DNA from: a virus | Lineage: Monodnaviria; Loebvirae; Hofneiviricota; Faserviricetes; Tubulavirales; Inoviridae | Direction: 5' to 3' (one strand) | Virus record (IMG/VR): IMGVR_UViG_2541047896_000001 | Coordinates: 1 to 8,206 of that record | Length of the DNA: 8,206 nucleotides | Shown: one piece after another, positions 1 to 8,206 of the stretch | Layout of the letters: each line of letters begins with the position of its first letter | Numbering within the stretch: the stretch's first letter is position 1 | Translations under genes and position numbers: made by a program | The notes under the pieces: generated by a model | The model's database searches: none | Seen by the model: the letters and a program-made list of their open reading frames with translations, nothing else | What the model was told of the DNA's origin: nothing

Positions 1-1035
1 TCATCGTATCGCCCCTGAATAAACCGTCACCGTTTCTCCGTCGATTTCACCCGTCATCATCATGCCGTCAAAGCTGAACTGAGAAGCCGGCTCTATACGC
101 AGCCTCCCGGACGTGTCAGCCACGACAACCCACGCCTGACCATCGCGTTTAAGCCGTCCGGCAAGCCGCCATTTGTCCGAGACAACGGGCTTAACTGGCG
201 CAGCAGGAACTGAAACCACAGTGTTATTTCCGGCGGGTAAAACTTTTGTCTGCTGTTCAGGCTCTGAACTACCGTTTGACGTGAAAAACCAGAACAGATA
301 AAAAATGGCAATTACCGCCAGAATCAGTAACCCGGCGGCTTTAAACCACAGCATTTTAGAACTGAAAATATTCTGGCGTTTATCAGTGACAAGCTCCCTT
401 CCCTGCCCGTTCTCATGGGATTTATATAAAGGAAATATCGCCTTGTCATATTTATTCTGATAACTGTTCGTCAGATTCGACTTAAACAGCTTGATGCCCG
501 TAAATACGTCAACCCGGTAACGGTTATGCAGCCCCAGCGCCACATGCTTACTCATGCGATACGTGGTTTCCACCCGGTCTTTGATGAATCGCGGAAGGTT
601 GGCAACAGACTGATTCATAACCACTAAATCGCAGGTCACGCCTGTCTTTTCATCAGCGAAATGACGATGTTCTGCAATGAAAGAGCGATGATTTGTGGGG
701 ATTCCTTTATCGCTCTCCCATATGCGCCATGCTTCATCAATACAGATTAAATCCCCCGGACGGCAGAACGTATCATCCGCAATGCCTGAATCCGTTTTGT
801 AGGGAAAGAAATTATCGTTCTGAACGTCTTCATTCTGAACAAGTAAAATTTCACCAAGTGATTCCCTGTCTGCCTTTTTAATATCAACGCAGTAATCATA
901 AATACTTTGCGTGGCAAGGCCGTAAATATTACTGACAATGCGACGCCCAGCGATACAGGCGGGAATAATGACGCTTGCCACCACTTCGTAAGATTTACCG
1001 CTTCCGGGAATGCCCACATACGCAGAAATAGCCAT
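1..1035 (-). CDS. Filamentous phage assembly protein pI / zonula occludens toxin (Zot) family ATPase
   Basis: ATG at 1035-1033, TAA at 3-1, 344 aa. N-terminal Walker A GIPGSGKS (aa 8-15) and Walker B-like LICIDEAW (aa 96-103); single hydrophobic segment LLILAVIAIFYLFWFF (about aa 236-251) followed by a C-terminal domain of about 90 aa. This domain layout and the last position in the morphogenesis block match pI/Zot. Confidence 0.85.
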   Translation of the reverse strand: MAISAYVGIPGSGKSYEVVASVIIPACIAGRRIVSNIYGLATQSIYDYCVDIKKADRESLGEILLVQNEDVQNDNFFPYKTDSGIADDTFCRPGDLICIDEAWRIWESDKGIPTNHRSFIAEHRHFADEKTGVTCDLVVMNQSVANLPRFIKDRVETTYRMSKHVALGLHNRYRVDVFTGIKLFKSNLTNSYQNKYDKAIFPLYKSHENGQGRELVTDKRQNIFSSKMLWFKAAGLLILAVIAIFYLFWFFTSNGSSEPEQQTKVLPAGNNTVVSVPAAPVKPVVSDKWRLAGRLKRDGQAWVVVADTSGRLRIEPASQFSFDGMMMTGEIDGETVTVYSGAIR

Positions 1036-1038
1036 AAA

Positions 1039-1326
1039 TTAACCAATCAAAGGAATGCGACGAATAATAAAGCGAGTTAACAATGCTGAAAACATCAGTT
1101 TAATCCCTTCCGTGACCATAAACAGATTCACGAAATACCATACGCTGTCCGGCAATGACGAAAATAACCCGGCAATATCAACAGACTTAGGCAGCAGTGA
1201 CGCCAGAACCGGAACAAACGCCTGTACGACAAAGTACAGGCCAAAAAACAGAATAAATTTGACAACCACCGTTCGCAGCACAAAACCCAGCGCCACGTTA
1301 AAGGCTGAAACCAGAATACCAAACAT
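1039..1326 (-). CDS. Minor coat protein pVI-like (Ace position in CTXphi), small hydrophobic protein
   Basis: 95-aa ORF, ATG at 1326-1324 preceded by GGAGG on the minus strand, TAA at 1041-1039 only 3 nt before the pI ATG. Strongly hydrophobic with multiple predicted membrane spans. Its position between pIII and pI is that of gene VI. Assignment is by position and composition, not demonstrated homology. Confidence 0.65.
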   Translation of the reverse strand: MFGILVSAFNVALGFVLRTVVVKFILFFGLYFVVQAFVPVLASLLPKSVDIAGLFSSLPDSVWYFVNLFMVTEGIKLMFSALLTRFIIRRIPLIG

Positions 1327-1336
1327 AACGCCTCCG

Positions 1337-3220
1337 TCACGCAGTCAGAATGATACGCAGCGAAATAATGCCCCAGATAAGCAGGAATACCGCTTTCAGA
1401 AGTGGCCTGATTTTTTCCAGAAGCTCGCAGTGAGAATCAATGGAATATTTATTGTCCCAGAGTTCGAACGACCATACCGGACACTGAACATCCTTCGATG
1501 AAATAATCAGATTTTTAATGTCCGGCATTAATTCCGTAATTGGCTTTAGAATTTCCTCACCTGTAGGCGGTTTTTCAAGTTCCGGCGCTTTAATGCCGGG
1601 GTCTTCGCCTAAATCAACAGAAGTATCGGTATCTGTGCCTGTACCAGGGTGTACACCTGTATCCGTTCCCGCACCGGGTCTGGCATTAACCCACGACTGA
1701 GGAACGACAACCGGACTATAAAGCAAGCCCTTATCAAGTTTTACGCCAACAGCATTAGCCGCAGCCGTCAGTTCAGCCGCCGTAAAAGGTTTATCAAGCG
1801 GTATCCCCTGATATCCTTCCTGAACAACAGTCTGACCTGCAAGGCCATTAATAAGATTAACCAGCGCAGCCGGGTTTAACTGTTCTTCCGGCTTGAAATC
1901 TATATTATCAATAACCTCGCCATTAATTACCTGAGGTAAAGTTGATGTATCAAATTCTGTATTAAAAAATATCTGGTCTTTAACATCCTGAACATCATTC
2001 GTCGTTTTATACACGGCCTTCTCAGGGTGGCAAATACTTTTCCACTGCGTTTTGGGATTATCAGCCGTACTGCCCGGCGCAGGTACTTTCTCGCTTTTAC
2101 ATAAATCCCATGAATTTTCAAGCGTAACCGTTGTTGTCGCAACAGATAAAACAACAGTTACAATCGATGAATATCCACCAAAATAAGGATTCGGCTTTTC
2201 ATACTGAAAGTCTTTAACGGAAACCGAATAAACCTTAAAATTTCTTGGCATCCTGATATGTAAGTTATTGTCGTCAGAAGCCTCATGATAAGTCACATTG
2301 GAATGAGAATAACCATTAATCGACTTATAAAGCGCAATCATTACCGGATTATCACTGACAAGTACAGCATCGCCCTTTGCATCCCTGATATCAGTCGAAT
2401 AAGGATATTTAGTACCCTTTACTGACACACGATATACATCATTCGGAAATGGCTGGCTTATCGGCGGTGGTGCATCAATATTGTAATAGGTTGGCGCAAT
2501 CTGAACAGGTTTAACCTGCTGATTATAAGGGTTTATCGAATCCTGAATATTCTTCGCAGAAAAGCCAGTAGCATCAGAGGGCAAATAAACAGCAACAGGG
2601 CTTTTAGGTGAAGGTGCAACAGAAGAAGTAACAGTAGCGCCATTGGACAAATTAAGTAAATAAGTTCCATCATCCTGTTTTATTCCACTTGTAATATATT
2701 CAACAGCTTTTGCGCCCTGCTTTAAAGCAAGGTCAGCAACGGAAATAACACCCGCAGCCTGCCCCAACAATCCCCATGTTGTCTGTCCGGCAGCCATCAT
2801 ATTACTGCCAAAACTTGAAATACCCGTAGATATCGAATCGTCAATTGTATGCTTCGCAAGGCCATAAGCAGCCGCGAAAACTGACGTTCCGGTGCAAAGC
2901 TGAGGGTTACCCACTTTCTCGCCACACATGCGGATTGAATCAAAAACGTCAGGACGTTCGCGTATAACCTCCGCAGCGACAGCGATACCCGCGCCCATAC
3001 CGAGAGAACTGGCACCCGTTGCGAACACACGCCCCGCAGATTGAGAAACAACCTGAGCTTCACGGGTTTCAACCATTTGCTGAATTACACGTCCAAATCC
3101 GTCTGCTGTTACTGCATCAGCATGTACACCGGATGAAACCAGTAAGGACAATATAGTAATACCTAACTTTCCAGACCCTGAATGACCGCCCAGGCGCATA
3201 AAAGCCCCCATAAAAAACAC
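1337..3220 (-). CDS. Adsorption / minor coat protein pIII-like (receptor-binding, virion-tip protein)
   Basis: Long ORF, 627 aa from GTG at 3220-3218. In-frame ATGs at 3211-3209 and 3199-3197, the latter preceded by a GGGGG run, are more likely starts. N-terminal signal-peptide-like stretch KLGITILSLLVSSGVHA then DAVTADG; Gly/Thr/Asp-rich linker GAGTDTGVHPGTGTDTDTSVDLGEDPG; C-terminal hydrophobic anchor LLKAVFLLIWGIISLRIILTA. Lies between pVIII and pVI as gene III does. Confidence 0.7.
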   Translation of the reverse strand: MFFMGAFMRLGGHSGSGKLGITILSLLVSSGVHADAVTADGFGRVIQQMVETREAQVVSQSAGRVFATGASSLGMGAGIAVAAEVIRERPDVFDSIRMCGEKVGNPQLCTGTSVFAAAYGLAKHTIDDSISTGISSFGSNMMAAGQTTWGLLGQAAGVISVADLALKQGAKAVEYITSGIKQDDGTYLLNLSNGATVTSSVAPSPKSPVAVYLPSDATGFSAKNIQDSINPYNQQVKPVQIAPTYYNIDAPPPISQPFPNDVYRVSVKGTKYPYSTDIRDAKGDAVLVSDNPVMIALYKSINGYSHSNVTYHEASDDNNLHIRMPRNFKVYSVSVKDFQYEKPNPYFGGYSSIVTVVLSVATTTVTLENSWDLCKSEKVPAPGSTADNPKTQWKSICHPEKAVYKTTNDVQDVKDQIFFNTEFDTSTLPQVINGEVIDNIDFKPEEQLNPAALVNLINGLAGQTVVQEGYQGIPLDKPFTAAELTAAANAVGVKLDKGLLYSPVVVPQSWVNARPGAGTDTGVHPGTGTDTDTSVDLGEDPGIKAPELEKPPTGEEILKPITELMPDIKNLIISSKDVQCPVWSFELWDNKYSIDSHCELLEKIRPLLKAVFLLIWGIISLRIILTA

Positions 3221-3243
3221 ATAAAATCAAAAAGATATTGAGC

Positions 3244-3273
3244 CATAAATATAAAGGGGCTGTTACGCCCCTT
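3244..3273 (-). terminator. Rho-independent terminator/attenuator downstream of the major coat gene
   Basis: On the minus strand directly after the pVIII stop: 7-bp stem AAGGGGC / GCCCCTT (3267-3273 pairing with 3254-3260), 6-nt loop, followed by TATATTTAT (3253-3244). Established knowledge: Ff phages carry a terminator after gene VIII that sets the pVIII:pIII ratio. Confidence 0.55.
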
Positions 3274-3284
3274 ACCTTTATGAA

Positions 3285-3533
3285 TTAAGCGCCACGAACC
3301 ATACGCAAAATCCAGCGGACACCCGCAGAACCTGCATACAGAACAATAAGAGAACCCGCTACCGCCATAATTCCGGTCAGGACGGAACCGAAATTAACGC
3401 TGTTAGTCAGCGGCGTAAGGTCAATACCTTTACCACCAACAACATCACCTTCAGCAGCAAATACAGCAGGTGCAGCAACAGCCAGAGTAAAAGCACCAAT
3501 ACGGGTTAAAACCTGTTTAGTCTTACCAAACAT
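3285..3533 (-). CDS. Major coat protein pVIII precursor
   Basis: 82-aa ORF, ATG at 3533-3531 preceded by AAGGAG on the minus strand. Signal peptide MFGKTKQVLTRIGAFTLAVAAPAVFA, then a mature peptide of about 56 aa with acidic N-terminus (AEGD), hydrophobic core (VLTGIMAVAGSLIVLYAG) and basic C-terminus (VRWILRMVRGA). This is the hallmark pVIII layout. Confidence 0.85.
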   Translation of the reverse strand: MFGKTKQVLTRIGAFTLAVAAPAVFAAEGDVVGGKGIDLTPLTNSVNFGSVLTGIMAVAGSLIVLYAGSAGVRWILRMVRGA

Positions 3534-3544
3534 AAAAACTCCTT

Positions 3545-3814
3545 TTATGCATTTCTTACGTGTTTAAGAATTTCACCTATTCCCTTTGCAAAGAGCCACA
3601 GGAAAAAGGTTGTCGTAAAAGCCAGCCCCCAGAATTGCGCCGCGACTGAATAATCAATATCGGGAACAGGCTTATCCTGAGAAACTACCGAAGACTGTAA
3701 TTTAACAACTTCTGACTTCGGTAATTTCAAAGTGACTTCATCGCATCCGTCAGGGCTGCCAAAGCTCATATTCGGATTGCAATATTTTGTCCTGATGATT
3801 ACCTCATCTGACAT
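3545..3814 (-). CDS. Small membrane-anchored protein of unknown function (gene VII/IX position)
   Basis: 89-aa ORF, ATG at 3814-3812 with AAGG-containing upstream sequence, TAA at 3547-3545. Soluble N-terminal part with two Cys (YCNPNMSFGSPDGCDE) and a C-terminal hydrophobic helix FWGLAFTTTFFLWLFAKGIG. Function inferred only from position. Confidence 0.5.
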   Translation of the reverse strand: MSDEVIIRTKYCNPNMSFGSPDGCDEVTLKLPKSEVVKLQSSVVSQDKPVPDIDYSVAAQFWGLAFTTTFFLWLFAKGIGEILKHVRNA

Positions 3815-3831
3815 AAAAGTATCGCCTTAAC

Positions 3832-4122
3832 TCATTCTAATAATTCAAGCAGCATATCAACGTTATACCCTTTAGACTGCTCACCTGTCTGCTTATCAGT
3901 GTATGGGAAACTCCGTTCATAACCAGTAATACGGCAATGTACGTCTGTAATTTCATCACCAATACGGCCTAATGGTTTCTTTGATTTAATACGAATGACA
4001 GGCGGAAAGCTATAAGCATCAGCCGCAGGAGAAACAATTGTTGTATAATAAAAACCGCCACTATTATTAAAGCGTTTAATCTTTCCGGTAACAGTAGTTT
4101 CTAAATTAAGTAAATTACTCAT
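3832..4122 (-). CDS. Candidate ssDNA-binding protein (pV / RstB position)
   Basis: 96-aa ORF, ATG at 4122-4120 preceded by AAGGTG on the minus strand, TGA at 3834-3832. Small, predicted beta-rich protein immediately downstream of rep, where inoviruses encode the ssDNA-binding protein. No motif-level proof of family. Confidence 0.45.
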   Translation of the reverse strand: MSNLLNLETTVTGKIKRFNNSGGFYYTTIVSPAADAYSFPPVIRIKSKKPLGRIGDEITDVHCRITGYERSFPYTDKQTGEQSKGYNVDMLLELLE

Positions 4123-4138
4123 AATAACACCTTATATT

Positions 4139-5254
4139 CTATGCAACTCGTAAATGAGACGGTTTTACATACCACGATGGAATAACACAATCAGAAACTT
4201 TAATCTCTCGCGTTTGCTTGACAACAACAGGAGAGAATTTCGAAACATTACATTTTTGCGCAATGTCAATACCAATCTTGCGGAGTCTTGCTCGATGAAT
4301 ACGCACTTGATTTTTACTTAAATCAAAAATATGACCATGAAACCATTGGATCGCATACATAGCTGTAGTATTAGCTGCCCGTGTAGTTTCAACTATTCCA
4401 CGGGTAATAAGATGTTCACTAATAGTTTCAAAATCCATAGCATTCACCGATAACTTTTCATCAAGAGCCAGAAAATCAGAATGTAACTTATTTAAGACAG
4501 AATAATCAGATAACCCCCAAAAACCTAGAGAGTGCTTTTGAATAAAACGAGACTTCAATTTTTGTTCAAATCTGACTATTCCATTTTCCTTACAATAATC
4601 AATCACACTAACAATATAATTAAACTCTTTTGACTGCTCAGAGAATTTATTTTTTATTTTTAATAAACTATGTAACTCAATCTCATGTGACTTATTATAT
4701 ACAGTCGGATAAATAAGATTAACATTCCCTTTTTTAGACAACCAGTCAACAGATTTACCGTTTGAATGCAACCGTGGGACACTATTCCTATAGGGTTGAG
4801 TCGAAAGCCCTGAAATATAATCATCCTCATTCCCTTTGCCAACAGATTTATTAGATGTTATATGAAGCTCTTTAATTAACGCCCCATCAGTTACCATATG
4901 GGCTTTTTCGGTTTCTTTAGACTGACCGGGCATTAATCGAGTGCATTTTGTGAAAACAGGCAATTTAAGATCAAGAAGGATCTTATTGAAAACCATAACG
5001 CAAGCATCAACAGTAGGTAAGCCAAATAAATTATCAAGCCGCCCCCACCGCGAGGGGTTGCCCGTCATTTTTAGAACAGATCCACGGATAGAGATAGAAA
5101 CGACATCACAGAAAGATCCCCGGTGCTGAAAAGTTGGCTGAGAAAGCGCACTAGCCTCACCACTTTCAAGATGAATACGCTGGTAAGCAACATCCGAGAG
5201 AATAGGAAGTTGAAAGCCGAAATCCTGTTCAATACTTAACCAGTCGAAGAACAT
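4139..5254 (-). CDS. Rolling-circle replication initiation protein (pII / RstA-like)
   Basis: 371-aa ORF, ATG at 5254-5252, TAG at 4141-4139. First gene of the minus-strand operon behind a near-consensus sigma70 promoter. The N-terminal region (VVSISIRGSVLKMTGNPSRWGRLDNLFG) resembles, from memory, the conserved N-terminal block of Ff pII (CVEIKASPAKVLQGHNVFG). Size and position fit RstA/pII. Confidence 0.75.
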   Translation of the reverse strand: MFFDWLSIEQDFGFQLPILSDVAYQRIHLESGEASALSQPTFQHRGSFCDVVSISIRGSVLKMTGNPSRWGRLDNLFGLPTVDACVMVFNKILLDLKLPVFTKCTRLMPGQSKETEKAHMVTDGALIKELHITSNKSVGKGNEDDYISGLSTQPYRNSVPRLHSNGKSVDWLSKKGNVNLIYPTVYNKSHEIELHSLLKIKNKFSEQSKEFNYIVSVIDYCKENGIVRFEQKLKSRFIQKHSLGFWGLSDYSVLNKLHSDFLALDEKLSVNAMDFETISEHLITRGIVETTRAANTTAMYAIQWFHGHIFDLSKNQVRIHRARLRKIGIDIAQKCNVSKFSPVVVKQTREIKVSDCVIPSWYVKPSHLRVA

Positions 5255-5377
5255 AGCGCCCTTTCTTAGATTCTCAGAAATTATTTCATGGTGCTTTTAT
5301 AAGACCTGAGAAACTAAGTGTCAACATTTCTAAGAATTTAGAGATATGATGCAAAGCTAGCAGAATGAGGAAAGAGC
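5255..5377. promoter_or_regulatory. Divergent promoter/operator region between rep (minus) and the small plus-strand ORF
   Basis: Minus-strand promoter for rep: -35 TTGACA (complement of 5319-5324), 17-nt spacer, -10 TATAAA (complement of 5296-5301). Repeated near-palindromic TTCT-N-AGAA motifs: ttcttagat 5264-5272, ttctcagaa 5271-5279, ctgagaa 5306-5312, ttctaagaa 5329-5337. These overlap or flank the promoter and are candidate operators. A possible plus-strand -10 TATGAT lies at 5345-5350. Confidence 0.55.
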
Positions 5378-5566
5378 ATGCCTACAAAGCACATAAACGA
5401 TGTTCAATGGAGAAAAATAGAGAAAGAAACCGTTAGAGCGGTATCAACCCTAGCTGTTCCAGTTAAAGATACCAAAATGCTCGAATGGATAATCGCCAAA
5501 GGGTTAGAGACGATCACAGAAGACGACTACCGCAAGTTCCTGAAGACAGAAAGCAAAAAAAAATAA
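5378..5566 (+). CDS. Small hypothetical protein, candidate phage regulator (RstR-like position)
   Basis: 62-aa ORF, ATG at 5378 with GAGG 7 nt upstream, transcribed divergently from rep as rstR is in CTXphi. Lys-rich C-terminus. No recognisable helix-turn-helix, so the regulator call rests on position only. Confidence 0.5.
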   Translation: MPTKHINDVQWRKIEKETVRAVSTLAVPVKDTKMLEWIIAKGLETITEDDYRKFLKTESKKK

Positions 5567-5758
5567 GCGAGCAGGGAAAAAATACGGGAAACCGTACTAA
5601 AGTTCGGGTGTCACAGAACCCCGAACCGCTTCGCGGCGAAAAAACGAACAACAGCAGAGCTTGCGAAATCGGAATTAAGATAAGCTGGACGTCAAACGAT
5701 TAAACAAAAATACGCCATTATGCAAAGATCAAATGACACACTCTAAAAGGTATAGGTA

Positions 5759-6025
5759 ATGAACAAAGACCAGATAATACAAGTACTTAATGAAACAGAG
5801 AATGACAGCCCCGTAGCAAGAGCAGAATTAGCAAGATTCCTCGTAAAAACAATCTACAATTTTGTAAAAATGGAGAGGCCAGAAGGTGAAGGTCTGGACG
5901 GACGTGATGGCCCAGAAAGGCGCAGCATGGGAAAAATTGTAGATGCGGCAGAAAACCACTACTTTAACATGATAAAAGAAAGCCATGAAAAACAGGGAAT
6001 TGGAAGAAAAAACCCTGAGGAATGA
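5759..6025 (+). CDS. Hypothetical protein, unknown function
   Basis: 88-aa ORF, ATG at 5759 with AAAGG 8 nt upstream, TGA at 6023-6025, immediately followed by the dif-like site and a hairpin with T-run. Charged, Glu/Lys/Arg-rich; no motif recognised. Confidence 0.45.
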   Translation: MNKDQIIQVLNETENDSPVARAELARFLVKTIYNFVKMERPEGEGLDGRDGPERRSMGKIVDAAENHYFNMIKESHEKQGIGRKNPEE

Positions 6026-6031
6026 CGCCCT

Positions 6032-6125
6032 AATGCGCATAATGACGTTATGCTAAAGAGGCCGCTGCGGGATTCTATTTTCGCAGCGGCCTTTTCAACA
6101 TAACGAGTCAAACATTATGCGCACC
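6032..6125. other. Xer-type attachment structure: two inverted dif-like sites separated by a GC-rich hairpin (attP-like / prophage-host junction)
   Basis: Site A, plus strand: 6032-6042 aatgcgcataa (9/11 to the dif XerC arm GGTGCGCATAA), 5-nt spacer, 6048-6058 ttatgctaaag (9/11 to the XerD arm TTATGTTAAAT). Site B, minus strand: complement of 6115-6125 = ggtgcgcataa (11/11), 11-nt spacer, complement of 6093-6103 = ttatgttgaaa (9/11). Perfect 11-bp inverted repeat 6034-6044 / 6113-6123 and 7-bp inverted repeat 6046-6052 / 6099-6105. The dif consensus is recalled from memory. Confidence 0.65.
6060..6095 (+). terminator. Rho-independent terminator-like hairpin at the apex of the attachment structure
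   Basis: 10-bp GC-rich stem GGCCGCTGCG (6060-6069) / CGCAGCGGCC (6082-6091), 12-nt loop, then TTTT (6092-6095), 35 nt downstream of the 88-aa ORF stop. It may serve both as a terminator and as the tip of the folded attP hairpin. Confidence 0.6.

Positions 6126-8206: not shown

Follow-up and report, generated by a model that had tools for sequence, protein, structure and literature searches.

CTXphi of Vibrio cholerae has no secretin of its own and relies on the host protein EpsD. In a review table, the CTXphi-type integration class includes Ypfphi and CUS-1phi as related members (PMC4246890); Ypfphi is a phage of Yersinia pestis, and CUS-1, as CUS-1phi is called here, is one of Escherichia coli O18:K1:H7. 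In Ypfphi, inverted XerC/XerD sites, regeneration of an intact dif at the 3' end and tandem repeats have been described (PMC4266046). The UPphi inoviruses (UPphi901) also integrate at dif, have spread almost without change through E. coli, Citrobacter koseri, Salmonella and others, form tandem arrays, carry small novel ORFs near dif and are mosaics of replication and structural modules; their structural genes are ∼70% identical (amino acids) to those of IKe/I2-2, and their genes II and V >85% to those of Ypfphi (PMC7307601).

Here we describe a window of 8,206 nucleotides (the whole stretch of DNA analysed). Positions 1-6125 very probably (about 85%) hold most of a temperate inovirus that is intact and has inserted at the dif site of an E. 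coli chromosome, on its hipA side. The phage has not been named but is of a well-known kind; it encodes no integrase and was probably active recently.

Gene content of the rep-to-pI module

Nine intact inovirus genes lie within 1-6111/6125, seven on the minus strand and two small and divergent, and all nine match PHROG phage families (E 5e-26 to 6e-196). The preliminary description had recognized an integrated inovirus with a complete, tightly spaced rep-to-pI module, a pI stop codon at 1-3 and a higher AT content than its flank. Pfam and PHROG matches bear out the first point; seven co-directional ORFs fill 1-5254 with gaps of 3-85 nt (16, 17, 11, 85, 10 and 3 nt from rep to pI), the minus strand terminates in ...CGATGA, and GC content is 42.5% in the phage part (1-6111) versus 51.7% in the flank (6112-8206), with 36-37% in the Rep and pV genes.

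The module begins with a 371-aa rolling-circle initiator (Rep; 4139-5254, minus strand) of the Ff pII/X family and If1 type (Pfam G2P_X_C, E 1.5e-24; Phage_CRI, E 1.8e-4; TIGR01629 rep_II_X), followed by a 96-aa pV-like ssDNA-binding protein (3832-4122, minus; PHROG 8473 ‘single strand DNA binding protein’, E 1.4e-41). The next ORF encodes an 89-aa protein (3545-3814, minus; PHROG 3679, E 9e-33) that has a hydrophobic C-terminal half, occupies the pVII/pIX position and is probably a small virion or membrane protein. The 82-aa pVIII-like major coat precursor (3285-3533, minus; PHROG 2186 ‘virion structural protein’, E 2e-26; weak Pfam Phage_Coat_B match, E 0.17) has a predicted mature N-terminus AEGD..., a hydrophobic core and a basic C-terminus; its homologue in E. 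coli PEC148 is annotated as major capsid protein. The 85-nt gap between the major-coat and pIII-like genes contains a hairpin (3254-3273, minus), a putative terminator in the same position as the stem-loop annotated after gene VIII of IKe.

The pIII-like adsorption protein (1337-3199, minus; PHROG 3942, E 5.9e-196) combines a signal peptide with a linker rich in G, T and D and a membrane anchor at the C-terminus. It comprises 620 aa from the ATG at 3199 (627 aa if the alternative GTG at 3220 is used), and the identical 620-aa protein is present in 171 blocks. Downstream are a 95-aa pVI-like minor coat protein (DUF2523; 1039-1326, minus; Pfam PF10734, E 1.3e-12; PHROG 974, E 6e-28), which is distantly Ace-like (PHROG 306 ‘Ace-like’, E 6e-6), and pI, a 344-aa Zot-family assembly ATPase (1-1035, minus; Pfam PF05707 Zot, E 9.5e-24; PHROG 197, E 8.7e-87) with the Walker A motif GIPGSGKS and one TM segment. 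An identical pI protein is recorded in 265 blocks of public assemblies. The pI TGA overlaps the ATG of the secretin (pIV) gene in an ATGA at 1-4 (minus), and the secretin gene continues past the left window edge.

Divergent ORFs and a candidate origin

Between rep and a divergent 62-aa ORF lies a control region (5255-5377) with inverted repeats on TCTAAG/CTTAGA (5263-5340) and a promoter-like site on the plus strand (5321-5350); its position suggests an operator role. The 62-aa ORF (5378-5566, plus; PHROG 5219, E 5e-26) stands in the rstR position and is a candidate, if unproven, repressor. It has 35 homologues (C. koseri, Salmonella, E. coli, Pseudoalteromonas), one of which UniRef names ‘Repressor’, and AF2 predicts three helices (pLDDT 69.5), for which a fold search returned no match. 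The 88-aa ORF (5759-6025, plus; PHROG 37184, E 2e-62), of unknown function, contains a motif, PEGEGLDGRDGPERR, that is nearly invariant in an alignment of 30 homologues; the LD39-1 prophage carries a 71% identical homologue, and since the ORF is kept in relatives it is not variable cargo. Its AF2 model (pLDDT 87.3) has no fold match in PDB or BFVD, and domain and structure searches yielded no recognizable fold or family for either small ORF.

A 38-nt core containing a hairpin, CGCGAAGCGGTTCGGGGTTCTGTGACACCCGAACTTTA (5598-5635, minus), is identical at 38 of 38 positions to If1 5052-5089; the neighbouring rep gene is 74% identical to its If1 counterpart at the DNA level. This core accompanies every If1-type Rep examined and is missing from three phages with other Reps. 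Thermodynamically it is unexceptional (z -1.08 when the full 192-nt intergenic region is folded). It is a candidate cognate origin of replication for the If1-type Rep because it is conserved and occurs together with Reps of this type.

Chromosomal junction and attP hairpin

To the right of the prophage, the window continues with E. coli chromosomal DNA from the hipA side of dif (6112-8206; 2,095 nt). This flank is 100% identical to the sequence of E. coli SCU-172, where the matching site has an intact dif and no prophage. Its content is hipA remnants (6207-6259 and 6260-6345) followed by an autotransporter gene of the yneO/ECSE_1600 family with an internal truncation (6345-8206, minus). The flank is also syntenic with the dif-hipA-yneO region of K-12, whose dif flank matches 6112-6200. 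This comparison of an occupied with an empty site confirms two earlier proposals, a chromosomal location at dif and a right boundary near 6125: host sequence begins at 6112, and because 6112-6125 (ACATTATGCGCACC) is common to phage and host, it constitutes the crossover zone. A plasmid-borne block or an episomal replicative form might have accounted for the fragments of attP and of the 38-nt element found on 435 plasmids, and for a related 10-kb ‘plasmid’ record in Citrobacter, but no plasmid covers at least 80% of the phage, and the junction with chromosomal dif DNA contradicts this reading, leaving it a negligible probability.

Two inverted dif-like sites make up the phage attP. Site A (6032-6058, plus) reads AATGCGCATAA-TGACG-TTATGCTAAAG (XerC arm, 5-nt centre, XerD arm). 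Site B (6093-6125; minus-strand reading GGTGCGCATAA-TGTTTGACTCG-TTATGTTGAAA) has a perfect XerC arm, an 11-nt centre and a near-consensus XerD arm; it coincides with the prophage-host junction and forms an imperfect hybrid dif at the right end of the prophage. The 11-mer TGCGCATAATG is common to both sites (two inverted occurrences versus 0.01 expected), and the sites pair arm to arm in a ssDNA hairpin capped by a G+C-rich stem-loop (GGCCGCTGCG, 12-nt loop, CGCAGCGGCC; 6060-6091). The ssDNA fold of 6020-6135 (minus strand) has a dG of -31 kcal/mol (z -7.44), and none of 200 shuffles was as stable.

We propose that integration follows the route of CTXphi, Ypfphi and CUS-1, in which the two inverted sites on the packaged (+) strand would fold into a hairpin mimicking dif, host XerC would swap one strand pair with chromosomal dif, and the junction would be resolved by replication. 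The outcome would be, beside hipA, an imperfect hybrid whose centre measures 11 nt, as in the window, and, at the far end, a perfect dif, as in the near-identical copies. A reversible, VGJphi-type integration through a single double-stranded dif-like attP, with the second site and the hairpin incidental (e.g. a terminator), would be compatible with the quality of the site B arms taken alone and with the G+C stem-loop between the sites, which resembles a bidirectional terminator after the 88-aa ORF. The centre of site B, however, is 11 nt rather than 6, and Xer sites with an 11-nt central region should be unproductive as duplex substrates; the stability of the arm-to-arm hairpin and the pairing of an imperfect site on one side with a perfect dif on the other, the pattern of CTXphi and Ypfphi, likewise argue against this mode, which we consider improbable.

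Near-identical copies, the left end and probable recent activity

The secretin gene, the tail behind it, the far-end dif and the copy number lie outside the window and were read from near-identical copies. These are 99.77-99.98% identical over ∼6.1 kb and occupy at least six chromosomal contexts, with flanks that show only 74-79% identity where comparable with E. coli; all nine ORF lengths match those called in 16 loci. Every near-identical copy has a 420-aa PF00263 secretin starting at the pI stop (the ATGA overlap), then 338 nt without a convincing ORF, a perfect 28-bp dif (GGTGCGCATAATGTATATTATGTTAAAT) and, beyond it, unrelated host DNA; the full unit is 7,722 bp. E. coli relatives (93-98% identical) likewise have the secretin next after pI. 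This supplies the genes between pI and the left junction that the preliminary description had sought, and decides its alternative of cargo or secretin in the Ff-like sense. As the phage encodes its own outer-membrane secretin, a host secretin is not needed.

A CTXphi-like toxin-converting phage, lacking a secretin and bearing virulence cargo after zot, might be suspected from the Zot-family pI, the weakly Ace-like pVI and a window that ends where CTXphi has ctxAB. For this lineage such a reading is already contradicted, and we judge it highly improbable: the next gene is the secretin throughout the copies of at least 99.8% identity and also in the E. coli relatives, only the 338-nt tail remains before dif, and Rep is not of the RstA type. 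Read from the near-identical copies, with their absence of ctxAB-like genes, the phage appears to carry no toxin cargo.

In near-identical and related loci the unit is often tandem (two or three copies), and the site at the tandem junctions is the imperfect one, with a centre of 11 nt. CTX-type integration cannot be reversed, so progeny would arise within such arrays, by Rep-driven rolling-circle replication from one prophage copy into the next, with the conserved 38-nt element at 5598-5635 as the proposed start point.

Whether the present copy is dead or locked, through truncation or disruption left of the window or as a solitary prophage without progeny, bears on this route. The window ends at the pI stop, so that the left part is unseen; a solitary CTX-type prophage, irreversibly integrated and needing a second downstream origin, cannot yield progeny, and four related loci are single-copy (L007, L008, L014, L015). 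Decay also occurs in relatives, the pIII gene of E. coli NCTC9040 being split in two, and IS elements adjoin prophages. We nevertheless think a dead or locked copy unlikely: all nine window genes are intact, the window retains the ATGA that overlaps the start of the secretin gene, and the L014 copy, in another chromosomal context, differs from the window by one synonymous base, which leaves almost no time for decay. The one-base difference, the near-identity in at least six contexts and the tandem arrays strongly suggest recent activity, as previously claimed, and an intact prophage here may still produce virions.

A mosaic of replication and morphogenesis modules

In sequence comparisons, the genome proves mosaic: its replication module is of the If1 type, and its morphogenesis module bears a distant resemblance to that of CUS-1 (33-57% aa identity). 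If1 (Infulavirus If1) is an I-pilus phage that does not integrate. The searches against inoviruses suggested earlier for Rep, pI and pIII gave phage-family matches: Rep is 81.8% identical over its full length to If1 Rep (7316-8429), and pI and the pIII-like protein have homologues in the dif prophage of E. coli UTI89. The window pV is 88% identical to the ss-DNA binding protein of If1. By tblastn, If1 has no match for the pVIII-, pIII- or pVI-like proteins, the 89-aa protein, pI or the lineage's secretin, and it has no homologues of the 62-aa and 88-aa ORFs; DNA similarity to If1 was found only in rep, gene V and the 38-nt core, so attP has no counterpart there.

Dif integration, near-unchanged spread, tandem arrays, small ORFs near dif and module mosaicism are likenesses to UPphi. 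Identity with UPphi was rejected, as Rep and pV match If1 and not the CUS-1 type, and none of the window proteins matches IKe; the secretin of the lineage, taken from L012, is 30% identical to that of IKe. Sibling prophages in E. coli MS20655, NCTC9040 and PEC148 occupy the same insertion site as the window prophage. MS20655 combines structural proteins 97-100% identical to the window's with another replication/regulation module (a ‘replication initiation factor’ Rep and other small ORFs), NCTC9040, with its split pIII, shows 97.8% DNA identity over the whole phage part, and the central part of PEC148 pIII is not alignable at megablast level. The 338-nt tail differs in the siblings, giving a 7,669-bp unit.

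Comparison with CUS-1, Ypfphi and CTXphi

CUS-1 was represented by the UTI89 dif prophage (L020), which was taken as CUS-1 from its serotype, its site and an architecture of 13 ORFs and not from an accession. Like the window prophage, it lies on the hipA side of dif in the same orientation, and both share a gene order of regulator(s) and, divergently, rep, ssDNA-binding, small membrane, major coat, pIII-like, pVI, pI and secretin genes. Further likenesses to UTI89, CUS-1 and Ypfphi are a CTX-type attP with two inverted dif-like sites, occurrence in tandem arrays and a far-end dif that is intact. Amino acid identity to the UTI89 prophage is 46% for pI, 57% for pVI, 55% for the secretin, 51% for pVIII, 33% for the C-terminal 246 aa of the pIII-like protein and 37.5% for the C-terminal 48 aa of the 89-aa protein (to a ‘membrane protein’). 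No nucleotide-level similarity was found between the two phages, and tblastn (E<=1e-2 or 1e-3) shows no relationship for Rep or pV. In place of the 148-aa HTH protein of the CUS-1 type, the window phage has a candidate regulator of 62 aa in which no HTH was detected; no ORFs follow the secretin, whereas CUS-1 and Ypfphi have YPO2280a and YPO2281 homologues there; large accessory ORFs are absent from the hipA-side end, unlike in CUS-1 and Ypfphi; and the unit is 7.7 kb rather than 8.7 kb. The suggested membership of a CUS-like group therefore stands for site, orientation, gene order, secretin and attP type, but the sequences are distant, the relationship is confined to morphogenesis genes, and replication is If1-like.

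A ‘CTXphi-like core’, as the module was first labelled, proves a loose description: Rep belongs to the Ff/If1 pII/X family, not the RstA type of CTXphi, and the lineage has its own secretin, which CTXphi lacks; neither ctxAB nor any other cargo follows pI. At ∼94 nt from arm to arm, its attP hairpin is compact compared with that of CTXphi. The likenesses to CTXphi are a divergent regulator/rep arrangement, a Zot-family pI, a distantly Ace-like pVI, tandem prophage arrays and, probably, the use of XerCD/dif through two inverted dif-like sites that would fold on the (+) strand.

Gene content of the phage block

The phage block is best read as an integrated, intact, dif-exploiting enterobacterial inovirus that was probably active in the recent past, a reading supported by gene content, insertion site and near-identical copies elsewhere. 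Seven ORFs run co-directionally on the minus strand (1-5254), separated, from rep to pI, by gaps of 16, 17, 11, 85, 10 and 3 nt. They encode a 371-aa Rep (4139-5254; Pfam G2P_X_C and Phage_CRI, NCBIfam rep_II_X), a 96-aa pV-like protein (3832-4122; PHROGs ‘single strand DNA binding protein’), an 89-aa protein with a PHROGs match (3545-3814), an 82-aa pVIII-like protein (3285-3533; PHROGs ‘virion structural protein’), a 620-aa pIII-like protein with a PHROGs match (1337-3199; 627 aa with an upstream GTG start), a 95-aa pVI-like protein (1039-1326; Pfam DUF2523) and a 344-aa pI (1-1035; Pfam Zot), whose stop codon is at positions 1-3. Two ORFs of 62 aa (5378-5566) and 88 aa (5759-6025) lie on the plus strand, divergent from rep, each with a PHROGs match. 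The preliminary description had proposed, from the DNA alone, a complete and tightly spaced rep-to-pI module ending in the pI stop codon, within a block more AT-rich than its flank. Each of these points is confirmed (gaps of 3-85 nt; GC 42.5% in 1-6111 vs 51.7% in 6112-8206), and database searches identify the ORFs as inovirus proteins, with all nine matching PHROGs and the Zot, DUF2523 and G2P_X_C/Phage_CRI domains recognized by Pfam.

Membership among the Inoviridae-type filamentous phages (Tubulavirales) is indicated by the pI/Zot ATPase (PF05707, E 9.5e-24, cut-off 20.3 bits; PHROG 197, E 8.7e-87), and by a rolling-circle initiator and a small ssDNA-binding protein heading a single co-directional block: rep, ssb, coat, pIII, pVI, pI, (pIV). 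Gene order is that annotated for IKe, and that of If1 from gene V to gene IV; on the circular If1 map, gene V is immediately preceded by the Rep-homologous ORF320. The 82-aa ORF has the features of a small major coat protein (MFGK...VFA|AEGD...RMVRGA: signal peptide, hydrophobic core, basic C-terminus) and matches PHROG 2186 (E 2e-26), while its similarity to Pfam Phage_Coat_B falls below threshold (E 0.17). A terminator-like hairpin (3254-3273) occupies the 85-nt gap, where the IKe annotation also places a stem-loop, after gene VIII.

Insertion at dif and the attP region

Over all of its 2,095 nt, the host flank (6112-8206) matches the E. coli SCU-172 chromosome at 100% identity. At the insertion point, SCU-172 carries an intact 28-bp dif without phage; in K-12, too, this flank comes after dif, on its hipA side. 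Comparison of these two empty sites with the occupied site in the window places the insertion exactly at chromosomal dif. The stretch ACATTATGCGCACC (6112-6125), comprising the XerC arm of dif and three central bases, is common to phage and host, and the crossover is therefore located there. Residence on a plasmid or other replicon, which the preliminary description had named as a finding that would refute it, was rejected on the right flank, since that flank is SCU-172 chromosome at dif and the phage is covered by no plasmid. In E. coli relatives, the prophage is followed by hipA, hipB and an ECSE_1600-family autotransporter gene.

The window's own flank (6201-6345, 6345-8206) lacks hipBA. 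Compared with K-12, it carries three deletions, of 472, 668 and 2,431 bp, which have removed hipB entirely, spared only 53-nt and 86-nt pieces of hipA, and cut 1.9 kb from the 3' (translocator) end of the yneO/ECSE_1600 autotransporter gene. Three complete E. coli genomes (SCU-172, MSB1_4I and OZ547117) share this scar at 100% identity; because at least SCU-172 combines the scar with an empty dif, the deletion is older than phage entry. A scan of genome contigs returned 0 matches to the hipA-deletion junction and, for pI, 178 pattern matches of which 0 were confirmed.

Two inverted dif-like sites, located by reading the sequence together with an 11-mer search, lie between the 88-aa ORF and host DNA. 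Site A (6032-6058) reads AATGCGCATAA-TGACG-TTATGCTAAAG; site B, inverted on the minus strand (6125-6093), reads GGTGCGCATAA-TGTTTGACTCG-TTATGTTGAAA, with an 11-nt centre, and a G+C stem-loop (6060-6091) separates them. In the gene-sense strand taken as ssDNA, which by analogy with Ff is presumably the packaged (+) strand, the arms of the two sites are predicted to pair with each other, leaving an asymmetric bubble at the centre (dG -31 kcal/mol, z -7.44), and to form a hairpin of the kind expected for CTX-type IMEX. A search of the window for the 28-mer of dif, allowing up to 3 mismatches, found no match because the junction site, a hybrid, has the 11-nt centre. The far end of the window's own copy lies outside the window; in near-identical loci, a perfect 28-bp dif ends the phage in seven (six distinct flanks), and the tandem junction in locus L012 is the imperfect site: site B, 11-nt centre included.

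The pattern described for CTXphi and Ypfphi (PMC4266046) combines inverted XerC/XerD sites with tandem arrays in which copies are separated by an imperfect dif and an intact dif is restored at the 3' end; a review table places Ypfphi and CUS-1phi, as relatives, in the CTXphi-type integration class (PMC4246890). Since the window and its copies match this junction pattern, they have the sequence features of CTX-type IMEX. Integration would proceed by an irreversible, XerC-catalysed single strand exchange, and progeny would arise from tandem arrays.

Near-identical copies and probable recent activity

Exact matches to pI occur in 265 blocks of public assemblies, and to the 620-aa pIII in 171. Sixteen loci were retrieved via these two proteins (several overlap the same arrays), and their phage DNA shares 99.77-99.98% identity with window 1-6126; one copy, at locus L014, shows a single synonymous base difference, at position 5411. 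In all sixteen, as in the E. coli prophages of NCTC9040 and PEC148 (93-98% identical to the window lineage), a 420-aa secretin (PF00263) directly follows pI. Its ATG overlaps the pI stop codon as ATGA, and ATGA is found at window 4-1. Beyond the secretin, the near-identical copies have 338 nt containing hairpins and no convincing ORF, after which a perfect dif (GGTGCGCATAATGTATATTATGTTAAAT) ends the phage and host DNA differs by locus. This arrangement leaves no room for ctxAB-like cargo. The full unit thus read is 7,722 bp with ten genes, none of which (0/10) has a recombinase domain, as befits an element without its own integrase. What follows pI, which the preliminary description had left at the window edge, is accordingly a secretin with no toxin cargo, as read in these copies.

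Near-identical copies occur singly, in pairs and as a triple. Where their flanks can be aligned to E. coli, identity is only 74-79%, and homologues of the 62-aa and 88-aa proteins are named from Citrobacter koseri, Salmonella enterica, Serratia and E. coli; together, flank divergence and source names point to non-Escherichia hosts. Such similar phage DNA in such different surroundings argues for very recent spread across genera, which is the main argument for recent activity. The earlier wording ‘active or recently active’ can thus be kept in its second part, as probable from 99.77-99.98% identical copies across genera.

The lineage, with its own secretin and without a toxin, is not a virulence converter in the style of CTXphi. 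It sits nearly unchanged at dif in E. coli and other Enterobacteriaceae (1-14 base differences in 6.1 kb), which implies that it crossed genera very recently; whatever it does to host fitness, biofilm or chromosome-dimer resolution would therefore be common to many hosts. The current understanding of how such phages work is unchanged by the window phage.

Among sibling prophages, the variable region is the central, receptor-binding part of pIII (window 1590-3075). In PEC148, central pIII gives no megablast alignment between flanks that are 93-97% identical; in NCTC9040, the pIII gene is split into ORFs of 192 bp and 1,590 bp.

Divergent small ORFs, a candidate origin and module exchange

Inverted repeats built on a TCTAAG motif and a promoter-like site lie in the 123 nt that separate rep from the 62-aa ORF. 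The position of the 62-aa ORF corresponds to that of rstR, and one source labels a homologue ‘Repressor’; the protein itself has no recognizable DNA-binding family or fold, and its predicted structure (pLDDT 69.5) gave one PDB match, which was meaningless. Searches of the small ORFs against Pfam at a relaxed threshold and against NCBIfam found nothing meaningful. The 88-aa ORF carries a nearly invariant PEGEGLDGRDGPERR motif, and a loop motif, RPEGEGLDGRDGPERR, is nearly invariant among homologues only 35-45% identical overall. Its confident AF2 model (pLDDT 87.3) has three helices and no structural match in PDB or BFVD at E<=0.001. By these sequence and model comparisons, it is a conserved, uncharacterised inovirus protein.

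Between the two ORFs, positions 5598-5635 are identical (38/38) to the If1 ‘major intergenic region’, where the adjacent rep is only 74% identical at the DNA level. All five genomes examined with an If1-type Rep carry this 38-nt core (window, If1, LD39-1, NCTC9040 and, with one extra base, UTAK-3), and the three examined with other Reps (MS20655, UTI89 and IKe) lack it. We propose that it is the cognate origin of the If1-type Rep. The fold of the 192-nt intergenic region is not exceptional (z -1.08). An Rfam search at gathering threshold gave no match.

In the If1 record (NC_001954.1), the full-length Rep homologue (7316-8429; 81.8% aa identity) spans ‘ORF320; homologous to R-pyocin’ and part of the ‘minor intergenic region’, aligning as two pieces with an overlap near 7440-7465, which points to a frameshift or sequencing error in this 1990s record or to a wrongly annotated gene II.

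In the sibling prophage of E. coli MS20655, the structural proteins are 97-100% identical to those of the window and Rep and the regulatory module differ, which indicates that modules have been exchanged. There, a different module (9845-12791) takes the place of Rep, pV and the 62-aa and 88-aa ORFs; its Rep is a ‘replication initiation factor’, and it adds further small ORFs as well as an HTH gene in the tail. This prophage, too, is in tandem at dif.

Core and attP outside the prophage

In the LD39-1 prophage, the homologue of the 88-aa ORF is followed by a 1.1-kb gene and then attP. The variable cargo slot of the family therefore lies not after pI but between the 38-nt core (with the 88-aa ORF) and the CTX-type attP; in the window, this slot is empty (6026-6031), and in relatives it holds genes of defence or regulatory type. 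Window 5575-5640 and 6036-6121 find matches on 435 plasmids, 389 of them conjugative, from E. coli, Salmonella, Klebsiella and Pantoea. Three plasmids (H122-H124) have longer phage-derived matches; with these excepted, the top-ranked plasmid records and three fetched loci match only the 38-nt core and the attP hairpin. On these records and loci, core and attP lie 1.0-1.6 kb apart with different genes between them (core-to-attP units at 3001-4564 in L026, 3991-5036 in L028 and 3945-5298 in L029), including a TIR-domain protein on the IncFIA plasmid pECO-816c and an HTH protein on the Klebsiella virulence plasmid pINF078-VP. A similar arrangement is found at dif in NCTC9040, where the stretch from the tandem prophage to hipA (13243-15965) holds, in order, an ISNCY transposase gene, one copy of the 38-nt core (14777-14814), a gene for a Shedu immune nuclease (14909-15709), a second, degenerate copy of the core (15729-15766) and a sequence resembling attP; here a defence gene occupies the core-to-attP slot.

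Some at least of the plasmid units are decayed prophages, since pINF078-VP retains a secretin fragment 89% identical to that of the window lineage. That the core-cargo-attP units are more than decayed prophages, namely satellites like RS1 or TLC that depend for replication on the If1-type Rep of a helper (the window phage, for example), is a speculative reading that we consider improbable. If it is true, XerCD would re-insert the packaged units at dif or at Xer sites of plasmids, and defence genes would move between chromosomes and conjugative plasmids.

In UTAK-3, two repeats about 480 bp apart (1634-2340) lie between tandem copies of another dif inovirus, whose Rep is 89% identical to that of the window. 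In each, an inverted pair of dif-like sites of its own flanks a G+C hairpin, and no ORF is annotated; these repeats may be miniature Xer-dependent elements stacked at dif.

Relationship to known phages

By the comparisons made here, no characterised phage is close overall to the window phage. Megablast against a phage collection matched only a 64-nt intergenic piece of If1, so that protein searches were required; in that collection, pI is most similar to proteins of uncultured gut inoviruses (~44-56% aa identity). The lineage appears to be unnamed, although public genomes contain it in abundance and its proteins already make up PHROG families. A literature search found no paper on this exact lineage, weak evidence given the incomplete coverage of the search.

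If1 is a classical non-integrating coliphage. Its Rep and pV are 81.8% and 88% identical to those of the window, while its structural proteins have no match, and at the DNA level only rep (74%), gene V (77%) and a 61-nt intergenic piece can be aligned. Lacking genome-wide similarity, the window phage is not a member of Infulavirus. This mosaic ties If1 to dif-integrating prophages through a common cassette of Rep, gene V and origin-like sequence, and supports free exchange of replication modules among enterobacterial inoviruses.

CUS-1 was represented by the dif prophage of UTI89 (O18:K1:H7), whose 13 ORFs are arranged as described for CUS-1/Ypfphi. Between this proxy and the window, morphogenesis proteins share 33-57% identity, Rep and pV have no match, and only sensitive blastn aligns the DNA (68% over 37% of the pI-pVI region). 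By this comparison, the window phage lacks high nucleotide identity to CUS-1/Ypfphi over the 7.1-kb core and lies outside that species-level group, whose members are 99% identical to one another at the DNA level. It shares with them architecture, a two-gene secretion module (Zot and secretin) and integration at dif, so that the earlier assignment to a dif-integrating, CUS-like group holds as one of general type, by dif site, architecture and attP features.

A similar host list raised the possibility of identity with UPphi. Viruses of that group have IKe/I2-2-like structural genes (~70% aa) and Ypfphi-like genes II and V (PMC7307601). They resemble the window lineage in lifestyle and hosts, but window proteins gave no tblastn match to IKe (the secretin of the lineage, taken from L012, matches at 30%), and the window Rep and pV match If1 rather than the UTI89 prophage; identity with UPphi was rejected. 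CTXphi proper, with its RstA-type Rep, no secretin and ctxAB after zot, was likewise set aside, as the window Rep is of the pII/X family and the near-identical copies have a secretin and no cargo. The ‘CTXphi-like core’ of the preliminary description thus survives for the integration module and, distantly, for Zot and Ace, but not for the replication protein or secretin dependence.

Follow-up and report, generated by a model that had tools for sequence, protein, structure and literature searches.

The long minus-strand open reading frame of the window, by which we mean the whole 8,206-nt stretch of DNA analysed, is likely to encode a pIII-type minor coat protein, with adsorption and capping roles, of a filamentous prophage integrated at dif in Enterobacterales, as judged from sequence comparison and structure prediction. 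The assignment is made because four lines of evidence point to it, namely the gene order, a CoaA-like C terminus, a predicted Cys-bracketed hairpin and membrane helix, and a sister protein (P0020) with an N2-like middle; the first, second and last of these bear out the pIII identity that an earlier note on this DNA had proposed. The protein is very likely an unnamed, unusually long pIII variant. The coordinates of the gene, the signals around it and the domains D1–D4 of its product are collected in Table 1.

Table 1. Features of the pIII-type gene and of its product in the window.
Feature	Residues (aa)	Window positions	Strand	Basis or description
Terminator-like hairpin		3254..3273	(-)	Consensus scan; GGGGC/GCCCC core in a 7-pair stem, then a T-rich run
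Alternative starts GTG 3220 and ATG 3211		3200..3220	(-)	Without Shine-Dalgarno pairing
Shine-Dalgarno-like GGGGG		3205..3209	(-)	5 nt upstream of ATG 3199
pIII-type CDS	1-620	1337..3199	(-)	Preferred start ATG 3199, 620 aa; stop codon 1337-1339
Predicted Sec signal peptide	1-27	3119..3199	(-)	Hydrophobicity and -3/-1 rule; cleavage after VHA
D1a	28-131	2807..3118	(-)	Gly/Ala-rich, predicted helical; invariant Cys92/Cys102
D1b	132-213	2561..2806	(-)	Small beta domain; motif TW(G/A)...DG...PS..PV..Y
D2	214-430	1910..2560	(-)	Variable middle cassette; second half beta-rich; invariant Cys367/Cys390
D3	431-505	1685..1909	(-)	Helical domain, conserved in most relatives
Gly/Thr/Asp/Pro-rich linker	506-535	1595..1684	(-)	Composition; low-complexity, 30 aa
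D4	536-620	1340..1594	(-)	Conserved C-terminal assembly/anchor module
D4 helix	547-562			AF2
D4 beta-hairpin	576-587	1427-1483		AF2; bracketed by invariant Cys573/Cys591, to which the window positions refer
D4 membrane helix	598-619	1343-1408		AF2

The gene is flanked by a pVIII-like gene (3285-3533) on one side and by genes for a DUF2523 (pVI-like) protein (1039-1326) and Zot (pI; 1-1035) on the other, and the same prophage carries genes for a ssDNA-binding protein and the G2P replication protein; in relatives, the secretin (pIV) gene comes after these. The same gene order was found in loci L001, L002, L003, L010 and L011, which include Enterobacter and metagenome loci, and the host element is very likely a filamentous inovirus prophage integrated at the E. 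coli dif site. The terminator-like hairpin separates the pVIII-like gene from the pIII-type gene; its stem is invariant and its loop variable in L002 and L003, and a stem-loop is annotated at the equivalent position in IKe. An Rfam search gave no match in the window.

Profile and translated searches demonstrate that the C-terminal 85 residues form a module common to hundreds of inovirus proteins, Pf-type CoaA included. The module is present in 147 of the 149 representatives, and 675 representative clusters match the protein, nearly all of them across positions ~430-619. The C-terminal profile matched the Pf-type CoaA of Pseudomonas phage 36-2 (E 1e-15), the homology covering the last ~50 residues (CP...F/I-DSHC...hydrophobic helix...LSA), and tblastn, by which the match to CoaA takes in the last ~50-85 aa, returned proteins named 'attachment protein' and 'CoaA', whose function is given by annotation. 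The C-terminal anchor that the earlier note had read from the sequence was recovered as well: residues 600-618 are the sole segment past the usual transmembrane threshold (Kyte-Doolittle 2.29), and a helix is predicted there. Similarity to the Ff C-domain did not reach significance by HMMER or hhalign; the alignment to the C-domains of the Ff, If1 and IKe proteins was collinear and matched both Cys, yet scored only 0.6-5 bits, and hhalign against Ff-type pIII gave a probability of 10% (P 0.003). The link to Ff-type pIII runs through P0020, which matches the window protein in D1 (E 7e-65) and in D3-D4 (E 6e-95) and whose middle, at the D2 position, is 44% identical to the N2 domain of M13 pIII (E 3e-14).

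The protein gave a full-length profile match to PHROG family phrog_3942 (E 6e-196, aa 18-620), which carries no annotation (function unknown); every copy listed by the databases is called 'hypothetical protein', and a repeated search with the family alignment brought back the same 19 proteins. Pfam and NCBIfam gave no match, BLASTP against M13 pIII was not significant, and sequence searches of the PDB gave chance-level matches only, whether the query was the protein alone or the family profile. An N1-like (TolA-binding) domain was found neither by Pfam nor by profile comparison with the N1 domains of Ff, If1 and IKe. Foldseek with the full-length AF2 model produced no significant match in PDB or BFVD. 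The lack of a curated family that names the protein, the failure of the fold search to recover a pIII and the occurrence of accessory genes in inovirus prophages would suit a non-virion exported or membrane protein (for example an adhesin, toxin or superinfection-exclusion factor), but we consider this highly improbable, since the gene fills the invariant pIII slot of the structural operon in a prophage that holds no second pIII candidate, and its product shares its C terminus with CoaA and, via P0020, the position of an N2-type cassette.

The frame is open and intact from 1337 to 3220, with 627 codons counted from GTG 3220 in the list of open reading frames, and the three candidate starts reported before, GTG 3220, ATG 3211 and ATG 3199, do lie in one frame within 24 nt, giving 627, 624 and 620 aa, respectively. 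On sequence grounds, ATG 3199 appears most likely to be the translation start; it is preferred because it is the sole start with a Shine-Dalgarno-like run, the duplex free energy being -8.4 kcal/mol there compared with -1.5 and +0.6 kcal/mol at GTG 3220 and ATG 3211, respectively. L002 and L003, both diverged loci, retain the GGGG of this run, the PGAP start in NCTC9040 and A28 is the equivalent of ATG 3199, and the same Met is used in most homologue gene calls. Translation from ATG 3211 or GTG 3220, with a precursor of 624 or 627 aa, is quite unlikely: both codons are in frame and kept in diverged loci, and in one homologue, P0019, the gene call begins at the equivalent of ATG 3211, but Shine-Dalgarno pairing is absent at both, the ATG 3211 codon overlaps the G-run serving ATG 3199, the four codons that separate ATG 3211 from ATG 3199 differ in L003 by two changes, both of them non-synonymous, and any start upstream of 3199 would put the hydrophobic FFMGAF before the basic n-region. 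Because homologues conserve the stretch 3200-3220 at the DNA level, its conservation does not choose between the starts; with ATG 3199 as the preferred start, this stretch is probably an untranslated leader.

A signal-peptide-like N terminus had also been noted, and a rule-based reading agrees with it, resolving an n-region MRLGGHSGSGK (basic R2, K11), a hydrophobic LGITILSLLVSSGV and a V-H-A cleavage motif followed by D; small residues at -3/-1 are conserved in 11 of 11 aligned homologues. The same rules place the cleavage site identically for all three starts; therefore the start ambiguity leaves the predicted mature protein unchanged, and N-terminal sequencing of the virion protein would be unable to separate the starts.

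The unusual length of the protein, remarked on previously, stands on a broader comparison: its 620-627 aa compare with 424 aa for M13 pIII and with a median of 465 aa among 128 representative proteins with the same C-terminal module, of which only 2.3% reach 600 aa. The full-length AF2 model had a mean pLDDT of 64.9, with aa 58-113 and 232-315 unreliable, and confidence differed between the domains. D1a had pLDDT <50 in both the full-length and the D1-only runs (46.8 for the model of D1 alone), whereas D1b reached 74-93 in the full-length model and D3 78-96. Conservation also differed: D1a is found in P0020 and P0022, whose middle cassettes are different, D1b is common to ~15 of the 149 representatives and to Dulem virus 52, D2 is present in only 2-3 of 149 and D3 is covered by 104-130 of 149. 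A search for homologues with D2 alone found nothing beyond the protein's own family. The linker had pLDDT <50 and is variable, with indels, among homologues; it contains the motif GTDTGVHPGTGTDTDT (aa 511-526, window 1622-1669). The earlier description of it as a repetitive Gly/Thr/Asp-rich linker therefore holds for the composition but overstates the repetition, since no DNA tandem repeat was found at the linker and its length is far below that of the Ff Gly linkers. We infer the functions of D1-D4 only from their positions.

Comparison with a 95%-identical E. coli copy gave a dN/dS of 0.07, which marks a real, functional gene. Identical protein occurs in several Enterobacterales genera, and the 90% cluster has 353 members in six genera; of 5426 complete E. 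coli genomes, only 6 carry the gene. This rarity, together with the NCTC9040 copy, which is annotated as two CDS and apparently split, could be taken as the mark of a decaying remnant inside a defective prophage, but that explanation is scarcely credible given that the ORF of the window is intact and equal in length to its homologues, that the core genes of the prophage are all present, and that the low dN/dS and the wide cluster both speak against it.

The comparison with the PEC148 prophage shows where the variation of the protein is concentrated. Amino-acid identity between PEC148 and the window is 99.7% for pII, 99.0% for the ssDNA-binding protein, 98.9% for pVI, 96.5% for pI and 84% for pVIII, whereas residues 1-535 of the pIII-type protein are just 40-63% identical and the last 85 residues 94%, with a recombination breakpoint at the 3' end of the linker. 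The outer 535 residues were thus very likely exchanged as a block between near-identical phages, as these alignments indicate, and an exchange of the whole block implies that it may set host range. The earlier note's proposal of a host-range determinant is in this way supported in part, and indirectly, by aa 1-535 being the sole strongly diverged block between near-identical E. coli prophages; within the block, the divergence from PEC148 spans the entire ectodomain and does not set D2 apart.

The more specific claim that the N-terminal domains bind a pilus and a periplasmic co-receptor is not supported in that form: the N-terminal ~210 aa recur in proteins whose middles differ, and the region (aa ~214-430) that had been left unassigned appears to be a swappable cassette. 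We picture a modular ectodomain in which D1 (28-213) would be the common part, D2 the swappable one and D3 the widely conserved one, followed by the short flexible linker, and D2 is the most likely candidate for the primary-receptor binder. The opposite allocation, with receptor specificity in D1, as first supposed, and D2 as a spacer or co-receptor domain, is fairly unlikely. Both N-terminal domains do the binding in Ff, D1 too has diverged between the window and PEC148 (48-64% identity) and D1b is predicted with good confidence as a small beta domain, but D1 is shared by P0020 and P0022, whose middles differ completely, and in P0020 it is the D2 position that is occupied by a known pilus-binding domain type, the Ff N2-like one. 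Positive selection on D2 was also considered and was rejected at the present scale (D2 dN/dS 0.07).

By analogy with Ff pIII, the protein with its candidate receptor cassette in D2 would be exported and would then stay anchored in the inner membrane through its C-terminal helix, until the virion is closed and released by ~5 copies acting with the DUF2523 (pVI-like) product of the adjacent gene; during infection, the exposed ectodomain (aa 28-535) would bind the host. A further-reaching proposal, tentative and on balance rather unlikely, is a natural plug-and-play pIII scaffold in which D1 would replace Ff N1 as a co-receptor/penetration module, D3-D4 would provide the hold on the virion, and unrelated primary-receptor cassettes, such as the Ff N2-like one of P0020, would be fitted between them. 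If this were true, coliphage-like inoviruses of at least six Enterobacterales genera would use a second, undescribed entry route. Apart from this proposal, naming the protein would improve the annotation of dif-integrated inoviruses in E. coli, Salmonella, Klebsiella, Enterobacter, Citrobacter and Serratia, and the common end modules, swappable middles and clean breakpoint at the linker offer a natural template for the retargeting of filamentous phages, an approach exemplified with M13 (PMC12477597). Furthermore, the occurrence of a near-identical protein in six genera suggests that these have a receptor in common, whose identification would explain the spread of the prophage. The current understanding of filamentous phages is not overturned by these results.

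One of the closest known systems is Ff pIII. In both, the gene lies downstream of the major coat gene, with a terminator-like hairpin in between, and upstream of genes VI and I, the product has a signal peptide and a C-terminal membrane anchor, and there is a Cys pair in every ectodomain domain. In f1 pIII, the H1 hairpin (Cys354/Cys371) is followed by the M helix (PMC10175506), a layout matched by the hairpin between Cys573 and Cys591 before the anchor of the window protein. Unlike Ff pIII, the window protein is without detectable N1/N2 homology, its N-terminal domain is predicted to be helical and Gly/Ala-rich where Ff has a small N1, and GGGS-type or long Gly repeat linkers are absent, there being one G/T/D/P-rich stretch in their place.

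The I-pilus-specific coliphage If1, whose pIII has N1, N2 and C domains, provides a lead on D2 rather than a finding. The family profile over aa 249-362 aligned with If1 N2 (121-239) at E 7e-5 and none of 2000 shuffles reached its score, which at 9.9 bits is unremarkable database-wide, and in If1 a Cys pair follows N2 at the same relative place as in the window protein; hhalign gave P 0.055 and a probability of 1% for this similarity, tblastn of D2 found nothing and P0100 gave no link to If1 N2. As a separate observation, a 64-nt intergenic element is common to the window phage and If1.

Pf-type phages resemble the window phage in the homologous CoaA C terminus and in gene order, coaA having coaB on one side and, on the other, a gp6-like gene and then Zot; the relatives are annotated as CoaA in phage 36-2 and as 'coat protein' in PMBT54. 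Their proteins differ in length (~440 aa) and in having unrelated ectodomains, in which D1, D2 and D3 are without counterpart.

The UPphi901/IKe-type phages are similar in dif integration, tandem copies and occurrence in several genera (PMC7307601). Shapiro and Putonti (2020, PMC7307601) found more variation in gene III than in any other UPphi gene, and the UPphi g3p is characterised there as IKe-like, varying chiefly in the number of its GGGES repeats. Identity of the window phage with CUS-1/Ypfphi or UPphi was considered and is unlikely, given the few E. coli genomes that carry the gene and the lack of an IKe-like pIII. Unlike UPphi and IKe, the window protein has neither similarity to IKe nor GGGES repeats, and its structural module therefore belongs to a different lineage from that of UPphi.

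The pIII identity given in the earlier note to the minus-strand ORF at 1337-3220 is well supported by position, C-terminal module, predicted structure and a chimeric sister protein, P0020, whose middle resembles an N2 domain. In all related loci examined, among them Enterobacter and metagenome contigs whose replication module differs, a homologue sits at the pIII position. Sequence searches of Pfam, NCBIfam and PDB returned no match, and the PHROG of the protein (phrog_3942) has no function attached. An exhaustive profile search collected 675 representative clusters, nearly all matching positions ~430-619 only (numbering from ATG 3199), and a profile built on the C-terminal 92 residues matched CoaA of a Pseudomonas Pf-type phage (E=1 × 10−15), where the gene is flanked by coaB and a gp6-like gene. 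AlphaFold2 predicted a helix (547-562), a beta-hairpin (576-587) bracketed by the invariant Cys573 and Cys591, and a membrane helix (598-619); this is the arrangement of the f1 pIII C domain, in which cryo-EM places a hairpin between Cys354 and Cys371 with the M helix next (PMC10175506). The C domains of Ff, If1 and IKe aligned collinearly with the protein at non-significant similarity, and fold searches with the predicted structure gave no match; it therefore belongs to a CoaA-like C-terminal class, outside the Ff g3p family proper.

Coordinates of the features of the element and of the pIII-type protein (aa, residues), with amino acid identity to the E. coli PEC148 prophage
Feature	Position	Strand	Identity	Basis or description
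Zot/pI protein	1-1035	-	96.5%	gene and family matches
DUF2523 protein, pVI-like	1039-1326	-	98.9%	matches PHROG 'minor head protein' families; pVI-like call from position
pIII-type protein	1337-3220	-		open reading frame
Signal peptide	aa 1-27			predicted Sec signal
D1a	aa 28-131			Gly/Ala-rich, predicted helical, Cys92/Cys102, low model confidence
D1b	aa 132-213			small beta domain, conserved motif, pLDDT 74-93
D2	aa 214-430			second half beta-rich, Cys367/Cys390, in only 2-3 of 149 representatives
D3	aa 431-505			helical, pLDDT 78-96, in 104-130 of 149
Linker	aa 506-535			low complexity
Ectodomain block	aa 1-535		40-63%, by domain	
D4	aa 536-620		94% (last 85 aa)	in 147 of 149
Terminator-like hairpin	3254-3273			hairpin scan; between pVIII-like gene and pIII-type gene
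pVIII-like structural protein, 82 aa	3285-3533	-	84%	gene and family matches
89-aa ORF	3545-3814	-	98.9%	phrog_3679, function unannotated
ssDNA-binding protein	3832-4122	-	99.0%	gene and family matches
G2P-type replication protein (pII)	4139-5254	-	99.7%	gene and family matches
dif-like site	6093-6125	-		GGTGCGCATAA, 11-nt spacer, TTATGTTGAAA
ECSE_1600-family autotransporter ORF	6311-8206	-		large host gene, outside the phage; frame appears to run past window edge 8206

The filamentous-phage gene set and a dif-like junction identify the element as a dif-integrated inovirus prophage. None of 200 shuffles produced such a dif-like site, and similarity to other prophage copies stops at ~6126, placing the prophage/chromosome junction there; the host dif spacer is shorter than 11 nt. 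Near-identical E. coli copies continue with a GspD/pIV-type secretin, are neighboured by hipBA and the ECSE_1600 autotransporter, and often lie in tandem. The 89-aa ORF, constant in length across every related locus examined, occupies the place of VII and IX (~32 aa each) in Ff, IKe and If1. The region ~3828-6300 (pII, sometimes the ssDNA-binding gene, and adjoining sequence) is ~90% identical to many E. coli dif-region prophages that do not carry this structural module, echoing a report that UPphi and Ypfphi have genes II and V in common (PMC7307601). Among deposited phages, nucleotide similarity was confined to one match, between 5578-5641 and the major intergenic region of If1 (5046-5112; 87% identity, 38 nt identical at the core); compensatory changes occur in a hairpin beside it (TACGGGAAACCGTA versus CGTGGGAAACCACG), and the segment may serve as an origin or in packaging.

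The exact protein is deposited as 'MULTISPECIES: hypothetical protein [Enterobacterales]', and its 90% cluster holds 353 members from E. coli, Citrobacter, Enterobacter, Klebsiella, Salmonella and Serratia. Among complete E. coli genomes, 6 of 5426 carry the gene, each in at least two places. In E. coli 98219, two copies are located on a 272-kb record labelled plasmid (NZ_CP173491.1) rather than on the chromosome; NCTC9040 has tandem prophage copies, where the gene copy shown in full (7337-9199 of that locus) is annotated as two CDS and is thus probably interrupted. A UPphi/IKe-like g3p has been described in other dif-integrated Enterobacterales inoviruses (PMC7307601); the present protein is probably not of that type.

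All three start codons proposed earlier are in frame (GTG 3220, ATG 3211 and ATG 3199). A Shine-Dalgarno-like GGGGG (3205-3209; spacer 5 nt) partners only ATG 3199 (duplex −8.4 kcal/mol, where the remaining candidates gave −1.5 and +0.6), PGAP chose the equivalent codon in two E. coli genomes, and gene calls for most homologues begin at the corresponding Met. Upstream conservation is uninformative on this choice, since that DNA stays 94% conserved in loci where protein identity falls to 51-56%. The choice itself carries little biological weight, because the hydrophobic core and cleavage site are common to all three starts and yield one predicted mature protein, so that N-terminal sequencing of the virion protein could not separate them. 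The N-terminus (MRLGGHSGSGK / LGITILSLLVSSGV / VHA, then D) fits an n-region, an h-region and the −3/−1 rule, which is satisfied in 11 of 11 aligned homologues despite differing residues, bearing out the signal-peptide-like character noted earlier. IKe has an annotated stem-loop in the place corresponding to the upstream terminator-like hairpin. Comparison with a 95%-identical copy (dN/dS 0.07) shows purifying selection on the gene. Its signal-peptide codons (3119-3199) differ from those of E. coli A28 by 6.5 non-synonymous and 1.5 synonymous changes, unlike the remainder of the gene (dN/dS 0.07); with such small numbers the excess may reflect chance or a separate recombination tract.

The unusual length, linker and anchor described in the earlier note likewise held. 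M13 pIII is shorter (424 aa), and proteins with this C-terminal module have a median of 465 aa, with 2.3% reaching at least 600 aa. The motif GTDTGVHPGTGTDTDT (aa 511-526; 1622-1669) lies within a 30-aa G/T/D/P-rich stretch, in which no DNA tandem repeat was found, and the last 19-22 residues form the sole clearly membrane-spanning segment. Domains were delimited by which parts relatives share (149 representatives). The six invariant cysteines form three pairs, each inside one domain, a pattern compatible with export and a single disulfide in each domain. D3 is as widely conserved as the anchor, yet diverged with the ectodomain in PEC148; it may belong to the tip as a C1-like element, or it may be a co-receptor domain.

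The PEC148 prophage occupies the equivalent locus, and nucleotide similarity inside its pIII gene is limited to the last 253 nt, which places a breakpoint at the linker end and indicates that the ectodomain was swapped as a block. Such exchange, seen here in sequence comparison, is the behaviour expected of a host-range determinant and indirectly supports the role proposed earlier, though for the middle cassette and the whole exchangeable block more than for the N-terminus. No N1-like or TolA-binding domain was detectable in the protein. A family profile aligned aa 249-362 to If1 N2 (E=7 × 10−5; score reached by 0 of 2000 shuffles), at a score too low to stand out in a database-wide search; hhalign of the family against If1 N2 gave P=0.055.

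P0020, a 519-aa protein found in metagenome and read-archive assemblies, matches the pIII-type protein over the N-terminal ~200 residues (E=7 × 10−65) and C-terminal ~200 residues (E=6 × 10−95) of the latter; over its middle it shares 44% identity with the M13 pIII N2 domain (E=3 × 10−14), including the CAFHSGFNE motif. As D1 is common to proteins with unrelated middles and P0020 carries an N2-type domain in the middle, D2 is the favoured candidate for the primary-receptor binder. What gives this unannotated pIII-type protein modest interest is its modular build, together with a chimeric sister in which a domain of the M13 pIII N2 type sits at the position of D2.

Follow-up and report, generated by a model that had tools for sequence, protein, structure and literature searches.

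How does a filamentous phage that has settled in a bacterial chromosome hold its replication gene in check? The question is raised by a gap of 123 bp (positions 5255-5377) which separates the leftward replication gene, rep, from a small rightward gene, orf62, in the window, the whole stretch of 8,206 nucleotides of viral DNA analysed here. The gap is crowded with promoter hexamers and short repeats. It is probably the genetic switch of an If1-like prophage of the dif region, in which a repressor of 62 aa on tandem boxes blocks the rep promoter.

The prophage and its surroundings

The minus strand of the window carries a filamentous-phage gene set, and two short open reading frames followed by host DNA lie on the other side of the gap:

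1-1035, minus strand: zot/pI
minus strand: gene for a DUF2523 protein
minus strand: gene for a 627-aa pIII-like protein
minus strand: coat protein gene
3832-4122, minus strand: ssb
4139-5254, minus strand: rep, rolling-circle replication initiator of 371 aa, at the head of the leftward phage operon, with ssb, coat and assembly genes after it
5378-5566, plus strand: orf62, candidate repressor of 62 aa (phrog_5219, function unannotated)
5759-6025, plus strand: ORF of 88 aa (phrog_37184), between orf62 and an attP-like unit
6311-8206: host autotransporter gene, in host DNA beyond the 88-aa ORF

The Rep protein matches the Pfam family G2P_X_C (1.5e-24), with Phage_CRI at the cut-off, and phrog_702, annotated as ‘replication protein’ (2e-104). 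Its N-terminus, MFFDW, is kept in relatives, and its gene is 73.5% identical in nucleotides to the rep region of phage If1. The features of an inovirus found here are Zot/pI, a pIII-like protein, coat protein, ssb and a G2P-type Rep, along with a location in the host chromosome and dif-like attP arms. The phage region is present in 3 of 5426 complete E. coli genomes, and in strain PEC148 it adjoins hipA in the dif region, with the phage end present twice. On the grounds of gene set, If1-like rep, rarity among complete genomes and the hipA/dif location in PEC148, the element is a rare, integrated, If1-like inovirus prophage of the dif region.

Two inverted dif-like sites around a GC-rich stem occupy positions 6026-6130. 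These are ATGCGCATAATGACGTTATGCTAAAG at 6033-6058 (plus strand) and GGTGCGCATAATGTTTGACTCGTTATGT at 6098-6125 (minus strand), the latter matching E. coli dif at 20 of 28 positions. In single-stranded form the unit is predicted to fold as a single long hairpin with a fork (-31 kcal/mol, z = -7.8), and it has the look of an attP(+) hairpin of the CTXphi kind, for XerCD integration at dif. PEC148 contains the entire unit twice, with phage DNA after one copy and host DNA after the other, and seems to carry the prophage in tandem. An integrated prophage with a dif-like attP hairpin beside host dif-region DNA needs a means of silence.

The hipBA toxin-antitoxin genes of PEC148 lie between the prophage end and an autotransporter gene of the ECSE_1600 family (locus L001, 8016-9913). 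The host of the window seems to be without hipBA at the junction, as the autotransporter ORF begins within about 200 nt of it (window 6112-6310). In If1 itself (locus L002, 7316-8451), similarity to rep reaches about 150 nt upstream of the annotated start of ORF320, in the ‘minor intergenic region’. The If1 annotation probably truncates the gene and is wrong to call it hypothetical.

Divergent promoters and 8-bp boxes in the gap

The gap contains the elements of two divergent promoters and three groups of boxes, named O1 to O3. From left to right they are:

5259-5265, minus strand: likely rep ribosome-binding site AGAAAGG, read from the sequence, overlapping the edge of box 1a
5263-5271: O1 box 1a, TTCTTAGAT, one mismatch, core TCTTAGA at 5264-5270
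5265-5318: inverted repeat with 20-nt arms (5265-5284 and 5299-5318), 80% complementary
5271-5279: O1 box 1b, TTCTCAGAA, no mismatch, one 8-bp period from box 1a; about +11 to +19 in the predicted rep transcript
5289, minus strand: predicted rep transcript start, 7 nt past the -10, placed by promoter geometry alone
5296-5301, minus strand: rep promoter -10 hexamer TATAAA, 17-nt spacer to the -35
5305-5312: O2 box 2a, CCTGAGAA, core CTGAG at 5306-5310, half-site CTGAGAA at 5306-5312, inside the rep promoter spacer
5313-5320: O2 box 2b, ACTAAGTG, core CTAAG at 5314-5318, 8 bp after box 2a, abutting the -35
5319-5324, minus strand: rep promoter -35 hexamer TTGACA
5321-5326, plus strand: candidate orf62 promoter -35 TCAACA, 4/6, overlapping the leftward -35
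5328-5336: O3, TTCTAAGAA, no mismatch, two box periods (16 bp) from box 2b
5336-5343: degenerate box ATTTAGAG, following O3
5345-5350, plus strand: orf62 promoter -10 TATGAT
5367-5371, plus strand: orf62 ribosome-binding site GAGGA, read from the sequence

The leftward promoter, the -10 of which ends 41 nt before the rep ATG, is the sole match with at most one mismatch to TTGACA-N17-TATAAT on both strands of the 8.2-kb window (11/12 consensus positions). Shuffled windows held a mean of 0.07 such matches, and 15 of 200 had at least one. A generic promoter scan demands T at the last position of the -10, and it passed over this promoter because that base is A. The lack of the conserved final T is a real weakness of the hexamer. 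Among 21 relatives aligned upstream of their 62-aa genes, the -35 reads TTGAC[AT] in 21/21, GTCAA (TTGAC on the minus strand) being invariant. A -10 hexamer starting with TA, mostly TAnnnT, lies 17-18 nt from the -35 in 20 of the 21.

The rightward promoter is less clearly defined. Its -35 is weak and poorly conserved in relatives, and the assignment is uncertain, but a -10 (TATGAT, TATAAT or TAGAAT) is found 27-35 nt before the ATG in most of them. Since the two -35 hexamers overlap (5319-5324 against 5321-5326), the promoters should compete, and silencing of the rep promoter may thereby free or favour the weak orf62 promoter.

Exact TCTNAGA occurs three times in the 8206 bases, each time inside the 123-bp gap, and 7 of the 12 matches in the window to CTNAGA or TCTNAG fall there (binomial P ~1e-10). 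When the AT-rich gap itself is resampled by a first-order Markov model, the clustering of boxes has P = 1.5e-4. The comparative evidence given below is far stronger than these single-sequence statistics. The cores stand at 5265 and 5273 in O1 and at 5306, 5314 and 5330 beyond it; O2 and O3 make up one phased array across the -35 region, as the missing register (5322) falls on the -35 hexamer. With +1 at about 5289, O2 extends from -16 to -30 and covers the whole rep spacer. O1 runs from about +11 to +26, as far as the rep ribosome-binding site, which it touches. Immediately upstream of the leftward -35 and within the rightward spacer stands O3; relative to the rep promoter it occupies -40 to -46, and relative to that of orf62, -22 to -28.

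A preliminary description of this DNA had proposed the same minus-strand promoter, TTGACA and TATAAA with 17 nt between them upstream of rep, and it is confirmed here as the only 11/12 sigma-70 match in the window. The copies of a TTCT-N-AGAA near-palindrome that it placed at 5264-5279, 5306-5312 and 5329-5337 are real, with coordinates about 1 nt off; the CTAAG core at 5314-5318 and the 20-nt inverted repeat had been missed. The statement that the repeats overlap the promoter spacer and flank the promoter elements agrees with the sites found, which lie over both spacers and beside the -35.

The inverted arms make O1 and O2 inverted copies of one another which bracket the -10 and the predicted rep start. 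With arms of 20 nt, the repeat could also be read as a structure in ssDNA or RNA, for instance the hairpin of a minus-strand origin or the leader of an mRNA. This is very unlikely, given that the ssDNA fold does not stand out (-12.5 kcal/mol, z = -1.56; 17 of 200 shuffles did as well) and that the predicted rep transcript starts between the arms. RNAalifold applied to the 21 relatives gave no consensus structure and no covarying pairs, and it is the sequence at the 8-bp period that is conserved, not the pairing. A search of the window against Rfam gave no matches.

Recurrence of the boxes and their partner

About 35 close homologues of the 62-aa protein were found. The family is larger, with at least 591 clusters at 90% identity in a profile search and about 136 at 50% in an exhaustive search, and scans of viral and genome collections yielded 41 loci. 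The genome loci belong to Xenorhabdus, Pseudomonas, Aeromonas, Neptuniibacter, Pseudoalteromonas, Kangiella, Colwellia, Rodentibacter/Haemophilus, Methylobacter and other genera. Most members of the family are on contigs of 5-8 kb, the genome size of an inovirus.

Upstream of the homologues, the layout of the gap recurs in 35 non-redundant relatives, which represent at least 10 genera of Gammaproteobacteria, and the box array and promoter are kept upstream of every small 62-aa homologue examined. Alignment of 21 upstream regions shows the boxes that flank the invariant GTCAA to be conserved. The consensus of the 35 non-redundant regions, anchored on GTCAA, is t.ct.agtttctAagAAaTta..tt..g.g...aa.tTAgatTCTtAGAttCTaAatGTCAAgaa..ttag.aaat.ag..T..aat. 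Box 2a is the most conserved box position (TTCTTAGA) and box 1b the best conserved box, with TTCTAAGAA as its consensus. The position of box 1a is kept in both the alignment and the anchored consensus, and a box-like element (TnAG) is kept at the position of O3.

The enrichment is strong and periodic. The motif TCTAAGAA is present in 21 of 33 upstream windows compared with 0.2% of 1070 control windows, and the density of CTNAG upstream is 7-fold over background. Distances from core to core peak at multiples of the box length: 8 bp separates the cores of 22 pairs, 16 bp those of 9 and 24 bp those of 7. A second conserved core spacing, of 33-34 bp, parts O1 from O2. One Pseudomonas locus (L010) has an additional box cluster at 2990-3090, next to a further, partial copy of rep, which suggests tandem or nested prophage copies there too.

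The gene divergent from the 62-aa homologue varies from locus to locus, and the boxes stay with the 62-aa gene. The opposite gene encodes an If1-like G2P Rep in some loci, another Phage_CRI Rep in four (L012, L021, L031 and L034), Rep_trans in two (L011 and L015), Phage_GPA in L007 and an exonuclease in L019. No box cluster was found in If1, a non-temperate phage with a homologous Rep and without the 62-aa gene.

These exchanges bear on the idea that the repeats are iterons or a replication origin recognised by Rep. Repeats directly upstream of rep are placed as iterons are, but the same boxes accompany three unrelated Rep families and are missing from If1 despite its homologous Rep; on both counts a role as iterons is rejected as extremely improbable. 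Moreover, a different element, a hairpin at 5602-5626, is shared with the major intergenic region of If1 and with a locus that has an If1-like Rep (L017).

That hairpin has the form GTTCGGG-N11-CCCGAAC, and about 40 nt around it (window 5586-5636) are conserved as DNA. The stretch matches the If1 major intergenic region in the opposite orientation (L002, 5061-5085), the Neptuniibacter locus L017 (3206-3230) and some E. coli plasmids, and is 92.7% identical over 41 nt to Alteromonas phage phiAFP1. It may serve as an origin or in packaging, and is a separate element from the operator boxes.

The association was also examined in reverse, from the DNA pattern to the gene. A scan of IMG/VR for TCTNAGAWTCTNANNGTCAA gave 77 matches, of which 31 have a gene of the orf62 family 52-69 nt downstream in the same orientation, together with 1-4 extra cores. 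The other 46 are mostly on long contigs and have 0-1 extra cores, as expected of chance. The lone exception among them has two extra cores, and there the end of the contig cuts the locus.

A group of long homologues (175-313 aa) shares the N-terminus MPTKHIDD and likewise has box-like repeats upstream, with tandem 8-bp arrays of CTTAGAAA comprising three units in L037 and five in L040. These loci (L037-L043) come from Erwinia, Pantoea, Cedecea, Rahnella, Enterobacter, Serratia and Salmonella diarizonae. In their proteins the shared N-terminal domain is fused to a C-terminal extension for which Pfam gave no matches. In L040 the array occupies 2890-2935 and the ORF 3001-3618; a tyrosine integrase gene is nearby, and the context held nothing else informative. 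The long-homologue loci may be a different kind of mobile element which uses the same DNA-binding module. What alone accompanies the boxes throughout is the orf62 family's N-terminal domain.

This has consequences for the binders that had been suggested at the outset, namely the 62-aa protein, the 88-aa protein and host factors such as LexA. The first is favoured, as the boxes travel with its gene. The 88-aa ORF occurs only in near-identical relatives and prophages and is ruled out on that ground; it has no match in Pfam or NCBIfam and no family beyond phrog_37184. Co-regulation by LexA is likewise ruled out: there is no LexA box (CTGT-N8-ACAG, up to two mismatches) in 5257-5377, and the counts of such boxes across the window are at chance level.

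The boxes could in principle be sites of another host transcription factor or nucleoid protein, leaving the 62-aa protein with some other role, and in keeping with this no DNA-binding domain is recognised in that protein by sequence. The proposal is unlikely, however. Arrays are found only beside genes of the orf62 family, in hosts ranging from Enterobacterales to Methylococcales, and elsewhere in the loci the frequency of boxes is at background level. The absence of a LexA box from the gap counts against it as well, and TCTNAGA presumably does not fit the consensus of MetJ, CRP, Fur or IHF.

The 62-aa protein and the proposed switch

The 62-aa protein begins with an invariant MPTKHI. Its invariant residues lie in the N-terminal arm (P2, K4, H5) and in helix 1 (W11, R12, E15, V19, A21, V22), not in a recognition helix. 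A model built from a 69-sequence alignment (pLDDT 87) shows residues 1-7 as an extended arm, followed by three helices (8-25, 31-45 and 48-60). Among its best 60 structural matches are about 20 ribbon-helix-helix DNA binders, including MazE antitoxins, SvtR, NikR, ArtA, HP0222, ParD, a CopG-family protein, CdbA, TacA, PutA and MatP. No match in the Foldseek search of the PDB was significant, and a first, shallower model gave no ribbon-helix-helix matches.

Sequence searches were negative throughout. Pfam, with its ribbon-helix-helix families, gave no match to the window protein or to 18 homologues at E values up to 10; NCBIfam and the PDB sequences gave none to the 62-aa protein, and no helix-turn-helix family (HTH_3 or XRE) was detected in it. 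On the strength of the model, a ribbon-helix-helix fold is probable but unproven. Such a fold fits the invariant N-terminal reading strand and the short tandem boxes. The MPTKHI terminus is consistent with paired strands in the major groove of an intertwined dimer, the model being of the monomer only. UniRef names a few members of the family ‘Repressor’, an unverified label for sequences that are hypothetical at NCBI. No paper on the TCTNAGA box or the 62-aa family was found in the literature.

The 62-aa protein would bind the boxes, probably as one dimer per box with neighbouring dimers in contact. Two sigma-70 promoters stand back to back, and they would serve different programmes, the strong leftward one driving rep and the phage operon and the weaker rightward one driving orf62. 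The three operators are built of TCTNAGA boxes with an 8-bp period, two in O1 within the first ~30 nt of the rep transcript as predicted, two in O2 filling the rep promoter spacer, and one or two in O3 in the spacer of the orf62 promoter. With O2 and O1 occupied, RNA polymerase would have no access to the rep promoter, and rep would be silenced, as would ssb, the coat gene and the assembly genes if these are co-transcribed with it. Occupation of O3 would allow the orf62 product to limit its own synthesis by negative autoregulation. The initial suggestion that the repeats are operators for a phage repressor acting on rep, in the manner of RstR on the rstA promoter, gains support from the conservation of the layout, the swaps of rep, the lack of boxes in If1 and the reverse scan.

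The closest known parallel in arrangement is the RstR/ig-2/rstA region of CTXphi, where a small repressor gene is also divergent from the replication gene in an inovirus which integrates at dif. There too the operators overlap the rep promoter, and autoregulation by RstR has been reported. Both control regions are compact, at 123 bp here and, in the summary given in PMC4762005, 138 bp with three RstR sites in CTXphi. The proteins differ in kind, RstR being of the Cro/cI helix-turn-helix type whereas the 62-aa protein has no such domain and its model resembles ribbon-helix-helix proteins. CTXphi also uses LexA, for which the gap of the window has no box. Furthermore, RstR and its operators vary between CTX types, whereas the 62-aa protein and its boxes are almost invariant across genera. 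With the helix-turn-helix test negative and no LexA site, the switch of the window is not a member of the RstR family.

The promoter logic resembles that of the immI region of phage P22, where Arc and Mnt are small ribbon-helix-helix repressors acting on divergent overlapping promoters, such that repression of one favours the other. Neither has a sequence relationship to the 62-aa protein. The P22 operator is a 21-bp site for two dimers, in contrast to the tandem 8-bp boxes here, and the target of Arc and Mnt is the antirepressor of a tailed phage rather than a rep gene.

The geometry of the boxes is that of MetJ. The met boxes are tandem palindromic boxes of 8 bp, each bound by one ribbon-helix-helix dimer with cooperative contacts between neighbours, and the exact head-to-tail period of 8 bp is the same as that found here (peaks at 8, 16 and 24 bp). 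The MetJ box is AGACGTCT, against TCTNAGA plus one base in the phage. MetJ is a host regulator which needs S-adenosylmethionine, and no homology between it and the 62-aa protein was detected.

Small ribbon-helix-helix repressors also set the level of replication proteins in rolling-circle and other plasmids, as do CopG of pMV158 and omega of pSM19035, the latter reading arrays of direct and inverted 7-bp repeats. The phage switch is like omega in the geometry of its operators and like CopG in its control of a rolling-circle Rep. CopG is co-transcribed with rep, whereas orf62 is divergent from it, and no sequence similarity was found. The N-terminal domain of TraM from the F-like plasmid pED208 (PDB 3omy, 3on0) shares 7-9% sequence identity with the 62-aa protein. 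TraM is a relaxosome accessory protein with a tetramerisation domain, and its DNA motif and spacing differ from those here.

Two cases are known from other filamentous phages. ORF13 of the inovirus PMBT54 has been described as omega-like (PMC10534721); PMBT54 is not among the tblastn matches to the 62-aa family in the phage collection. FpsR of Shewanella phage SW1 is a repressor encoded divergently from rep which shifts the rep promoter in gels (PMC4762005). It is a helix-turn-helix protein of 13 kDa, its 621-bp intergenic region has long overlapping 5′ UTRs, and its own promoter is unbound (PMC4762005). FpsR belongs to a different family from the 62-aa protein, and its intergenic region of 621 bp compares with 123 bp here.

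One finding speaks against a repressor of the usual immunity type. In widely differing phages and hosts the operator and the N-terminal reading head hardly vary, which is unusual for immunity repressors, as these normally diversify. The invariance suggests copy-number control or broad cross-repression, and the protein may serve the former rather than immunity. In that event it would be a homeostatic governor of Rep synthesis and copy number in chronic episomal infection and not a repressor of lysogeny, a possible but doubtful alternative. It would account for the near-invariance in at least 10 genera, for the predominance of contigs of inovirus size in the family, and for a protein without a sensor domain beside a gap without a LexA box. 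A search for an induction signal, be it a LexA site, a protease domain or an antirepressor, found none. On the other side, the copy in the window is in an integrated prophage with a dif-like attP, for which stable silencing is needed, and the gene is divergent from rep, not co-transcribed with it as copG is. The two roles are not mutually exclusive, and a switch which silences rep in the prophage is still the probable function of the gap.

Few filamentous-phage switches have been worked out, those met here being RstR of CTXphi, Pf4r of Pf4 and FpsR of SW1. Comparison defines a different and widespread one, made up of an unannotated candidate repressor family, an 8-bp box, a three-operator layout and two promoters. 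Box and family together offer a way to annotate hundreds of inovirus genomes. The phrog_5219 family and its operator, found with three unrelated replication initiators in at least 10 gammaproteobacterial genera, may equally well be or not be a portable cassette, in which ribbon-helix-helix-like proteins on MetJ-style 8-bp boxes are exchanged among filamentous phages. If so, the near-invariant reading head and operator would mean that these phages answer to one another's repressor. The result would be a network of cross-immunity or copy control spanning hosts, unlike the diversifying immunity of CTXphi or the lambdoid phages. The near-invariance of the operator across replication modules thus raises the question of whether unrelated inoviruses cross-repress.

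Follow-up and report, generated by a model that had tools for sequence, protein, structure and literature searches.

A candidate non-HTH repressor cassette and a separate cargo gene between rep and attP in a dif-integrated enterobacterial inovirus

The control of lysogeny and immunity in the filamentous phages is known mainly from the RstR repressor of CTXphi and from a few analogues that belong, like RstR, to the helix-turn-helix (HTH) proteins. Such rstR-type HTH repressors comprise RstR itself, FpsR of Shewanella phage SW1 and YPO2273 of Ypfphi (PMC4266046; PMC4762005). The prophage analyzed here carries, in the slot equivalent to that of rstR, two small genes of unfamiliar type, which we call ORF62 and ORF88 from the lengths of their products. 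The question raised by this locus is whether the two constitute a single lysogeny-control module, as the original prediction supposed when it described them as one divergent unit or as an unusual repressor and its partner, or whether they have separate origins and roles. We conclude that there are two units, of which the ORF62 cassette probably acts as an autoregulated repressor of rep, ORF88 being an independent piece of cargo.

The prophage and its two small genes

The window, by which we mean the entire stretch of 8,206 nucleotides that was analyzed, is the right-hand part of a dif-integrated inovirus prophage followed by host DNA (Table 1). Prophages nearly identical to it are found in three complete E. 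coli genomes, and strain PEC148 has it as a tandem copy adjoining hipA, in the dif neighborhood. A comparison of the junction in this tandem prophage with the right end places the phage/host boundary at about 6126/6127, the host sequence beginning at about 6127. The attP of CTXphi is of a folded single-strand type in which dif-like sites are paired. By its sequence layout, with two inverted dif-like XerC/XerD sites at the prophage end whose arms pair (inverted repeats I1, 88%, and I8, 100%) and whose central regions are unpaired, the attP of the window matches this type, and the phage would thus resemble CTXphi in integrating at dif via a folded attP. The hairpin lodged between the two dif-like sites would double as the terminator of the rightward transcript. 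With UPphi, Ypfphi and CUS-1 the window phage shares dif integration, tandem prophages, a gene II/V replication module and reverse-oriented ORFs beside dif (PMC7307601; PMC4266046); unlike them, its structural genes have no likeness to those of IKe that is detectable at the DNA level.

Judged by their conservation, both ORFs are real, translated genes. As predicted, they point away from the minus-strand rep, from which both are divergent, and they end at the attachment structure, the stop codon of ORF88 (6025) abutting attP. The plausible ribosome-binding sites originally ascribed to both were borne out for ORF62, which has a good Shine-Dalgarno sequence (GAGGA, 5367-5371), and less so for ORF88, where the site is weak and of the AGG type only. 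Each protein is covered over its full length by a PHROG family of “unknown function”: ORF62 by phrog_5219 (E 5.1e-26, residues 1-62 against profile positions 2-63 of 63) and ORF88 by phrog_37184 (E 2.2e-62, residues 1-88 against positions 1-88 of 88). Single-sequence searches yielded 35 database homologues of ORF62 and 30 of ORF88; profile searches extended these to 135 cluster representatives at 50% identity (exhaustive search) and to at least 148 clusters, respectively. In 54 distinct ORF62 homologue genes the entropy of codon positions 1, 2 and 3 is 0.74, 0.49 and 1.53, the third positions being two to three times more variable than the first and second, and the N-terminus MPTKHI is constant despite free synonymous change of its codons, every synonymous alternative being in use. 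The same constancy under synonymous change is seen for the ORF88 motif PEGEGLDGRDGPER in seven diverse loci. The exact ORF62 protein is recorded on 352 contigs and the exact ORF88 protein on 140, and the clusters of the two at 90% identity include records from Escherichia, Citrobacter, Salmonella, Serratia, Enterobacter, Hafnia and Tatumella; several members of these clusters are on contigs of about 7.7 kb. An overlapping ORF of 72 aa (5485-5703) was rejected as a gene, its apparent homology elsewhere being only that of a DNA-conserved origin core.

Table 1. Features of the window (positions in nucleotides; strand given where assigned)
Feature	Position	Strand	Remarks
Zot-like pI	1-1035	minus	
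pVI	1039-1326	minus	
pIII	1337-3220	minus	
pVIII	3285-3533	minus	
89-aa protein	3545-3814	minus	
ssDNA-binding protein	3832-4122	minus	
rep, gene II-type HUH replication initiator	4139-5254	minus	Pfam G2P_X_C (1.5e-24) and Phage_CRI; phrog_702 (2e-104)
Exchangeable regulatory cassette (candidate operators, divergent promoters, ORF62)	5258-5597		delimited by the swap relative to L074
Distal operator-like sites TTCTTAGA and TTCTCAGAA, rep leader	5263-5279		exact TTCTNAGA matches
Inferred leftward rep promoter	5296-5324	minus	-35 TTGACA (5324..5319), 17-nt spacer, -10 TATAAA (5301..5296)
Proximal operator-like site (minus strand CTTAGTTTCTCAGG)	5303-5318		fills the rep promoter spacer; fits the family consensus
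Rightward ORF62 promoter	5321-5350	plus	TCAACA, 18-nt spacer, TATGAT; promoter scan
ORF62 (62 aa, ATG start)	5378-5566	plus	small non-HTH protein; phrog_5219
Putative plus-strand replication origin core	5583-5637	minus	conserved hairpins, M13 layout
ORF88 (88 aa, ATG start)	5759-6025	plus	helical-hairpin, probable cargo protein; phrog_37184
attP	6032-6126		dif-like site A 6032-6058 (+), dif-like site B 6098-6126 (-)
Terminator-like GC-rich hairpin between the dif-like sites	6060-6091		followed by TTTT (T-run to 6095)
Host autotransporter	6311-8206		host DNA

Exchange of the cassette and of its neighbor

The boundaries of the regulatory cassette are revealed by comparison with the DNA of a sister phage, L074. 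Similarity to the window is 89% up to 5257, is lost across 5258-5597 and is 98.7% from 5598 through ORF88 to attP; the break at 5257 falls just beyond the start codon of rep (5254). The cassette consists of ORF62 and the 123-bp region upstream of it, and in L074 its place is taken by a 78-aa phrog_2503 protein with different repeats. If1 has, in the corresponding position, a 67-aa ORF without annotation that belongs to the same PHROG family, as does the slot protein of the sister prophage ETEC1749. (A guess that the phrog_2503 protein of If1 and L074 might be ribbon-helix-helix-like was dropped, neither Pfam nor PDB having confirmed it.) A third occupant of the slot is found in L076, a 177-aa HTH_3/XRE regulator (29.9 bits against a cutoff of 23) which matches phrog_3557, annotated “transcriptional regulator”. 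The reverse combination occurs in phage L007, where an ORF62 cassette (corresponding to 5264-5566, with 74% DNA identity) lies beside an unrelated 666-aa rep of the Phage_GPA family.

ORF88 does not follow these exchanges. It is present with three types of regulator, in the window, L074 and L076, and in L074 it is 98% identical although the regulator cassette has been replaced. ETEC1749 has unrelated genes of 136 and 68 aa where ORF88 would be, and in L076 an extra gene of 364 aa follows the ORF88-like gene. Among the viral loci, 7 carry ORF88, as against 70 with ORF62. Because ORF88 is retained with all three regulators and replaced in ETEC1749, while the ORF62 cassette can be swapped alone, we view the region as two independently exchangeable slots.

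The two genes are, moreover, separated by what comparison identifies as a plus-strand origin of replication. In M13 the nick position lies within a hairpin loop. The M13 origin (NC_003287) reads GAGTCCAC-GTTCTTTAATA-GTGGACTC followed by a TGTTCCAAACTGGAACA hairpin, and the segment 5583-5637 has the same layout, its parts being a small hairpin (5583-5596), an invariant AAAGT, a nick-type hairpin that reads GTTCGGGG-TTCTGTGACA-CCCGAAC on the viral strand (5602-5626) and a second small hairpin (5626-5636). The segment is conserved in If1, L074, L076, L039 and L059, with compensatory changes in the first hairpin, and its predicted DNA fold has a z of -2.7. In several other loci a hairpin almost identical to that of M13 occurs 3' of the ORF62 homologue; in L009, for example, the viral strand reads GAGTCCAC-ATACTTTAATA-GTGGACTC. 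It is this shared layout, together with the M13-like hairpins that follow ORF62 homologues, that led us to read 5583-5637 as the nick-site origin for Rep and to drop an alternative assignment of this conserved 56-nt element as a primase or ssi-type minus-strand origin. As in the Ff phages (M13/f1), the nick-type hairpin, 5 nt and an adjacent second small hairpin lie upstream of gene II on the viral strand. The window group departs from Ff, which has no genes there, in having a regulator cassette inserted between origin and gene II and a cargo gene and attP beyond, and it departs from CTXphi in that the origin is downstream of the putative repressor gene.

These comparisons indicate that ORF62 and ORF88 are independent units with an origin between them and not one module. 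The original proposal of a joined module, or of a repressor with its partner, is thus not sustained: in addition to the intervening origin and the independent swaps, homologues of ORF88 are found elsewhere, away from any inovirus genes.

The ORF62 family and the sites upstream of it

Homologues of ORF62 occur at 70 loci in IMG/VR and at 36 in the GTDB species genomes; about 90 non-redundant loci in Gammaproteobacteria have one. The genome loci come from Xenorhabdus, Pseudomonas, Aeromonas, Pseudoalteromonas, Shewanella, Haemophilus, Rodentibacter, Gallibacterium, Methylobacter, Kangiella and several Enterobacterales; the protein clusters likewise span many gammaproteobacterial genera, Salmonella and E. 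coli included. In nearly every viral locus with enough upstream sequence, the homologue points away from a large opposite-strand gene, the gap being about 60-375 nt, and in the cases checked this gene was a Rep, by Rep similarity or by Pfam. Three HUH families are represented among these Reps (Phage_CRI/G2P, Rep_trans and Phage_GPA). Plasmids, conjugative elements and islands also encode longer proteins in which an ORF62-type N-terminal domain is joined to a C-terminal domain of P-loop NTPase-like or other kind, an arrangement that fits a portable DNA-binding module. In the named phages of GenBank the family is encoded only by two metagenomic inoviruses, both with the annotation hypothetical. 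One UniRef entry names the exact ORF62 protein “Repressor” (an automatic or submitter name); that name aside, our searches of the literature and of the named phages found no description of the family, and a literature search for the peptide MPTKHI returned no paper.

The family is accompanied by a distinctive sequence motif. The window holds five exact matches to TTCTNAGA, all within 5263-5336, where 0.91 would be expected in the whole window and none of 200 shuffles reached five. Upstream of ORF62 homologues the sites read TTCTNAGA(A), at a density of 16-23 per kb as against 0.1-0.2 per kb elsewhere: TTCTNAGA occurs 22.9 times per kb within the upstream 150 nt of 58 unique viral loci and 0.098 times per kb in the remainder of these loci, and in a separate set of 33 genome loci the values are 15.8 and 0.19 per kb. 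The motif co-occurs with ORF62 whichever of the three Rep families adjoins it. It is absent from L074, L076 and If1, which have the same type of Rep and no ORF62; L074 and If1 have repeats of their own, which are ATGCATAC-like. Distant members of the ORF62 family have four or five tandem CTTAGAAA units instead, and these point to TTAGAA as the half-site. A scan of the window found no TTCTNAGA sites at the origin or at attP.

When 69 upstream regions were anchored on GTCAA, the consensus was tTTCTAAGAAATTA, about 14 nt, and then TTAG.TTCT.AGATTCTAAA-TGTCAAG; in it, TTAG.TTCT.AGATTCTAAA abuts TGTCAA, which on the rep strand is a perfect -35 (TTGACA). This TGTCAA and the TA of the -10 are conserved across the 69 regions. 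The rep promoter was read by eye; the scan tool did not call it because its -10 ends in A. Transcription would be expected to start near 5289 (leftward) and 5357 (rightward). Within the spacer of the ORF62 promoter are TTCTAAGAA (5328-5336) and TTTAGAGA, and TTCTAAGAA recurs in the spacer of a TTGACC/TATGAT promoter belonging to P0171, a homologue that comes from a plasmid or island and has a further domain fused at its C-terminus. As read from the sequence, this is the standard geometry for promoter occlusion and for autoregulation. The region has no detectable LexA box, a difference from CTXphi, and no promoter specific to ORF88 was found.

For ORF62, scans of Pfam, NCBIfam and PADLOC gave no match, and profile searches of PDB sequences gave chance matches only. 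Neither ORF62 nor any of 21 homologues matched an HTH family even at E ≤ 10, in a search that does detect such a domain in the protein occupying the same slot in L076. ORF62 thus lacks the Cro/C1-type HTH domain (Pfam HTH_3 and its relatives) that characterizes RstR and the XRE proteins, and it is half the size of RstR; what it shares with them is the orientation of its gene, away from rep, and the presence of repeated sites in the promoter region between the two genes. The earlier impressions that neither protein contains a recognizable HTH and that the genes lie where rstR would be were both borne out, and the suggestion of an unusual repressor is, for ORF62, very probably right. Profile and structure-prediction searches of the kind then proposed gave PHROG matches alone, with no sequence match in Pfam, NCBIfam or PDB for either protein, and AlphaFold2 (AF2) models of three helices for ORF62 and a hairpin for ORF88. 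FpsR and YPO2273 were considered as relatives of ORF62 and rejected, both being described as HTH or RstR-like (PMC4266046; PMC4762005).

In the AF2 model of ORF62 (mean pLDDT 70, pTM 0.30), an unstructured N-terminal heptapeptide precedes helices at 8-24, 30-41 and 48-60. The N-terminus, MPTKHI[DN], is invariant, the basic residues K4, H5, R12, K13 and K16 are conserved, and the C-terminal helix is acidic and variable. The first two of these features suggest DNA contact by the N-terminal arm and the first helix. The operators of Arc and Mnt are short repeated sites that contain TAGA, inverted or in tandem, inside promoters. The candidate ORF62 sites resemble them in being short, repeated, TAGA-containing and located within promoters, and the protein, like Arc, Mnt and CopG, has about 60 aa and would share with them a conserved, functionally critical N-terminal segment ahead of two helices. 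A ribbon-helix-helix-like dimer is accordingly an attractive guess, and one that failed the sequence tests, Pfam and PDB-sequence profile searches having returned no match to RHH_1, Arc, CopG or others. Should an ORF62 oligomer insert a paired N-terminal beta-ribbon into the major groove of a TTCTAAGAAATTAGA duplex, it would belong to the ribbon-helix-helix class; otherwise it would be a new fold.

ORF62 very probably represses the rep promoter, and on our best reading it would also regulate itself; it is of an uncharacterized non-HTH family and would be functionally similar to RstR. In the scheme that we envisage, an ORF62 oligomer would bind the repeated palindromic TTCTNAGAA sites, with TTAGAA as the half-site, which occur in the rep leader and in the spacers of both the rep promoter and the ORF62 promoter. 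Binding would turn off rep and the downstream phage operon, would make ORF62 autoregulatory, would hold the dif-integrated prophage or the replicative form at low activity and would confer immunity against phages with the same cassette. ORF88 would probably be cotranscribed from the ORF62 promoter, through the origin (which we assume to be traversed), to end at the attP hairpin. As in CTXphi, where rstR and ig-2 form such an arrangement, there is a small gene divergent from rep, a compact region, back-to-back promoters and several repeated sites, and the exchange of the window-type cassette between otherwise similar phages recalls the heteroimmune rstR alleles. That the slot is held by an XRE regulator in L076 argues for the repressor, as does the loss of the motif in L074, an otherwise near-identical phage of the same host group in which ORF62 is replaced. 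What counts against it is that N-terminus and operator alike hardly vary within the family, an uncommon trait in an immunity determinant; unlike rstR, whose operator specificity has diversified, ORF62 has conserved its own family-wide and seems to change specificity only by a swap of the whole cassette.

Cargo, competing explanations and wider meaning

ORF88 presents a different picture. Its AF2 model is a helical hairpin (helices 18-39 and 52-78; mean pLDDT 87.5, pTM 0.71), and both the alignment and the model place the invariant PEGEGLDGRDGPER motif at the hairpin tip. Foldseek against BFVD gave no match at E ≤ 0.001, structure searches returned generic hairpins only, and there was no match in Pfam, NCBIfam or PADLOC, whose defense and anti-defense models include neither ORF62 nor ORF88. 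The family reaches the Actinobacteria (Acidipropionibacterium, Brevibacterium, Brachybacterium), and its homologues, in surroundings that lack inovirus genes, are found on conjugative plasmids (of IncF type and others), behind the coupling protein of a conjugative element and on islands. One homologue, P0235, is a tandem duplication, which suggests that the hairpins pair, and ORF88 probably dimerizes into a four-helix bundle. The invariant acidic, glycine-rich tip, whose residues include E42, E44, D47, R49 and D50, we infer to be a functional surface for some widely conserved target. The safest statement, on the basis of these comparisons, is that ORF88 appears to be an accessory cargo gene, in a variable slot between origin and attP, whose product would act through its conserved tip; an exclusion or anti-host function, as originally suggested, is possible.

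The interpretation of ORF62 as a repressor has two competitors. It might bind TTCTNAGAA and not repress rep, acting instead as a Cro-like protein, as an activator or as an architectural factor in origin firing or XerCD integration. The cassette does sit between rep and its origin, the rightward promoter has a poor -35 that could require activation, and ORF62 has only a modelled fold; against this, the sites occupy the -35/-10 spacer of the rep promoter and are also present downstream of its start, in a classic occlusion geometry, sites of the TTCTNAGAA type are lacking at the origin and attP, and a standard XRE repressor-type protein is among the other occupants of the slot. We therefore judge such a role unlikely. 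Less probable still is that a host factor, or Rep itself, recognizes the TTCTNAGAA repeats, with ORF62 serving some unrelated purpose such as superinfection exclusion or an anti-host function. The contact between ORF62 and DNA is deduced, and the protein is small with an acidic C-terminus; nonetheless, the motif tracks ORF62 in hosts as different as Haemophilus, Pseudomonas and E. coli and beside Reps of three families, and it vanishes when ORF62 is replaced in a near-identical phage of the same host group.

The other competitors concern ORF88. That the two proteins make up a two-component lysogeny switch, a repressor with a co-repressor or with an antirepressor, is quite improbable. The genes are adjacent on one strand and probably share a transcript, there being no terminator before 6060-6095, and P0258 is a single predicted protein in which an Arc-like DNA-binding domain (PF03869) precedes one of ORF88 type, a hint that proteins of this type can work with small DNA-binding regulators. 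P0258, however, comes from a single contig of 1.2 kb and may be a gene-call fusion, and the switch is hard to reconcile with the retention of ORF88 beside another regulator in L074 and an XRE protein in L076, with its absence from ETEC1749, with its scarcity among viral loci relative to ORF62 and with homologues on plasmids, conjugative elements and islands that have no ORF62. A pairing of an ORF88-like gene with a following 364-aa gene (phrog_17621), whose product appears from its sequence to have two membrane-spanning segments, occurs three times, in the inovirus L076, on the plasmid pMB9539_1 and on an island adjoining umuDC. ORF88 could then be the first gene of a two-gene exclusion or defense module that has lost its partner, persisting as a non-functional remnant or as a stand-alone antidote to that partner. 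This too is unlikely, as most ORF88 homologues, including those of plasmids and conjugative elements, have no 364-aa neighbor, the lone ORF88 is intact and identical in sequence on its 140 contigs, and PADLOC has no model for either protein. The reading in which an autoregulated ORF62 repressor stands beside separate ORF88 cargo is the one that we retain.

A more ambitious view, which we offer only tentatively, is that the MPTKHID domain is a new DNA-binding module with a fixed TTCTNAGAA specificity that has been widely reused, and that ORF88 is a cross-phylum effector whose invariant acidic tip acts on a universally conserved host machine. If so, the module would serve as a stand-alone repressor of the replication promoter in many inoviruses and would recur on plasmids and conjugative elements within larger proteins that have P-loop NTPase or other domains, and ORF88, shared by Proteobacteria and Actinobacteria, might have an anti-defense or anti-SOS role for elements that enter the cell as single-stranded DNA.

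For the filamentous phages themselves, ORF62 would represent a predicted second type of regulator, one that is widespread and that comes with a concrete operator and promoter geometry. The dif-integrating enterobacterial inoviruses would appear to be constructed with at least two independently exchangeable slots, one for a regulator and one for cargo. UPphi has unexplained reverse-oriented ORFs next to dif that vary among strains, one being common and two rare (PMC7307601); such variability fits the two-slot picture by analogy. The picture should help in the annotation of the “hypothetical” dif-adjacent genes in the UPphi- and Ypfphi-like prophages of clinical isolates, and ORF88 marks a conserved family of probable cargo genes that is common to inoviruses and conjugative elements.

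Proposed exchange and insertion among related inoviruses

The receptor-binding protein pIII of the PEC148 prophage (L001 5083-6942) is only 58% identical to its counterpart in the window (1337-3220), and pVIII 84% identical, despite an identity of 97-100% in the genes that flank them; on this comparison of sequences, it is suggested that the adsorption gene has likewise been exchanged between phages. In PEC148 and in the ETEC1749 prophage, the element is followed by hipA-hipB and then by an autotransporter gene (L001 9880-11540, L132 9340-11000), whereas hipBA is absent from the window (6127-6310). The flank that the window shares with these two loci extends for only ~80 nt before the sequences diverge, and a 57-aa ORF remains (see the table).

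In phage If1 (NC_001954), whose gene II is split in the record, the region 5323-7300 is annotated as a "major intergenic region" and "ORF348". Judged by eye, these together look like an insertion of the IS200/IS605 type, with a TnpA-like and a TnpB-like ORF. The putative insertion lies between gene II and an unannotated ORF of phrog_2503, the family that in If1 occupies the regulator slot in place of ORF62, the inferred repressor gene of the rep promoter.

Coordinates of ORFs and gene pairs in If1, related loci and the window
Feature	Location	Strand	Remark
TnpA-like ORF	If1 5388-5831	minus	assigned by eye
TnpB-like ORF	If1 6031-7086		assigned by eye
67-aa phrog_2503 ORF	If1 5119-5322	minus	unannotated
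ORF88-like and 364-aa gene pair	L076 6298-7392		inovirus
ORF88-like and 364-aa gene pair	L085 2222-3316		Enterobacter IncF plasmid; adjoins TacA/TacT-like pair
ORF88-like and 364-aa gene pair	L094 3425-4519		island; adjoins umuDC
57-aa ORF	window 6108-6281	minus	remains where hipBA is missing

ORF62 and ORF88 relatives in other settings

The MPTKHID domain with which ORF62 begins also opens a series of larger proteins of 170-320 aa (P0129, P0171, P0138 and others; loci L086-L090), whose C-terminal domains are either Walker-A/P-loop NTPase-like or unknown. These fusion proteins are found on plasmids, conjugative elements and islands, and the gene of one adjoins a SIR2-STAND gene. In L125 and L128, the distant ORF62 homologue at 2501 is preceded not by palindromic TTCTNAGAA sites but by a perfect tandem array of four or five CTTAGAAA units.

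At three loci a gene resembling ORF88, the cargo gene, is followed by one for a 364-aa protein with two apparent membrane segments (phrog_17621, labelled function unknown). An Arc-like DNA-binding domain (PF03869) is joined to an ORF88-type domain in the single predicted protein P0258, and the ORF88 domain is duplicated in tandem in P0235; since both come from contigs of ~1.2 kb, they are possible gene-call artefacts.

The phage origin core on plasmids

The predicted origin core of the window, nick-type hairpin included (5587-5642), has counterparts with ~89% identity on plasmids, in 434 records; of these, 389 are predicted to be conjugative, and most come from E. coli or Salmonella. The plasmid copies, such as that at L084 4001-4056, sit in unannotated DNA; in p1ColV5155, the copy is placed 56 nt upstream of a gene of the STM4504/CBY_0614 family, which matches the PADLOC candidate PDC-S32. 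A plasmid-borne core could permit nicking or mobilisation of the plasmid by an If1-type Rep; alternatively, it could serve as a decoy or a sensor.

Follow-up and report, generated by a model that had tools for sequence, protein, structure and literature searches.

A conserved hairpin module upstream of Rep in an If1-type filamentous prophage as a candidate replication-origin element

What is the function of the 192 nt of DNA that lie between two small open reading frames (ORFs) upstream of Rep in a filamentous prophage? The region occupies positions 5567-5758 of the stretch of DNA analysed here, which is 8,206 nt long and is referred to below as the window. An initial annotation had described clustered hairpins in this region and had offered a replication origin, a packaging signal or a small RNA as possible functions. 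To our knowledge, mapped replication origins exist for very few phages of this type, namely Ff and CTXphi.

Genomic setting of the region

The window contains the right-hand part of a filamentous prophage, the genes of which occupy the minus strand. These include genes for Zot/pI (1-1035) and DUF2523/pVI (1039-1326), ORFs of the size of pIII (1337-3220), coat protein (3285-3533) and gV (3832-4122), and a gene for a gene II-type Rep (4139-5254), the proposed partner of the element described below. The Rep protein matches Pfam G2P_X_C with an E value of 1.5e-24 and Phage_CRI at the cut-off score, and it shares 82% amino-acid identity with the Rep of phage If1. Given this gene orientation, the viral strand, which is packaged, corresponds to the minus strand of the window, and the hairpins have to be read there rather than on the plus strand, as had originally been done.

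Two small plus-strand ORFs border the region and point away from Rep. The first (5378-5566; 62 aa), which appears in the ORF list and in the RefSeq annotation of an identical prophage, separates the region from the Rep promoter and has no Pfam match. Judged by position alone, which is that of a repressor gene such as rstR of CTXphi, it would encode a regulator. A run of nine A residues (5558-5566) closes this ORF (…agcaaaaaaaaataa) immediately before the conserved module, and slippage in this homopolymer could give the putative regulator a different C-terminus or affect its stop codon. The probable Rep promoter lies on the minus strand within 5255-5377 and reads TTGACA-17-TATAAA, with TTGACA at 5325-5320; a consensus promoter scan missed it, since the final T is wanting in TATAAA. 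It is flanked by the inverted repeats TTCTTAGAA and TTCTGAGAATCTAAGAA, which look like operators for the small antisense ORF.

The second small ORF (5759-6025) is followed by an inverted pair of dif-like sites (6031-6125), which consists of TAATGCGCATAATGACGTTATGCTAAAG at 6031-6058 and, on the minus strand, GGTGCGCATAATGTTTGACTCGTTATGT at 6098-6125, with a G+C-rich hairpin between them (6058-6095). We take the XerC-side arm of the latter site to be equal to that of E. coli dif. In single-stranded form the pair could fold as a forked attP, with its arms paired and its centre unpaired, by analogy with CTXphi. A tandem prophage adjoining hipBA in E. coli PEC148 is 97-99% identical to that of the window, and its tandem copy breaks at ~6126, which marks the prophage end. 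In PEC148 (L002, 8928-10814), hipA and hipB, in this order, separate the end of the prophage array from the autotransporter gene. In the window, the host autotransporter gene (6311-8206) lies beyond the prophage end and almost directly adjoins it (6127-6310), unlike in PEC148, and hipBA is therefore missing in the window strain.

Anatomy and folding of the conserved module

The 192 nt had been taken as one structured unit, but over its full length the region, modelled as single-stranded DNA, folds no better than shuffled sequences on either strand (z = -1.08 for the minus and -0.86 for the plus strand). Structure prediction, which the initial annotation had recommended for both strands, was informative for a 77-nt core (5572-5648), which folds beyond chance (z = -2.65; 3 of 200 shuffles). 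The functional unit is a module of ~75 nt (5571-5646, minus strand), which is seen in the family alignment and is the sole non-coding block shared with If1. Read 5′ to 3′ on the minus strand, it comprises a T-run, hairpin A, hairpin B, the linker TTTA, hairpin C and TTTTTTCCCTG. Its boundaries do not match those of two mechanically called ORFs that overlap the region (5485-5703, plus strand, 72 aa; 5514-5651, minus strand, 45 aa). The remainder of the region (5647-5758, with no strand assigned) matches near-identical prophages alone, in three E. coli genomes. No stable structure is predicted for it, and it presumably contains the leader and ribosome-binding site for the small ORF that follows. 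A direct repeat of gcgaaa had also been recorded; the copy at 5663-5668 is placed correctly and the other lies at 5636-5641 rather than 5634-5639, but this is a trivial 6-mer repeat that is not kept in relatives.

Hairpin A (5626-5636, minus strand) has the form CCGC-GAA-GCGG and is a DNA mini-hairpin with a G-N-A triloop that contains GCGAAGC. The hairpin had been recognized in its plus-strand form, ccgc-ttc-gcgg, one base off at 5627-5637; base 5626 is in fact common to hairpin A and the adjoining 7-bp stem. Enterobacterial and Vibrio copies keep hairpin A with a variable middle loop base (GAA, GCA, GTA or GGA), and one copy carries the compensated stem CCCC-GAA-GGGG. Copies from Pasteurellaceae and Pseudomonas have other sequences in its place.

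Hairpin B, the proposed Rep nick hairpin, is present at exactly the position first described (5602-5626) and has, on the minus strand, the stem GTTCGGG/CCCGAAC enclosing an 11-nt loop, GTTCTGTGACA, at 5609-5619. Of 105 distinct copies, 98 have exactly this stem, which is replaced in Pseudomonas and pheasant phages by GTGGGGG/CCCCCAC, in which two pairs are compensated. Loop length ranges from 10 to 12 nt across the family, and CTGT-N-ACA within it is invariant.

Four nucleotides downstream of hairpin B is a palindrome, hairpin C (GTACGG-TTTC-CCGTAT; 5582-5597, minus strand), which may be a Rep-binding or cruciform element. Its core corresponds to the hairpin tacgg-gaaa-ccgta reported at 5583-5596, which we confirm. 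There are ~50 different arm pairs of hairpin C in the family, every one of which pairs, and the mean hairpin score is 6.43, compared with 3.40 ± 0.12 for shuffled flanks (reached in 0 of 200 shuffles). Pairs were counted with loop-anchored arms, a MAFFT alignment having lost a single register over the 10-12 nt loops. Between phages whose Reps are 96% identical, the outer arms have been fully exchanged yet are complementary, and selection thus acts on pairing itself and not only on a protein-binding sequence. The inner GG-TTTC-CC follows the Rep lineage. We also tried the asymmetry of G.T and A.C mismatches in hairpin C as an indicator of the folding strand, but the counts (18 and 14) were uninformative.

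Hairpin C is followed by a T-run plus CCCTG (TTTTTTCCCTGC; 5571-5582, minus strand). Most copies have a T-rich tract in this position, and TTTTTTCCC recurs in those from enterobacteria. Such an arrangement raises the question of whether the element acts at the level of RNA, either as an intrinsic terminator formed by hairpin C and the T-run, which would stop viral-sense read-through into the antisense regulator and Rep, or as a structured spacer or small RNA in a plus-strand transcript spanning the two small ORFs. Hairpin C followed by TTTTTT is indeed the only terminator-like site in 5200-6150, and the covariation is equally compatible with RNA pairing. A terminator of this kind fits the minus strand, but its stem is weak, a sizeable minority of copies lack the T-run, and the invariant 11-nt loop of the neighbouring hairpin, maintained across five bacterial orders, would be left unexplained. 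Plasmid copies in which hairpin C is degenerate and hairpin B intact likewise speak against it, as does the triloop of hairpin A, since G-N-A triloops are a DNA motif. The small RNA originally suggested fares no better, because the region 5567-5758 has no Rfam match at E values up to 1, the plus strand has no terminator or convincing promoter for a separate transcript, and the orientation of the module follows the phage strand and not the local small genes. We therefore regard an RNA-level function as improbable.

Distribution of the module and its linkage to Rep

A megablast search of deposited phages gave one match, between 5578-5641 and the 'major intergenic region' of If1, on the If1 gene strand. 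The module is the only non-coding block common to the two phages (88.5% identity over 61 nt), which share ~75% nucleotide identity in Rep and gV. The If1 record gives this 1.2-kb region its name without an assigned function, and no description of the module was found in the literature searched. Annotation of the If1 record (L199, NC_001954, 6040-8429) looks outdated. Its Rep gene is split into 'ORF320, homologous to R-pyocin' and a 'minor intergenic region', a division that may reflect a frameshift in the older sequence, and ORF348, between the module and Rep, looks like what we take to be a TnpB/IS605-OrfB-type insertion.

Searches with all 192 nt recovered a core of 55-65 nt in 703 E. coli records, 434 plasmid records and other inoviruses, and more than 100 distinct sequences outside the window retain this core. 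A first pattern scan (GAAGCGG...CTGTGACA) was too loose, yielding 120 stretches with ~7 true copies. With the core pattern we obtained 79 viral contigs and 58 genome stretches, and a few additional chance hits were excluded. The genome stretches come from Enterobacterales, Pasteurellaceae, Vibrionaceae, Aeromonadaceae and marine gammaproteobacteria. In 115 of 134 loci the module shares the orientation of the dominant coding strand, and in two it has the opposite one. At ~115 loci, including nearly all of those in phages, the same subfamily of Rep, which is Ff gene II-like, is encoded 300-700 nt downstream on the same strand. In the window, the module likewise lies in non-coding DNA on the Rep strand, at least 320 nt upstream of the gene.

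Among deposited phage genomes the module is co-inherited with Rep. The 22 phage-database records that encode a related Rep (among them If1, the Dulem and D_HF oral inoviruses, phiAFP1, Vibrio 10N.239, and Pseudomonas and bird-cloaca phages) include all records that carry the module. In eight of these 22 blastn missed it, and the four of the eight that we fetched all carry a diverged copy. Three of the copies are complete, with the stem GTGGGGG/CCCCCAC and the loop TGCTGT(T/A)ACA followed by TTT and a palindrome. The fourth, in Vibrio phage PQ189297 (L274), is partial because the record starts inside the module. We considered its start in the hairpin B loop as a possible footprint of a nick, but the record is trimmed to its first and last coding sequences and the stop codon of the regulator falls within the loop, so that nothing about the nick can be inferred from it.

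Exceptions to this linkage are found in the ig-1 region of CTX-type elements, on a Rep_1 plasmid and in Rep-less plasmid copies. In two CTX-type elements of Vibrio cholerae (L132 and L196) the module is inserted in ig-1 ~110 nt downstream of the mapped CTXphi nick hairpin. The L196 element encodes, downstream of the module, a 99%-identical RstA, and both hairpins coexist there; in L132 (AF416590) the module is upstream of a Phage_GPA Rep. The L132 module is bracketed by two direct 40-nt copies of a sequence (T.GCAA.CGTAGCGCGCCAGTGTTTGAGCG.TAGCGAGT) that is single in canonical CTXphi, which suggests gain or loss of the module by recombination between these repeats. CTX-type elements and the G2P-type phages of Vibrio have only the 68-nt module in common, and share neither repressor nor flanks; it must therefore have moved as a discrete unit. 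Arrival together with a swapped immunity cassette was considered and rejected, as the repressor gene is not shared.

On a 2.7-kb Rep_1 plasmid, the module occupies the rep-sense strand and is accompanied by the plasmid's own CTTGATA motif. Hundreds of conjugative plasmids carry degenerate copies with no Rep nearby. Copies on ColV-type, IncF and IncR plasmids, and some in chromosomes, keep hairpins A and B intact with a degenerate hairpin C (L003, 5998-6057; L009 and L011, 5001-5062; L245; L265). They continue into the same flank, TTTGTATATAATATCATTGAAGTT, and adjoin a TIR-domain gene or an STM4504-family gene. For such stray copies in CTX-type elements and plasmids, either the Rep of a co-resident phage is borrowed or the module has a Rep-independent role.

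These plasmids also bear on the packaging signal proposed in the initial annotation, that is, a viral-strand hairpin recognized by assembly proteins to start extrusion. The module is located in the main non-coding region, and it does form hairpins on the viral strand in an orientation-specific manner. The Ff packaging signal, however, is one long imperfect hairpin, unlike the short hairpins with 3-7 bp stems seen here. In addition, the core is invariant even though the assembly genes of the window and If1 have no detectable nucleotide similarity, and the module is present on the 2.7-kb Rep_1 plasmid and on large plasmids that lack assembly genes. This function is, in our estimation, highly improbable.

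Origin functions and comparison with known systems

In general, these observations point to replication, and taking the plus and the minus origin together, the ~75-nt module is very probably a replication-origin element. Having observed its conservation, strand bias, preserved pairing and linkage to Rep, we considered which of the two origins it might be, and we lean with modest confidence towards the core of the viral-strand (plus) origin of the If1-type prophage, with a nick in the loop of hairpin B. Of the options initially proposed, an origin with a nick site is thus the one that gains support, from the tie to one Rep subfamily, the viral-strand location upstream of Rep and the Ff-like central hairpin.

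By analogy with Ff and CTXphi, hairpin B would extrude or bend open in the supercoiled replicative form, where Rep (4139-5254), a distant homologue of the Ff gene II protein, would recognize the invariant loop GTTCTGT/GACA and nick it. The module gives a concrete nick position, predicted by M13 analogy only, between 5613 and 5612 on the minus strand. The resulting 3′-OH would prime rolling-circle synthesis, and the same site would end each round. Hairpin C, four bases downstream, would be the counterpart of the palindrome bound by the Ff gene II protein, and hairpin A and the T-runs would be accessory elements that may act in the displaced single strand.

A conserved plus origin must lie somewhere, and no other intergenic DNA common to the window and If1 qualifies, which favours the module. 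Several points stand against this assignment. The likeness to the M13 origin described below does not extend to a significant overall similarity, pairing itself is under selection in hairpin C, the plus origin might in principle be located within a gene, and the module also occurs with unrelated initiators. The last of these points favours the main rival function, that of a complementary-strand (minus) origin. Here, a host enzyme (primase, the PriA primosome or RNA polymerase) would prime at the folded hairpins in the SSB-coated viral strand, with no phage protein involved, and would convert the single strand to the replicative form. The module is found as a discrete unit beside four other initiator types (Phage_GPA, Rep_trans, Rep_1 and an Ff-like gpII), always on the gene-sense or displaced strand, and in L196 next to the CTX hairpin that was mapped as the plus origin. 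Movement as a separate unit from one replicon to another is the behaviour expected of a single-strand origin primed by the host. Furthermore, 389 of the 434 plasmid records with a match are conjugative, the invariance of the core across host orders fits a conserved host factor, and the compensated stems point to a folded single strand.

Further support for host priming comes from likenesses to single-strand initiation (ssi) sites of the G4 and phiX174 types, which resemble the module in being short hairpin clusters on a packaged or displaced strand with a mini-hairpin of the GCGAAGC/GCGAAAGC type. The hairpin A motifs GCGAAGC and GAAGCGG also occur in the phiX174 F-G intergenic region, the location of the phiX174 primosome site, and GAAGCGG is shared with ColE1 as well, next to the ColE1 origin. 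The layout of three hairpins followed by CTG, which in the window is 3′ of the hairpins, resembles G4 oric. These motifs, however, are absent from half of the family, hairpin A and GAAGCGG being missing from Pasteurellaceae and Pseudomonas copies, and CTG lies at a variable distance or is absent. The family profile found nothing in F, ColE1, G4 or phiX174 (best E > 3), and identity with the classical ssi sites of these four replicons was accordingly rejected. Neither homology to stem-loops I-III of G4 oric, where the CTG start site is just 3′ of stem-loop I, nor relatedness to the PriA n′ sites of phiX174 F-G, ColE1 and F was found, the profile being negative and CTG inconstant in the first case and only GAAGCGG and GCGAAGC being shared in the second.

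The Ff minus origin consists of RNA polymerase-binding hairpins that are far longer than those of the module. We found no pair of long adjacent hairpins mimicking -35 and -10 elements; the stems of the module are 3-7 bp, and it has no promoter-like site on either strand. Host-primed origins usually spread across Rep types, but among phages the module is limited to one Rep subfamily, a tight link not seen for the G4 and phiX174 sites. As a minus origin alone, it would leave no conserved plus origin between the window and If1. We therefore view a minus origin as possible but rather unlikely. A little more doubtful still is the specific proposal that the module is an unrecognized class of portable, 70-nt host-primed single-strand initiation signal with an invariant hairpin loop, read by a conserved gammaproteobacterial priming enzyme. 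If it were true, filamentous phages and both rolling-circle and conjugative plasmids would use one cassette, unrelated in sequence to the signals of G4, phiX174, ColE1 and F, to make incoming or displaced single strands duplex.

The pairing and transfer data are also compatible with a plus origin, because cruciform extrusion and single-strand termination need pairing too. They equally leave room for a host-primed or dual role, and the plus and minus origins may adjoin each other, which is the arrangement in Ff.

With the viral-strand origin as the preferred reading, the module provides a searchable signature, GTTCGGG-N10-12-CCCGAAC with the loop CTGTNACA and then a palindrome, that would mark the origin of one Rep subfamily. 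This subfamily occurs in phages of Escherichia, Klebsiella, Yersinia, Haemophilus, Mannheimia, Vibrio, Alteromonas and Pseudomonas, and the signature offers a practical marker with which such prophages can be found and oriented. The module is also a candidate minimal origin for phagemid-type vectors beyond the Ff host range.

Two features of G2P-family origins are present in the module. These are an inverted repeat with a conserved loop followed by a palindrome, as in hairpins B and C, and a non-coding, viral-strand position upstream of a gene II-family Rep. The closest known system is core domain A of the Ff phages (M13, f1 and fd), which is likewise on the viral strand and upstream of Rep, and whose Rep is homologous (Phage_CRI, G2P_X_C). 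The M13 origin consists of GAGTCCAC-GTTCTTTAATA-GTGGACTC followed by TTGTTCCAAACTGGAACAA, and the gene II protein nicks in the loop (PMC11765958). The M13 nick hairpin and hairpin B both have a stem of 7-8 bp and an 11-nt loop beginning GTTCT. Eight of ten specified positions of the hairpin B loop are identical to the M13 nick loop, GTTCTTT^AATA, a match noticed after the fact; the nick hairpin is the best of ten comparable M13 hairpins in this respect, the next best matching at five. Over the whole sequence, the module and the M13 origin are not significantly similar (p = 0.14). In both systems the nick hairpin ([D] in Ff, hairpin B here) is followed by a second palindrome ([E] and hairpin C, respectively) and then by an A+T-rich stretch. 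The systems differ in the 3′ half of the loop, which is GACA in the module and AATA in Ff, and in the spacing of the palindromes, which are separated by a 4-nt linker here and are directly adjacent in Ff. Unlike Ff, the module has an additional upstream mini-hairpin and an antisense gene between origin and Rep, and its nick is only predicted.

A further comparison is provided by two Pasteurellaceae-type contigs (L138 and L158) that each carry two different inoviruses in tandem, one If1-type and one Ff-like. The gpII of the latter is 43% identical to that of M13, and its origin, AGTGGAC-TCTCTTTAATA-GTCCACT followed by TTGTGTCAAAATGACACAA, lies ~470 nt upstream of gpII, which extends the classical Ff nick-loop motif to a protein this distant from that of M13. 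Both Rep types are present in these contigs with their own hairpins, and each type thus has a hairpin of its own. The loop is retained and the stem and palindrome are changed but still pair in this Ff-like origin, as in the module.

The second system with a mapped origin is CTXphi, where primer extension placed the nick in the second hairpin's loop (PMC4439123). Its Rep, RstA, belongs to Rep_trans and is unrelated to the Rep of the window (E = 7), and its nick hairpin, ACCCCCGT-CTAGTATT-ACGGGGGT, differs in sequence from hairpin B. We rejected direct homology because the two Reps are unrelated, and we regard CTXphi as an analogue only. As such it is close in organization, both origins being multi-hairpin structures in which the second hairpin carries the nick (CTXphi) or the conserved loop (the module). 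CTXphi and the window prophage also share the gene order attP, origin, antisense repressor, promoter and Rep, and both are integrated at dif.

Follow-up and report, generated by a model that had tools for sequence, protein, structure and literature searches.

The DNA analysed here, a stretch of 8,206 nt that we call the window, holds a filamentous prophage and, to its right, chromosomal DNA of the Escherichia coli host. The locus raises the question of how a phage without a recombinase gene came to end exactly at the chromosomal dif site, and whether the 94 nt at positions 6032-6125, two inverted dif-like sites around a GC-rich hairpin, are its means of doing so. A preliminary description had taken these positions for a folded attachment site of the CTXphi kind. 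We conclude that they are very probably the CTXphi-type attP of a temperate inovirus of about 7.7 kb, lying at the right prophage junction in the E. coli dif locus. For CTXphi of Vibrio cholerae, attP(+) is described as a forked hairpin of attP1 and attP2 (Val et al., 2005, as summarised in PMC3089051 and PMC5357621). According to these reviews the attachment site proper arises when the two sites pair in the (+) strand. A single pair of strands is then exchanged, by XerC alone, and replication completes the integration; the product is one functional dif and two non-functional sites, and the prophage cannot be excised (PMC3089051; PMC5357621).

The genes and flanks of the window are as follows.

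1-1035, minus strand: pI/Zot (Pfam Zot).
1039-1326, minus strand: pVI-like DUF2523 protein (Pfam DUF2523).
1337-3220, minus strand: pIII-like protein of 627 aa (Pfam/PHROG).
3285-3533, minus strand: major coat protein (PHROG coat).
3545-3814, minus strand: open reading frame among the core genes of positions 1-5254.
3832-4122, minus strand: ssDNA-binding protein (PHROG ssDNA-binding).
4139-5254, minus strand: Rep/G2P, rolling-circle (Pfam G2P_X_C and Phage_CRI; PHROG replication).
5378-5566, plus strand: small open reading frame of 62 aa.
5578-5641, minus strand: If1-like intergenic/origin segment, 86.8% identical to the If1 major intergenic region.
5759-6025, plus strand: small open reading frame of 88 aa.
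6126-8206, no strand assigned: host chromosome with the dif flank, two hipA fragments and the interior of an autotransporter gene.
6207-6259 and 6260-6345: the two hipA fragments of the host flank.
6311-8206, minus strand: open reading frame, interior of an ECSE_1600-family autotransporter gene.

Since the core genes and the match to the If1 origin all lie on the minus strand, the viral (+) strand is the minus strand of the window. Rep shares 82% identity with the Rep of phage If1, and both it and the ssDNA-binding protein belong to the If1 type. The two small open reading frames on the plus strand (PHROGs phrog_5219 and phrog_37184, function unknown) flank the If1-like segment and are accessory or regulatory genes upstream of attP. 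The unit length of the phage, taken from relatives and an IMG/VR contig, is 7,669-7,705 bp, and a secretin is seen in the relatives. With this secretin the inovirus gene set is complete (Rep, ssDNA-binding protein, coat, pIII-like protein, pVI-like protein and Zot/pI), and the genome falls within 5-10 kb. No recombinase gene was found in the 7,669-bp phage unit, where the small open reading frames match no recombinase family. When the window and attP were compared with the deposited phage genomes by megablast and blastn, a 64-nt match to the If1 intergenic region was the only one returned, with none for attP; the phage of the window is absent from that collection. As to the host side, the dif locus accumulates insertion sequences as well as elements that exploit Xer, and the targeting of dif by an ISKpn21-family element has already been published.

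The 94 nt of the attachment site are made up of seven parts.

6032-6042, plus strand: XerC-like arm of the short-spacer site (the attP2 equivalent), AATGCGCATAA, matching the dif XerC arm at 9 of 11 positions.
6043-6047, plus strand: 5-nt centre of the short-spacer site, TGACG, the same in nearly all enterobacterial variants.
6048-6058, plus strand: XerD-like arm of the short-spacer site, TTATGCTAAAG, matching the dif XerD arm at 9 of 11 positions and pairing with 6093-6103 in both predicted folds.
6059-6092, no strand assigned: terminal stem-loop with a GC-rich stem of 10-11 bp (6060-6069/6082-6091) and a loop of 12 nt.
6093-6103, minus strand: XerD arm of the long-spacer site (the attP1 equivalent), TTATGTTGAAA on the minus, that is the viral (+), strand, matching dif at 9 of 11 positions.
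6104-6114, minus strand: 11-nt centre of the long-spacer site, TGTTTGACTCG, whose first 3 nt, TGT, are the start of the dif centre TGTATA.
6115-6125, minus strand: XerC arm at the prophage-host junction, GGTGCGCATAA, matching the E. coli dif XerC arm at 11 of 11 positions.

On the plus strand the short-spacer site (6032-6058) reads AATGCGCATAA-TGACG-TTATGCTAAAG, and the reverse complement of 6093-6125 gives the long-spacer site as GGTGCGCATAA-TGTTTGACTCG-TTATGTTGAAA. Coordinates and letters of the forward site with its 5-nt spacer agree with the earlier reading, as do the 11-nt spacer of the inverted site and its arms (XerC 11/11, XerD 9/11). Our reference is the E. coli dif, the 28-mer GGTGCGCATAA-TGTATA-TTATGTTAAAT, which could be read directly at the left ends of the prophage arrays of E. 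coli NCTC9040 and PEC148. The XerD arm TTATGTTGAAA also shares 9 of 11 positions with the XerD arm of CTXphi attP1, TTATGTTGAGG. The inverted repeats and the central GC hairpin, likewise noticed before, were returned by a repeat finder as two pairs. One consists of the 11-nt stretches 6034-6044 and 6113-6123, complementary at 100%, which provide the XerC-like arm at 6032-6042 with its partner; the other is a 24-nt pair at 88% (6046-6069/6082-6105) that contains both the 7-bp pairing of the XerD arms and the 10-bp GC stem.

The half-sites by themselves are not significant. With up to two mismatches allowed, the XerC arm alone has 2 matches in the window against 2.4 expected, and the XerD arm alone 9 against 4.9, which we also judge to be at the level of chance. 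It is the composite arrangement alone that is significant: if a composite site is defined as XerC arm, 4-13 nt and XerD arm, with at most two mismatches in each arm, the window contains two, against 0.008 expected per dinucleotide-preserving shuffle, and an inverted pair of such sites within 150 nt arose in none of 2000 shuffles.

At the right prophage end, host DNA starts at 6126, directly after the perfect XerC arm. The preliminary description had looked to the dif of a prophage-free relative for this border, and E. coli BL21 supplies it, with an empty site that is a plain dif (...ATTTAACATAATATACATTATGCGCACT) followed by the identical flank. In the alignment, identity starts at 6112 with the shared TGT, runs through the XerC arm and continues into the flank from 6126. 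For the other end we turned to relatives, the left end of the window's own prophage lying outside the window. E. coli NCTC9040 has two and PEC148 three tandem copies of the window's phage (96-100% protein identity), with right ends built like that of the window. At the left ends of both arrays a canonical dif, ATTTAACATAATATACATTATGCGCACC, is fused directly to the phage sequence AGTGCGCAG, and the dif-like site predicted for the other prophage end is thus present in these relatives. The prophage is bounded by an intact dif on one side and by the paired sites on the other, the right end being read from the window and the left end from relatives only.

The tandem arrays also reveal the site as it is in the phage itself. 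Their phage-phage junctions show the native site, ...ACATTATGCGCACC followed directly by AGTGCGCAG, and because GGTGCGCATAA is found there, the phage's own XerC arm is GGTGCGCATAA as well. Further tandem copies occur in NC101 (at least two) and on the plasmid p98219 (at least two), and all the prophages of this family that we examined are arranged in tandem. The window's phage is also found, at 99.96% identity, in an IMG/VR contig that has a phage-phage junction and a period of 7,705 nt, so the prophage of the window is probably part of an array too. In E. coli A37, a circular 'plasmid' of 7,439 bp is the replicative form of a related inovirus and has both sites and the hairpin. Paired sites in a circular replicative form and at tandem junctions mean that the pair is native to the phage before integration. 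The same observations bear on another origin for the arrangement, namely a scar of two successive, oppositely oriented Xer insertions with the forward site as a leftover hybrid dif. A locus that gathers Xer-exploiting elements and insertion sequences lends itself to such scars, but the paired arrangement recurs in the circular extrachromosomal genome and at every tandem phage-phage junction, and we consider this origin extremely improbable. The identical 94 nt at an empty site would have told against an attachment site of the phage. Among 5426 E. coli genomes we found no prophage-free one with 6032-6125 at an empty site, and the carriers that were inspected all adjoin a filamentous prophage or a remnant of one. 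Gene set and junctions also agree with the earlier proposal of an integrative element that would exploit Xer at the dif of an enterobacterial host.

As single-stranded DNA, either strand of 6032-6125 is predicted to fold into a single long hairpin in which the XerC arms are paired, the centre is bulged, the XerD arms are paired and the stem-loop forms the tip. The predicted energies are -30.7 kcal/mol (z -7.6) for the plus strand and -31.0 kcal/mol (z -7.15) for the minus strand, which reads 5'-GGTGCGCATAA-TGT...; the long hairpin with a bulged centre that had been drawn from the repeats is therefore what the folding program returns for both, with z about -7. In the folded (+) strand the arm at 6032-6042 pairs with the XerC arm of the long-spacer, or top, site. 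Among relatives this arm varies (GGTTCGCACAA, AGTGCGCACAA and others) and a core of 9 bp of the pairing is kept. The CG of the TGACG centre that adjoins the XerD arm pairs with a CG of the long centre, and the first four nt of TGTTTGACTCG (TGTT) are unpaired. In this computed structure the (+) strand would pair the two sites into a XerC arm and a XerD arm, with the polarity that XerC could cleave lying on the (+) strand.

For 33 enterobacterial variants, the proposed structure is paired in 90.4% of its cells, as opposed to 28-53% when the partners are slid, and the GC stem is invariant. Covariation is slight: only three pairs change on both sides, a number reached in 12 of 500 shuffles, and one of the three includes a base that is possibly host-derived. 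In the covariation table, three central pairs are set one column off and are to be disregarded. Because the module is highly conserved and the arms of the top site are fixed by the search pattern, covariation lends the structure weak support. A compensatory change is seen next to the XerD arms in one variant (L101), where CG/CG has become CA/TG, a change of one G-C to A-T.

The (+) strand of CTXphi reads AGTGCGTATTA-TGTGGCGCGGCA-TTATGTTGAGG, then about 90 nt, then CCGTAACATAA-TGGCGAG-TAATACGCATT, and its predicted fold (-38 kcal/mol, z -5.5) leaves an unpaired stretch right after the XerC arm. When the fold of the window's minus strand is set against it, as the preliminary description had suggested, the topology is alike. 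The parts also follow each other on the CTXphi (+) strand as they do on the window's minus strand: XerC arm, long centre starting with TGT, XerD arm, hairpin, inverted XerD arm, short centre and inverted XerC arm. The two phages further share the products at the junctions, tandem prophages and the lack of a phage recombinase. They differ in that the window's site is shorter (94 nt, compared with about 150 nt) and its two dif-like sites are closer together (34 nt apart instead of about 90 nt), that its tip hairpin is simple and not forked, that its centres are 11 and 5 nt long instead of 12 and 7, and that its XerC arm is adapted to the enterobacterial dif. The backbone of the window's phage is unrelated to that of CTXphi (Zot-family pI, If1-like Rep, own secretin). 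As far as sequence goes, the window matches every element of the reviews' description of CTXphi. By analogy, the site would be expected to fold in vivo and to bind XerC and XerD, with catalysis by XerC only, and integration from the single strand by XerC would depend on XerCD. Both sites would probably be inactive as duplexes and integration would be irreversible.

The hairpin invites a different explanation, in which it is mainly another single-strand signal (for packaging, as a minus-strand origin or as a bidirectional terminator) and the dif-like arms are incidental. It is non-coding and lies downstream of gene IV on the (+) strand, roughly the place of the packaging hairpin in Ff, and its GC stem is bordered by runs of A and T. 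Yet incidental arms fit poorly with an inverted composite pair that no shuffle reproduced, with an 11/11 XerC arm exactly at the phage-host boundary, and with junctions in relatives that show recombination within the site. A terminator scan with a loop limit of 8 did not call the hairpin at 6059-6092, its 12-nt loop exceeding that limit, and an Rfam scan at the curated gathering thresholds gave no match for it. We regard this explanation as very improbable. The hairpin may still have a second role beside attachment, and the GC stem-loop may act, additionally or instead, as a terminator between the convergent transcription units.

To see how far the arrangement is conserved, we surveyed public collections with a pattern for the long-spacer site only (TCAACATAA, 8-13 nt, TTATGCGCA). 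In IMG/VR, 66 matches had upstream sequence of sufficient length, and 59 of them had an inverted XerC/XerD-like partner within 130 nt; among 218 control windows there was none. The long centre begins with TGT in 56 of these 59 partnered sites and is variable thereafter. A scan of bacterial genomes (596 Gb) gave a partner in 13 of 116 matches; with about 100 matches expected for 18 specified bases in 596 Gb, most of the others are chance matches, and the scan recovered Yersinia pestis, Lelliottia, Phytobacter, Enterobacter and Aeromonas. All of the 54 unique partnered variants fold as a single long hairpin, with spacers of 8-13 nt in the long site and 5-7 nt in the short site. Two main classes can be told apart. 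One, enterobacterial, is 92-95 nt long, with 5 nt in the short centre and a GC stem-loop that is simple; the second, with Aeromonas genomes among its sources, is about 106-157 nt long and has the arms TTATGTTGAGG and TTATGTTACGG and the long centre TGTGGCCGCGGTA. To judge by their letters, the arms and centre of this second class are plainly homologous to CTXphi attP1/attP2. Where the enterobacterial sites have the GC stem, the Aeromonas/CTXphi class has a forked hairpin of about 90 nt that is not homologous to it.

These numbers weigh on the main rival, duplex integration of the VGJphi type, in which the long-spacer site (6093-6125) would be the sole attP and exchange strands with dif on its XerC side as double-stranded DNA. 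The short-spacer site and hairpin would then have no part in integration and could be, for example, a degenerate relic and a terminator. The junctions would look the same by the duplex and the single-strand route, and both arms of the long-spacer site, XerC and XerD, are good in their own right. Its spacer, however, is 11 bp (8-13 bp in the 54 variants) and never the 6-7 bp of dif and the 29-bp VGJphi site. The near-universal inverted partner in viral contigs, absent from the control windows, speaks against the rival too, and this partner persists in classes whose intervening hairpin is non-homologous. The prophages of the family that were examined are all tandem, as expected for a non-excisable phage of the CTX type. 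Duplex recombination at the long-spacer site is therefore unlikely in our view, and the folded, CTXphi-type attP remains the preferred reading. VGJphi and TLCphi resemble the window's phage in using host XerCD at dif with no recombinase of their own. VGJphi differs by its single duplex site of 29 bp and its excisability; where a single duplex attP of about 29 bp was looked for, the window has two inverted sites, their spacers 11 and 5 nt long, and the VGJphi type was rejected. In TLCphi it is XerD that starts the catalysis and a proper XerD arm is missing, whereas the XerD arms of the window are good.

Among enterobacterial phages the closest counterpart of the attachment site is that of YpfPhi in Y. 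pestis, whose copy of the 94-nt module is 92.6% identical (87 of 94 positions, 7 differences). YpfPhi and CUS-1Phi are filed as CTXphi-type in the literature, with assignments based on sequence, and a review of YpfPhi describes a potential pair of sites for XerC/XerD binding that face in opposite directions, with an intact dif re-formed at one of the ends. Given these 7 differences and the CTX-type assignment in the literature, the attachment site as such is not new. YpfPhi and CUS-1 (E. coli O18:K1:H7) share with the window's phage the module, the dif target, the intact dif at one end and the tandem repeats. They are 99% identical to each other over a core of about 7 kb, and the pI of the window is only 46-48% identical to theirs; neither YpfPhi nor the CUS-1-like prophage of NC101 has any detectable similarity to the window's Rep and ssDNA-binding protein. 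They also have an HTH gene and an STM4504-family gene by attP where the window has the 62-aa and 88-aa open reading frames. An identification with CUS-1/YpfPhi was rejected, the attP module being all that is common.

From the dif integration, the tandem arrays and the E. coli host we had first assumed the phage to be a UPPhi, one of the Lineavirus-like dif-integrated prophages of Enterobacterales, whose core genes have about 70% amino-acid identity to IKe and I2-2 (PMC7307601). Host range, dif integration and tandem arrays are indeed alike, and contigs that fit UPPhi carry the attP module of the window. The assumption was abandoned, as the proteins have no similarity to IKe: queries with the window's pI and Rep against the phage collection returned no IKe or I2-2 record, and pI, pIII and Rep of IKe detected nothing in near-identical copies of the window's phage (L001, L174, L183). 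According to the UPPhi paper, the phage repeats agree with dif over its first fifteen or so bases only, and an attP or a hairpin is nowhere mentioned there (PMC7307601). The XerC arm plus TGTA is exactly fifteen bases, which accounts for that match. The window's phage is a new lineage with a known kind of attachment site, its putative mechanism having been described already for close enterobacterial relatives.

The module is not confined to one kind of phage. We found it on at least five inovirus backbones: the window type, CUS-1/YpfPhi, UPPhi/Lineavirus-like, If1-like and others. The UPPhi-like contigs with the module have a pI 63-70% identical to that of IKe and a Rep of the CUS-1 type, and the pI of the If1-like contigs is 78-91% identical to that of If1. 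Of 5426 complete E. coli genomes, 763 have a match to positions 6026-6114, and in 148 (about 3%) the match covers at least 80% of the module. On plasmids lie 402 of the 956 matching places for 6026-6114 in these genomes; in the one plasmid that was inspected the match is a truncated remnant adjoining an STM4504-family gene, and a gene of this family precedes attP in the CUS-1-like prophage of NC101. The window-type phage itself is rarer, with only six records in which it spans roughly half of the window or more.

The perfect XerC arm had also been said to mark the crossover between phage and host. It does bracket the crossover, and under the crossover model the arm at 6115-6125 is host-derived. 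It cannot pinpoint the exchange: the phage arm and the host arm are both GGTGCGCATAA, so the exchange point in the chromosome is not resolvable. The 272-kb plasmid p98219-contig_3 resolves it, with tandem copies of the window-type phage in a dif-like site of the plasmid, a target of the module beyond the chromosome. At the right junction the target arm AGTACGCATAA, which has two differences from the phage arm, is followed by the phage centre TGTCAACGCG and the phage XerD arm; at the left junction the phage arm GGTGCGCATAA is followed by the target centre TGTACG and the XerD arm TTATGTTAAAT. The XerC arms are thus swapped between the junctions, which bounds the exchange by position 4 of the XerC arm on one side and by the fourth base of the centre on the other. 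The crossover is on the XerC side, and this interval agrees with the known position of XerC cleavage in dif. The homology between the long centre and dif is confined to the XerC side as well, with TGT shared with the dif TGTATA and divergence from there on, a pattern that by analogy with CTXphi suggests strand exchange by XerC only.

We propose that integration would run as follows. In the packaged (+) strand, the minus strand of the window, the long-spacer site would pair with the reverse complement of the short-spacer site around the GC stem-loop, giving duplex XerC and XerD arms with a bulged centre between them. XerC and XerD of the host would bind the folded site and bring it into synapsis with dif, and XerC would cut after ...CATAA in the phage strand and in the top strand of dif. 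The TGT after the cut, common to phage and dif, would stabilise the exchange of one pair of strands, and replication would turn the resulting pseudo-Holliday junction into a prophage. One end of the product, that seen in the window, would have the host XerC arm followed by the phage centre, XerD arm, hairpin and inverted site; the other would have the phage XerC arm with the centre and XerD arm of dif, an intact dif. With duplex spacers of 11 and 5 bp the two sites are presumably no Xer substrates, so integration would be irreversible and progeny would arise by rolling circle over the tandem copies.

The finding opens no new mechanism. Its value lies in the annotation of borders, for which it gives a precise rule in dif prophages where the UPPhi description gave only the first fifteen bases of dif, and in an E. 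coli-native substrate for studies of CTX-type integration. The natural insertion in p98219 reveals, with no experiment needed, that the crossover is on the XerC side. We tentatively suggest, with slightly more doubt than confidence, that the folded attP of 94 nt is a portable integration cassette and not the trait of a single lineage, that it can target any replicon that has a dif-like site, a 272-kb plasmid among them, and that classical non-integrating phages, If1 and IKe for example, are derivatives that lost it. Were this so, filamentous phages could gain lysogeny by exchange of the module and travel on large plasmids. Single-strand Xer integration of the type known from the cholera phage is probably widespread among the filamentous prophages of E. 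coli and related Enterobacterales.

The genome of the window phage shares part of its replication region with the non-integrating filamentous phage If1. A stretch of 64 nt (window 5578–5641) matches the If1 major intergenic (origin) region with 86.8% identity, and the Rep and ssDNA-binding proteins of If1 are 80–88% identical to those of the window phage, but the morphogenesis genes of the two phages are unrelated. The window phage genome is therefore a mosaic. Its attP module, the inverted pair of dif-like sites around a GC hairpin, is carried by at least five inovirus backbones (IMG/VR contigs L130–L193). These include some contigs with a pI 78–91% identical to that of If1 and some with a pI 63–70% identical to that of IKe, which look like integrating relatives of these classical non-integrating phages. 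An intact folded attP is also found in an E. coli A37 record of 7,439 bp that bears the name "plasmid unnamed4" (NZ_CP195780.1). This molecule is a circular inovirus replicative form with genes for Rep, G5P, coat, pIII-like, pVI-like, Zot and secretin proteins.

In the native phage an inverted copy of part of the XerC arm lies directly outside that arm, as seen in a near-identical phage copy (L183 6833–6858) and in the tandem array of E. coli NCTC9040 (L001 7448–7465). The sequence is TGCGCACC|GGTGCGCA in the window phage and TGCGCAC-CA-GTGCGCA in its relatives, while the CUS-1-like phage is without an inverted copy at this position. The copy could fold into a small hairpin that acts as a competitor, or it could be a second half-site for XerC.

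Truncated attP remnants may be common on plasmids, since plasmids account for 402 of the 956 places matching window 6026–6114, and the same 66-nt attP match, at 92.5% identity, recurs in many large plasmids. On plasmid NZ_CP126603.1 (L006 5054–6066) the match is a truncated remnant that keeps the short-spacer site and the hairpin but only the first part of the long-spacer site, beside a gene of the STM4504/CBY_0614 family. This remnant resembles the right-hand end of a CUS-1-like prophage; IS fragments and an efflux operon of the MacAB-TolC type are found nearby.

The host flank of dif in the window is rearranged compared with other E. coli, both in 6207–6345 and in 6345–8206. This flank lacks hipB, and its ECSE_1600 autotransporter gene is missing about 1.9 kb at the 3′ end. 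As hipB is missing and hipA persists only as two short fragments, the hipBA toxin-antitoxin locus has been deleted in this genome.

Features in the flanks of dif and of a plasmid dif-like site
Window 6207–6259 and 6260–6345: short hipA fragments
L001 (NCTC9040) 16909–17709: defence-type genes
L003 12179–13579 and L004 13772–15001 (NCTC9040 and PEC148): integrase gene beyond the left-end dif
L001 15125–15140 and L197 (plasmid p98219) about 12680–12690, minus strand: start of ISKpn21-family element

Several E. coli strains have defence-type genes (a Shedu nuclease, a SIR2-family protein, an STM4504-family protein) between dif and hipA, a pattern suggestive of a hotspot for accessory cargo in the dif flank. 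Some 150 bp past the intact dif that borders the NCTC9040 and PEC148 phage arrays on the left is a gene for a site-specific integrase, in a place occupied by fimbrial genes in BL21; it may mark another island adjoining dif. The dif XerC arm of BL21(DE3) is AGTGCGCATAA, with A instead of G as its outermost base (L008 1487–1514). In the NCTC9040 chromosome and in plasmid p98219 an ISKpn21-family (ISNCY/IS1202) element starts 5 nt away from the XerC arm, on its outer side. That such elements target dif and pdif sites at a distance of 5 bp from the XerC arm has already been published (PMC10132070; bioRxiv 10.1101/2022.12.17.520857).

Plasmid p98219 (NZ_CP173491.1), a 272-kb E. coli plasmid, itself has a filamentous phage of the window type inserted in a dif-like site, in at least two copies arranged in tandem.

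Junctions of the phage array in NZ_CP173491.1
L009 2330–2365: phage junction
L197 12690–12760: phage junction

The XerC arms are exchanged between the two junctions, and the reconstructed target site reads AGTACGCATAA-TGTACG-TTATGTTAAAT. A large plasmid hosting a CTX-type phage may merit interest on its own account.
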